A stretch of 64,000 nt of DNA from Lophium mytilinum (taxonomy: Eukaryota): positions 1,069,566 through 1,133,565 of the forward strand of contig MU004195.1 in the NCBI GenBank assembly GCA_010093605.1. The letters are read 5' to 3'. This document shows, one piece after another, positions 1 to 64,000 of the stretch. The notes below the pieces were generated by a model. That model searched no databases, was not told where the DNA came from, and saw only the letters and a list, made by a program, of their open reading frames with translations. The position numbers and the translations under genes are program-made. The stretch's first letter is position 1, and each line of letters opens with the position of its first letter.

Positions 1-91
1 TAACCGCACCCGAACCTCTCCGATCTCCAAGTCCAACTCACATCACCACCTCCAGCTCCCTCACCACCCACGCCCGAAGCCGCCAACAACA

Positions 92-632
92 ATGGTTCTC
101 TCCCTCCGCCCTCCCCCTTCCAGCTCTCACCCAATTGACCTCTCCCCAGTCGCAACTCCCCCCGTCGCAGTTCACCGGCCGCGGCGGCATGCAGCCGTGG
201 TCCGTCCGCTCAAACTACCAAACCTACCGCTCACCATTCGGACCAAAGTGTGTAAACCCCAATAGACACGCCGATACATCACTACGAGAAGCACGAGCTG
301 ACAACACCGCGTGTGCTGCAGATACAAGACCGCCTGGAACTTCCACGGCCTGACGCTCGGCCGGATGGCGCAGTTGTACGTCCACCGCCCTCACACCTCT
401 CCCACACCTCTCTCATCCACCCAAGATCCCTTCGCAGACACGCGCGCGCATGCATCAGCTAATTTGTGGAAACAGCGGCTTCACCCTCGGCGCCTTCGGC
501 GGCGTCGCCGGCTTCTTCGCGCTCTTCTTCTTCGGCGAGGTGCCCAAGGTGCGCAAGGATATCCTGCAGAAGGTGCCGGTGCTGGGAAGCTACTTCGTCA
601 GGGAGATTCCGCCAGAGGACAACCCGTTTTAG
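92..632 (+). CDS. QCR10: Cytochrome b-c1 complex subunit 10 (Qcr10), 4 exons
   Basis: Spliced product reads ...YRSPFGPKYKTAWNFHGLTLGRMAQFGFTLGAFGGVAGFFALFFFGEVPKVRKDILQKVPVLGSYFVREIPPEDNPF*, typical of fungal Qcr10. Introns ~95-149, ~248-320, ~376-475. The start may instead be the ATG at ~189. Confidence 0.88.
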
Positions 633-1361
633 ATGTGTTTGGTGCATGGATGGGCGCATGTGGAGACGCAGGGATGGGCATGTGTATCATAGAGATAGAG
701 GGCTCGACTGCGTGTACAATATGAGAAGCGTTGCTGGAAGCCACATCTTTGGTTTAGAGTTTGAGGTGCATATGTGATGTGCGTGAAGTGACGATTCCTG
801 AGAGGCTTTCATAAGTTGTGAGGGTGTCTAATTTCTGTGTCAATCTGGTTCGTTTTCAGTGCAAGCAGCGGGCAAGAGCATGATATGTTTGCTCGAGGGG
901 GGCATTTATAGCTTAAGACGATTGCAATGACTAACAAACCAGGCAGAACCCCAGAGTACACGATACCAGAAGATAGGAAAGGAAAAAGAAGTAGTTGTGC
1001 TCGCTCCACGCCATTATCCGTAGCCTTTGAACAAAAAGTCAGGATAGAACCCGGCGTCCCTTGTAGTCTGTTGTGAGCAAGATTCTTCAACACTTCAACT
1101 TCCGCCTCAACTTCCCTCCCCATCTCTCTCGCACCCCACCAGAATGTTCACGCCCGATTCCTCGATCCAGCTCAGACAGAGGCTACAAGACAAACCCGCG
1201 GAAATCCAAGCTCAAAAAGGGACAACCACCATCTAGCCATGCATAGAACAATTCGAGGGAATTTGACAGACGGTGCAATCGTGGAACCCATCAGCATTAA
1301 TATACCCCGCCCAAGCAAACACCCGCGCCCGAATGTGTATATCATCCACGACAATCTCCGT

Positions 1362-2334
1362 CTAACAGCAGCCGCCCGCCGACCCGCTCTGGACGCCTTG
1401 GCCCTGGCCGATGGGGACGGTAGGCTTGTTGTTGACCGTGTTGGTGCCCATGCGCTCCTTGATCTGTCGGGCCATGGTGAGGAAAGCTTGTTCGACGTTC
1501 GTCGCGCTCTTTGCGGAGGTCTCGAGGAAGGGGATTCCGAGGCTGTCGGCGAACTCCTATAATTCATATATCAACATCTCTTCTTCAGCTATACTGTTCG
1601 CATATCCCTTCCACATACCTTTGCCACTGTGTACTCAACCACCTTCTTGTCCGCCATATCGGACTTGTTGCCAACCAGAAGCTTGTTCACGCCCTCAGTT
1701 GCGTAGCGGTCGATCTCTTGGAGCCACTGCTTCACGTTGTTGAAGGAGTCCATGTCGGTAACGTCGTAGACTACGCAGATCCCATGGGCACCGCGGTAGT
1801 ACGATGACGTGATAGTACGGAAGCGCTCTTGTCCAGCGGTATCCCACTGTACGGCCGCATGTCAGTATGCGCAGTCAGGTAGGCACGTGTAGAGGGGACT
1901 AACGATTTGTAGCTTGACAGTCTTGCCGTCGAGTTCGATAGTGCGGATTTTCTATGCTCATGTTAGCCGCATCTAGGCTGACTGGTCCGTATGCTCGTTC
2001 GGGGTTCAACGTACGAAGTCAACACCGATGGTGGAGATGTAGCTCTCCGTGTAGGTGTCGTCGGCGAATCGAAGGAGGAGGCAGGACTTTCCTACACCGG
2101 AGTCGCCGATGAGGAGGAGCTTGAAGAGGTAGTCATATCTGGACGCACGAGGCGGTCAGTATGGGATTTGCGACGAGGCTGATAGGACATCGATATTGGC
2201 TGCGCAGGTGTCTGTTGGGGTAACTCTATAGAAGGAGGTGTTAGTATGAAGACTTATCCCGCAAGTTCACCAGCTCCCACCGGGGAGGCAGAAGGCGGTC
2301 GTGGATTCAAGGGTACGTACTACTCGGGATTCAT
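1362..2334 (-). CDS. YPT1: Rab1/Ypt1 small GTPase
   Basis: [42 protein letters not shown] and NKSD motifs, C-terminal GGCC prenylation site. Four intervening sequences, the first complex. Confidence 0.98.
2139..2323 (-). other. Putative spliceosomal twin intron (stwintron, [D3,4] configuration) in YPT1
   Basis: Minus strand reads GA|GTA[GTACGT...ACTAAC...TATAG]AGT...ACTGAC...CCAG|ATATGAC. Removing 2226-2320 creates donor GTAAGT of a 90-nt intron, and removing that gives GAA TAT GAC TAC (E-Y-D-Y). Confidence 0.8.
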
Positions 2335-3069
2335 GATGGCGGCGGTATCTTTAGGAGAGCTGCTAGAGGTGGAGTGTCAGTACTTCCTAGGAGGAGGTAT
2401 TTAAGCAAGGTGGCGGGCGGTGGGCGTGGTGAGGATGGTGTTGTTCAGGTGGACGTTGTCGCTGGGGGAAGACGTCGTGAGCGAGCGATAATACGGCTGT
2501 TTAGTGGAGTCGCTTAATTACGCTACCAAGCCTCGGTATTGCGGTAACAATCGGCCGAGTGGGGGAAGAGGCAGGTGACGAGCTAGTCACGTTCAATAAG
2601 CAGCGTGGTTTCGAAGATAAAGTAAAGGCAGCCAGCTAAGATGCCTACATGCGACGCTCACAAGACGCTCAGTGAGATTGACACACGTATCATCCGCAGT
2701 TGACGATGCTGAGTGAGAAGTACAGGCGCCCGAGTCACGGGCTTGGGAGATACGCGTCACGGACATCCTTATAGGTATCCTTTCACGAATCAGTGAATCC
2801 TCCAAGAACCCTACACAGGTCACGAGACACAGTCACTCACGCCTTCAATAGGCTATGCTGTTTTCGAGAAGAGTTTGTTTGTACCCGCGCCCATCTTCGA
2901 GTCGCCTCATTCAGCCGACTCGACACTATCATACAATGCATTAAGAGGCGCCGTGAAGAGAACATTAACCCCAGCGCTGAAGGATATGCTGATCCAGCAC
3001 CCCGCGCTCTAGCAAACCAACCGATCCTTTTGTACCATCAACTCCATACACATCCAAATAAGCTAATCT

Positions 3070-4339
3070 CTACATCACCTTGTTGAAGGCGGGAATGAGG
3101 GTCTGGGCGAGCCAGAAAGAGAAGACGAGCTTCGGCCCGGTCATGAGGAGCTTGGGCGTCAGACCCTTGAAGAAGCTGGAGAAGCCTTCGTTCTTCATCA
3201 TGTTGGACACAATCCGGAATCCGCTCTCGGGGTTCTCGAAGTTCCTATTCTGGATTCGAGTCTTGATGACATCGAGGGGCGCAGACACGAGGAGTGACGC
3301 GCTGGCACCAGCGATGGAGGCGACGAAGTTCTGGCTCCACGACGCGGCGTTATAGTCCGTCAACTTGTAGTAGTACTGCTTAGCAGCGGCCGAACCTCCG
3401 AAAAGCTAAAACAGTGTTAGATAGACTCTCTGATAGGATCTTTCGTGTGGACCTACAGCGAATGAACCCGGGGCATTGCGAGCAGCAGTCCATCCCCAAC
3501 CTCGGTAGAGTCCAAAACCCTCGTCTTTAATGATTGCGATGAGCCCTCGGCCTCTGAATGCCTCCGGGTTGGTCTGTCGCTTGATCTTCAGAACGTCGAG
3601 GGGTAGAAGAACGATCTCTCCAATACCGATCAAACTAATAATCCTGTTAATGCCGCATTCGAGGTGCCAGTATAATTGCGGCATACCTTCCAGCCGTGGC
3701 ATGCATTATAGCCTTTCCATTGCCCTTCCCAAACGCAGCATCGAATTCGTTGCCATGGTTCTTCGCTAGATAATCCCGTACGAAAGGCTGGCCTCCGTAT
3801 TTGTATACTCGTTGTAGCACCTGGCCCAAGTCAATGCCGATCTTCAATCCTATATGCATTCCGGGGTATCAAACCTTATAAGCAGCTGCGTAGCCGAGAC
3901 CGGGGAACAGCGAAAAGAATCGACCCGGGACTGAAGCGCCGGCCTTATCCTTGAATATGATCGTGTTGAGTTGGGCTGCAGAGGTGACCTAGGGGAGATA
4001 AGGGTCAGTCTCGAACTTGAGCAGATATTATTCGGATGTATGTACCTTGCCGTAGTTGCTCATGAGACGCTTTGCCGTTGTATCCACCTGCAAGCCCAAA
4101 TGTCAGAAGATGGGAGACGTGAGAGTCCTGAAGGTGAAAGTACCGGATGGAAGACCATCAACTCCGCAATACCGGCGCATCCTGAACATGTTAGTGGTGC
4201 CCATCAAAGACTTCTTCTGGGTCATACCTGCTCCAAGAACTCTAGCCGGAGTGGACTCCTTCTTGTATTCCTTCGCCGAAGAGTTGTTGGCGACGACTTC
4301 AGCGGCCTTCGAGGCAACATCTTTCGGGGAAGGGCTCAT
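3070..4339 (-). CDS. GGC1: Mitochondrial GTP/GDP carrier (Ggc1/Yhm1), 7 exons
   Basis: Three mitochondrial carrier signatures (HPVDTTAKR, LPLDVLKIK, APLDVIKTR) plus Ggc1-type QRVYKYGGQP and LTPKLLMTGPKLVFSF. Six GT-AG introns restore the frame. Confidence 0.93.
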
Positions 4340-5224
4340 GATGGTTTTTCGGACCGCCGAAGAGTACCGTGGAACGCTGGTGGATTGCGAAGGTGGAGAA
4401 AATAAGTATTGGGAATTGGGATATAGAAGGGCTGCTCGGGCGACCCAATGGCTGGGATTACGGTGGAGATGGATTGTACTTTGCTGGCCACGCGCTGCGA
4501 AAGCTAGAGACGACTTTTTTGTGGTCCATGTGGTCCGTGTGCATGGTGTAATCCTGGGTCCTTCCTGCATCAAATCCATCGACACATTTTTCACCACACC
4601 ATCGGGAGAAATCGATCCAATGAATAGTTTAATGCCTACGTTGAGTTTTTGAGCAGCTGTCGATTCTTTTCCGGTATAGATATGTACATCACGCTGCTAC
4701 TTGCACTATCGTTTATGACAACCAACTCCCTCAGCAATTGCCGCTATACAGGTATAAAATAGACTCGAATTAAGAGCACACTTGTGAATGATCTATATGA
4801 AAGCAATGGCTTTGCAGGCTATGCAGACTGCTTTCTTTCTTTCAGTCACAATCCCATATTTATCAACCTTTCGAAAGTGTTTTAGCATCTCAAGCCCATC
4901 AATAGAGGATCGTTATTTTTAACCTCGAGGGTATCGGCTACGCACTGCACGCAAACACTGATCTAGCCCTTTGAAGTTCTAAGAGGTCTAAGTAGGAAAC
5001 CATCATTCTATACAATTCTAGTATGTCTAGTATGAAGAATCCTGTTTCTTTTCCACCATATTTTTGCCAACATCATCGATGCCCCCGACTCAAATCGAAT
5101 CTTACCACAACCTTCTTTTAAGCTTTGTTCTTGGTCAATCGCGTGTCCCACTCAAAACGCTAATGTGGCCGCCCCCGAATCGTGATTAGCAGCCAGTTGG
5201 CTCAGACTCCCTGCAACCAGAATC

Positions 5225-6297
5225 TCATCCAGGATTGTAGTATTTTCTCCAATTGTGTTCTTCCTTGAAACCAAGTACCTCTCTAATCTTCCGATTGCTC
5301 AATGGCGCTTCCCACTCCCCCATTTCTCGCATGATGGGCGTATTCGGACAGAACTGTGCCAGCAATTCCTTTGTCGGGATCTTGGTGGTGATAGTATCAT
5401 TCGTCGCATTGAAGACCTGGAATCCTAGCCCGTCTTTCTGTACACAGAGATCACAAATCTGGCCCAAGTCTCTGGCATCGATGTACGACCACGCATTTCT
5501 CTTCCTACACGCGGGATCATTGACATACTTCTGGAAGTCTCGCGCGTACTCATGTGGTTCGACGACGTTCCCAATTCGAAGAGCGTAGATGTCCACATCG
5601 AATCGTCTTGCGAATCCCCTGGCAGTTCGTTCACCGCAGAGCTTGGAAATGGCGTAGGTATCCATTGGGTTGACGTCGATGTAGTCTTCGTCTAGCGGGA
5701 AAGACTGGTAATCAAGGTCACCCTGGCCAAAGCATACTTCGTACGTCGTCTCACTGCTAGCGATGATGATTTTCTTGACGCCTAGTTTGCACGCCGCTTC
5801 GATTACATTGTACGTCGAAACTACATTTCCCTTGAAGCTGGTGTGTTTAGTTAGCAAATTTCTCTAGGTAGGGGATTTCAAGCTTACCATTCGTTGTCCG
5901 GGACTAGCATGTTCCGGGCATAAGCTGCGAAGTGAATCACAGCGTCAGGTGGACCTGGAGGGGTTGGGCCATCGTAGCCAGTAAAGTCGAAGTGTGTAGT
6001 GAGGCCGTTGAATACTTGGCCACTATCCGTCAGGTCTGTCTTCAAAGTAAAGACCTTCGGGTCTTCGAAAGGAACAAGATCCAGATTGAGCACTTCATAG
6101 CCTCGTTTGATTAGTTCTGGTATGACGTGTCTGCCAGCTTTGCCTGATCCTCCAGTGAACACAATGCGCTTTCCGTTTGGAGGAATGCTGTCGGTTTGCA
6201 TAGCCCGTGGAGTATCTTCGGTCCACGACATCGGATTGTAGTCTGTATTTTCGATTTCTGCAAATAACCAATTACCGGGAGCGTCAGGACGGTTCAT
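5225..6297 (-). CDS. NAD-dependent epimerase/dehydratase (extended SDR)
   Basis: RIVFTGGSGKAG Rossmann motif, HFAA, ASSE and YAISK (YxxxK). One intron ~5839-5888 joins the two ORFs. Confidence 0.88.
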
Positions 6298-6744
6298 GTC
6301 TGGCTTCCCAGAAGACGTTTTGCAGATTGGTCAAGATAGATGCAGTATTGAAGAAGTTCCATAGTCGATGATGTATTTTATAAATCTCTTAGCGACGTCA
6401 TTGAATCTGATAGCGATACTAAATCTCGTGCCGCGGCCGTGTTTCATGAATGTGTGCGCTTGGCTGCGACTATCTAAAGTGCCTCAATAAGTTATCACCA
6501 TTATAGACCAGAGAAGATTTCCATAATTTGAATGATAGGCTAGTCTTCCAGACCACATCAAACGAGGTTGGGTAAACTCCAAAGTTCAATGCCAAGAGTC
6601 GTCAGAATTCAAACTCCCGCGCGTTTGGTTTTCGAGACCATCGAACCGACAATCTGCATGCATAGTTCTTGACCCGCGACCGACAGCTCCCACAAACGTA
6701 GTCACTTACACTCTCTTCATGTTCATGGTCGAGAAGGCTTACAG

Positions 6745-7671
6745 ATGACCGCCGGGCTGATGCGGAGGCTCTCATCATCAACCAGAACACGCGTGCACCG
6801 GATCGGCGTGAGGCAATGGGCACTCACTCCATTCAGACAGCCTCAGAGGACTCTTGCAAATATCATAGATCCCTCCGAGTCGAACACATGGTTCACGAGC
6901 AATGCGCCTCGCTTTGGCCCCCCAAACCTAGGTGGCAATGACCACACCCCTCCAGACGAGCGGACCTTGAAGCTTGGGAAAAGTAAAACCTTTGCAACAT
7001 AGCTTCTGACATACATGTGCTAACAGAAATCTGAAGCTATACGAGTTCTACACGATCGCCTTCCCACTCTCCTCGCCTCTCCTCTTCCGCAAGAAATACT
7101 CTCCCCACAAATCTCACTCCACCTTTTCCCCTCGACACACCCACACTTACCCACAGTGAGGGGGAAGATCGCATACACAACTGCGCTTTGGACAGCGCCA
7201 GTGGCATGGGGTAGAGTTCCTATAATAGGAAACGTCAAGCTGATAATCCTCTCTGAGCGCATGGTTCAGAATGGCGGTACATCTACAGAGGCAAATATGC
7301 GCCACGAGAAGCTAATAGTGCGTTGGAAGACCTGCGGAAAGAGCAAGGGCACGCAGACCGGGGGATTGTATCGCGGGATCGGAGCTAGTGAGCAGGTTGA
7401 CAAGATCACAGAGTTTCTGGGTGGCGCTGCGCGAAAAGACGAGGAGTTTTGCGGACTCTTTATATTCGAGTTTGACGAGGAAGGCAGGATATTGAGCCAT
7501 ACCATCGAGCATGCGGAAGAGGGTGGTAGCTGGGACAAGACTACGAGAGTGATCAGTGTCACGGATTGGCTGCTGGGCCGGGCTTGGGGCAAAAAGTCAG
7601 AGGATGGGACGCCAGGGCTGGCTATGGCTCAGGAACAGAGAAATGATATCGATCAGCACCGGAGACGGTAA
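6745..7671 (+). CDS. Mug163/MMU163-like mitochondrial protein
   Basis: Arg-rich presequence-like N-terminus, then PPDERTLKLGK/TIRVLHDRLPTLLASPLPQEILSPQISLHLFPSTHPHLPTVRG and GLFIFEFDEEGRILSHTIE. One intron ~6983-7036. Family recognised from memory. Confidence 0.7.
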
Positions 7672-8510
7672 GGAATGTAAAGTACGAAGGCGGAGTTTGG
7701 TTCGACCCTCTACTGCATAGGAGCTGGAAAAGGCGTTGGGACCGGGCTTGGGAGGGTTCTCTTGTACTGATATTGGTCTTCCCCATACTCCTCTTTACCA
7801 AGAACATACATTTTGTTTTCGTAGGCACGAAACTGCCCATCTGTATCTTACCAAACACTATACGGCACTCATTTGTGGCTGCTGAGTTACTCTACTGCCA
7901 CGTCCTGCCGCGCAATTGCTCTGGTCTCTCACTTAACACTCGCCAGCGTCGTCTCGGCCTCCCACGTCGCGGGTAGGGTTCATGGATGCTCCCAGGGCTA
8001 TACGCAAGTGTCCTATGGCATCCGAACGGCTCGCTGCGTCAGCAAGGATCTAGGTCTGGTCGCTGCACCCCACGGGGGAGGGCAAAGATGGCGTCTCCGC
8101 ATTCGACGGCATGATGGACATGTCAGATGCAGCTGCGGCTGCGATTGGAGCTGTGAAACGCAAAGCACCGTGAATCCGACGTAGTCCCATCACGTGTGCT
8201 ATGGAAAGAGGTGGCCGCCGCTGATTGGCGCAGCGTCTAGTGTCATTTGCTGCGTGATGAAGCACGCTCCTCTTTCTGCCTCCAGCTGTCCCGACCTCCC
8301 TCATTTTGACGACAGCCGCTGTGCTGCTGCTCATCCTCTTCTATCCGAATCTCCTCACGGTGGCCAATATCAGAGTGCTGGCAGCCGTCTCCCAGCTTGC
8401 CGCCGCCCGCCGACAGCTCCTTCACGCCCATTACACAGCATTGGCCAAGCTCCAGCCCCATTGCATGCTTCGACGTCCCGGGCGAGTACCGCAGCCTGCC
8501 CACCACAATC

Positions 8511-11500
8511 ATGTCCGACACCACCGGATCAGACCTGAGTGCGTATTCCTCTGCTGCATCGCTCTATGACGCTCCTGCTAATCGCTATGCGCCTGCTTCC
8601 AGACCATCCGATCCTCAACCTCACCCCCGAAGAGACCCGAGTCTTCAAGCAGCTGTTCAATCAAGCTGATAATGAGAATCTGGGAGTCGTCACCGGCGAG
8701 GTCGCTGTCAAGTTCTTCGAGCGCACCAAGCTAGCGCCGGCCATTCTGGGCGAGATATGGCAGATAGCAGACACTGAGAATCGAGGTCTGTTGACTTCAG
8801 CGGGCTTCTGCATGGTACTCCGCTTGATCGGCCATTACCAGGCCGGCAGAGACCCAACACCAGAGCTCGCTTTCAGACGTGAGTATGGCCCTTCAAAAGC
8901 TTGGCTTTGCTGATAAAAAGCAGCTGGACCTCTGCCCAAGTTCGATGGCTTGACCCTCCCCACGCTACCGAATCCCCCAGCAGCTTTCCCTGCGCCTCCA
9001 GCTGGCATCCAACCTCAGATGAGCGGAGGCCCCATCCGTGTGCCTCCTCTTCCACCAGTGAAGGCTGCCGAGTATGCCGCGTTGTTCGAGCAATCAGGCG
9101 CCCAGGGCGGCATCCTGCCAGGTATATCATACATACATTTGGTTTTGCATGGCCCACACTAACCACTGGACCACAGGCGAGACGGCCAAAAACATCTTCG
9201 AGAAGGCCAAACTACCAAACGAGATTCTGGGCCGCATATGGAACCTAGCGGACACGGAGCAACGCGGCGCGCTTGGAGTAACCGAATTCATCATCGCCAT
9301 GCATTTGCTAGCGTCGTATAAGACAGGTGCTCTCAAGGCACTGCCGACAAATCTTCCGGCTGGCCTTTACGAAGCTGCTTCTCGAAGAGGTCCAACGATT
9401 CCTCCCCCACCGCCAGGCCGACCGCGACCCGATGAACCTCTAGCAGGCATTCCACGTCAGTTCAGCGGAGCAAGGCAGCAACGCAATCAAAGCCCAATGA
9501 CCGGAGCTCCCTACGGCACTCCGCCTCAATCTGTACAATCCACAGGTGGGGATTGGTTAATATCTGTTCAAGAAAAGGCATCCTATGACAATCTGTTCAA
9601 CAAAGTCGACACCGTTGGACGAGGGTTCATAACTGGAGAGCAAGCAGTGCAGTTTTTCAGCGACTCTGGCCTGCCGGAGGACATCTTAGCCGGCATTTGG
9701 GATCTTGCAGACATTAACTCTGAGGGGCAGCTTAGCAGGGACGAGTTTGCAGTGGCCATGTACCTTATCCGACAGCAAAGGAAACCTGGAATCAGTTTGC
9801 CCTCAGCTTTACCGGCCAACTTGGTTCCTCCCAGCATGCGCAACCAAATACGACCTCCCGGTCAGCCAACGGCGCCCGCTTTTGATAACGCCGCTCACTC
9901 TTCCAATCTGCCAAAGTCCGCTGCCGAGGATCTCTTTGGCCTTGATGCGTTCACTTCTCCGCCTCCGATCCAGACTCAGCAGTCGACCGGCGGTTCTAAT
10001 ACATTCAACAAGCCATTCGAGGCCGATCCGTTTGGCAGCAAGCCGACTTCTCCATCGTCGCCTCAAACTTTCCAGCCTTCGCCCCGGAATCCTACGTCGA
10101 CATTCAAGCCATTCATCCCATCCTCCTCATTCGGGCAGTCTCTCGCAACTCACTCTACAGGTGCATCAGGGAGCTCAAACTTGGCCCAGCCTCGAGGCAA
10201 TCAATCGCACCAACCATCAGCAATGGACGATTTGCTTGGCGACAATGATCCAGAAGTTAGCAAGAAGTTGACACAAGAGACCACAGAGCTCGCAAACATG
10301 TCGAATCAAATCGGCACTTTGAGGACTCAAATGCAGGAAGTTCAAAGCAAGAAGACTACGACCGAGAACGATATCAACAGCGCAAGCACTCAGAAGCGCG
10401 ACCTGGAAATCCGCCTTTCGCAATTCAGGAGCCAGTATGAACAGGAGGTCAAGGCTGTCAAGACACTGGATGAACGTCTGACTGCCTCTCGCAACGAAAC
10501 ACGGAAGCTGCAGCAAGAGTACGCTATGATTGAGGGAACTTACCAAGATCTGCAGAACCAGCACCGCCAGGTCGCAACCGCTTTAGACGCTGATCAGCGT
10601 GAAAACGCGAGTCTAAAGGAGAGAATCCGGCAGGTCAATGGCGAAATCAGCCAGCTTCGGCCTCAGCTTGAGAAGATGCGAACCGATGCGCGGCAGCAGA
10701 AGGGAATGGTGTCTATCAACAAGAAGCAGTTGTCCACCAACGAGGGCGAGCGGGATAAGGTCAAGTCTGAGATGAACGACCTGACAAAGGCTGCACAGGA
10801 AGCCTACCGGAGTCCTCAGCCTACGCCCCAGGACCAGGCATCCAACGCTGTCAGCCCAGCGGCTTCTGTAGCCAGCCACAACACCAATCCGTTCTTCAGG
10901 AAGTCCCCTCAGCCTACCGAAAACGCTATGTCACCGTCGGGCTTCACTCGCACACAACCGCAACCCAGCAAAGACTTCGACAATGTCTTCGGTCCGTCCT
11001 TTGCTGCCTCTCCGTCGATTGCTGCGCCCCCACACACGTCTTTCCGCCAGGATAGCCAAAGCAACGTCCCGACTTTCTCTGCGCCCTCTGGACATTCTGT
11101 ACGTTCTTCGGAAGGTCCCGATGTACCAACCCCCTCAACTTCGCCACCCCTCTCCGCCTACCAGGAATCGCCACGGGCTGGTGAGCCTCCTGCGCCGCCA
11201 GAATCTCGCCAATTTGCGTCTAGTTTTTTACCTCTTCGTGACGGAGTGCCGAGGTCTGATTCGTTCAGTTCTTCGGTCAAGGTTTCAGCTCCTGCGAGCA
11301 GGTACGGCGGTCCCGCTGGCAACGAAACACCGACTATCGCAAGCGGGTCTCCTTCGGCAACGCCTGTGCAAGAGAAGGGTCTTGAGAGGACGGATACTTC
11401 CAAGACGGAGACGAACACATTTGGATCAGTTGGGCAATCTCTGTTCCAAGACCGCAACTTCACTGCCTCCCCGGCAGCAAGCGCCACGAGCGAGGGCGCT

Positions 11501-13187
11501 AGGTCAGGTGGAAAGCCTGAGGAGCGCAAGGACACATATCAAAGCTTTGGGCAGCCCTCCGTGCAGAGGGATATCCCCGGAGCATTCCCTGGCGACACGA
11601 ACTCTCCACTTCAAGCAGAGCCAACAGGCGAGAGCTCGTTCAGTGACCGAAGCAAGAACAGCAACCTCCAGCCAAATCGGTCGGACCCATTTGCCCAGAA
11701 CAAAGAACAACCTAAGGGCCCCGCTGCTGCGAAAGATGCTTTTGATGCCGCGTTCGCTGGGTTTGGAGGAGGTTCACGTCAGTTTCAAGAAAAGCAACAC
11801 ACTGGGTCATCGATCAACGGATCTGTGGATTCTGCGAACAAGTTCAACCAAGAGTTTCCACCTATTGAAGACATAGGCCATGATGATGAAAGCGATAGCA
11901 ATAGCGAGACAGGGTTTGCAGACAACTTCACGTCTGCATCGCCCCATCAGAATCGCCAAAACCAAAATCAAGGCTCTACTCAGTCAAGACCAAGTACAAG
12001 CGCGACTGGGGCCGATGCAACCAACGACTTCTTCGGGTCGACTAGGCCGTCAGCTATCACACAGGAATCTACAGCGACCCTACCCACCCCTGGTGCACAA
12101 AAGTCTCCTCCGACGTACGACCAGACTATGGGTCCTTCTAGAAGCGGGACAAGAGATTCGAATCAATTCCCACCTGAGTTTGGTGGTCTCCTTCCTGCCC
12201 GCACCGATCCTACCTCCTCTCCTCCACAGCCTTCTCAATCTCCGGAGAAGAGCTTCAGTACTTCTTCCGCTGGTGGGCAAGGAGGCGCCCTATTCGGTGG
12301 TGGTTCTACCTCTAAGGCCACTTCCTCTGCACCAACAACTGCATTCTCTGCATCGCCACCCCCAGCTGACACACCAGTCTCGACCGTCCCATCCGATGCG
12401 TACCATTCTGCCACCTCTTACCCAAGTGGTGGTGACAACAAGGGGCCGTCACCTACCGCGCACCCTCCCCAAACCTCAAAGCCCTCGTTCAACGACGACT
12501 TTGATTCCGGCTTCGACGACCTGTCCGAAGCGAAAGAGGCCGACGATAAGACCGACGATGACTTCATGCTTGGCTCGCACCACCGCGACGGCCTGGACGA
12601 GTTCAATCCTGTCTTCGACTCCCCCGCGGCTTCCAAGTCTAACACGATGCAATCGCAACAAACGCCCACTGGTAAGCCCGGTCACAGCGGAGAGAACAGC
12701 TTCAGCGACTTTGAGCACCTCTCGCAGAGCTTCGGACAAGCTGGGTCCCAATCCCTATCCCAATCCCAACAAGCGCCTCAGCAGCCGCAGGCCAAGCAAA
12801 GCCAAGACTGGGACGCCATTTTTTCGAGCCTGGACGCGCCACCGAACGAGAAGGCGCTCGGGCAAGGGGAGCAGCCGGGCAAATCCGTGTTTGACACCTT
12901 TGGGGTCGACGCGGAGGAGGCTTCGGGTTCTGGGTCGCAGTCCAAGCAGCCTCAGATGCCGCAGCTTGGGCGGGCGCTCAGCGCAGGTACTGAACACGAC
13001 GATCCTATCTTGAAGAAGCTGACGGGTATGGGATATCCCAGAGAGCAAGCATTAGGGGCGCTTGAGAAGTTTGACTACGATATCAATATGGTGAGTAGAT
13101 ACCTTGCGGCTGAATAGTCGGGGTCTATGGGAAAGCAGTCACTGACACAAGGTATAGGCGGCGGATTATCTGACGTCCGGTCAATGA
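8511..13187 (+). CDS. EDE1: EH-domain/UBA endocytic adaptor Ede1 (Eps15-like)
   Basis: Three EH domains (IWQIAD, IWNLAD, IWDLAD), a coiled coil, NPF/DPF motifs and a C-terminal UBA (LTGMGYPREQALGALEKFDYDINMAADYL). Introns near 8539, 8879, 9122 and 13091. Confidence 0.95.
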
Positions 13188-13841
13188 AAATGAGCAGAGG
13201 GGGGAGCTGTGAGGAGGGGAAAATATTTAATGATGTGTTGGCGGGTTGTTGTTTTGTTGAGAGTTTTGTTGTAGCATACTTGCCCTTCTTTTTTCTAGTT
13301 TCATAAGCTCGTTCAGACAGTATTGCACGGATGGCTTTCGTCTTATGTCGTTCCTTTGCGTCTCTTTCTTTTGTGAGAGCGAGCTAGCGAAAGCGATGGA
13401 AAGCGAGCATATTGGAACGGTCCTTTTTCGCGGAAGAGAGACTTGTTGTGATGGAGAAGTGTATACACACGAGCTTGTTAAACGTAATTTGGTTTGGTAT
13501 GCGGAGGCGGTTAGGGAGAGGGGAGGCTGCATATAGTTGGTTGTAGGTGTGCTTGTGTTCTATTGATGATGTCTTTTCGGTGAGCTACGTTCTGGTACTT
13601 GTCTCGTGATGTTGTTGATTATTTGGTGGATATAGGGACGTCGCTATCATCGATTTTATTTCAAAAGAAGTCATACGTAACTGCGGGAAAGATTATGAGG
13701 AAAGGAAACGAGTTTCTTGCGGTCAACAGTCTTTCTTATATGATATATCAATCACCATCATGAAAAAAACATAACACCCGTTCTATCTCTCGAAATCACC
13801 ACTGACGGTTCCTTGGCATCCACACGCACATCATCCTTTTC

Positions 13842-14792
13842 TTACTCCCGAACGAGGACGTAGGTCACCCGAGCCGAGGTATCTGGGTAGGTCAGGTGAG
13901 TTGTATCCTCCCCCTCAACCTCCAAATTAGAAAGTACGCTCCAATAGTTCTGGCCTCCTCCACCCAGGTCCTCCTTCTCCTTCTCTCTTTTCTCCTTCTT
14001 TCGCCCAGGACAAACAATAGCCCGCTCCAACACCGTCGTCGAATCCTCCTCGTCCGTCTGTCCCCACCCAACCACATTCACCGTCACCCTCCCCTTCGTC
14101 CTCCGCCACAGCTTCGCCGACCCCCGCTGCACGAATGCTAGCACGGGCTGCAACACGCACCGCCGGTTGGCCCACTCGGCCGGGTGCGAGAAGTCCAGCG
14201 TCACGGTATCCGTGTTCCGTGGCAAGCGCTCCAGCAGCGCCAGCCAATGGTCGAAGAAAGTCATTCCCATCTCGTCTGCATCCAACCACAGTAGTGAGTG
14301 CATCAGACACGGATGAGAAGAATGGAATCTCGATGGGACCAATCGTGCTCTAGCGCAGTCGCTGGCGGCGGAGAAGATACTAAGGTGGAAGTTGCGGAGG
14401 GGTGTCCCATCCGGGTTTTTTGGGGTGTCGAGGATGGCGGAGAAGGCGCCGAGATTGCAGACTTCGAGTGGGGTTTGGCGCGAGAGGGTGGAGAGGGACT
14501 CGGCGCGGAGCTGGCGGGAGATGGCGAGGAGGGGGATGGGGCGGTAGGTGTGTTCTGAGCTCGTGTTTAGGGGGTACGGCGCTTTGGGATATAGGCCGAC
14601 TGGTGTGACTTTTCGGGTGTCGGCTGGGTCCCTGGAGATAGGGAGCGCGTATGCGTCTGGCAGGGCGTGGAAGAGGATCTTGTCGCGGAGCTCTCTGGGC
14701 AGGGCCATGAGACCTTTGAGGGCTTTTGGGTTGGTCATGGTGGTGTTGTTGGCTGAGTTGGCGTTGCTGTCTGAGCTGGCGTTGTTGGCCAT
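13842..14792 (-). CDS. F-box-like (LxxLPxELR) protein of unknown function
   Basis: 316-aa intronless ORF with LMALPRELRDKILFHAL and PLLAISRQLRAE motifs, typical of fungal F-box-like/2EXR-like families. Confidence 0.7.
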   Translation of the reverse strand: MANNASSDSNANSANNTTMTNPKALKGLMALPRELRDKILFHALPDAYALPISRDPADTRKVTPVGLYPKAPYPLNTSSEHTYRPIPLLAISRQLRAESLSTLSRQTPLEVCNLGAFSAILDTPKNPDGTPLRNFHLSIFSAASDCARARLVPSRFHSSHPCLMHSLLWLDADEMGMTFFDHWLALLERLPRNTDTVTLDFSHPAEWANRRCVLQPVLAFVQRGSAKLWRRTKGRVTVNVVGWGQTDEEDSTTVLERAIVCPGRKKEKREKEKEDLGGGGQNYWSVLSNLEVEGEDTTHLTYPDTSARVTYVLVRE

Positions 14793-14916
14793 GGAGGTGT
14801 TTTTGGCTATGGTAGTGTCGTTGACTATAGTGTGAGGTGGAAAGAGAGCAGAGCTGTCGACGGTGTAGGACTAAGAAAATAGCTGGGAGGTCTTAGGTGT
14901 TATATATAGGAATTTC

Positions 14917-14950
14917 GCCGCTCTGATGCCGCTCTGATGCCGCTCTGATG
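14917..14950. repeat. Tandem 11-mer (GCCGCTCTGAT) x3
   Basis: Three perfect adjacent copies upstream of the 13842-14792 gene. Confidence 0.9.
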
Positions 14951-15778
14951 ATGCGGTGGGCTGGCGTTCTGTGGGCAAGCTACATGTTGCGGTAGCATGC
15001 AGCAAACGGACAATGACTTTACCATGGTAAGGTATCCACATCTTATGGTCACATCTATTGATTTCGAGTTTCTTTGATCGTGGCTTCCGATGGATGGAAA
15101 TGTGGGTACAGCCCAATCAGATGGCTTGGTTGAGTCCACTGCCAGAATATTCCCTGGTACTATAGTGATCGCTACCACAGGCTGCAAGACTTGGAGAAAT
15201 GAGTGGCCGGTAAGCATTGTTTCTTGAGAGCGCATTTTCTGATTTAGAGCTTTTTCAGGCTTCTGTCGCGAAACAAACAAGATGGCATATCGAGTCTAGG
15301 GCTCTTGAAAAGTTTCTTCTTGAAGTACAGAAAAAGTCTCAAGCTCGTCGTCGATTAGCTACCCGACTCACCTTATTTCTCATCTTCTTCTCCAACGGCA
15401 GTAATATTCGCTGAATGAATCTTACGGCGGCTAACATGGTCTCCGTATTTTTCCACGCTGTAGACAATAAAGGTTGTGGCGCGATATTCCATGTCATGGT
15501 CACCGTGTTAGCGTAACATAGTAGACACTAAAGAGCCTTTTGACCGGTTTTTCACCTACTAGGCAGTGGCCCTCTCACAGTATTGTCGATGTGATCAAAG
15601 ACGGAGCTCAACTCTCAGGTAGTGATGTTGTATTAACTTCATTAGTTCTCCATATCGCTCATGATGCCAAAGTTGACATGATGCAAATCAGACTACCTCT
15701 TGCCCGGGCGGCTAACCTACTACTATCCAGGACACCTCTCATGATTCCGTCGAGTGATCAGAGGCGGGGCTTGAGGTC

Positions 15779-17062
15779 CTAAGGCTCGAGTCCGTACTTG
15801 GTTAAGAGCTCCCTGCGCTCGGCGAGATAATATTCTGGGCTGAGACTGCCATCGTCGTCAGGCTCGTACAAAGGCAGGTGAATGAGACTCTTGCCCTTTG
15901 AATCTCGCACGTTGATATTTGCGCCTCCTTCTATAAGGATGCGTGCGTAATGAAGCGAGTGTGAAGTGATAGCCTCCTGCAAAGTCGTCATGCCCTGGTA
16001 ACTACGGGCCTCGAGGTCAAGTGTGCCGGAGATGAGACGGGTCCAGGTCCCCGCGTAGTCTTCTGTGAGCTCTACAGCTTCGTGGATGGGAAGATTACCT
16101 TCCGGCAACCCGTCTTGGTACTCCCCTAGCTCATCTCTCACGTTCGTATCGACCCCATAGTCGAGGAGGTACTCTGACTTCTTTGGATGGACACCCAGTT
16201 TAAGGGTCTCGAATAGGGGTAAGACTAGCTTCGCGTCGGGGAGGGCGGGGCCCTGGCAATTAGGGTCTGCGCCGTGCTTCAGCAGCTCGAGGACTACGCT
16301 GGGTGGAAATTCGGAATTGAAACAGGCTGTGTGGAGCACGGTTGTCAAGCGCGTGCCACCGTCTACGGAGTTGTAGTCCAGGACCTGCCTGGTCCGAGGG
16401 GGCTGCCAGTGGATATCCGCCCCCGCTTCGATGAGAAGCCTAAGAATGTCGCCATTCCTAGCTCGAAAGGTGTAAGGTACATCCGTACGAGGGTGGTACT
16501 CAGCATAATAGCCCACGTCCTTTGACAAGCCCATAGGATCTGCGCCCAGCTGTAGCAATCCTTGGACCACTTGGAGCTCTTCCTCGTTCACGGCCCATCC
16601 ACATTCACACCACTGTCCGTGTTCGCACTCGGCCTTGGGGCGTTTATTGAGCTTGTGTGGCACGCGGTCTAGATAAACACCAAAGACGCTTGTTACCTGG
16701 TCCTTGTTCAAGGGTGCGGGCGCATTACTGGCGTAGTCGACGAGTTTCTTGATAACATCGGAGGGGGCGAATTCAAAGGCCCAATCTAACGCATTCCAGC
16801 GGGCACCCTCCTCAATATCGACGGCATTGTGGCGGAGGAGGTAATCCACGAGGTGTTTACGCTTCCACGTGAGTGCGTAATCCAGGGTGGTCCCTCCCTT
16901 GCTAGCCCCCTCCGGCCTCCATGAGAGAGCGCGCTTGTGGAGCTCGTGTTGAAGGCGCCTGTTGAGCAGCGAGTGGGTTCTGATAAGATGGGCAAGATCC
17001 GCGTTGTCGCAGTAGCTAACGACCTCCAGATGCAACTCCATAGGCAGGGCGAGGAACGACAT
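15779..17062 (-). CDS. F-box-like plus ankyrin-repeat protein (paralog A), intronless
   Basis: MSFLALPMELHLEVVSYC F-box-like start. Ankyrin repeats such as LLIEAGADIH, TVLHTAC..LLKHGADPN and TTLQEAI..LIEGGANINVRD. Confidence 0.85.
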   Translation of the reverse strand: MSFLALPMELHLEVVSYCDNADLAHLIRTHSLLNRRLQHELHKRALSWRPEGASKGGTTLDYALTWKRKHLVDYLLRHNAVDIEEGARWNALDWAFEFAPSDVIKKLVDYASNAPAPLNKDQVTSVFGVYLDRVPHKLNKRPKAECEHGQWCECGWAVNEEELQVVQGLLQLGADPMGLSKDVGYYAEYHPRTDVPYTFRARNGDILRLLIEAGADIHWQPPRTRQVLDYNSVDGGTRLTTVLHTACFNSEFPPSVVLELLKHGADPNCQGPALPDAKLVLPLFETLKLGVHPKKSEYLLDYGVDTNVRDELGEYQDGLPEGNLPIHEAVELTEDYAGTWTRLISGTLDLEARSYQGMTTLQEAITSHSLHYARILIEGGANINVRDSKGKSLIHLPLYEPDDDGSLSPEYYLAERRELLTKYGLEP

Positions 17063-17715
17063 TTTGGTGATATGGTGGGATGGTGGTGGTGGGAGATGAT
17101 GTGTGGGTAACTGATAATAAAGAATTTCGTGCCAGAGATGGTCTTTTATATGCGGAGCTGGGGGGTTCCATGGTGAATCCGCCGGAGCTGCCAGCTTCGT
17201 CAACTTAATCGCAATCCGGCACCGCCCAAGATGGCCTGGTGAATTATCAGATTCGCCCAAATCGTCCTAGCAATGTACGTGTGTATGTACATACCAGGGC
17301 CTCTAACGCGCTGTTAGGCAATCTTACACAGGCCTGGAGCGATTGGAAATTTATATTATAGGAGGTTTTCGAACACAATGACAGACTCGTGACCGTCGCT
17401 CCTCCAAGGACAGCGTGCAGTTTTGTTGCATCCAGGTCGTAGTAACTGACTGTAGGTGGAAGATGAGCTAATATACAGGAACACACCTAAGTATGCTACC
17501 GTGATTTCTTACTGTAGTGGTTGTTACAATCCAACAAGTATTACGCCACTGTGATCTTGCTCGTTCCCCATCACCATCTGGAGTAGCTCCGCTGTCAGGT
17601 GATCTGCAGTTCAAAAGGTAGCCGAAATCCCATGGTATCAAATACTACTTCTCGTTTGGACTTTCATAACCTACGGGGGTACATCGAAGAGCCGCAAACA
17701 ATTGTGCACAGACTT

Positions 17716-19674
17716 TTAGCAAAGGATCGCTTGACTAAGTGCTCTTCCGGAAAATTGTGAGGTTGGATCTGTTTTATCCCGAGTCCAGCCATCACTCACG
17801 CCCCAGCGTTGAAAGTATCTGTCAAGGGATGTCTGGAGCACGTCCTCTGCACTGCTCATGCAGTCGACACCTTCACTCCGGGTGCTGCTATGAATATGCC
17901 TCAGCGCGGCGCGAGCGATATACGGGTACATTGGAGGCATGGCATCAATCGGTTGCGTCGCTGTGTTGGCAGGAGACGCCGCGACGAGGGTCTCGGCGAT
18001 TTCGACAACCATCTTCGTGGCGGTGTCAAGCACCCCTAGCGATCTCTTGTACCACTCCTCCAGTGGTATGAAGTTGGCTCTGACAGCCTGCGGGTCTAGG
18101 TTGAGAATGTGCCAGTGTAATGTGAATAGCGCCCTATTTTTGGAGCGTTAGGGCTGCCTAGTAAAGCTGCCCAAACGAAAATTGGGGGAGCAGAAGAAGC
18201 GAGTGAGAGCGACGGGCTGACCTAATAGCGATATTTATTGCTGCACAAGAAAGGACACCCGACTGCCCCTGGGCTTGCGACATAACCAAGGACAGAAAGG
18301 CTTGGATATTGGTATCTAGCCTGTCAAGCAGAAGCAGTCGAGAATCAATGTCGGCAGTGTCAAAGCCTTTGAGAACCTGATCCAGAAGACAAGTCGCTTG
18401 GGCTGTCCGACCAAAACCTCCTACCTTTAGCGACGTCAGACAGGACACGGGGATGTTTGGTAGGGACTCTGGCTCTAATATGTCGAGCTGGTCGAGGACA
18501 TGGGATTCGATCGGCAGTCGAGGATCTCTACCAGGAAAGCGAGCAACCAGCGGTTGGTCGAGAACTGCCGCCTCGCTGAAGAAGGCTCTGTCACCAGCAC
18601 GGTGTTACTTTGATTTGCTTCCATGATTTGTCAAGCATACTAAGAGAAACATACCGCTCGTAGATAACGATCCCCCACCACGTGTTTGCTGCTTCTTCAG
18701 CTTGCAGCAGGATGTCACCATTCGTATTGTGACTGGCTGCAGGTGTCATCTGCGTCTGATAGTTGTCGCGGGCGTGTATACGTGCGGCATAGGCCATTCG
18801 CGCACTGCCTGCGATGGTGACGAATGCATCCTCCGCCCGGCCATGTGTGTACTCATAAATGGCTAGCAAAAGACCGGCTTGGATCAGAGGGATGGAGGAT
18901 GAGCAAGAAACCTGAACCTGCGCGAAGAGAGACTTCGCAGGCAAATAGAGTGACTGCTGCTTGACGGATTGATTGACATCATGTTTAGGTTGATATCCTA
19001 GTGCAGGGGCGTGTGTGATAAGGCAGATAGTCAGTAGCAAGACGGAGAAGTCGGCAGCTGGGGTTACTCCTAGCGTGATGAGGTTGTTGTAGAAGCGTAT
19101 ACGGGAGATGATAGGCAGGTGGCGATGAAAATCCTGGAAATAGCGGGCGCTGATGTCGTCTACAAACTGACCGGTCGCACGAATGATGCCATGGACCTCG
19201 GAATACACTTGACTTCTGATTCCTGGTGATTAGCCAAGTGCTTATACATGGAGTAAACCAAGAGAGCGAAGCACTTCGATAGCCAAAGTCTAATTATAGA
19301 AAGAGAGATCTTGAAAAGGGCAACTAAACTCGGGGACCTCGTCTGTAGTCTGGTTTGAAAGCAAATTTGAGGACAGGATCGTGTCAGAGGAGACGATTTT
19401 CAAGCGCTGCCGTGTACCCGAACTCAGTGCAGCATAGTGATTGTTGACGGTAGGGGTAGCATGATTCCGCGACCTTGGGATTAGAGCATAAACACAATCC
19501 AGCTCTTTCCTATCCTGCTGGTTAGCATTGCCAAGTGATGAGGGCTTGGGCGAGTAACTGGATGCAATAGCCGCAAGACGGCAACGACTTGTTACACTTC
19601 TTCTTCCGAGTCTTACACATCACACACGCCTGGGTGGCTCGAGCTGTACGCAGTCGACCGCCGTCGGCCGCCAT
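17716..19674 (-). CDS. Zn(II)2Cys6 fungal transcription factor
   Basis: CVMCKTRKKKCNKSLPSCGYCIQKELDC after removing intron 19510-19558. Fungal TF middle-homology region (YFQDFHRHLPIIS, NTWWGIVIYER). Four introns. Confidence 0.85.
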
Positions 19675-19825
19675 TGTCGGGGACCGCTGGGCTAGCCTCG
19701 ATAGTCCTAGAGATGCTCCGAATGTGTGCACCGGGTGATATTGATAAAACTGTATATGGCTGACAAATGTCTAAGCCAATTCCAAGGTTGTTGACGAATC
19801 GGTGTTGGGTTGTGTCTGGTGATGT

Positions 19826-19863
19826 TGTCGGATTACACTGTCGGGCTTGTCGGCCGCTGTCGG
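19826..19863. promoter_or_regulatory. Cluster of four TGTCGG elements in the divergent TF/amidohydrolase promoter (putative Zn2Cys6 binding sites)
   Basis: TGTCGG at 19826, 19839, 19848 and 19858, plus 19675 and an inverted copy at 19982. CGG triplets are the usual Zn2Cys6 half-sites. Confidence 0.5.
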
Positions 19864-20287
19864 GTGCTAAGCTTAGAACGGCACAACGTCAGTACATCCA
19901 GTCCCTGTACTCAGCACGCTATGTTTTAACCTTGGAAGCATATGTCGTGTCTCAGCGTATGAAAATTCGCTAAGGGGCAACCCGACAGCCCGTTTAGACC
20001 CATAATTACTTGGATAGGCCTAAATGATCAACTAGCGTGACAAGTGATGTGTTTGATATTGAAAGACCGTATGGTAGACTCAGAAGAATTGACTTGAAGG
20101 CGGCTCGAGAATTTTGTAGCTTATGATGGAGTATAAAAGTTGGATACCACCACTTCCTTTTCTGAAATCGTAATTGCACCTCTCGTCAGCAAGTACGAAG
20201 TAAATCATTTATAAACCAGACGAAAGCTTGTCCATCTAGTATACAGGATTATCGTGCGTAAAAAGTAGAATCAGCATTCTTCCCATA

Positions 20288-21679
20288 ATGGCACCAATCT
20301 GCTTCATCCTTTCCGACGTGCGCATTTTCACCGGCACCGACACCATCGAGTCCGGCTATGTTGTCGTTAAGGACGGCCTCATCTCCGCTGTGTCTGCTGG
20401 CCCAGCACCAGCAGACGCTGATGTTCAAATCATCTCTAAGCCAGGCTACACGGTCCTTCCCGGCTTCATCGACGCCCACATGCACGCCGACAAGGGACAG
20501 GAACTCGCACTGTACCAGTCCCTCGCATTCGGCGTCACCACCGTCATGGACATGCACAATGAGACAGTCAACGTGCACAAGCTAAAGAAACTCGCAGCTG
20601 AGAAGAAAGACAAGGCCGCCGACTTCAAGGCCGCCGGTGTGGCTGCGACTATCGATGGCGGATGGCCGATGCCTGTAGTGACGGCACACGACAAGAGCGA
20701 AGAGGTGAGGCTGATAATTTCCCCAAGGCAAACCCCTCGCGACCCCGATGCAGGGCTAACTCCAATCCCATAGACGGCTGCCGAAATCGCAACCTGGCCC
20801 AAACTGGCCTCTGTCGCCGACGCCGAAGCATATGTCGCACACAACCTCTCGCCCGCTGGCGGCGCTGACTATACCAAGCTGATGCACGAGTCCGGTGCGG
20901 CTTTGGGACAGCCCTTCCCCAAGCCATCGCTCGATATCCAGCAGGCTGTCATCACCGCAACCCATGCGGCAGGGCACGTCGCTGTTGCGCACTGCCTCGG
21001 GCGCGCCGACACGCTGGAAGTGCTGTCGCTAGGGATCAACGGGCTGGCGCACACGTTCCTCGACGAGCCCGTCAGTGAAGAGATCGTGGACGGGTACAAG
21101 AAGGCGGGGGCATGGTGCAGCCCGACGCTGTCGCTGTTGGGAAGCCTGACGAAAGAGGGAGCGGCGGTGGCGGAGCGGTTTGCGAACGATGTGCGGGTGA
21201 AGGGGAAGCTGACGGAGAAGGGCCATGCAAATCTGTGCCGTTGCATGGGGTTTTCGAGAGAGGGAGCCACGGTCGAGAATGCGTATGGGACGGTGCGGAG
21301 GTTGAAGGCCGAGGGGGTGCCGATTATTGTGTAAGTGATGGATGGCTGAAGATTGGTCGAGGTACTTTGTATCGTGCTGACGCTTCTTAGGGGGTCTGAT
21401 TCGGCTGGACCGGGGCTAGGCACCGCATGGGGTGTGACGTTCCACCACGAGCTGTATCTGCTTGTTAATGAGTGCGGCTTCTCGCCTAGGGAGGCTCTCC
21501 ATGCGGGAACAGCATTGACTGCTAAGCTCTTCGGCTGGAATGATCGAGGACGGATTGCACAAGGACTCAAAGCCGATCTTGTTATGGTTGAAGGAAACCC
21601 GTTGGATGATATTAATGCTACCCTCAGCATCAGGGGTGTCTGGCGTGACGGCATTCAGGCCAAGGACTTCCAGAAATAG
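20288..21679 (+). CDS. Metal-dependent amidohydrolase (Amidohydro_1 family)
   Basis: TVLPGFIDAHMH (HxH), YTKLMHE, VAHC, LAHT, GSDS and GRIAQGLKADLVMVEGNPL. Introns 20705-20773 and 21331-21390. Confidence 0.92.
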
Positions 21680-22329
21680 GCTGTGCGGCCAGGCAGATTG
21701 GATATGATATATCTGGGCATACATACTTACCACCGCCTAAGGTAACCCGGAAAGGTTTAAAGGCCTGTTAAAATGGTAATGTTTGAATGCGGAGAAAGGG
21801 TTGGGGAAATCCAAGCGGGCTTCAATCAATCAATTGATATCAGATAACGGCATCACCACAAGGGCCGATGTCAGCTTACCCATTCGAAATGGGGTAGACT
21901 TGAAAATGTGATCGCCTACAGTGACAGGCCATAAACCTGGGCACACTGGCTCACCAATGCTTGGGGTACCCCCATAAGACTTCCAAGATCCAGCGGCGAT
22001 GTCGAGGTTCAAGGACTAGAGATTAGACTATCTCTTGACTATCTGGCTGTTCAGTAACTAGGCTACCCCGAACAGTGGTGTCGAGGGAACAATTTGAAGC
22101 TAAGCAGGAATGAGTTCACGTGCCCAGACTTAGGGCCTAGCACTGTAAACATCACAGACCGTAAGACACATTGTAAAGAGGATGAGATGGGTTAAAGTTT
22201 GAGGATTTGACTATTACAGGAAAAAACTTGAGAGAGTTGAGAAAGTAGCATTCGAAAAGGCATTCAAAAAGAAAGGTGTCGGGAAGCTTCGAGTGAAGCA
22301 GACGACCTGGTCCGACCACATGAGCACTT

Positions 22330-24187
22330 TCAATACCTTGACTCCAGAAGGGTAGCGTATCTCGGGGCCAAAGCGAATCCGCAACGCATACTGAACAACG
22401 AATTGTCCTTCATCCACCACTGTCCTTGGCGGTCGATATCCCACTCTGCCGATGACCAGTTATTCCATTCCTGCCAGCCAAGTTGCCCTTCCATATCCTT
22501 GACGTACCAAACGTCTCTCAGTTGCTTCCGGAACTCCATACCTTTTCGACCTCCTCTATCTGGGAATTGCTCTAGGGCGTCCTTGATGTTGAGGAGAGCT
22601 TTCCAGAGGAATTTGAACGAGACGCTGAGTTGAACAGAAGAGCCGAGGTATCTTGATTCAACACGGCCGCGCCTCACGGCATGAGAATGAGCCTCATCCG
22701 TGGGAATGAGTTCCAAATTATGAGTCTCGAGACCGTGATTAGTGAGAAAGTGGATACGATTGGCCAAGCGAATGTCGTATGTGTAGTTGGGATCCTCACG
22801 GTAGTCCCAAGCGTTGTCGCCCAGCAAGTCGAGTTTGCCATTAACGATCCCTAAGCCACCATACACACCGCCGTACTCCAGATCGTATTCCGGCAGTTCC
22901 ATGAGACTCTTGCCCTTACATTTTATCCGCGCGTCCGCGCCGGCTTTGAGGAGCAATCGAGCGTGATGCAGCTTGCCGTATTCAACTGCAGCTTGCAATG
23001 CTGTGTTGCCATGTCTATCCCAGTCATCTAGGTTCGGAACTGGCGTAACTGAAATGATCTTCTTCATGAAGGAATATGTTCCCTCATACATTGCGACTTT
23101 GTCAATCAGACGATTGCCGTCGTCGTCTCTTAGAGTAACGTCTGCACCGTACTCGACGAGTAGTTCCGCTTTGGCTAGTCGTACAAGTTGACCGTTGAGA
23201 ATGTTGATGAGCGGCGGGGGGCTTCCAGGATGGCAACAGTTGGGATCTGCACCGTGCTTCAACAGTTCTCGGACGACTCCGGGAGGGAACTTGTTATCAT
23301 AACAAGCTGTGAACAGCGCCGATCTGGGGGGAATGTAATTGTAATCGTCGGTACAAGTTTTATGGATGTCGGCTCCCGCGTCAACAAGGAGTTTGAGAAT
23401 TTTCTCGTTTCTAGCTCGAAATGTGAACGGTTCCGTATGGTCTTCGTAGATTCCACACTGTAGGAAGGAGCACAAGTTGAAAGGATCGTCGTAGATCTCG
23501 TCCGGTTCCTGCAGTGAAGTAGAGAAGCCCATAGAATCCGCCCCGAGCTCTAGCAGGTACTTCACCTACAAAGCCCATATTGAGTCTTCTTTCTTCTACT
23601 ACTAGCTTCGGGGAAGGGAGGGGGAAGGGGGTAGGGCATGGAGGGGGGCGGCTGGCCAAACTTACCACTTCGAGTTCGGACTCACTGACAGCCCATCGAC
23701 ACTCACACGGATGCGGGTGCCAATGGTAATGGGGGCATCGAGAGAACTTATCCGGCACAATTTCCAGATACATTGCAAGGAGTTTTGTCGACCACTCGGG
23801 TGTCATGGAGAAGAAACCATAATTCAACGCGTATTCCAGTAACTTGCTGATAACTTCCGCGGAGGAGAATTGGAACGCATTCCCTAGAAGGGGCCATTCG
23901 CCGTTGTCTTTGATGCAGCTGATGTTTTGACGAAGGAGGTAGTCGACATGGCGTACGCGCTTACGGCGGATGGCCCACCCTAGACCAGAGAGCTCATCCT
24001 CAGACCACTGTATGCTATCCTTTTCAGCACCGTTTGCGGGGCTCCAGCATACGGCGCGATTGTGGAGTTCGTTGTGAAGGCGCGCATAGAGCGAGGGGTG
24101 CGTTTGGATTAGGTTATTGAGATCTTCGTCCGCGCAATAGCTTACTATCTGCAGGTGTAGTTCCGCAGGAAGTGTTAGGAGCGCCAT
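22330..24187 (-). CDS. F-box-like plus ankyrin-repeat protein (paralog B), 2 exons
   Basis: MALLTLPAELHLQIVSYC start. Colinear with paralog A (TFRARN, ELLKHGADPNC, KGKSL). Intron 23566-23665 (GTAAGT..TAG). Confidence 0.85.
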
Positions 24188-24831
24188 TGTGGCGATTGGA
24201 GTGAGGTTGTCGTGGAGGAGGAGAGTGAGGGCAAAGACGGTGCAGGTGTTGATGGTTGCTATGCCAAGAGAATTAGCGCAGGGGCCTTTAAAAGTGGGGC
24301 TAGGTTTCTAAAGTGAATGCAGCGCCTTGACACAAGTCAGCGCACTATTTCGCAAAGTCTCTTCCGGCTGCCTCATAATATACGGATCTGCCCTAAGCGA
24401 CGACAAGATAAGGAAATTAAAGGGTTCTGATCTGCTCTAATTGCGTTGCCTAGATTTGTACGTCTTTCGGGAACTCTTCATGAGGCGCCGGAATACCTCA
24501 GACAGTGGAAAGGAAAAATGCACAATTTTTTTTAGCCATTGTATCATTTATGAAACCGCCGATGGGCTAAAGCATACGAGCAACAGCCCGCGACACTTCC
24601 CGACTGATCATTGATCGTACCACAAAGGTCTCAGAGCGATGGATGAAAAGATGGATAGAATCGAGCCTACCTTGCTCCTGTTTGACCAACACACAACGTG
24701 GTTAGTCTTAAGAACCTTCTCGACTTACATTCGACATATTTTCATACCTCGGACGCATCTCGTTTACCACACGTAGGAGTGCTAGGAACTTTGCAAGGAG
24801 TCATTCTGCCTCTCCCTTCCCCTCAAATGTC

Positions 24832-26136
24832 TTACATATATAGCGTGGGATCTAGACTCTTCAAATTCGCACTCCTCACCGCTCCCTCCCATACCAATTC
24901 GGCCAACGCACACCCCGTTCCCGGCGCGTTCTGAATTCCCCAACATGTATGCCCCGTCCCTATTAACAAACCTTTGACGCTCGTTGCCCCAATCAACGGG
25001 CCATCGCCACTCGTTACATGCGGTAGATAGCATGCCTGCCTCGCAGTAACTTCACCGTCTCTAAGCTCATCGCTGATCGAAGTGACTTGGTCAATCACGT
25101 CTTGACATCGCGCATCATCGACCTCCACAACATTGGTAGAGGGTGGCAGTGGAACTGTCATGTCACCCGGCCCGCAGGCGTATACCTCGTTATTCGGCCG
25201 GGCGTATATTTCTGGGGAGACGGTACGTCGCTTATCCAATTGTATACTTGTGAATAGTGCGTAAGCTGACACGGGGCGGGAGGGACGGATCGTGACGCTA
25301 TGCGCCCTCACACTCTCAATAGGTGCCTCGGGCCAGATTGCGCTTGTCCAGGGGCCAGCTGTGAGGATTACAGTATCAGCAGGCAATGTGTGCGTGGACC
25401 CGTCGTCCTTAGCCGTATACGTTACAGAAGTAACGGCAGAGGTGTCAGTTACGAGGTCTATCTTTTTCGCACACCCGTAAACGATTTTGACGCCTCTCTC
25501 TTCCGCAAGCTCCGCCATAGAAGTCGTGAACTGGTATGGGTGCACTTGAGCAGTGGTAGAAGGGTCTCCCATGGAGTCATACGCGCGAACACTCTCGGGG
25601 TCTACCCAATCGAGGTCTTTAGGGACACCGGCAGACTTCAGGAGGTCGAGAGCCTTCTGAGATCGCTTTTTTAAGGAGACGGACTCCTTATCATTTTTCT
25701 TTGCACTGGCATTGGCATTGGGGTGAGTTTTGGCGTCTAGCTGTCCACAATATACAGCACGGTATCCCCATCTTTCAGCACCTTTGTGCTTATCGGCAAG
25801 CTACATCGGGTCAGGTGGTATACCATGGCAAAGGCATTAATGATGCAGGCCCACCTCTTTATGCAGCCTGTAGCTCAGCGGGACGAGACAGCTTGGGTAT
25901 GCCCATAACGCCAAGAGCCCTCCTGCTTTCCCTGAAGCTCCTCCGGCGATCTTGGTTGCTTCGAGAAGAGTGATGGTATGGATGGCGGGATTAAACTTAG
26001 GGTGGTGGGAAAGGAAGTAGGCTGTGGTTGATCCGATAATACCGCCGCCTAGGTATTGGTTAGCGGCAGAGGGCGAATGTGAGGTGTGAGGGCAACCTAT
26101 TATCACAATCCTCTTCTTCTCTGATTGAGTCGTCAT
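24832..26136 (-). CDS. FAD-dependent oxidoreductase, DAO family (Tda3/Btn3-like)
   Basis: RIVIIGGGIIG, GGASGKAGGLLA, TAQVHPYQFT, QACYLP and GHTCWGIQNAPGTG. Two introns. Confidence 0.88.
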
Positions 26137-26424
26137 CTTTCGGGAATATATTTGTGGTGTAAATTGACTAGGAGCGGTCACAGAAGAACCTGACGGGCAG
26201 AGGTGGCGTTAGAAGTGTCAAGCTTCACTATCGATATCTAGCCGCAGATCGATCAACGCCACGTGAATCCTTCCTTGGCATTCCGACGTCATAGCACGCC
26301 TGTGGCATGTAAGGTTATCGAAAAGGATTGCATTGAAGACATAGGTCAGGCCTGTATAAAAAGACCCATTCGTAGAAAGAGGCCCCTAGAACTATGCCAG
26401 AGCTGTTCAGCTCATCGATCAAGC

Positions 26425-27459
26425 CTAGTCCCCTCCTCCGCCATCCCCACCTCCATCCCCGCCTCCATAGTCCCCTCCTCCATCGCCTCCTCCGTAGTCT
26501 CCTCCACCATCTCCTCCTCCATCGCCCGCATCTCCCATCGCCTCACCAAGCAACATCCCGCCTAGTAATCCACCACCCGCGCCCAATGCCAAACCCCCTC
26601 CCATGCCCAAGCCACCTGGCTTTCTTCCGGGCTGAGCGTAGCCCTGCTGCTGATATCCCTGCTGAGGATATCCCTGCTGAGGATACCCCCCATATCCAGC
26701 TGGCTGCCCATACTGCTGCCCATACTGCTGTGGCGGTTTCGAATGGCTCTTCCCAAGCAATTTCCCAAGAAAGCCGCCTTTAGACTTCGTTGACGAATCA
26801 GGTGCATACCCCTGTTGTTGCTGGCCGTATCCCTGATCGTATTGCTGTGACTGTTGCCCGTACCCTTGCTGTCCGTAGGCTTGCTGTCCGTACCCGGCCT
26901 GCTGTCCATAGCCGGCTTGCTGTCCTGGCTGTTGATAGAACTCATCCGACGCGCCACGACTACCAGATCTCGCAGCGCCGCCATGCGCGCGAGCGTTTTC
27001 TTCTTCCTGCAGCTGTCGCGCGAGTCGTTCGTCCTCACTGATGTCGTGAGAAGATCCGCCACCGCCGCTGGCAGCGCCGTAGGGATTGTTGGAGCTCAGG
27101 CCGGTCTTCTCGCTGCTAAGAGGTTGCGCGCCACCGTGTGCATAGCCGGGGGGTGGGCCGGCAGGAGCACTGCCGTCATGGTCGGAGGGGTAGATTGGCT
27201 CAGTGGGCTTGTCCCATTGGGACTTCTTGGTGTAGATGTTCACGAAGAACCATTCTTTGTACTCGTCTGTCGGGGGTCAGTATACTGCGATGTAGTGATA
27301 CCGGAACAGTCGGCATAGGCGAGGAAACCATACTATTCCAGACGGCTTTATAGCCCTCGGGGACTTTGGGAGGCGGGGGGCCCTGGGAAGGTTAGAGATG
27401 GGTGCGCATTAGTATAGATAGGTGGAGGTAGATACCGATGGGGGCGCGAAGTCTGCCAT
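26425..27459 (-). CDS. WWM1: WW-domain protein with Q/G/Y-rich low-complexity region (Wwm1-like)
   Basis: Spliced [31 protein letters not shown] is a WW domain. GYGQQ repeats, [10 protein letters not shown] and a GGDGGG tail follow. Two introns. Confidence 0.82.
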
Positions 27460-28590
27460 TGCTTCCACAAGCACTTGTATACTCGAATAGATCTGTCCAG
27501 GCTGGAGTTGATTGCTGTGTAAGGTTAATTCGAGATATCTCGAATGAACAGGGAAGAGGAAGCAGACAGATGGTGGGGTGGTGGGGTTATATTAACCAGC
27601 TGGACGCCGCGTAAACCGGCGCTCCGGACCAAGCTATGGTTGAAAATGACGCCAACGGACGCGCATTCCGGGCCTAGTTCGGTGGCTGTGCAAGTCTATG
27701 TGGCGAATGGGGACTAGGCTCCGAGATCACGTGAGACTCCTGGTGACTTTCACTTCCCGTAACTTGTCTAAGCTGTCTACTTCAGCATACGTCTGCCGGC
27801 CTAGTTACATTTTAAATGAACGGACCGCCACTCCTTGATCTATGCAGGCTAAAAATATAAATGAATTAGGCTCGTGTGGATTTCGTACCTAATCGAGAAG
27901 GACTGCCAAGTGTCGCTTTGTACCACGCAGGAGTGACCTCGCGTTGATGCCGCGGTGGTTGCTACCACTCAAAATCCGAAATCGTGAACTTATCCTCATG
28001 AAAGTCTAGAGCAGGACGACTTTGGTACCTGTGCGTTCTGAAGAACCAGCCGTGCTGACCCGTCCTATTGCTCTGAGGCGCGGTTTCATGATGGACGAGT
28101 ACAGTACTAGAAGGCGCATCCGTGGTATTATTAGACTGGTCCTATTTGGACTGGACCCAGATAGAGGTACCCGAAGAGGCCTTCGGGCTGGATCGAAATT
28201 CTGTTTGGGCGTGTGGATTCATGCCCGCGAATAGCCCTAGCATTCCAATAGTTGCGTAACTTTTACGTGCTCTTTACGTACTTTTGAGATTTATTCTACG
28301 CACTGTTATCGCTAGAATTAACCACAACTATATTTGCTATTCCTGGAAGACATGTGTCTGGCTGGTGGATCGCGTGGGTCCAAGGGCTCTTTCAGTTCAG
28401 TCCAGACCAATCCAAAGCCTTTAAGACCCAAAGCCCTTCCAACAAAATATAGTCTCAATTGATTTAGTCTAGATCTTCTACACCATTGTCGCCTTTTTAT
28501 CTTGCGGGACGTACTTACTACTTTTCATTCTCATCTCAGCTCAATCAGCAAATTCGAACTCATTTTCACATTCCTCAACCATCCCCAACC

Positions 28591-29245
28591 ATGAAGCATG
28601 TCTCCTTTCTCATAGCCTTGATTGCACTTGCTGCAACCATGGTATCAGGAACCGAGCCAGACTGCTTTAGAGGCGGCGTTTTTGGCAACACTACGTTTGG
28701 AAAGCTCCAGGTTGACAAGGTATGCACCGGCATGCAAGGACGTTTCGAGCACCTCCAAGAACGCGACGCTTGCGTCTTCCCATGGGCTAACTACAAACGG
28801 GGTGATGGCATCTCATGGTACTTCAATATAAAGAGGCATTCGGACCATGCAGGTACTCTTACGAAGGCTGTTTGCGTGGCTGGATTGGGGGAGCTAGTCG
28901 ATTTCTGCAGTCGCGGGGGGAAAGACAAGACTGACTCTTGGACCTTCACGTAAGTTTTCCTATGCTGAAAATTCAAGCTTGCACTGACGGTTCAGATCGG
29001 ATCCCAATGAAGGGTTGTGCGTCGACATCGACTACATCAACTCCGTCAACTCCGAGAACCAACACAAGAAGCCGAAAGCCAACAAGCCGCAAGCTCATGA
29101 TCCTGATCACACCAAAGAATCCAGCGCCGCGAGGGGGATCAATCCGATTCTCATAGACCCCGCCATTTTCTGGGACGTCAAGGTTGTATCCCGAAAGGCC
29201 CCCTGGGCCGCACAAAAGAAGAGAAGCGACACGACGATCGTCTAA
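28591..29245 (+). CDS. Small secreted cysteine-rich protein (effector-like)
   Basis: Signal peptide MKHVSFLIALIALAATMVSG and six Cys in the mature domain ending WTFTSDPNEGLC. Intron ~28950-28996, then a ~75-aa basic tail. Confidence 0.8.
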
Positions 29246-29921
29246 AACGTTGATTTTTCATCCCCAAAACCGGTACAGGAGAGGAGAGGCGATACGATGA
29301 TCGTCTACGCGGCAAAGTTCCGGGAGGAAGTCTCATCAGACGCACTCGAGTTTAAGTCTAGAAATCGCACTCGACTCGTAAATTGTAGGAGGTAAAAATG
29401 GCACTCTCAGGGAAGAGCTTAGGCTGCGTCCCCATTTTATCTGTACTATCTTCCAGGGTTGATGTGGAAATGTCTGTCACTGTTGAGTACGGAGAGGGGA
29501 AAAGGGGATTAGTATTGTTAGTGTTTTGATTGATAAGGAAAGACGCGGTAGTCGGGGTAATGTGTCCATACCATAGGAATTGGCATCAAGGAGACCGAAT
29601 ACGCTGGACACCGCCAAGTGACCACTGTACCGGAGTTGACTACTCACCATTCTTTACCATTGCCAGCATTACCACCACGTCACTCCTCTATCACCACTGC
29701 TTCACTCTTCGTAGCCACTCCACAGTCTTATTTTCCTTAAGTACCAGAACATCCATAGTTCGCCAACTCCCAAGTTGATGCATGCCCTCTTCTCAAATAC
29801 ACTGCACTCGCCTAGTCTCTTGAACGCTAAAAGGCTCCTGAGAATCAGAGACGGCACTTATCCCCTTTACCCATCCCCGAACACCTATAGCCCGTCACTC
29901 ATATCATCTCCCAACCTCAAC

Positions 29922-30554
29922 ATGCAACCAACCAACAACAACTTCCGCTACTCAGGTCACACAGCCCGCGGTAATACCTACCGCCCCAACCCCACCGGCG
30001 CCAACGCCATGCGCGAAGCCCGTGCCCGCGCCGCAGAAGCCCGAATATGGCAAGAAGCTCGAGAACGAGAGGCGGCCAGGAGGAACGAGCATCGAGCTCG
30101 CGCTTACGAGGACTTGACCGGGCAGCAGAGCCAGTCCCAGGGTCCAGCGGTTCAAAGACAACCAACAGCTGCGCCAAGGGGTAATGCTAGGGCGTCGAAT
30201 GCTGGAATCGTAGCTGGTGGAGGTAATAGGGCGCCGACTGGAGGTGCCACGCCGTCTTGGATGCCGAATCCACGGGAGCGGGAGGCTTTTACGAGGAGGT
30301 ACGCTGCGCCGGCTGCTTCTAGGGGTGCGGGCGCGTATGCTCCTCGGACGGCTCAGGCTTCTAGATTGCCGCCACCTGCTGCGCAGTCGAGGAATCATCA
30401 CCGGTCTCCTGTCCATGGAATGGCGGACTTGTCGGACGAGGAAGCTGCGCCGCCATATAACCCTTTTCAGAATCTGGGGAGCGAGATGGTGGACGGTGGA
30501 CGGATGGATTGGACTAGGGCGCAGCCGCCGAGGGGCCTAGATGAGGGAGAATAG
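29922..30554 (+). CDS. Hypothetical low-complexity Arg/Ala-rich protein
   Basis: Open frame of ~210 codons from an ATG in good context (CAACATGC), with a short coiled-coil-like stretch. No recognisable domain. Confidence 0.55.
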   Translation: MQPTNNNFRYSGHTARGNTYRPNPTGANAMREARARAAEARIWQEAREREAARRNEHRARAYEDLTGQQSQSQGPAVQRQPTAAPRGNARASNAGIVAGGGNRAPTGGATPSWMPNPREREAFTRRYAAPAASRGAGAYAPRTAQASRLPPPAAQSRNHHRSPVHGMADLSDEEAAPPYNPFQNLGSEMVDGGRMDWTRAQPPRGLDEGE

Positions 30555-30791
30555 TAATGGGAGAGAGGGAGCTAGTTTTGTTTGAAAATTAGAGATGGAG
30601 AGGGGTTTCTTTCTTTATGCCTTTTACTACAACGAGTTGACTGCATTTATGAAGATGATGAACTACACCTTACTTTCGAGTAGCATTTTAGTGCCTTTCT
30701 CCGTACAGTTCGTTTTCGCAGCCCTTTCGGCGGTGTAGTAGTTGCTATGCAAAAGTGATCAACCCGAACTCCCCCAGTGATTTTCCCTCCT

Positions 30792-32012
30792 TCATTTAGC
30801 CGTACCAAGAATCGACTCCATCCACGGATAGACATACGAATTCGCCTCTGGATACCCCATATGAGCTCTACCTTGCACAAATCTCCCCTCCTTCGGCGTG
30901 CCATACTCCATCAACAGCATACTATCCTCAATCGGCATACACCCATCCAACACCCCATTCACAAGCAGCAACCGACAACTCGGCAACTCTTTCGCCACCA
31001 CCGCTACCCCCTCCCCCTCTCCGCTCACCAAACTAAACGTCTTCTGACACTTCTCCTTCATCTCCTCAAAGCTGCCATACCCATACTTCTCGCAATATGC
31101 CCGCTCCAGCCCGAACGGATACTCATGCTTCCCAATCTGCTCAAGCCACTCCCGGCCGATGTAGTGGTGCGTCCCCGCCCCATGCCCCACAGACCCAGCG
31201 AGGGAAGAGGCGTGCGTGTGCGCAAGGCGAATAGCGTAGTAGCCCCCTGCACTCAATCCCCAGGCTAGCACTTTCTTGCTATCGAGCTGCTCTTGAGCGG
31301 CTATCCATTCTAAGATGGAGGTGAAAAGCCGGTCCGGCGCCAGCGGATCCGTCTTCGACGCCGGGCAATCCACCGTCGTGCCGGGGATATCGCAGATCAC
31401 GGTCGCCCAGCCGCGTTTCAGGTGCTCCTCCGTGCGCTCGGTGTTGTCGGGCCTGTGGCCGTCGAGGCCGGTGATCAATAGCACAACAGGGCAGGGCGAG
31501 GTTTTCGAAGCGGTTGGGGGAATGCGGAGGTAGACTGGGATGGCATCGCCGTCACCAGTACTAGCGTGGTTATGCTTGATCACTTTTTCGGTGACGGGAA
31601 TGTCCCAGAGGCTAGCACCGCGGAGGTAGGCGCGTTTTTGGGTCTCGAAGACTTGTTTCTTTAGGTCGCCGCTGATGTAGGGGAATCTCGCTAGTCTGTA
31701 GACCGCGTTTGCGCGTTTGTAGAACTGGATGGCGAGGGGTCTGTCTGATTTTTCTGCGGCTTCTGCTTTTTCGACCAGCGCGTCGGCGGTGGGGAGGAAG
31801 GCGGAGGTGTACTCGTCCGAATAGGGGTCGTTGATGTTTTCGGAAATGAGGTGATTGAAGATACCCTCGAAATCTTCGAATACGCCATCGTGGAAGGGGT
31901 AGACGCCGCGTTTGCACGGGAAGAGCCAGCGCTGCTCCCAGAGTTTTGCGATGCTGCCGGCGTGGCCGTAGTCTTTTGTGAAGAGGTCGCCGAGGATCCA
32001 GTTGGTTGGCAT
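30792..32012 (-). CDS. AYG1: Ayg1/Yg1-like alpha/beta hydrolase (polyketide chain shortening, DHN-melanin associated)
   Basis: LWEQRWLFPCKRGVYPFHDG N-terminus, ITGLDGHRPD, nucleophile elbow WGLSAGGYYA, DGCMPIEDS and HMGYP. Confidence 0.88.
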   Translation of the reverse strand: MPTNWILGDLFTKDYGHAGSIAKLWEQRWLFPCKRGVYPFHDGVFEDFEGIFNHLISENINDPYSDEYTSAFLPTADALVEKAEAAEKSDRPLAIQFYKRANAVYRLARFPYISGDLKKQVFETQKRAYLRGASLWDIPVTEKVIKHNHASTGDGDAIPVYLRIPPTASKTSPCPVVLLITGLDGHRPDNTERTEEHLKRGWATVICDIPGTTVDCPASKTDPLAPDRLFTSILEWIAAQEQLDSKKVLAWGLSAGGYYAIRLAHTHASSLAGSVGHGAGTHHYIGREWLEQIGKHEYPFGLERAYCEKYGYGSFEEMKEKCQKTFSLVSGEGEGVAVVAKELPSCRLLLVNGVLDGCMPIEDSMLLMEYGTPKEGRFVQGRAHMGYPEANSYVYPWMESILGTAK

Positions 32013-32563
32013 CTTGAAGCTTTACGAGTGTTAGAAAGCTCTTCCTTTCAATCGTTGGTTTCAAGCTTGAGAGACTTTCTGAGATTGGGATCGAAGTTGT
32101 CTTACATTTTAGGAAGCATGGTTTGTTGATGTATCCGTTTCGGTGATGGCGGGGCCGAGAATGTGGAGCTGCTGCGGGAGGCTGCAGGAACTTCCGGCAC
32201 CCCGCATTTTGACCAATTTAAAGGCCACGGTAATCATTCAGGGGTAGTATCGTTATAAAAGTATATGAGTAGATTAAAGCATATAGCGTAAACGATCGGT
32301 AGCGATGCTGAAAGTTTTGCGACTGCCCAAATGAACCCAAAAGTCGCTTGGAGGCCAGGACGACATAGAAGATCACATATAACAAGAATCGTTCAGATAG
32401 TTCAAGTAATACATCTATAAAGTGTCTAAAAGAATGTAGAAAAGTAAGCCCAACGAACACCAAAGCGCTATGCAATGCAACCGATCAATGCGAACCAATA
32501 CCCATTGCAACTCCGGTCAAACTATGCCGCTCAACCATCGCAATTCAATGCACAAGGAGGCAT

Positions 32564-32968
32564 TTAAGCCACAACCCCATCAGTCTGGCAGTTGATAGTA
32601 ACACCGTTGAGAATCTGGGGGATAGCAGCGTAGGGGTTGCCGTCAATATCAGCAAAGGTCTTCTTGTCGTTGATGACGACAGCGGCGCCGTTGAGGTCGA
32701 AGACGCAGGCGGAGAAGACGTTGGGAGGAAGCGTCACGAATTGGATGCTGGTGGCGAGGATTTGGCCATTGGGGGCAACGGAGGTGCCGAGGAAGAGGTC
32801 GACGAGCGGGACGTCAACGCCATTGCCTGGGATAGTGGCAGCAGCGTTGGCACCGGTCAAGTCGTTGGTGAGGGAGAAGGTGACGTCGGCGACCTGGGTG
32901 GCAGCCGGAGTGGGGATGGCGGAGACGGCGGCAACGAGGCCGAAAGCGATGGCAGCGAAGGACTTCAT
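32564..32968 (-). CDS. Small secreted protein of unknown function
   Basis: Signal peptide MKSFAAIAFGLVAAVSA, 134 aa, two Cys, strong codon bias, upstream TATAAA. Confidence 0.8.
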   Translation of the reverse strand: MKSFAAIAFGLVAAVSAIPTPAATQVADVTFSLTNDLTGANAAATIPGNGVDVPLVDLFLGTSVAPNGQILATSIQFVTLPPNVFSACVFDLNGAAVVINDKKTFADIDGNPYAAIPQILNGVTINCQTDGVVA

Positions 32969-34808
32969 GTTGATATTGGTGGTTGGTTGGTTGGTATGGT
33001 GAATATGAAGTGATTGAGTGTTGATGAAGTAATGAAGTAGTGGTAGTAGATTGTTGATGAAATGTAGTAGTGGAGTGATGGGCTGTTGTGATGATGGCTC
33101 TTCAACTGCGACGAAGGATACTCTTTATACCTCCTGATCGTGAAGCACTTTCTATATGATCTAAATTTGGAGCCGAGCATTTTTTGAAGCTGAGCATCGC
33201 TATCGTCAGCGGGCTCTGGATGTTAGCAGCGGCGGACCTGAGCAATGATGGGTAAGGCGCATAGCCACGAGAACACTACTGCAACCTTAGAATTAAGCTT
33301 ATTGATATTGGTAACAGCTTTCCTAGCAGAAGGGTAAGCTTACTAGGTAGTAGCCGGGGCTGAGGAAACTCGCCAAGTCTACTCCGCCTCCATCTTCGCC
33401 GCCTCCGCCGCATGATCTTGGCACTTACAAACCTAACATTAATACGGGGGTCTACTTTTACAGGGCAGAATTTGATTTGGATTAACTGTAAGACTTGTGA
33501 TTGGATAAAATAGGAAGAATACTTAGACATTTGCGAAATTTCGAAGTAGCGGAGCGAGTGCTTGCCGTTATTTTTGTGTACCTGTCTCAAATTCGAGTGG
33601 CTTCTCAGTAGCACTAAGGATAGATGATGATTCTAGTACGTGAAGTCCTGGACGTAATCAAACCCTGCTCAAGATGCCTGTCTACAGCCTTGGCTTTGCG
33701 TTCGAGGTGCGATAGCCAGCTGGCTGTGATTCACAGAAAATCATTGCGTAATGGTCTCTATCCGAGATGTAAATACCGCTCCGGTAGCTTCGTGGTTCTG
33801 TTGGAGCATCTGCACTACGGGCGTCTCGAAACATGAAGCTCTACGCACTTCGCGATACTCATAATACAAGAATATGGCAGCGGCGTCAGCAAATCTGTTT
33901 GAGGAAATGGTCGACGAATGGCATCAGCGCCATCGTATTTTTGCAATACGAGACCTTAGAGTAGATATTGGAGACATCTGCGGAAAGATTACTGATGGCG
34001 TCAGCAAAAGTCTGGAGATGATTCGGACACGTTGCTCCGCCTCAGGCCCGCAACTTCATTCATCCAAACGTGACCATAAACCATCCGCAGCCGAGAGTTT
34101 TGATGATGGGGCGATAGAAAAGCCTCCACGAAGTGCGTGGCTGTTGTTGGAGCTGAGGTTGATGGAGAGAGGTGAGGTGAGATTGAGTCTCCCTAGTGGC
34201 TTGGCGGAGTTGGGGCGGTGAATACTTTGTCCGAGCACCTAACATGCTATGGAGGTCTCTCGTAGCTGTTTCTGCACAGTCAACTTTTGAGGCTCCTTGT
34301 AATGAGCTCATTCGCTTCTCTCTTCCTGCATTGTCACCACCCGTTCAAGAAACACGCCAGTTCTGGGAGAGTACTACTTTCTTTAAAGGCAATATTCGGA
34401 GCGTATACGTTCAAAGGCTGCGGGAAGATCTGACTAGCTGATATATCCTCTCATACAACAAGTAGTTATACAAAGGGTGCGCCCGAGCTCGGAAATGCTC
34501 AAGCAATTGAATTCAACTCCCGCCCTTCCCACCCAATCCCCCCTCCCCCTGCTCAACCGCCCTCCCGCCCTCCGCTTTCTTACCCTTAACATCCCTCCTT
34601 ACACTCCTCCACTCCAACCCCCCGCCCCAATAACCGCCAAACACGCCATCACCAACCCCACCCGAAACACCACCCTCAGCGAATCATTATACGCCCCCTT
34701 AAGGAGCAATGAGAATCCCTTGTATGTTGCGCAACCAGTAGGTACTAATGGTATTCCAGTACTCCAACGATCCGTCCAAAAAGATGAGCGAATTCCCAGT
34801 GGATAGCA

Positions 34809-36461
34809 TCACCCACCCTTTTCGTTTACTACATTCCAGGCATTAGAGCCGGACCTACCCGTCTCCAAGTCAACATCTACCAGTAATGCGTCCTTAGATC
34901 TTTCATACCGCGCCTTGGCCAGCCAGCCTAGCATGATCACACCAGTGACAGGGACAGAAACTGCAATATATAACCACCAGCGGTTGCTAACATTGAACCT
35001 CACGGCACCAGTATCGGTCGTATCCGTGCTGAAGAAACCCATGCCGAAGATGCTGCTGACCAACGAAGCCGGCAGGAAGAACATGGACATGATCTGGATA
35101 AAGCGGAGCGCTTGGCCGTCGTTGAAGGAGGCGCGAGCAATCTGGGTGCTCTCAGCCGACATCTTGAGGTTCACTTCGGCGTCCTTCTGGTTGACCATGG
35201 CGAATCCCTCGCTGACGCCAATCTTGGTGCGTTCCTCGTAGAGAGAGCTGTAGGTCCGGATGAGTTTTACCTCTTCGAGATACCAGTCGAAAACATCTTT
35301 TGTTACGATTCCTGAAATGTGCGGAAGGCGTTGCATCATGTTCACGGAGTTCTCGAGCCACGTATGCTCCCTTTTTAGATGGTTGATGGTGGCGACGAGG
35401 ATATCGTAGTCTGTGGCCACCTGCTGAATCTGACGCGAAAGACTCAAGAACGTTTGGCTGCGTTGGGTATAGTCTTCAGCTGTGTATTTGCCGTCGTTGT
35501 TTTTCGCTTCCTGTTGATGAGGATTCAGTCAGGGTCCCAGGCGCATGATATCTGCACAGCTGGTTAGGCCGTAGAGAAGACTTACCCAGGTATAAAGTGG
35601 ATCCGAAAAGTTTTGGAGAAAGTCGTAGGTGTGAATCATGATATTCTCGATCAAAAAAGCATGAGTGAGCATGGGATGGTCTCTGAGTTGCTGGGCTTTA
35701 TCGCCTCTGAACGTCTCGAAGAACTTCGTCTTGATCCAAGATGGACAGCGCAGGATGATCATTGTATGCTGACCAGTAGTGAGATCCAGCGACGAGTGGA
35801 CGCAGTATCGAGTCCAATCCATGACTTTTCGGCTGAGATCAACCTTATCAGAGTGGTTGTAAGTGCTGCGGACCACGGCGGAGTACCACATCTCTAAAAC
35901 TGGATTCAGCTTTGCAGCTTCATGGTTCTGTGTTCAGACGGGGATTGCACCAGCGCAAAGAATGCTCACCATGGCCAGTCGCTACCCCGTTCTCAAGCCT
36001 GATATTTCTTCCTGGCATATGTTGACGGCGAAGGAAGCCCGTAAAGCGTGACGATACGCCATACGCATCTAATAGCTCCCTAAAGAGCGCGCTCGTGACG
36101 GGCAGTCTTTCAGGGTCGTGTTGAATACTGTCAATAAACCTTTGCAAAAAAGGTTAGTGCTGTCCTGAAATACTAGGTGATATACACGTCAAGACGTGTT
36201 GTCTACTAACACGAGGCGAGTGCGGCGGACCTGTCTGTCCAGGCTAATGTCAGAGCGAATCAAGCGACGAACTTGATCGTCGTCGATGCCAGCGTGCATC
36301 GTGGCGGTGTCTTCGCCAATGTCGAGGACATCGCATTTACTAGTCAACGAAGAGAAGTACAAAGGATCGTTGAGGCAATCGTCGCCATTCTCGCCAGCCA
36401 AGATGGAGTCCAGAGTGTTGTAGCGCCCCCCAGTTGGGTGGAACTTCTGTGGGGTCGCCAT
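34809..36461 (-). CDS. CorA-like domain membrane protein, 4 exons
   Basis: C-terminal two-TM unit MSMFFLPASLVSSIFGMGFF...WWLYIAVSVPVT preceded by a helical region. Three GT-AG introns join the ORFs. Confidence 0.8.
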
Positions 36462-36978
36462 GGGTACCTAGGTATAGTTCGGATAGGTAGTCGACTGCGC
36501 TCAGGGGTGCAGAATCTGTGGGGAGATCTTCAGCGCCAGAGTGGTGCAATAGGAAGGTATGATGTTGCGATCAGAGGGGCGCAAAGGCTGAGATTATGTT
36601 CTGGCCGTGTCGACAAGGCTGGAGAGGGGATGCATCAATCTACCAACTGGACACGACTGCGCGCCTCACACTCCAAGCGAGCAGAGAGATGGCTTGCAGT
36701 TTGGGGGCTAAACGGAAAGGCTGAGTCTGCCTAGCATACTGCCGCCTTATCGCAATTCCCAGGAGGTATGGTCTAGATCCATTCCGCGAAGAGCTCTGCA
36801 GTTGATGCATTTTTGTCTGCTGCCCAAAGGCCATGCAAGTAACCTGGGCTGTCTCTTGTTATCTAGATTGCTTGCGACAAGAAAGTTTCATGAAAAGCTG
36901 TATTCTGCAGCTCCATCGTCGCTCAAGCTCCTGTGGCCGCATCTCTTTTCATCCACTCTGCCTCCCTCAGCACCCTAT

Positions 36979-39398
36979 ATGCTCAGCAAAGATGTCTATC
37001 GAAACACTCTTCAGCTCTTTCTGCAACGATGCGCTTCTCGCGCGCAGATCCGCAGAGGTGCGTTATTGCTGCCGCCGCGGCGATGCAACACAAGTGCACT
37101 TCAACGACAGCCTCAAGCGCCGTGCACTGCCCCAATCGTCCCGCAGAATGAACTAAAAGACGACGCACCCGTGTGCCGCACTCTTCACGACCTCCACACG
37201 CTACCTTTTGTTCCATTCGAGATGAGCCCACCACTCTCTACCGCACATGCTGTGGGCGCAGCCATGGTGTCCGCCACGCTCGGCGACGACCAATTTCAGC
37301 TTCAGCCAACCCACGGCCGCATCCCGACCGAGCTTCTCAAGCAGCCGTCCGCACCCAATTACGAGACACCAGGCTATGTTGCGGCATCACTCATCACGTG
37401 GCTAGATGAGGAACCGTTGACGCCAGATGCCATTTCAGATATCCTTAATGGGTACGAGTCGAGCGATGACGTCTGGAACATTCACTTTGCCAGCGTCGTC
37501 GTCGTCGTCACACGTTCCACTGCGCATCCGATTTGTGGTCTAGAGGGCGATGCGCAGCCCGCCCAGTCCTCCAAACAACAACAAGTCCCTCTGGTATTAC
37601 GAGTTCCGCCTGACGAGCTATCACTTTCTATCTCCAAGGGACCAATTTTCATCGCCCCTGCAGACGGTCAGGTGTTCTCCGTGCGGAAAGTTGTCCAAGA
37701 CGACCATGAAGCATTCTTGTTAGCCTGTCAGCCGTGCGATCAGACAATCTCGGCACGTCAACACACTCCGCTATCGTCGCACACGTTCCAAGAGGGGGTC
37801 AGTCTGAGAAACCCATCCTTGGAATGATGTTGAAATTCTGATCACGTGCAGGGGCCTGTTACCGTGCCTTCGAGGCTCTACTATGCAGTCACCCCAGAGA
37901 GGCCTTTAGCAGGGGTAAGTTTGAACGAGAAACTTGTTCCTTACGTATCAGCTTTGGTTGACCTGAGTAGGTTCGATTCGCAGTCAAAGACATTGTCGAC
38001 ATTGCCGGTCTGCGCACTGGCTGTGGAAACAGGGCCTGGCGCCAGCTGTACCCCATCAAGACAGCAACTGCTCCTGCTATCTCGCAACTCCTTGATGCTG
38101 GCGCCGTTCTCCTTGGAAAGACCAAGTCGACGCAATTCGCTGAAGGCCAGGCGGCATCCGAGTGGTTCTGTCCTGCCAATTCTTTAATAGCCATGAGGGC
38201 TCGCTGATGCTTCTTTCTATAAAGGTTCGACTACTTGTGTCCGTTCAACCCCCGCGGCGATGGCTACCAGAGTGCCTCATCTTCCAGCACCGGAAGCGCT
38301 GCATCCATCGCTGCGTATTCGTGGCTCGACTTCACTGTTGGGTCCGACACTGGAGGCTCAATCCGTCATCCAGCTGGTGTCAATGGCTCGTACGGCTCTC
38401 GATCCTCTCGGGGCGCCATATCCACTAAAGGTGTGTATGCTGTGACGGCGCTGTTTGATACGTTGGGTGTCTTCACCCGAGAAGCTTCGATGCTTCACTC
38501 TGTAACGAAGACTATGCTGTCCTCGGAATGTCCACACATTCAATTCCCAGATAGAAACAACGCACGCTACAAACTCCTGTATCCCGTCCGAGGCGAGGGA
38601 GCTGCGGGAGCAGCAACATATCGTTGGTTCCCGCTCCCTGATGAACCGGGTCCAGCAAAACTTGCGGAGCAAGAAATGGAACGCACCGTCGCAAAGCTGG
38701 AAGAGTACTTGAACACGAAGCGCTCACCCTTCAACATCGATGATCTCTGGGGCAAGACCCGCCCGGAGGACCAGCCAGCTTCTTTAGATGAAGCAACAGG
38801 CTCGATGTACTCCACAATCACGACGTACACTCCAGTGCGGGCGGCGATCGATCCATTTGTCGCGGACTACGAAGCCCAGTTTCACCGAAAGCCATTCATC
38901 GACCCAATCGTCCACAAACGACAAGGGATCGGCCGAGAGACATCCGACGCCGAGTACGCGAAAGCTGTGGAGGCTGTAGAGATGTTCAAGTCCTGGGTTC
39001 TCGACGTGCTCCTGTCTACCAAAAATAACGACAAGAGCGAAGGAGACGGAGACGGAGACGGAGAAGAGGTGACTCCAATCCTCATCTTTCCTCAAGCATT
39101 TGGGAGACCCGAATATCGTGACACGCATCCCGAGCCGAGTGCTGCGCCTTTGTACGCCTCATTCTCCATCTACAGCATCAGCTACGTGTCTGGATGTCCA
39201 GACTACACGATCCCGGTCGGCGAGGTCCCTTACGAGTCCCGGATTGAGGGGCGCGAGGCCTTCTTACCAGTCGCGCTCAGCATTCTGAGTAGACCAGGTA
39301 CAGATGCCGCGCTTTCCGGCCTAGTGGAAGATCTAGAAAAGGGCGGCATGCTTAGGCCTGTTAGAGCTGGAAGAAGGATGTATGTAGAGGACAGGTAA
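36979..39398 (+). CDS. Amidase signature family enzyme
   Basis: RFAVKD (catalytic Lys), [28 protein letters not shown] and [12 protein letters not shown] (Ser-cisSer-Lys triad). Three introns. Start uncertain (36979 or 37222). Confidence 0.85.
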
Positions 39399-40845
39399 CA
39401 GACTAAGGGCTAACTAGAGGTATATTCGCAGTCTAGCAACAATTCAATAGAAAAGTACGGTGTCTCATAGTAGAATTGAGAATCGAACATCGTGGTCCTT
39501 CCTGTGACCTGTCTCCTATCATTGCTCGTCCTCTGAACCATCTGTAACATAGAGCCCTCTCAGTACTCTAGTAGGATTACCACGACAGCTTTCCGCCTCA
39601 GCCCCTCCAATGATAAATTACTAAACCACAGCAGACCTACCTAAGCCGAAGGTGAACCGCCCGGGCCTGGGCCAAACTCAGCCACAGCGGCGCAGGGCTA
39701 CTTGAGTAGCGTACCTAGGTTGGACGATGTGCACATTGGGGTGGTATAACATTGGAAACAAGGCAAACCTCGAAAGATATGAGACCCATCCTCGCCCAAT
39801 GTAGTGCTCTACGTGGCCGTGTCAACGCACTTTCAGTCCAAAATTGCTGCTCCACGGCCGGAAACCTTAACTCGCGCACAACGATGCCTGCGAATACTGT
39901 TAGAAAACAGCCGACTCGGGCCGCTAGCACAGACAATGAGCGATCACCAAATCCTCCCTCTCTTCAAATCCCAAACCACCATCTGCGTCTTCTAACAATG
40001 CTGCCCGAAGCACAAGAACCTCCAATAACGCCACAAAAAGGTACACACATGTGACATATATCCATCCAACATCCAGGCCTCCAGCACCCCCGAACCACCC
40101 CCGCATTCCGATTCTCCACCGACTCCACCCCGAGCCAGCGTCCCCAGGCCCAAACTCCTGCAAGCCAGCGCGGGCGCTACGCCAGATCGGGGTTCCACGT
40201 TTCGCGCCCGCTAGGCCTAGAAAGTTACTACAGGCAGTCTGGCCGTAGCGTACGGTTTCCGAACTCTAAAAAACAGCCCACAATGACCGCCAGCACCGAC
40301 GCGCTGTATCCAATAGCCAGCGCAACCAGCAGAATGCGAGACCGGAGGACATTTAATCGCGCAGCGCACTGCCTCGCTGTCGGACTGTAGAATAGGTAGG
40401 GGAAGCGATTCCAGGACTTATAGCTGCGCGGGAGGTTGTCTGAGTCGTTCGCTCCTGTGGACAGGCGCTTGTGAGTGGTTGCAGCAGCGAAAGGTTGACT
40501 GAGATACCGGAGACGACGCCAGAATCCCAGCATGCGGACCCTCGACGATCGTGGGTTGTTTGGGATGCGCACTACGGTCCGGAATCAGGCCACTTGGGAG
40601 AGAGGCCCGACCGACGTCGGGAAGGTGTGCGCCTGGCCGTCTCAGCTCCCCTTATGTCTTATGCAGAGCGTGGAAGTGTGGCGGGCTGCCCAGTGATTCT
40701 TTCCTTGTGTTCGCTGCTCTCTCTTTCGTCTTTTCTACGTAGCACGTAATACTCTACTTTGGAACCGCTCTGATTTTCAGGTTCTTTTTATTTCTTCACG
40801 AGATCAAGACGTGGTGTTTTGATATTAGTTTTGAAGTGAGTCAGG

Positions 40846-41570
40846 ATGGAGAGCTTCCATACTGAGGTCGTGGACTCGCACTTCATCCCGTCGCTCAGGA
40901 AGCCGAAAGCGCAGATCTTGTGGATAGGCTGCTCGGATAGTGGGTGGGCGGAGACGCGGACGCTGGATCTGCTGCCTGAGGAGATCATCGTGCATCGTAG
41001 CCCGGGCGATTTGGTGTCGAATAATGATTTGAGCACGCTGAGTACGTTGGAGTATGCGCTAGGGATACTACAGGTGTGTGAAGCAATTTCTATAAACCAC
41101 ATACCATTCTCTTGATTCAACAATAAGTATGGAGTGTTGTGTATAGCTGACCATATCGACCTTCCAGGTCACCCACATCGTCATCTGTGGCCACTACAAC
41201 TGTAGATTGGTCAACACACACACCGACTCAAGCCCGCTGTGCGAGTGGTTAAGGTCCGCTCCGTCCCTCTGCCTTTCACCTATCTACATAATACTCACGG
41301 GTTTCCAGCGACGTCAACGCCATCTACAACGCCCACAAGCCCGAGCTAGACTCCCTCCCCTCCTCTACCGCCCGCGACCGCCGCCTCGTCGAGCTACACG
41401 TCTGGGCCCAGACCCAAGTCCTCCTCGCGCGGCCAGACATCATCAAAGCACAGGCGGAGAGAGGTCTACAGGTCCACGGGTTCGTATACGACGACGCAAA
41501 GGACGAGTGCGTGGATCTAGTCGCCGGAGGGAGCTGCAAGCTAACACGAGGAATAATGTCGCTGCTGTAA
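40846..41570 (+). CDS. Beta-class carbonic anhydrase-like protein (divergent)
   Basis: ILWIGCSDS, VHR, LEYAL, HIVICGHYNC and LQVHGFVYD. Introns ~41074-41167 and ~41254-41308. Confidence 0.82.
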
Positions 41571-42009
41571 GCGGTTGACGGAGCCGGTGCGGTGATCAGT
41601 AATGGTTGTATACCCTGACTTCTGCTTTGCGGGTTCACTTTGCGGGGCTTGATTATCGCGGACTAGAGCTATGGAGTTTCGCGCTGTTTCATGATTGATG
41701 GTGGATGCGAGGGACGCGGAGTGACCGACGGAGGTGTGGTATCGATAAGGACGCGACCTCGGGAGCCGAGGCTCAGAATCCTAGAGCTAAGTGTGGCAAC
41801 GGTTTCAACTCCATTCCGGGCTTGCACCGATGTGAAGTGACAATTCTCGCAACGAAGCTCCGCGTTGTGTCCGCTGCGAAACTTGATTTGTCATGGGTAG
41901 CAGTTGTTTAAAGTGAGAGGATTTCACCTTCGTCGTGACTTCAACTTCATCGACTTCCCTCCTGACGCGAAAAACCCCATATCGCCCTTCAATCACGAAG
42001 ACATTGAGC

Positions 42010-43456
42010 ATGGCAGACACATACACCGCTGTCACGCTAGCTGAGCGTCCGAAGGCCGACATCATCCCCGGGGAGACGTTCAAGGTGGAAGAGCGGCCGG
42101 TGCCGAAAGAGAGCGACCTGAAGGATGGAGAGGTCATCTTTGAGACGAAGTATCTGTCGCTGGATCCGGCGATGAGAGGATGGTTGAATGGTAAGACCTG
42201 TATCCGATCATACGATCAATCCACGTTTCGAACTCTCTTCACATTACTCAACCTCATTAATTGATCCGCTTCGATGTCTCACCGCAATCACGTGCTTCCC
42301 AGGAAGTTCTTTGAAAGGAAGCATTGGCTAATTATGTGCTAGATGCACGCTCCTATGTCCCACCTGTTCAGATTAGTGAGGTGATGCGCGGACTCGCTGC
42401 CGGCGTTGTCACTGCATCCAAGTCTGAGAAGTTCCCGGTTGGCACAACTGCTACGGGCACTGTGGGATGGACCGAGATCGCGGTAGTTAACGAGAAGGCG
42501 TTGGAGAAGGTCGAGATTCCCCGGAATGGGAAGTTGACTGATTCTCTAGGTGTGCTGGGTAAGAATCAAGATTCTCCCTATGCCCTTCTGACTTTTCTTC
42601 ATCACGTATCATCCTGCGGGCCTAGACGTCTGGCCTCACCCTTGTTTTGCCCTTCTTTTCTGCGATCGAAGCTTTTAATCTGCATCATTTTCTTTTCTCT
42701 CATCCAAGGTTCTTCTCACACTCCAGCTTCCAAACTCACAATCCCCAGGAATGACCGGTCTAACCGCCTATTTCGGCCTCCTCCGCATCGGCCTCCCCAA
42801 ACCCGGCGAAACCGTCGTCGTCTCCGGCGCCGCCGGCGCCACGGGCTCCGTCGTCGGCCAAATCGCCAAAATCCACGGCTGCCGCGTCATCGGCGTATGC
42901 GGGTCCGACTCCAAATGCTCGTGGCTGAAAGAAGAGCTCGGGTTCGACGAAGCGGTCAACTACAAAGACCCGGAGTTCGCGAAGAAGTTCCGCGATGTGA
43001 CGAAGAGTCTGATTGACGTGTTCTTTGATAACGTGGGTGGGGATGTGCTGGATTTGGCGCTGAGCCGGGCGAAGAAGAATGCGAGGTTTGTGATTTGTGG
43101 GGGGATTAGTCAGTATAATGCGGTTGATAAGAAGGGGCCGGCGGTAAGATATACCTATATGACTTTCTTTTCATGGTGGCGAGGACGTTACTAATTGGGA
43201 GTAGAACTATCTGATGATCATCGCTATGCGTATCCGTATGGAAGGCTTTATCGTTTTCGACTTCGCGTCTGAGTACGCTGAGGCTAGCAAAGATCTCGCG
43301 CAGTGGTTGTCTGAGGGCAAGATAAAGCGCAAGGAGACCATCATCAAGGGTGGCTTAAAGGAGGCAGACAAGGCGCTGGTGCAGCTATACAAGGGCATCA
43401 ATACCGGTAAGCTGCTTGTTGAGGTCAAGCCAGAGAGCGAGCAATCGAAGCTTTGA
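42010..43456 (+). CDS. NADP-dependent MDR oxidoreductase (prostaglandin reductase/LTB4 dehydrogenase-like)
   Basis: YLSLDPAMRGWL, GMTGLTAYFGL, VVVSGAAGATGS, FFDNVGG, CGGISQYN and NTGKLLV. Three introns. Confidence 0.92.
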
Positions 43457-44307
43457 GCTTGATGGTAGTGAGCGGACGTCTCAAATCGAGATCGGTGACT
43501 ACAGGTTTTGGCGTTGAATCAGGTCCTGGGTGCGACCTCCACGATTCATCGACTTCATTCAGGCACGACGGCGTGTCTTTGTAATATATACTCACAATAC
43601 CAACTTGTGTTTTTCCTCACGCAGAATTAGGTCTCAAGTTCTGGGAATACGGATATTGCACTCCTCGGGCTCCACTCTTGCTCAGTTGACGCTACTGTAT
43701 GGGGTGCCCCAGCTAGTTATTGGTTACATCAAAAGGTAGTCTGATTCCCACTACATTGGCCTTTACATCGTGTTCCAAAATTTAAAAGCCGATCAGGGTA
43801 CCCCAAGCAGTCGCAAGAGGTGCCCAAACACATTTCCGAGTAATGTACCCCCTAAAAGTGGGTACTTTCCTCATATCATCAACGCTTACGTACCCTTTCT
43901 ACTAAAATCCAGGCCATCACCGTATTCTCAACCAGGTTCTTTTCTCTCAGAAGAGATAATGGAGGACGGAGAAGAGGGATAGAACCAAAGAGCGACGTGG
44001 CTAAATCGGAAAGTTGAACTCTGGCCTGAGATGCGAAGCAAGTTCCTTTCGGAGTAGCAAAACTCTCTGGTTTCGAAACATACGCACATGATACTCGACG
44101 AAGACAAGATGGCAAAGTCGCCCAATGCTGTTAATCAGTTCTCGAAAACACAATCGACGCTGAAGAACAAGGTGTGGTTATGTCCGCTATGAGCATTGAA
44201 AGTTGGGGACCAAAGTTTTCTCAATGTTGATTTCTAAATGGATTGAAAGCATGCACTGATCGAGTACTAACATCTATCCGTCATACCACACTTCGCCTTC
44301 TTCAGAA

Positions 44308-44973
44308 TCAGTAACCTCCTCCACCGCTATCGCCGCCTCCTCCTCCTCCACCCCCGCTGTCTCCGCCCGAGTAACTAGTCGACGAATAGCCTCCGCTATC
44401 TCCGCCTCCACCTCCGCTCGTGTAGCTGCTCGAATGATTGCCTCCGCTGTAGCTGCTATGCCCGCCGCTATAGCTACTGTGCCCACCACCATAAGAGGCA
44501 GAATGAGAGTTCGAATGCGAAGTCGAAGCCGCTGCCGGATGTAGATGATGCACCTCAGCAGAGTACGAAGTCGAGCTCGGCGCTGGATCTACAGACGGCG
44601 CATGGTGCTGATGATGGGTGGGCGGGTCACAAGGAGGATCTAGTGTTGAGATCGCGGCGAGTTGGCTCTGCAAGAGAGCATCGTTTGTAGAAGCGTAATT
44701 CGTAGTTGCGCCGGTGGGCCGAGTCTTGCTTGGGGGAGAGGCCGCACGCTTGCCTTTGGATGCTGTGATCGGAGAGCTCGGTTTGGGACTGGCGTTGGTG
44801 ATAGGGTCTTCTTCTTTTGATAGACGAGCCTGAGCCCTTGGCGGCGAGGGTAAGGACTTTCGCCGAGGAGTAAGTAATTTGGCGATCGGGTCCTTGTCGG
44901 CGTCGTTGATGGGTTTGGCCATGGGCACCGGTTCGGAGACCGGTGAAGCCTGCTTTGAGGAAAAGCAGCCCAT
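44308..44973 (-). CDS. Hypothetical protein with N-terminal MGCFSSK lipidation motif and Gly/Ser/Tyr-rich tail
   Basis: ATG in ACCATGG context. Open frame of ~221 aa ending in GGHSSYS repeats and GGGGGDSGGGGY. Confidence 0.7.
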   Translation of the reverse strand: MGCFSSKQASPVSEPVPMAKPINDADKDPIAKLLTPRRKSLPSPPRAQARLSKEEDPITNASPKPSSPITASKGKRAASPPSKTRPTGATTNYASTNDALLQSQLAAISTLDPPCDPPTHHQHHAPSVDPAPSSTSYSAEVHHLHPAAASTSHSNSHSASYGGGHSSYSGGHSSYSGGNHSSSYTSGGGGGDSGGYSSTSYSGGDSGGGGGGGGDSGGGGY

Positions 44974-45748
44974 GGTGCTACGTGCGAGGTAATCTCCTTG
45001 CAGCCGTTTGAGATGGAAATGGGATTGACTAGAAGAAATGGATGATTCGAACGCGTTTGTAGCCACTGGAAAGGTTTGTGTGAAGTTGAGTGATGAGCAG
45101 GAAAGAAAGTCTAGTGGAAACAAGATATATAGTTCCTAGTGTTCGACGAGGCAGCCTTGCCGTCTGTCTACAGTATCTAGGCAAGTGGAGCCGGTGCGGC
45201 TGTGCCGTTGCTGCCTCGCGATGGTCTCCGTCGCGTTATTGAAAACATGTCGAAAAGTCAACTCACTTGGCCGGATAATCCGACAGTCGTAGGACTAAAG
45301 AGATTCGGTGTACAATGCAGCAAGGAACGACGGGTCCGGCGGGCGCTAGAAGGAAAGCCATCTTCTAGAAGGGTGTTGGTGGCTTGCGGCTGAAGATGGT
45401 GGGCGAGGCGGAGTTTTGAGGCTGTGTATTTATCGTGAGGGATTTCTAGTTCGGCGAGGCTTTCTCCACACCACACTTGACCTTTAACAATCCCACAAAA
45501 TCAACTACCCCCCATTCATATACCCTTTAACCAGGGCGGCAGGCAGCACTCCTGACTCATTCGCGAGTATATGTATACTGTCTGTGCACGAACCCAAGTG
45601 GAGCGTGCTTTCTTCTGTCACGACTTCCCTCTTTCATCTTTCCACCTCCCAGCTGCCATGTAAAAGCCACTACATCGCATCCGCATGCTTCCAACAGCTG
45701 AGCCAGCCCCATCCCTAACCCCTCTCCCTCTCCCTCCCCATCGTCTCT

Positions 45749-46219
45749 CTACTTCCCCCCCACCAATCCCAACGCCCTCTTAATCAGACCCCTCGCCCTC
45801 CCCGTCCCCTCACTATCCACAAACTCTACGACCCGCTGCACCAATCCCGCCTCATCAAACCACAGCGCAAACACATAACTCCCCTCATACTTCCACTCCC
45901 CCTCCTCCCCCTCTTCTTTCCTCACCGCCTCCACAACCTCCCCGTTCCACACCACCTCGCTCGTCGCAAACGCCACCACGGCATTCCGCGCCGGGTCTTC
46001 GAAGATCTCCGTCGGCGTGACAGGGAAGCCGGTCATGACGCGGCTCATGGACGCGACGTGGGCGAGGAAGCCGTCGCGCGTGAAAGGCGCGTGGATCGCC
46101 ACCGAGGGCGGGAGGAAGGAGTGGTGGTAGTTGGCCGCCAGGAGTGGGCTGAACGCCTCGGGGGTCAAAGGGGTGAACGCGTGGAGGAAGGCGCGGGTGG
46201 TTTCGACGTGGGAAGACAT
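45749..46219 (-). CDS. SnoaL/NTF2-like protein (AusH/Trt14-like)
   Basis: 156 aa with HSFLPPS, EIFEDPARNAVV and YEGSYVFALWFDEAGLVQRVVEFVDS, typical of fungal NTF2-like tailoring enzymes. Confidence 0.78.
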   Translation of the reverse strand: MSSHVETTRAFLHAFTPLTPEAFSPLLAANYHHSFLPPSVAIHAPFTRDGFLAHVASMSRVMTGFPVTPTEIFEDPARNAVVAFATSEVVWNGEVVEAVRKEEGEEGEWKYEGSYVFALWFDEAGLVQRVVEFVDSEGTGRARGLIKRALGLVGGK

Positions 46220-47146
46220 GGTTGGTTGGCTGGTTTGGAGACGATGGAGATGGGGTGGGTTTGGGGCGTGTGTGCAGGTTGTAAGTGGGCGGTATGGTAT
46301 GGAGGCTGGTACGGTATGGAAGCGGTTTTATATGTGTAAAAGGAGGGAGGAGTGGGTTTGGGTAGCGGAGTTAAGGGAGTTAGGGGGGGTTAAGAGGGGG
46401 TTTGTTTAGATCGAGGAGTTTGAACGGGAATTTGGTCGGAGATGAACGTGATGGGTTGGTTCTATCTAAGATCCCGGAGATATGGGGCTTTCTTTGGGCC
46501 GGTACAGAGGAGCTCTGCGTAGTATCGTCACGTGAATGGGCTCTCATCGAATCATGAATAATCCTTTTATCCTGTCTATTTGGGTCTAAATGATGCTCCG
46601 TTATAATCTCTTAGATGTGAATGCTCCTCTTGAACTGTTCAGTATTTACTTGCTAACCCCCCACCTTCTCCAGACCAACATCTTCGATGAACTTCCTTTG
46701 CATCACTAAAGTTCAGTTCCAAAAAATAGATCGGTAGCTGTTATAAGTGGAACATTATATGTATACACTCATAGGTCAGCAATTTCATCGCTCTGTTACC
46801 AATTTCAGCACTGCGTGGAAACATAGGTTACTCCGACGCTTTCCCTCTTTTATTGATTCAATCCAGAGTGTGCAATTCTTTACATGATGAGGTCTCTGAA
46901 AAGCATACCTCCAGGGGTGTCCCAACAGTACACCCACGCCCCCAAAACCCCAGCACCCCACACTCTATTCACACACCTCAAGATACCCCAGTTCGAGCCT
47001 TCAAACTCGCACAACTTTCATCACTGACCTATCAACCCATACACCTCATCGAATCCCTTCAACCCCCTAGCCCGCTCCTCAAACCCCCAAGCAAACCGTA
47101 CCAATTTGAATACGCAAACCCCGTCCCCCTACCCAGCCCCCTCAAC

Positions 47147-48723
47147 TCAAACCTCCCCCTCCCTCCCCTTAACCTCCTCATACACCCTCTCTTCCGCCTT
47201 CGCAACCCTCTTCCCCCCCGCTGTCTGGGTATACCTCTCGCTCATCTCCGGCGCATACCCCTCCCCAGGCTTCTGCGCTGCCATCTCCGCCACCCACGCC
47301 ACATCCCCCTCCTGCACCGCGCTCGCCCACGCGTTCCGGTTCGCAGTCTGCCCGACCTGCGGGGGTGGATTCGCGGCAGCGAACGGGGTGGCAGCAGCGC
47401 GTGGCTGGGCCTCTGGGTTGCGGCCTGGGTGCGAGCGGCGCGATTTGGTGAGCTTCTGGCGGGCGGCTGGTTTGCGGGCTGGTTTCGTGTCCTTTGGTGG
47501 GGAGGGCGTGGATTGGCGTGATTTGGGGGAGATGCGGCGGGGGCGGAGGTGGAGGGGGAGGACGCGGGGGTCGGTGTCTGGTTGTGCGGAAGTTGGGTCT
47601 AAGGGAGCGGGTTTGTGGGGGCGGAGGTGTGGTGGGATGCTCTTGGGCGCGGTTTGGGTAGGTGTAGGCTTGGCTAAGGCGAGGGGCTGATTTAGTTGCA
47701 GGATTGAGGACAGGTCGAGGTCAGGCTGTCGATGGTCGATGCCGAAGAGGAGGTTTGTGAGGATGAAGAGAGGGAGGAAAGTATCCAGGCCGAAGTAATA
47801 CCAGAGCAGAAACAGCGGAGCCCACGTCAGAATCTTGGAGGCGAGCTGTCTCATGAAGTTGAGGAGTAGAATCTGACTGATTATGGCGAAGGTGTCGGCG
47901 TAAGTCTCTGAATCTTTGATCTGAGGGAACTCGCCTGCTGAGGCAGGAAGGTGTAGGAAGCTGGCCAGACGGGTCCAGTCCGGGCGAGAGATGTCGAATT
48001 CGAGGAGTCGCTTCGAAGGCACCAGGTCGCGGATACGATTGTAGTGGGCCAAGTAGACCTCGCGGGTCTCCAAACCGGCCATGTCACCGCCATAGACGTG
48101 CTTCTGAATGGTCTGAGCGCCACGAAGGAACGGACCGAAGAACTGGGCGTCATTCTTGACAATAACATTATAGGCAAGGGAGTTTTGAATGTTGGACATG
48201 GTGGAATTCATGGCCTCCAGCCATTCATCCGGGTCCCGGTTGAGAAGAATCACCTTCGCGTCCGGATATGCTTCGATGAGGTCCTCGGCAAAGTACGCGC
48301 AGGGCGCGTCGATCACGGTCTGTGATTCGAATTAGCAAGAGGAACTAAGCAGTATGTTCTCTAAGGTAAATGCTCACATCATGTCGTCCTAGAAACTTGT
48401 CAAACTCAACTCGTCCGTACTTGGGGCCGGCTGCCTGGAATTTGGCTTCCAAGGCTTCGTTCCACAGAGGGAGGTCGCGTTGGTAGTTGGCGATAGCTGT
48501 GTTCATGTTGTAGGGATCGAACCCGAGCTTGATCAACGCCGCATGCATAGCTATGAGAGTATATAGTTAGCAAGAGGGCTGAGAGAGTGGGAAATCGAGC
48601 AAACCTACAGTTCGTGCCAGTCATAGGCATTCCTAGCACCAGAACCTTCTTGATCCTGATATATTTGTTCGAATCGGCATCGATGAGGCGGTCGCCATTG
48701 ATCGGAACTCCAGCAGCGGGCAT
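47147..48723 (-). CDS. Sulfotransferase-fold P-loop protein (Sulfotransfer_4-like) with TM segment and C-terminal extension
   Basis: KVLVLGMPMTGTNS, DAPCAYFAEDLIEAYPDAKVILLNRDPDEW and HYNRIRDLVPSKRLLEF. Two introns. Confidence 0.82.
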
Positions 48724-49542
48724 CTCGGCGGTGAAATAGAGTGAAAATGTGCTTGTCGAAGCGAACGTGGCGTTGAAGAGCGGTCTTTAATCTAGCAACG
48801 TTTCTAGGTGATGGCGATGGTGCGAAGCGGGTCGAACGGCGCTGTCTGAAGCGATAGAGTGAGTGGTGTTGCTTGGGGTGAGGAAAGTCGTGAGAGTGAT
48901 GGAGTATGAGGAGTGTGTTGTGGAGGCTGTACGCTGGAAGTGAAATGAAGACAAAGCTAATGCGATTGCCGGAATAACAATGGGCCGGTAAGCATTAGAC
49001 TGGCGACGCTGACATTCTTGAAGGAAACAATAACGTCCACAAGCATAAACTTGACCATACGTCGATTCACCTTTCTTTATGCTGCCAATTTATTGACAAT
49101 TGACGACTTCCGAAGCAGAGGCAGAAGCTCAGCGATGCAAGCGAATGTAGCCTGGGCCTAAACGTTACTAGTTGGCGTGATTTTCTGGTACGCTTTTTGC
49201 GTTCTGGCTTCCTTATAACCCTCAATTGTGCGCATGCCTGGTGGACGGGAGGACCTTGGACGTAGATTACTTTTGCCTCATATTGAACGGAACTACGTCG
49301 ATGAGGGCCAACTTGATAGAAATTACACTACCTTCTAGAGATATAACGCCTCTACCAGAGGATCTCCTGACAGTGGCGTCGAGCGACCAACAGTGGGGTC
49401 GAAGCAAAAACATATCCCTGCGCCTCAATGTTTGACCCATATTGTATGCGCTATTTTCCTAGACGCCGTGTATGCGTAACGCCCGCTAAGACGCCGCTAG
49501 AAGTTGAATTAATATCAACCGAAGACCTGAGGTTCTTCCAAA

Positions 49543-50960
49543 TCACCCAAATAGCTTATTCAAAGTCCCCTTAAACCCTCTTTTCCTCTTTCCCCAACTC
49601 CAGTGCGCCTTCACCTCCGCAGCCATATCCTCCCAATCGGCTACGCCCGGTACGGTAGGGCCCATCTTGATAGCTAGGATCTCAGCAGCTAGCTTCGCAT
49701 GTCTTGTTGCTTCTTCTGCGTTCCCAACAGCAGCGTATGCCATCGCTGCATGGCCATGAGGATCGTCAAGGAATCCCTCAAGGCCCTGTTCTCTGAAGAG
49801 TTGGATGACACGCTCTGCGTCCTCGGTCGTGGCAGCCGATGCCGGTGTCCAGTCTTCAAGACTCGCTGTGAGGGTCTTGATCGTGGTCAGAATAGCGTCC
49901 GAAGCTTCATGGTTCTGGCAACGCCTGCATTGGCAAGAGAAATGGTACCCCACTTCGAGATTCCGGTGACGGAGTTCGAAGTGCGTTAGTGGATCTGAGT
50001 CTAGGAGCTGTCAGAGCGTAGTCTGATAGGATGAGAGGGGTCTTCGTTACAAGCAATGGTAATCTCTTCATCTGGTCCAATATCCCTTGTCGCATGTACA
50101 ACGTGCGTTAACGTTGCCCCGTCAAGGTAATACTGAGCACTATCGCCTATTAGTGATTGAGCATGCAATCAGACTTGATGTACATACTTCGGAGCGCAAT
50201 CATGGTTCATGCGCGAAGGTTCTGGAATTAAGGCTAGATGCATATGTCCGCCGATTTCCATCTCGAACGTGTTTGACTTTAGAACATCTTGCATGACCAC
50301 CATCGGATTGTTGTAGAACTTTGTGAGACTTAAATATGAGTCCCTGGTGGCGGCGGGTAGCTGAATGACTGCAATCTTGAGGAACTTTTCGCGTTGCAGT
50401 GTTGATAGTTGCGGGTCCATATAGACAAGCAGCGCGGGTGTATAGGCGGATAAGAGCTCTCCACTCTTAATGCTGCGCTTAGCTAACATGGCAATACCTT
50501 TTCCTGGAAGAGCGTCGGTGTACCAGACATTTGTGTGATCGTTGACGCCTAATCCCTCAACCTCCCAAAATGGCGATAGAGAGGCGAATTCTTCAGCTAT
50601 CCGGGGCGTTGTGAAGATTGAGATACCCCTTCCTCTATCAAAACTCGCGGCTGTGTACACACATAGCTCGCTTTCGAGCTCGTCGATATAAAAGGTGCAG
50701 ACCGGCTCATGTGACCATGGCACTGCATCCTCCAAAAGGTCGTCGTTTAGGTCCAATGCACTAGCGATAGGCATCTGTTCCTTACGGTCAAGTCGAGCAA
50801 TGCCATCGCTCGATATGTTCTCAGAGCATGCTAGTTCAGAATTTGCAACCAATGGATCACTAAGACACCGTTGGCTTGGGAGATCAAGGGGTGAGTTCGA
50901 AGAAGCGGCATTGACTGAAAGGAAAAGGCCAAAAGCCTTGATGGAGACTGATAACAACAT
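49543..50960 (-). CDS. SET-domain protein with post-SET Cys cluster and TPR-like tail; possible signal peptide
   Basis: GKGIAMLAKRSIKSGE, SRMNHDCAPNA, ATRDIGPDEEITIAY and FSCQCRRC. Two introns. Start at 50960 or 50996. Confidence 0.85.
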
Positions 50961-51917
50961 GATGAGTGTATTTTCTGGACAAGAGGTTGAGGACATCCAT
51001 TCTTAAGAGGACGTTGAGGGCGACCCCTGATGTTGGGGATCTGGTTTCAGATGATGTTTGAGGAGGTTCCGAAGCGCTGAGGTTAGGAGATGGCGCTAAG
51101 ACATAATTGGCTAGCACCCCCACGATGCCCACTTCGGCTGGTAACACTCTCGTTCCCAACGTTCTATCATGAAGGACCTTTTTCAAAATTGACATTACCT
51201 AGAAAATTCCGCTTTGCAAATTGATGAGCTGTGCAGCTGTCGAGGGTTATAGTGCTATAGGACAGTTCTACTCTCTTTCTCGAAGCATCTTCTGCTTCCA
51301 CATGATGTGCTAGCCTACCTCAGACAACGGAAGGAATGGCCAATCAAATGCATTTGCCTCCGCTCTAATCTGTGCTGCCTAGGATTTTACATCTTCTCTC
51401 AATTCTTTTTGATGCGCTGGACTACCTCAGACAGTGACAAGCAAATAAAAAAGTCAAGCAAATACGTTGTCGAACAGGCCCCAGTCAAATTGTCAAGCTT
51501 AGTAGCGATCACAATACTAGGGCCTGAGGCTGTACAGTCAAACCTACCCCCGGTGTTGAACGCGCTTGCTAGATTCTAATAAAAGGTGGAAGTGCCCCGG
51601 ACAGTAGCACCGTAGGCCTTTAAGCGCTCAAAATCGCACGCTCTGGACAATACATTCCAAATATTGTTTATAATATTACAACGAAGTACCTCAGACAGCG
51701 GTGAACACGTTTGCACGTACATCTTCACAGGTACTACATCTATCACACTTCGTAGGAGGCATGCTCGTTACATGATCTGTGTTCAGTGTAATGATGAGGA
51801 TAGAGTCTATCTAGAAAAAAGAGGAATGATGTACACGGACTCTACAGGCCGTGCAGCTCCTGCCCGGGGTTCAAGGGGATCCCGACAGTACTGCCTCACC
51901 GGCTAGCAGATGTTCCA

Positions 51918-52808
51918 TCACTTCCCCGCTTTCCCTGTTGTCTTGCGCCAACGCTCCGCCTCAAGCTTGTCCTGGTCCGAATATCCCTTATACCCATGGT
52001 CGTTCTTCATAATGCTATAGTACCCAGCACAGCGAGTGCACCCTTCGACGTGCAGCCACTCAATCATTGGGAACGCAGCCTCGAAATTTTGCACCTCCGA
52101 CAGCTTCAGGGAGCACATATGCACACGTACGGCGGGGAGCCCATGCTCTGGACGCTGCTGGAGTTCCTCCATCGTCCCCCGTGTACAACGAGCCTGTGCG
52201 TCCATTCCTTTGCCAAAAAAGGCCGCAAAGTTCGAAGGACGAGGGTCGTTGCCCTTGCTGGATTGCAGCAGACAGATAGTCTCTTCTTTTGTACGTATCG
52301 ATATAGGAGCTAGATGCAGCTCGCGGAGGCACAGTAGCTGTGGCAGAAGCTCGACGAGCATCGCTAGATAGTATATGTCTATACGCCACGGAATGCAGGG
52401 AAGGGGGGTGGTAGGGTGTCCTCCTGGAATTGGTGTAGTCCTCAACAGTATTTTCCGAGCTTTCTGCTTGACAACATCGGGGGCATTTAGCCTCAATCCC
52501 CACTTGTTCCACACGTGGTCCCAAAACGGGAGGATAGAAAAGATGTTGTACTTAAAGAAGACTTCGTCTACTTCCTCCTTGATGGCGTGGTTGAGGCGAA
52601 ATAGGGAGACATTCACCCCCGCGGGCTTCAATGCGCCAAACCGAACGTCTAGACTGCTGGGCGCCCGAGCAAGTGGCACTAGTTCCTCTGGATCTGCAAC
52701 CATTGCGTGGAAGTATACCTCATCGCGTAGTTCTGGGGGTAGATCCATGAAGTGTGGCCCCTTGCGTTGAGGTTTGACAGCCAAGGCCCCATTGTTTGGC
52801 TCGAGCAT
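51918..52808 (-). CDS. F-box-like protein of unknown function
   Basis: HFMDLPPELRDEVYFHAM and SLFRLNHAIKEEVDEVFFKYNIF motifs. Intronless ORF. Confidence 0.7.
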   Translation of the reverse strand: MLEPNNGALAVKPQRKGPHFMDLPPELRDEVYFHAMVADPEELVPLARAPSSLDVRFGALKPAGVNVSLFRLNHAIKEEVDEVFFKYNIFSILPFWDHVWNKWGLRLNAPDVVKQKARKILLRTTPIPGGHPTTPLPCIPWRIDIYYLAMLVELLPQLLCLRELHLAPISIRTKEETICLLQSSKGNDPRPSNFAAFFGKGMDAQARCTRGTMEELQQRPEHGLPAVRVHMCSLKLSEVQNFEAAFPMIEWLHVEGCTRCAGYYSIMKNDHGYKGYSDQDKLEAERWRKTTGKAGK

Positions 52809-53309
52809 AGCTGAGTGGATGCGGATTTGGCGTGAAGGGGTGGTGTTGTGGGGCAAAGTGAGCAATGAGAGTGGTTGTGGAGGTGATTGCTGGTAGAGGA
52901 CTTGATTCGAGGACGGAGTCGACCTGGCACGTATTTATATCCCGCAAATCTGATAATTACAAGTCAATGGATCGAGCCTACGAAAGCTCGATTGGGGGCC
53001 TCTCCCGCTGTGAATGAGTCCTGACGCAGCTTGATCAGTTTTCAATCGACCTACTCGAGTGTGAACATTCACTTTCTCTATGGAGGCCTCCGCGTATATA
53101 ATCTTCTCCAAGACTAAACGTTCAATCAGTACCCACAACACTCTCCCACACACAACCACTCTTGACACCATTTATACCCCATACTGCAAACCTTCGATAC
53201 CTACAAAGACCTCTTTCACCAACGCCTCGTCAAAGCCACACTACTATCGACCATCACCCCACCACCTCTTTAGTTACAAAATCTCCTTCTAACAACTACA
53301 CGCCACACA

Positions 53310-54671
53310 ATGGGCCGGAAAGAGCGTATTGCCAAAGCTCGTAAGGCCGAGCGACAGGCCACCGAATTCAACCCTCCAGAATGGTAAGTCCAGCTCCAGG
53401 TCGAATATCTCACCGCTCATGCTCCCATCTTGCTCGCTCAATACCACTGTGAGGGGTGCCCTAGCAAGAAAGCAATCAGTCAATCAGAAGGCAAGCTGAT
53501 ATCCACTGCGTTGACCTTGACATCGTGCTTAGAGTTTTGTAAGCCTCTTGAGGCACCCCAAGCAATGGCAGCATGAGTTCAAAACATTTGAACACACCTG
53601 CTAATACACACTGCCAGGCAACCCGTCTCTCGACCCAAGCCGGAGAAACCAGAACCGCAAGAAGAAATAGAACCCCCAATCGTGATAGAACCTGGGTTCA
53701 GAAACTTCCTCGATCTCCCCCGCGAGCTTCGGGACATGGTATACGACTACCTCATCACCCCAAACCCCACCTGCCGCATCTTCCACTATCCCTCCTCTCT
53801 ACATGCCCGCTCCGCCAAAGCCCGCAGGCACGCCAAGGAATTCCGCAAAACCATCCTCCAGGAGCGCGAAGAATTGACACGCCGCAAGTACGAACAATAC
53901 TGTGACAAAGAGCGCCGAACGCACCCCAACCAATACCGCGAGCCCAAACCCACCGTTTTCCACGACGCCCTCACCGGCGTGCAGCAAAGCCTGTTCCTCG
54001 TGAACGACCAAGTCCGCTGCGAAGTCGAAGACGCGCTGTACCGCAACGCAACTTTCTTGAACAACCTCATGGCGGCCGAGAGCCAGCCCTACGCCGTCTT
54101 ACCGCCGCGTAGCTGGCTTCAGATCCGCCGGCTGGAACTCACCTTCGCGTTCCTCGACCCGATGCCCCGCTCCTATTACGACTCCTGGGAGTGGTACGAG
54201 CACCTGCCGCTGTCAAGCCATGCGCGCGGCATTCCCGCCGTCTTCGACCTTGATAAGCCGCGTGATTGCCGCCGAACCCGCCGCTGCGACGTCGCGGCGT
54301 GGGATGCGCGCGTGGTGTACGTGCTGGCGATGTTGCGTCTGCGGCGGTTGACGGTTGATATTGGGCATGCGCTGGTGGCGCATGTCAACGGTGATGCGGG
54401 CAGCTGGTATCGTGGGTACCATGTGCGCAGGGGGATGTTGGTGGTGCTGGCGAGATTGGCGAGGGCGCTGGAGGAGAGGAAAGCGGGTGGGGGTGAGGAA
54501 GTCGGGTTGGAGTTGGTGTCGAGGTATGTGGATGATGCCGATAGTAGGAGAAAGAGCGTGGAGACTTTGGTGGGGGAGCTAAAGGCGGTGCTCAAGGAAT
54601 GGGAGTTGATGGCGTGTGGGTGCTGCTTTGCGAAGAAAGGGGAGAATGGTAGGATTCTAGAGATCGATTAG
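53310..54671 (+). CDS. F-box-like protein of unknown function
   Basis: Exon 1 MGRKERIAKARKAERQATEFNPPEW, intron 53384-53617, then NFLDLPRELRDMVYDYLI and SLFLVNDQVRCEVEDALYRNATF. Confidence 0.72.
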
Positions 54672-54898
54672 TTTGAGTTCATGGTTACGACAGGCTAGAC
54701 TATGGTAGGTTGTAGCTCTTAAAGACTATGAAAACAGCCATGATCTTACAAGTAGTTAAGAAACTCCTCATTTCATCTCGGTTTACTGCGGCGTTTAGGC
54801 ACTGCGTGCGACTGTTTGGGGTGTTCTGACAGGTCTTCAATCTCTGAACACAACGTAAAAGTCGACGTAGTGGAAATTAGACTTGCCTTTTAACGTTT

Positions 54899-55102
54899 CC
54901 AATGACTGGTCGCGGCGCCCCTTACAGCGGCGTCAAGCAAGCAAGATTGTAGCTCTTATAGTGCGATAGCGGTGTCCAAATAACAACGCAAAGGGCAACG
55001 CAATGGCAATCAGACTCCCCCTTGATGTCACCAATGAATAGCCAGGGCGCCCCTCACAGCGGCGTCAAGCGAGCAAGAGTGTAGCTCTCACAGTACCATA
55101 TC
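54899..55102. repeat. Imperfect 72-bp direct repeat (54899-54970 and 55031-55102)
   Basis: Ungapped hand alignment gives 59/72 identity, period 132 bp. Confidence 0.85.
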
Positions 55103-55326
55103 CATGCGCCCAAAGTTACGGCCTAGACCCTACAATAAAACCAGAGAAATGGGGGCAGATTTTATTTATATGGAGCTCTTTTCCTACCTACGAACCTACC
55201 TGGTATCTCGCTTATCAAACAGACCTCATGCTCCTGCCCACCCATATATGCTAGCTAACCCGATCACTGGCAAAGCCCAACCACCCAGACATCCAACCCG
55301 ACTTTTCAGCATGCCCCCGCTATTGC

Positions 55327-58300
55327 TTAACCCTGCATGTAAGTCATGAGCGACTGCTTCATATCAGGCGACAGCCTCTCCTGCACTAGTTGGCCAACGC
55401 GGCCACCATGCCTCGCGTCTGCTGCCTTCAGATACTGGCCGACCCAGTTCCGGACATCAGTGATTTCCGGGAAGGAGTCTCGGGGCACCTTCTTGCAGGT
55501 GTTGAGTTGGGTGAAGCCGACGCCGAAGCCGAGATCGTCGACGTCTTGGTCGGGGACGATGTCGTCGGCGGTGGGAGGGACTGGCGGGTTGACGAGGAGT
55601 TCGAGGAGGCTCTTGCAGGTCAGGCCCCATCCTTTAGGATAGCTGCGGCTGGTCAGTAATTTGGAGGGAAGCGGGGAGGGAACAAAGCAAGACCTACCGG
55701 TCGATGAAAGCTTGGGAGTCGGTTAGGGTCATGGTGAATGAGACCACAGCAGTCTTGCGATCGAACGGTCGCGTCAACTTCTGGGTATCGGGGAGGATAA
55801 CGGTCAGATAGACGGGCTTGAAGACACTGCGAGTGTGTTAGTCACGTATAGATAGTATCCAGGTAACAATCTTACTCGTGCTGGACTTGATCTGTGATGC
55901 CGACAAAGAAGTCCGTCCCAAGACCCTTATCCTGTCTCGCAGATATGAAGTGATAGAATGCGATGAAGCGCTGGGAGAAGTTTTCCGTTTTGGAAGTGGA
56001 AAGTCGCGTCAACATCAGCTGGAGTATGGTGACGAAGTAGTTCGATAGGGCCTGGAGTGGCAAGGAGCTTATGACGGTTTCAATCAATTCGAAGGAGTGG
56101 GATTCGTGGAGTTTGGTTGAAACGAGCTTCTGGTAGATACCCAGAATTGGCTCAACCTGGTTGTCTCGGACAATGTCATCAGCCCCGCGGGGGATCATGG
56201 CAGTCAATAGCCGAACGAGGGCGGGGACATTGCCCTTTGACTCCCAAAGACTAGGCATGAGAATAGGCGCGATGAGACCTTTGTAGTAATCCGAGAGTGT
56301 GCCGGACGGGTTTGCCTCGAGAAGTGCAGCAAACAGCTGGAAAACATACGGAGCGAATTCCTGGACGTCTTCTGCAAGAATGGCTGCGAAAGGGTCGTAG
56401 AGGGCTTTTTCAAGCTTTTCTTGCTGGGTTGAAGCCGCGTACCGTATCAGTGCACCTATTCCCTCGAAGTGGAAATAGTAGAAGCGCGGGTTGCTCGGGT
56501 TGTGCCGTATGACCTTAGTGATATTGATAAAGTTTGTGAGCACGAGGTCCACAATCGGAACGACTCCCTCTCGTATGAAGATCAGCACTCTCATGACGCA
56601 CTTCATCAGGAACTCGTTCTCTTGGATCTTCTCAGGCGCTGAATCCTTCTGAATCAGATTGAAAAGGTGCGAGAGTAAGGCCTTGGAGAGAGACACTACA
56701 TCAGGCTTTGGTATAATGGGTTGTCGGGTGTCATCCGTCATGTACAAAGCCCGTTCGACAGCAATTGCAGCGTAGGTATAGACCACGTAGTTGCTTGAGC
56801 CGAGGTGATCGACCAGTAGAGGAAACGCGACGTGCCAGTACTGTGGTGTGAGCTGACTCCGGAATACGTAGACATATTTGATAGCATCAACTTTCAGGAT
56901 AGGCTCAATGCCGTTCGATGTCAGGTCCTCAGCAATGTACTTTTGGAAGAAGTCTAGAATATCCACATTCGGGTTGACGTTTGTAACTCCCTGAGCGGCT
57001 GTGGCAGTACCCTTTGCGGCAATGGCAGAGAAGAGGTAAACGGCGGTGTCCTTGGCTTTCCAATTGTTCTTGTCTTTCGCGTACTCTTGAAGGTAGTGTT
57101 CCACGTACTTAGTGACCTCTACAGTCACTAGCTTGTCGAATTGAGACATGAGTTGGCGAAGGAAGTCCGTAGCAGCTCGCCGCCGCGTATCGCTGTCCGA
57201 ACCCTCTAGATCCCGGCGAATGAACTCAATAGGCTCATCTTCGAAAAGTTCGACATCCGACTCCCGTAGCGAAAGATTTGGCAAGATGACCTTTTCTATG
57301 ACCTGACGGAGTGTTTCAGGGTCGCTGAAAGATTGTGCGTATTGAGGTATCGAGGCGACCGCGGTGAGGAATTGCAATGCTTTGCTAACTAGGATGTCGT
57401 ACTTTGTCTCCAGCCCGACAGCCATAAGGAAAGTCCAGGAGGTTTTGACGAAGTTCTCGAGCTGCGGCCCGAACGCATCCTCGTATTTCTGCGTGTACAA
57501 GATCAAGACTTCGAAAATTCCAGCCTTGACGTATTCTAGGACTCCGGATTCGCTCTCGTCGTCAGTGTGCAAAGCCGGATTATCGTAGGTGAGGTATTTG
57601 AGGAGAAGTGACGAGATATCCCCAATGTTCTCTTCAAAGACCGGGGGCAGATCTTGACATGAGAGATCGTAGAACAACTTCATTATAAGATTGAGCGTGG
57701 AGAAAGCTTCTTGTAATGCCGCGGGGTTGTTTTGTGAACTCGAGATAACGCTGTCGGTATTCTAAGCAGATGTAAGTGTCTTTCTTGTGCACGACCTTCC
57801 TACTTGTCTACTTACGATCATCAAAGTGATGAAAGGTGTGCTAAACTTGGACAGAACGTGGTTGATTTCCGTGAACAGCTCGTCGGATCTAAATAGCGGG
57901 CGCCACCGTTTGAAGATAGAGTGCGCAACTTGCAAGACACCGTTGTTGACCGCGGTATTGTTCTTCGTGAGCCGTGATATGAGGTCCTAAAGAGAGGTCA
58001 GAGTGGCGCCCTTGCGAATCAACCAGATATCCACGCACATCGACCAACGTGTCCCACTGCCGCCAAAAGTCACTCTCTGCAATTGCGCTGATAGCTTCGC
58101 CTAGCTGGGCTTGCATGTTTGGGGGCACTGAAGTCATCAGCCCGATGAGTTCCTGCTTGATCGCCACCACCTCGTTCGCGGGCAGCTTGTAGTTTCCCTC
58201 CTCGTCCTAAGATTTGTGAGCCTGTGCTTTTATGGTGTCTTTCGGAGGTTGGAGATGTACCGTCCATGTTCGCTTTATGAAGTTCTTGAAGTAGAGAGCG

Positions 58301-58645
58301 CTGGATAACCTCACGGTCGGAGGAAACGACTCAGTCGCAACAATTTGGAGGAGGGCGAGGGAGAAACCAGGCTTTGCTGCCTCTGCCGAAATGGCGGCCT
58401 CCGCTGTGCAGTGTCAGTAAGACTCCACAAAAGGAAGGAACAGAGAAGAGGCTTCGCTGCATTTGGGACGGCAATCCTGTCAGGAAAAGCTACGCTATGC
58501 GCTCGCCATAAGGGCATGCCAGACCCCGATATAGACGTTGCGCAGACGACGAAAACAATAAACAGAGCATCGTACCTTGCTTGTTCTGGCGGGGGTCCAG
58601 ACTAAGCTGGAGCAACTCCGCGATGGCGGGCAGGCCGGTCGCCAT
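55327..58645 (-). CDS. CSE1: Importin-alpha re-exporter Cse1 (exportin-2), 7 exons
   Basis: ALYFKNFIKRTW, ELFTEINHVL, FEDEPIEFIRRDLEGSDSDTRRRAATDFL, ENEFLMKCVMRV and NPSNPRFYYFHFE. Six canonical introns. Confidence 0.97.
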
Positions 58646-59234
58646 GATGGTGGAAGACAGTGGTGAAGAGGGGTGAGGGAGGCAGACAAGAAGTGGAGAG
58701 CTCAAGCAGCTGGGCGCTGTTCACAAATATTAGAATGTCCCGCCGTAGAAGTTAACCCGCGCCAAGCAGCAAGCGCGCACGGGCCAGGCCGTCGGCTTAG
58801 TGCTAAGGTTGGACCTAGAGACCCCAGCTTTCTCGTCGACGACGTGGGACGCAACACCTTCCTTTTGCTCCACTTGCGCCCCCGCCGCCCAAGACGAAGA
58901 GATTTCCTGCTGCCCTCAAAAGACCCGGATCATCCTCGCTCGCCGCAGAATACATGGGCTACTTCTACTCCCCGGTTCCACTGCTCAAGGGCCTCCATTA
59001 GTTGCGACGACATAGGGCTGAAGCTTGAGCCGTTTTGCCAGGTGCAATCACGCGCCCGTACTGGGTGTGTATTGTTGCTTTCGCTATCCTTCTGCCTATT
59101 CGCAGATACTCGCAGTGCTCAGAGTAGCATCTGAACCCTGCGCAGTCTCTACTCCCGCTATCTTTGTTTGTCACTAACTCGAACACCTCACCAGCGGGAC
59201 GTAGCAGCAGACCGCATGCGCTACGCCGAGACAT

Positions 59235-62200
59235 ATGTCTCCGTCCTCTAGCAATGTTCCACAAACACCTGATAGACAGTCCTCCACCAACGCCCTGCTC
59301 GGCGCCTTCAGAACCCTCACTGGCGGCCGTATCAAGAACCCGTCCTCCCCCTCCACCTCCGCAACTCTCACGCCCGCACAGACCCCTTCGTTAAGGTCCG
59401 TGGATAGGGCGGCATCAGCGGCCAGTGCTCCCCCGGGCCGCGGGATCTTTGGGGTGGGTGACGGACTGTCGCAATGCTCGGAGAGTTGCCATGAGGCGGA
59501 CAAAGAGAAGGATGTTGCGGGGGAAGTCCTGGGTGGGCCTGTCGAGCTGGCCTCATTATTGGAACAGCTGGATATTGCCAACCCGACCTACGACAGGATA
59601 CTCGCCATAAAAAAGATCTGCCCCATACTGAAAGACTACCCCGTGGACAATGTTTCTGCTCTCTGGATTGCAGCAAGTGATCTTCTCGATCAAGAGGATC
59701 CCCCGGAGGCGTCCGAGGCTGCCTATAGTCTTTTAACGAGCTGCGTTGAGTTGCCGGACCTCAGTCCTATGGAGCGACATATATTCTTCAAGGCCATTTC
59801 GAGCGGAAGATCTCCCAAAAATTGCGACCTCCGCCTACAGGCAATGCTCGAACTGACTATCGGTGGGCGAAACGTTGAGGCGTTTGAGCCGCTCGTCGCA
59901 CCTTTTGTAACCAAATCACTAGATACTTGCTTCAAGCTAGCTCGCGAAGCTCGTAGGACGAGGAAGCAAAAACGGGCAGGCCCGACATTAAAAGAAGACG
60001 AGACGCTATCTCGAATGTTTCAGTATATCGTGGACATCACAAAATTCAACTCAAAAGTCTTCAAGGAAGAGGATGTCGACCTCCTTCTGACCCAAACCAT
60101 GGCGATTTGCAAAGAAACTACTCAGGAAAGCGACATTGACCAAGCTATCCGGATATTTGACACCCTGATTACCTACACTCACATTCCAGTCCAGTCCTTG
60201 AAGCCCTGCTTGGAGGTGCTTTGTGATGTTCATCGACAACTGACCAATCTCCAAGATCCAACGTGGAGCTCATTGAGCAATTTATTCAAGTCTCATGTCG
60301 GACAGGCTTCGGTAACAGCGTTGTTGGGAATTCTTCGCGATGCTCCCAATCCCTTGGGCCGCAGAAGAAACATTCCGCGCGGCGTAGTGCACGTACTCCA
60401 GAAGCTCTTACTCTACAACGGAGCGGACAGCCTCCCTAAGGTGCCCGTCTCGCTTCTTCTTTCTTCCTTGAAAGTTTCTCTCGCAGTCAACTATCCAAAG
60501 CATGATGCAGACGTCGTCGGGCTGATTGCGACCATCGTGACTGATACTACTCTCACGCAGCTTTTACTCAAGGAGACCGACTGGAGCGATTTGGTCTCCA
60601 TAGTGGACACATGCGCGCATCGAGAAGAGATGGAACCAGGGTCTGCGTCAAGTTCGACAATCGAAGCTACCTCCAACGTGGACCCGTCTCTGGGGTCTGG
60701 GACACAATCGGCCGAAGAATCCAAGGCATACGATGACCTGTCGAGAATTCTTACTAGGCTAGACAGCTTGTGCGAACAGACTGACTTCGTGCAGAAGGCA
60801 TCAATAATGGAGCTTTTTATGCGCCTAGCGCATCGCATCAGCAACCCTGCTGCAGAAGGTCTCGTCAGATACTACGCAGAAGAGAGACTTCTTCATCCTT
60901 CGAATGAAACATGGCTAGAAGCTTGTCGGACCCTACTGGCAAAAGCTTTCAAAGACCAAAAGCGGCCTCGACCTCTTCGCCTCCTCATTGTCCAGACATT
61001 GAGGGACACGTACAACACGGTAGAAGGTATTTGCACCGGGGTCCAGATTTCCCAATGTGCGCAAATGATCCTGGACAATATTGCCGATGAGAAAGACGTT
61101 GCCGTACTTCATGAGCTCGTGGATTTTGCTGTCAATGTTGCCGATCGAGCATCCGATGAGGTCTTCGAAGATGTAGTAGCGCTTCTGAAGGCGCCGCTAG
61201 AACAACCGGCACCACAATCGCCAAATTCACATCCCAACCTTGCGGCATATTGGGCTTCCCCTGCAATTCGTCGAGACGTGGAAACCTTCGGAACTCCCCA
61301 TAACGTCCTGGCGTCTGCTTTGGTGCGGTTGTTCACTCGAACGCTAAATCAATCCGCCATGAAATGTCGAGTTCTGTATGACACTCTGCTGCTTGTTGCG
61401 GGATCTGAGTCGTGCGACACTGATGCGCGAATCACTGCGCTCAAACTCCTCTTCCGGCTACGCAGTGACTCTAATTACGCCATGATCGTGAACCCTTCCT
61501 CGGAAGGTGAGAGTATTGCCGCCGTGCTTTGTCGTACCACAGAAACGGCAATACATCAGGACAAGATAGACGACCACGTGCCAATCGATACTTCGAAACC
61601 AGAAGAGCATATATCTTGGCGCGACAAGAAAGACTTGAACAACAGTCCTCATTCTTCGCTCACAAGAAACTCAGCTCGTCCAGCAAACCTTACAGGCCGA
61701 ATCTCGCGTCCAGTTCCACCACTGTGGATGTACCCGGGCCCAAAAGGTCTTCCTGAAGAGCCGTCACGCACGGCCAGTCGGTATACGTTTTCGTATGTCG
61801 AACCAACCGATGAACAAGAGACGAGCCCTCGCTCTGAGTTGAAGATCGCACTGTGGCTCGAACTTCTTATATCCTTACTACAAAAAGCACCCGATTGGGA
61901 ACTGTACAGCTATATCTTGGTTCATTTGGGACCTCAGCTTTCGAATCAATCCCTCTTCCGTAATGCAGTCCCGCAGCTGAAGATGTTGCGAAGCGTGCTT
62001 TGCGAGCAAATCCGAGCAACCACGTTCCACGAGCCACCAAATCACACGTTGCTCAAGAAGGCCGATGTTGCTGTGTGCTTGTTCCATGTCCTCACGATTC
62101 TTATCAGCTACCATGCTCACTACGAAAAGAGCGAGGAGGATGAGCTAGTCAGAGCATTTTTACATGGAATTGGTTCGTGGGAAAGGACTTCGAAATGGTG

Positions 62201-64000
62201 CATTCATGCACTAACGGTGTGCTGTCACGAGCTACCGCTTTCTGTCACCAAGTCACTGGATAATATTGTCGTAAAGATGTCTCAAATTATCACTCAAGCT
62301 CAAGTCGCAATCCATATCCTCGAGTTCCTCACGTCCTTGGCTCGAATGCCGGAGCTTCACAAGCATTTCCGAGAAGACGACTATAGGACGATATTTGGTG
62401 TTAGCTTTCGCTATCTGCAATATGTTCGGCACAAAAATGAGGATATGGTCGCCTCTAGTTCTTCCCCGAGTGGCCAAAAGGCGCTTCGACACAGCGGCGC
62501 CTCTCGCGATTTCTCTCATGCGTCCAACCCAAAAGCGGTAACGAACAAGTCCACAACTGATGACCTTCCACAATATGTGTACGCGTTAGCTTTTCACGTC
62601 ATCACTTTCTGGTTCATGGCCTTGAAACTGCCAGAGAGACATCAGCAGATAAAATGGATCACTCAAAACCTGGTCTACCAAAATAAAGCTGGACATAATA
62701 TTATTGAAGAGCAAAGCCAAGTCATCATAGATTTGATGCAGATGGTAGCATATTCGGACCGCGACGAAACGAGCCCAAACCCAGACTTCGCGAAACCTTC
62801 GGATGGGGATATCTTGGAGAAAACATGGCTTGTAGGACACAGCTTGCTAACACTGGAGACAGCTGGAAGAACTGGCGTGACTCAAATGACGAGCAGGAGA
62901 CCGTGCGGTACTCGTTACTCCAGCATTCGTCCTCTTGTTACACAACTCCCTCAACACCATATTCCCATAGCCTCCGGCGAGACTTCGGAGGCCTTCTTGG
63001 AGTCGTCATATCCCAGTATTCTCCCAGACGACATCTACCAAAGCTACTTCGGGCCGCTCAATTTTCCTTCTGCTTTGGGTGTCCTACCCGAACCGCCAAC
63101 CTGTCTACCAGAGGACGATATGAGTCGACGGGCCATTGCGACTTTTGACCGTAGTCCCACAGTCGATGGACACAAGATTGGTGTCATCTATATCGGCGAA
63201 GGGCAGACTGACGAGCGGGAGATCTTGCTAAACGTAATGGGATCTTCTGACTATACTGCCTTTCTCGGTGACCTCGGAACACTGATGCGTCTCAAAGGCG
63301 CGAAATTCAACACTGGTGGTCTCGATACTCGTTACGACAGTGATGGCGAATTTACTATTGCTTGGCGCGATCGCGTAATGGAAATTTGCTATCATATCAC
63401 CACAATGATGCCTACGAATCTTGAAGGCAACGAGACTTACGCGAATAAAAAGCGACATATCGGGAACGACTTTGTCAATATCATCTTTAACGATTCTGGC
63501 CTTCCATACGATTTTGACACTTTCCCTTCCGCCTTCAATTACGTCCATATTGTCGTCACACCTGAAGCGCGGGCTTCCTTCATCGAGCGCCGTCTAGACC
63601 TGGACCCAGACGGTAGGACTCGATACTACAAGGTCCAGGTCATCCCAAAACCCGGTTTCCCCGAAATATCCCCAGCAGCTGAAAGCAAGATGATCAGTGG
63701 AAAACACCTTGCCGCTTACTGCCGCCTCATCGCCATCAACGCCAGCGTGTTTTCGCAAGTCTGGTTCGAGCGCGAGGGCGGCGAGTCTGTCTCCTCATGG
63801 CGACATCGACTACGCCAGATTGTGAGGCTGCGCGAACGATATATACCTAAGCCCGTCCCACCGAAAAACGACGATTCGCCGTCCTCGCCTTCTGGCGAGA
63901 TGAACCGGTTTTCAAGCACGCCTGTGCCCAGTTCGAGAGGTAGTAACATGTCTATGCGGGAGAGCAAGATCACTGTCAAGCGCTCTAGCAACTTCACCCA
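59235..64000 (+). CDS. TSC2: Tuberin (Tsc2), Rheb GTPase-activating protein; 3' truncated by the window edge
   Basis: Frame from ATG 59235 appears open to the window end. It contains DWELYSYILVHLGPQLSNQSLF, LPQYVYALAFHVITFWF and the Rap-GAP motifs HKIGVIYIGEGQT and KKRHIGNDFVNIIFN. Confidence 0.95.
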   Translation, partial: MSPSSSNVPQTPDRQSSTNALLGAFRTLTGGRIKNPSSPSTSATLTPAQTPSLRSVDRAASAASAPPGRGIFGVGDGLSQCSESCHEADKEKDVAGEVLGGPVELASLLEQLDIANPTYDRILAIKKICPILKDYPVDNVSALWIAASDLLDQEDPPEASEAAYSLLTSCVELPDLSPMERHIFFKAISSGRSPKNCDLRLQAMLELTIGGRNVEAFEPLVAPFVTKSLDTCFKLAREARRTRKQKRAGPTLKEDETLSRMFQYIVDITKFNSKVFKEEDVDLLLTQTMAICKETTQESDIDQAIRIFDTLITYTHIPVQSLKPCLEVLCDVHRQLTNLQDPTWSSLSNLFKSHVGQASVTALLGILRDAPNPLGRRRNIPRGVVHVLQKLLLYNGADSLPKVPVSLLLSSLKVSLAVNYPKHDADVVGLIATIVTDTTLTQLLLKETDWSDLVSIVDTCAHREEMEPGSASSSTIEATSNVDPSLGSGTQSAEESKAYDDLSRILTRLDSLCEQTDFVQKASIMELFMRLAHRISNPAAEGLVRYYAEERLLHPSNETWLEACRTLLAKAFKDQKRPRPLRLLIVQTLRDTYNTVEGICTGVQISQCAQMILDNIADEKDVAVLHELVDFAVNVADRASDEVFEDVVALLKAPLEQPAPQSPNSHPNLAAYWASPAIRRDVETFGTPHNVLASALVRLFTRTLNQSAMKCRVLYDTLLLVAGSESCDTDARITALKLLFRLRSDSNYAMIVNPSSEGESIAAVLCRTTETAIHQDKIDDHVPIDTSKPEEHISWRDKKDLNNSPHSSLTRNSARPANLTGRISRPVPPLWMYPGPKGLPEEPSRTASRYTFSYVEPTDEQETSPRSELKIALWLELLISLLQKAPDWELYSYILVHLGPQLSNQSLFRNAVPQLKMLRSVLCEQIRATTFHEPPNHTLLKKADVAVCLFHVLTILISYHAHYEKSEEDELVRAFLHGIGSWERTSKWCIHALTVCCHELPLSVTKSLDNIVVKMSQIITQAQVAIHILEFLTSLARMPELHKHFREDDYRTIFGVSFRYLQYVRHKNEDMVASSSSPSGQKALRHSGASRDFSHASNPKAVTNKSTTDDLPQYVYALAFHVITFWFMALKLPERHQQIKWITQNLVYQNKAGHNIIEEQSQVIIDLMQMVAYSDRDETSPNPDFAKPSDGDILEKTWLVGHSLLTLETAGRTGVTQMTSRRPCGTRYSSIRPLVTQLPQHHIPIASGETSEAFLESSYPSILPDDIYQSYFGPLNFPSALGVLPEPPTCLPEDDMSRRAIATFDRSPTVDGHKIGVIYIGEGQTDEREILLNVMGSSDYTAFLGDLGTLMRLKGAKFNTGGLDTRYDSDGEFTIAWRDRVMEICYHITTMMPTNLEGNETYANKKRHIGNDFVNIIFNDSGLPYDFDTFPSAFNYVHIVVTPEARASFIERRLDLDPDGRTRYYKVQVIPKPGFPEISPAAESKMISGKHLAAYCRLIAINASVFSQVWFEREGGESVSSWRHRLRQIVRLRERYIPKPVPPKNDDSPSSPSGEMNRFSSTPVPSSRGSNMSMRESKITVKRSSNFT

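Follow-up and report, generated by a model that had tools for sequence, protein, structure and literature searches.

The ypt1 gene lies on the minus strand of the window (the whole 64-kb stretch of DNA analysed here) and encodes a small GTPase of the Rab1/Ypt1 type in five exons, whose positions are collected with those of the splice elements of intron 1 in Table 1. When joined, the exons form an open frame of 606 nt, which begins MNPEYDYLFK and ends at a C-terminus ...GGCC. The product is a Ras-family protein (Pfam Ras matches fall on exons 2, 4 and 5) with a C-terminal double-cysteine prenylation motif, and its closest named relatives are annotated as Ypt1; in many Pezizomycotina, proteins that bear the name 'GTP-binding protein ypt1' share 91-95% identity with the exon 5 peptide. 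The 5' UTR extends at least to 2428, with RNA contigs that reach 2381, 2420 and 2428. The upstream neighbour, in the same orientation, is a mitochondrial carrier gene, which is context and stands outside the intron structure described here; gene models in which the carrier and ypt1 are fused occur for some named Dothideomycetes (Pleosporales) and for an Arthoniomycete MAG (P0059, P0076, P0078).

Table 1. Positions of ypt1, the parts of its first intron and the upstream gene in the window
Feature	Position	Strand	Remarks
ypt1/Rab1 coding region	1362..2334	minus	five exons, 201 aa
ypt1 exons 1 to 5	2334-2324, 2138-2015, 1951-1904, 1846-1619, 1556-1362	minus	gene model and translation
ypt1 exon 1, coding part, ATGAATCCCGA	2324..2334	minus	Met-Asn-Pro and first two bases of the Glu codon
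ypt1 ATG	2334-2332	minus
End of exon 1, GA	2325-2324	minus
Start of exon 2	2138	minus
Whole intervening sequence, putative [D3,4] stwintron	2139..2323	minus	185 nt, missing from mature mRNA
Outer donor nt 1-3, GTA	2321..2323	minus	genomic hexamer GTAGTA
Internal intron	2226..2320	minus	95 nt, complete canonical unit
Internal donor, GTACGT	2320-2315	minus
Internal branch element, ACTAAC	2245-2240	minus	branch A at 2241
Internal acceptor, TAG	2228-2226	minus
External donor nt 4-6, AGT	2223..2225	minus	meets GTA only once the internal intron is gone, giving GTAAGT
External intron, remainder	2139..2225	minus	87 nt; 90 nt counting GTA
External branch element, ACTGAC	2160-2155	minus
External acceptor, CAG	2141-2139	minus	3' border set by RNA joint
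Mitochondrial carrier gene	3070..3705	minus	ORFs; Pfam Mito_carr on 3070-3405

Anatomy and RNA borders of ypt1 intron 1

Intron 1 of ypt1 contains two complete canonical U2-type units, each with its own donor, branch element and acceptor, as does a stwintron (spliceosomal twin intron). The internal unit sits within the six-base donor of the external one, between nt 3 and 4, which is the arrangement of a class [D] stwintron; the mature mRNA lacks the complex sequence in its entirety, the outer borders being the ones used. All of the coordinates that a preliminary description of this DNA had given for the parts of 2139..2323 hold on the minus strand, to the base, and every element of the nested 95-nt intron, and of the rebuilt GTAAGT that it had proposed for a 90-nt outer intron, was located. 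The genomic outer donor, GTAGTA, which had been called poor, indeed has no G at +5 and deviates at positions 4, 5 and 6 from the fungal donor consensus GURWGY, as quoted in the accessible text of PMC7138796.

By itself, the [D3,4] motif is within chance expectation: a loose form of the pattern occurs once in the real 64-kb window, exactly at 2323-2139, whereas 20 versions of the window with dinucleotides shuffled block by block contain it 1.95 times on average (range 0-7). Our finding exceeds chance because the motif coincides with intron ends verified by RNA and is conserved in other fungi.

The RNA joint runs from 2138 to 2324 (GA|A) and is present in RNA contigs of X1, X2 and X18, from three studies; the gap that it spans is exactly 185 nt long, is bounded by GT..AG on the minus strand and has zero positional ambiguity. 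This bears out the earlier reasoning that the conserved Rab1 start MNPEYDYLF needs the junction GA|A, and the mature junction ...CCCGA|ATATGAC, which had been put forward as a check, was found in all three. X1 supplies a single 1129-nt contig in which exons 2-5 are covered without mismatch, and this contig, together with a matching one of 1131 nt from X18, confirms the other three introns of the gene. Only one form of ypt1 mRNA was seen among the RNA contigs of four runs; in these assembled contigs, which drop rare or transient forms, none lies over 2170-2307 and none carries a joint 2225|2321.

In principle, the appearance of a nested intron could have come from a wrong gene model, or from a mistake of assembly or sequencing at 2321-2323 or 2136-2139 (sequencing error at either place had been named beforehand as a possible refutation). 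Since the RNA contigs match at the intron borders, sequencing error there is excluded; the contigs of the three studies agree with the exons at every base and give the exact joint, and the GTR-GTNNGN start recurs in 47 other distinct sequences from independent assemblies. The chance of any such artefact is negligible.

Seven cDNA-like contigs from other species read GAA/GAG-TAC at this site, with no intron. Two cDNA-like database proteins, P0161 and P0101, retain sequence at intron 1, with introns 2-4 spliced out, and P0161 is a lead in that it may be compatible with a captured splicing intermediate of another species.

Other parses of the intron were tried and rejected. If GTACGT is spliced to the distal acceptor, the frame reads GAG TAA and stops; none of the acceptors that would place TA ahead of T GAC is an AG; a start at an in-intron ATG, or at that of exon 2 (ATATGAC), is out of frame; and an acceptor-disrupted stwintron would need a donor behind the internal TAG, where there is none. 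Introns of the U12 type have a highly conserved, long minor-class donor and a matching branch consensus; the donors here are GTAGTA, GTACGT and GTAAGT and the branches ACTAAC and ACTGAC, and this type was rejected too.

Conservation of the nested arrangement in related ypt1 loci

Our sample consisted of 80 metagenomic fungal ypt1 loci, 50 of which include the start codon and exon 2 and carry an intron at this position. The remaining 30 were left out of the counts: twelve in which exon 2 is off the contig (L008, L016, L017, L022, L027, L044, L048, L057, L059, L068, L072, L077), seven cut 5' of the start codon (L003, L006, L011, L043, L056, L058, L071), seven cDNA-like contigs without any intron (L018, L035, L050, L066, L076, L079, L080) and four intronless loci with other N-termini (L067, L070, L073, L074). 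Among the cut loci, an internal YAG|AGT is visible in L003, L011, L058 and L071, the last two of which also show GTR-GTNNGT. No lineage with a plain intron at the site was found among the 50 evaluable metagenomic loci.

Of 47 distinct sequences, 45 yield a strict [D3,4] parse, compared with a mean of 6.45 (sd 2.3, maximum 13, of 47) after 200 dinucleotide shuffles of the intron interiors; these counts, like those given below, come from related genes and are not fully independent, which is mitigated by the removal of identical sequences and by the saturation of the interiors. In a relaxed count, which allows C at +3 of the rebuilt donor (L052) and adds L036 (it starts ATGCAG and had escaped the start-codon pattern), the structure is of [D3,4] type in 47/48 distinct sequences, window included. 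The comparison of ypt1 intron 1 across species that had been suggested earlier has recovered the same nested design, with a common architecture of GTR + GTNNGN .. CTRAY .. YAG + NG[T/C/A].

When split positions 1-6 were all permitted, solutions appeared only after nt 3, as the proposed split between nt 3 and 4 implies, in all loci except L052, which has no strict solution, and L064, which splits after nt 2 or nt 6. L064 reads GT|GTGAGT and its outer hexamer, GTGTGA, retains G at +5; for this locus a one-step reading is possible.

The quality of the three donors is distributed in the same way throughout the sample. G at +5 is found in 0/47 of the genomic outer hexamers (GTAGTA 21, GTGGTA 12, GTAGTG 9, GTGGTG 3, GTAGTT 1, GTCGTG 1), in 47/47 internal donors and in 47/47 rebuilt donors; the latter are GTAAGT 18, GTGAGT 12, GTAAGC 7 and GTATGT 3, with six other hexamers making up the remaining 7. 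A CTRAY element precedes the internal acceptor in every one of the 47 sequences, and a strict CTRAY lies within 45 nt of the external acceptor in 43/47, the other four having near-matches such as GCTAAA, GCTCAC and ACTCAC. The three bases after the internal acceptor are AGT, AGC, TGT, GGT, CGT or AGA.

Between these signals the introns have diverged widely: the median pairwise identity of the interiors is 0.577 vs 0.547 in shuffled pairs, they form 38 clusters at >=70% identity, and the best match of the window's own interior is 0.64. Because the interiors are saturated, mere inheritance of the sequence does not account for the conserved signals. The intervening sequence measures 145-313 nt in the related loci (median 179), and median lengths of 56.5, 59 and 71 nt were obtained for the remaining three introns of ypt1; the internal unit is 54-183 nt and the external unit 78-188 nt long, neither being shorter than an ordinary intron of these genes. 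The anatomy, the exact mature junction and the deep conservation of all six splice elements and of the split position are established by these data.

A proposed two-step splicing route and its rivals

We propose that ypt1 intron 1 is, very probably, a donor-disrupted spliceosomal twin intron of type [D3,4], and we infer that the internal unit is the first to leave, the outer GUAGUA not being cleaved directly. In the first step the spliceosome would recognise the good donor GUACGU at 2320 by intron definition (in which the nearest sites are paired across short introns) and would pair it with the nearest ACUAAC..UAG (2245-2226), so removing 95 nt. This would leave an intermediate reading ...CCCGAGTA|AGTTACC..., with AGU brought behind GUA, and the ligation would thereby create the consensus donor GUAAGU directly behind exon 1. 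In the second step, an ordinary U2-type reaction via ACUGAC..CAG (2160-2139) would remove the remaining 90 nt, to give the product ...CCC GA|A UAU GAC..., which is read as MNPEYDY.

In recursive splicing (the ratchet points of Drosophila and vertebrates) and in the intrasplicing of protein 4.1 genes, a first reaction regenerates a site for the next; a recursive site consists of YAG with a complete GT donor directly behind it, and it is the donor of the exon itself that serves in the first step. Our proposal for ypt1 shares the regeneration, by a first reaction, of a splice site that is needed later. It differs from recursive splicing in that half of the rebuilt donor comes from upstream and half from downstream of the ligation point, and in that the first step would use a different, nested donor. 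A ratchet point was accordingly rejected here: the internal TAG is followed by AGT, and GT follows the internal acceptor in 0/47 sequences.

If, instead, the 185 nt were a single long intron excised in one step, the weak GUAGUA would be cleaved directly, perhaps with U1 assisting from the adjacent GUACGU as at animal tandem donors, and the internal branch and acceptor would be unused look-alikes. The mature joint is the sole joint observed at intron 1, as such a route would have it, and GTR-GTN itself fits the GYNGYN pattern; in animals, tandem donors with this three-base spacing are in use, and cleavage there can be uncoupled from the U1 register (accessible parts of PMC1779574, PMC11162779). 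By this analogy, direct use of GUAGUA would be biochemically conceivable and is not impossible. We nevertheless consider one-step excision improbable, as it leaves unexplained why CTRAY..YAG + NG[T/C/A] stands in mid-intron in 47/47 sequences with otherwise randomised interiors, why the strict parse succeeds in 45/47 as against about 6/47 after shuffling, and why the intervening sequence is about three times as long as the other ypt1 introns in every lineage. Furthermore, the internal donor joined to the distal acceptor would yield TAA or TGA at codon 5 in 46/47 sequences, and the strong site would then be a trap rather than a helper.

The same observations distinguish ypt1 from the GYNGYN donors themselves. 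As in those animal sites, two GUs lie three bases apart and the upstream GU is productive; with GYNGYN donors, however, a single reaction suffices for each of two alternative in-frame mRNAs (PMC1779574 and PMC11162779, in their accessible parts), whereas the downstream GU of ypt1 belongs to a nested intron with its own branch and acceptor, conserved in 47/47, and would give a stop codon with the distal acceptor. With only one mRNA form seen, a GYNGYN tandem donor was rejected.

In the two-step route that we favour, codon 5 of the intermediate would be a stop in 41/47 sequences. This raises the idea of a dual pathway, in which two-step splicing makes the functional mRNA while a competing one-step reaction, or a slow second step, makes stop-bearing transcripts that are degraded, so setting the dose of Ypt1. 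The stops of these intermediates, and those of 46/47 mis-spliced forms, would suit such control, one-step missplicing is documented for [D1,2] stwintrons in the available part of PMC12403724, and the intron 1 sequence retained in P0161 and P0101 is a lead only. Against this, the donor consensus GTR+A brings the stop with it, so that no separate selection is needed, 6/47 intermediates are without a stop, and a mis-spliced contig is present in none of the runs among the assembled RNA contigs. We hold a dual pathway to be very improbable.

Relation to known stwintrons, age and significance

The main natural evidence for repeated scanning and intron definition by fungal spliceosomes on a single transcript comes from stwintrons, which are also used as models of intron birth and loss. 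The classes [D1,2], [D2,3], [D5,6] and [A2,3], which the preliminary description had listed, are given as demonstrated in the accessible text of PMC7138796 (2020), which adds [D4,5], [D6,7] and [D7,8]; the last two are stwintrons in a broad sense. A split after nt 3 closes the gap between [D2,3] and [D4,5] in this published donor series. The preliminary description knew of no report of a [D3,4] class or of a stwintron in ypt1, and [D3,4] was not found in the open stwintron papers that followed the founding 2013 description. The open papers of the stwintron group do not mention ypt or Rab, nor, with PMC5639578 and PMC8469720 outside the scope of this term, GTPase; literature on ypt1 splicing or introns in filamentous fungi, and on nested fungal introns, yielded nothing relevant. 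It seems, then, that [D3,4] is a new class and ypt1 a new host among stwintrons.

The closest parallels are the [D2,3] stwintron of the biotin gene bioDA, found in Sordariomycetes and Botryosphaeriales, and the [D1,2] stwintron of the lipase gene lipS, found in three classes of Leotiomyceta, with a standard intron instead in Pezizomycetes and Orbiliomycetes (PMC5639578, accessible sections). As in ypt1, a canonical U2 intron is nested there in the donor of a second one, the arrangement is kept across whole fungal classes in a single-copy conserved gene, and its stability is attributed to disablement of the gene on loss of an internal site (same sections of PMC5639578). The ypt1 structure differs in its host and in being split after donor nt 3, not after nt 1 or 2. 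Unlike that of lipS, it is present in a Tuber (Pezizomycetes) locus; because the lipS stwintron is absent from Pezizomycetes, the ypt1 stwintron appears to be the older.

Similarly, in the reticulon genes, a [D4,5] stwintron has been demonstrated in the reticulon-like gene of Lipomyces lipofer and a [D5,6] one in Pezizomycotina rtnA, and at the reticulon-like site a longer sequence of two units occurs in seven Lipomyces species, organised in three ways, as [D4,5], [D6,7] and [D7,8] (PMC7138796, accessible text). In these [D4,5] and [D5,6] cases, as in ypt1, a six-base donor is split in its variable part or its 3' half and rebuilt by the first ligation; the ypt1 split is at a neighbouring position, and the order of reactions shown by an RT-PCR intermediate for reticulon (same text) is for ypt1 deduced from the arrangement.

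The breadth of the structure can be judged from a few loci: the gene beside ypt1 in L020 shares 95% identity with a Tuber borchii protein, the L061 group is nearest to Sordariales Ypt1, and the tail of the window's own Ypt1 is nearest to Dothideomycete Ypt1. Most loci could not be placed in lineages by their Ypt1 tails, which are common to several classes. With carriers across Tuber, Sordariomycete-type and Dothideomycete-type loci, the ypt1 stwintron is no peculiarity of this genome and appears, from sequence comparison, to be ancient; it may be the oldest and widest stwintron, wider than that of lipS, which is confined to Leotiomyceta. Its host is an essential, single-copy, highly expressed housekeeping gene. 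If the span from Tuber to Sordariomycete-type and Dothideomycete-type loci is true, the structure is probably present in tractable model moulds too, and its origin could be dated against outgroups.

Most likely, the nested arrangement persists as a frozen accident, because once it was nested the loss of any internal signal in an essential gene would be lethal. It is also possible, but doubtful, that the structure arose before the Pezizomycetes parted from the other filamentous ascomycetes and was then retained, about 48 sampled lineages showing no loss, as a kinetic gate or dosage control of the ER-to-Golgi Rab. Such a gate would draw on the obligatory second splicing step, the stop-bearing intermediate and the mis-spliced forms.

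In many of the public ypt1 models for named species the N-terminus is wrong or the gene is joined to its upstream neighbour, and in the 18 models that end ..RYDYLFK the error is located at intron 1. Gene finders are evidently unable to handle the donor of ypt1 intron 1.

Anatomy of ypt1 intron 1 and its borders in RNA

The preliminary description had placed, from sequence alone, a putative [D3,4] stwintron (an intron nested in another intron's donor, between donor nucleotides 3 and 4) at 2139-2323 in the Rab1/YPT1 gene, and re-reading of the window sequence found all of its coordinates to be right on the minus strand. The translated exon join gives a product of 201 aa with the N-terminus MNPEYDYLFK and two cysteines at the C-terminus; exons 2, 4 and 5 match Pfam Ras, and the exon 5 peptide shares 91-95% identity with the NCBI 'GTP-binding protein ypt1' of many filamentous ascomycetes. 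Intron 1 is 185 nt long and has the 5′ end GTAGTA; introns 2-4, whose donors are GTACGT, GTTAGT and GTATGT, measure 63, 57 and 62 nt. Directly 5′ of ypt1, in the same orientation, lies a mitochondrial carrier gene (3070-3705, minus), a gene order to which the fused carrier-Ypt1 models of Paraphaeosphaeria, Stemphylium and Alyxoria also point.

Elements of ypt1 and its intron 1 in the window
Feature	Position	Strand	Basis
Start codon ATG, then AAT CCC GA	2334-2332	minus	sequence
GTA, first three bases of external donor	2323-2321	minus	sequence
GTACGT, internal donor	2320-2315	minus	sequence
ACTAAC, internal branch element	2245-2240	minus	sequence
TAG, internal acceptor	2228-2226	minus	sequence
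AGT, remainder of external donor	2225-2223	minus	sequence
ACTGAC, external branch element	2160-2155	minus	sequence
CAG, external acceptor	2141-2139	minus	sequence
Exon 2 start, A TAT GAC TAC	2138	minus	sequence
ypt1 exons	2334-2324, 2138-2015, 1951-1904, 1846-1619, 1556-1362	minus	join = 606-nt open frame

Four public RNA runs, all consisting of assembled contigs, were aligned to window 1250-2600. Contigs from the runs of three separate studies (X1, a single 1129-nt contig with zero mismatches in exons 2-5; X18, a single 1131-nt contig across ypt1; X2, a 167-nt contig across the intron 1 junction) each join 2138 to 2324, skipping exactly 185 nt, at a joint with GT..AG ends on the minus strand and zero positional ambiguity. 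No contig spans the interior of intron 1 or has a joint 2225/2321; assembled contigs being unable to show a transient intermediate, this absence is silent on reaction order. The mature mRNA therefore reads ...CCC GA/A TAT..., as had been predicted, and a sequencing error at the intron borders is excluded by this exact joint. Introns 2-4 are confirmed by the same X1 and X18 contigs. A second X1 contig, of 2955 nt, matches window 1506-1535 and 1659-1704 with 4 and 7 mismatches and has 61 other letters between these two short conserved exon stretches; its likeliest identity is a paralogous Rab transcript from this organism, and no ypt1 isoform.

A loose [D3,4] pattern (GTR GTNNGN .. CTRAY .. YAG NGY .. 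CTRAY .. YAG) occurs once in the window, exactly at 2323-2139, and on average 1.95 times (range 0-7) in 20 shuffled windows. The window motif alone is thus no more than chance would give, and the case for a nested design rests on comparison with other fungi.

The nested design in related fungal loci

Screening of metagenome contigs with the exon 5 peptide gave 80 fungal ypt1 loci, of which 50 include both the start codon and exon 2 and have an intron at the same position as intron 1 of the window. Left out were 12 loci with exon 2 absent from the contig, seven whose contig ends upstream of the start codon, seven short, cDNA-like contigs with an uninterrupted frame of 200-204 codons (all seven read GAA/GAG-TAC across the intron 1 site) and four intronless genes. 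The last four (L070, L073, L074, L067) are ypt1-like genes of lineages outside the MNPE group; their N-termini differ, being MTGLSPDYDY on contigs that reach 235 kb and MNHEYDY on an AT-rich one. They are uninformative on a plain intron at this site in outgroups. Among the 50 evaluable loci, none has a plain intron at the intron 1 site.

The internal unit was allowed to begin after any of donor nucleotides 1-6, and only a split after nucleotide 3 gave solutions, with two exceptions: L052 had none under the strict pattern, and in L064 the split falls after nucleotide 2 or 6. Of 47 distinct sequences, the window included, 45 fit the strict pattern, against a mean of 6.45 (sd 2.3, maximum 13) after 200 dinucleotide shuffles of the interiors. 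L052 reads GTC/GTGAGT...CAG/AGT, the same design with C at +3, and L036 begins ATGCAG CCT GA/GTG/GTGAGA, hence was missed by the start-codon pattern of the strict count; with these two added, the comparison across relatives that had been proposed finds the nested GTR..YAG/NG[T/C/A] design kept in 47 of 48 distinct sequences. An artefact is excluded by this recurrence together with the exact RNA joint.

The genomic outer hexamers, the six bases that follow exon 1, are GTAGTA (21), GTGGTA (12), GTAGTG (9), GTGGTG (3), GTAGTT (1) and GTCGTG (1), and G at +5 is found in 0/47. Internal donors (most commonly GTACGT, GTAAGT and GTGCGT) have G at +5 in 47/47, and the internal acceptors (CAG 39, TAG 8) have an upstream CTRAY element in every case. 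Rebuilt donors, formed by joining GTR to the three bases 3′ of the internal acceptor, are GTAAGT (18), GTGAGT (12), GTAAGC (7), GTATGT (3) and others (7), again with G at +5 in all 47. Against GTRAGT the outer hexamer has 3.0 matches on average, the internal donor 5.2 and the rebuilt donor 5.6. Two further candidates were rejected: recursive splicing, with GT directly 3′ of the internal acceptor in 0/47, and a U12-type intron, the signals not being of that type.

Median pairwise identity of whole introns is 0.577, versus 0.547 in shuffled pairs (95th percentile 0.60); the sequences form 38 clusters at >=70% identity, and the nearest relative of the window stands at 0.64. The interiors are diverged to saturation, and the splice signals and split position are conserved amid randomised surroundings. 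Intron 1 spans 145-313 nt (median 179), in halves of 54-183 and 78-188 nt; the other three ypt1 introns of the same loci have medians of 56.5, 59 and 71 nt.

The sole variant, the first ypt1 intron of L064 (about 2420-2720), reads GA/GT/GTGAGT..75 nt..CAG/ATGT.. and parses as [D2,3], rebuilding GTATGT. Its outer hexamer, GTGTGA, retains G at +5, so that one-step use is also conceivable there.

Proposed splicing order and persistence

With the RNA joint and 47 of 48 distinct sequences in its support, the feature is very probably a [D3,4] stwintron, and is best read as undergoing two ordinary U2-type reactions in succession. Intron definition is the rule in these fungi, according to passages of two papers (PMC12403724, PMC7138796); it would pair the nearest good sites, GUACGU with ACUAAC..UAG, so that 95 nt are removed first. 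This first ligation would build GUA/AGU right after exon 1, and the new 90-nt intron would then be removed via ACUGAC..CAG. Beyond the established anatomy, mature product and conservation of this design, we infer the order of these reactions and the absence of direct GUAGUA cleavage. Single-step cleavage at the upstream GU of GUAGUA is possible in principle, because in animal GYNGYN tandem donors, as portions of PMC1779574 and PMC11162779 describe them, an upstream GU beside a second GU can be cleaved and the cleavage site is separable from the U1 binding position; it is nevertheless improbable here, as it does not account for a conserved branch element in the nested unit, for an acceptor that has NGY on its 3′ side or for the threefold intron length. 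A dual pathway with a regulatory role, possible in itself and unsupported, we regard as highly improbable.

If the internal donor is paired with the distal acceptor, TAA or TGA is computed at codon 5 in 46/47 sequences, and the intermediate of the two-step route has a stop at codon 5 in 41/47; these stops follow from the donor consensus and require no selection of their own. Persistence is most simply explained as a frozen accident, in which all six signals, after nesting, would be essential to an essential gene.

P0161, a database protein from a 1289-nt contig, has a cDNA-like ORF from which introns 2-4 have been spliced; 5′ of YDYLFK stand ..HRHHEPWVSWFRV.. and 44 further residues. This is compatible with exon 1 (last three bases TGA = W) running directly into GTG AGY.., with some 131 nt of intron kept. 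P0161 could come from a captured stwintron intermediate or, in a species with a plain intron, from intron retention.

Age, known classes and public gene models

The Ypt1 tail of the window is nearest to named Dothideomycete proteins, those of Phyllosticta and Saccharata (95%) and Stagonosporopsis and Curvularia (94%), and its upstream carrier neighbour is common to Pleosporales models; tail and neighbour suggest that the window is probably from a Dothideomycete. In L054, L055, L060-L063, L065 and L069 the tail is nearest Sordariales and other Sordariomycetes; for most other loci class assignment failed, their tails being common to several classes. In L020 the contig stretch also holds a neighbouring ORF with 95% identity to a Tuber borchii protein; L020 itself and L024, nearly identical to it, read GTA/GTATGT..161 nt..CAG/AGC..152 nt. 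Because Tuber is a genus of the Pezizomycetes, which branched off early among filamentous ascomycetes, the design seems to predate most of that subphylum. This differs from the lipS [D1,2] stwintron, in whose place Pezizomycetes and Orbiliomycetes have a standard intron (PMC5639578), whereas the ypt1 design is present in the Tuber locus; conservation of the probable ypt1 stwintron is apparently the widest of any stwintron so far. An additional intron that follows ..ARQIK, within the window's exon 5, marks by its position L020 (3100-3156), L058 (1104-1169) and L064 (3100-3155; all approximate), and is absent from every other locus among the exon 5 sequences compared.

Types [D1,2], [D2,3], [D5,6] and [A2,3] had already been demonstrated, according to a 2020 Lipomyces paper that presented [D4,5] as 'the first' of that kind, together with [D6,7] and [D7,8] (PMC7138796); a 2025 paper assigns nearly every known stwintron to [D1,2] and describes other types as rarely met (PMC12403724). 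No mention of ypt, Rab or GTPase was found in the searched text of the stwintron group's open papers, and nothing relevant on ypt1 with splice-site terms in fungi in the open literature. By this open literature, the probable ypt1 stwintron has a new split class and a new host gene, and is no new kind of system.

Many public ypt1 models of named filamentous ascomycetes (among P0003-P0169) are wrong at the N-terminus, the part corresponding to window 2139-2334. An extension ending ..RYDYLFK, the 3′ end of intron 1 read as coding, is found in 18 of 43 sequence-checked models, a fraction that is no error rate, the sample being skewed to aberrant models by 90% identity clustering and a 'longer' length setting; examples are Exophiala, Paracoccidioides, Hortaea, Cercospora, Drepanopeziza, Endocarpon, Hypoxylon, Xylariaceae, Apiospora and Aspergillus mulundensis. 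A Curvularia model reads MNPEWYV, by read-through of GAG TGG TAC GT; models of 1017-1165 aa fuse Ras with aminopeptidase domains, and those of 505-516 aa fuse it with a mitochondrial-carrier domain.
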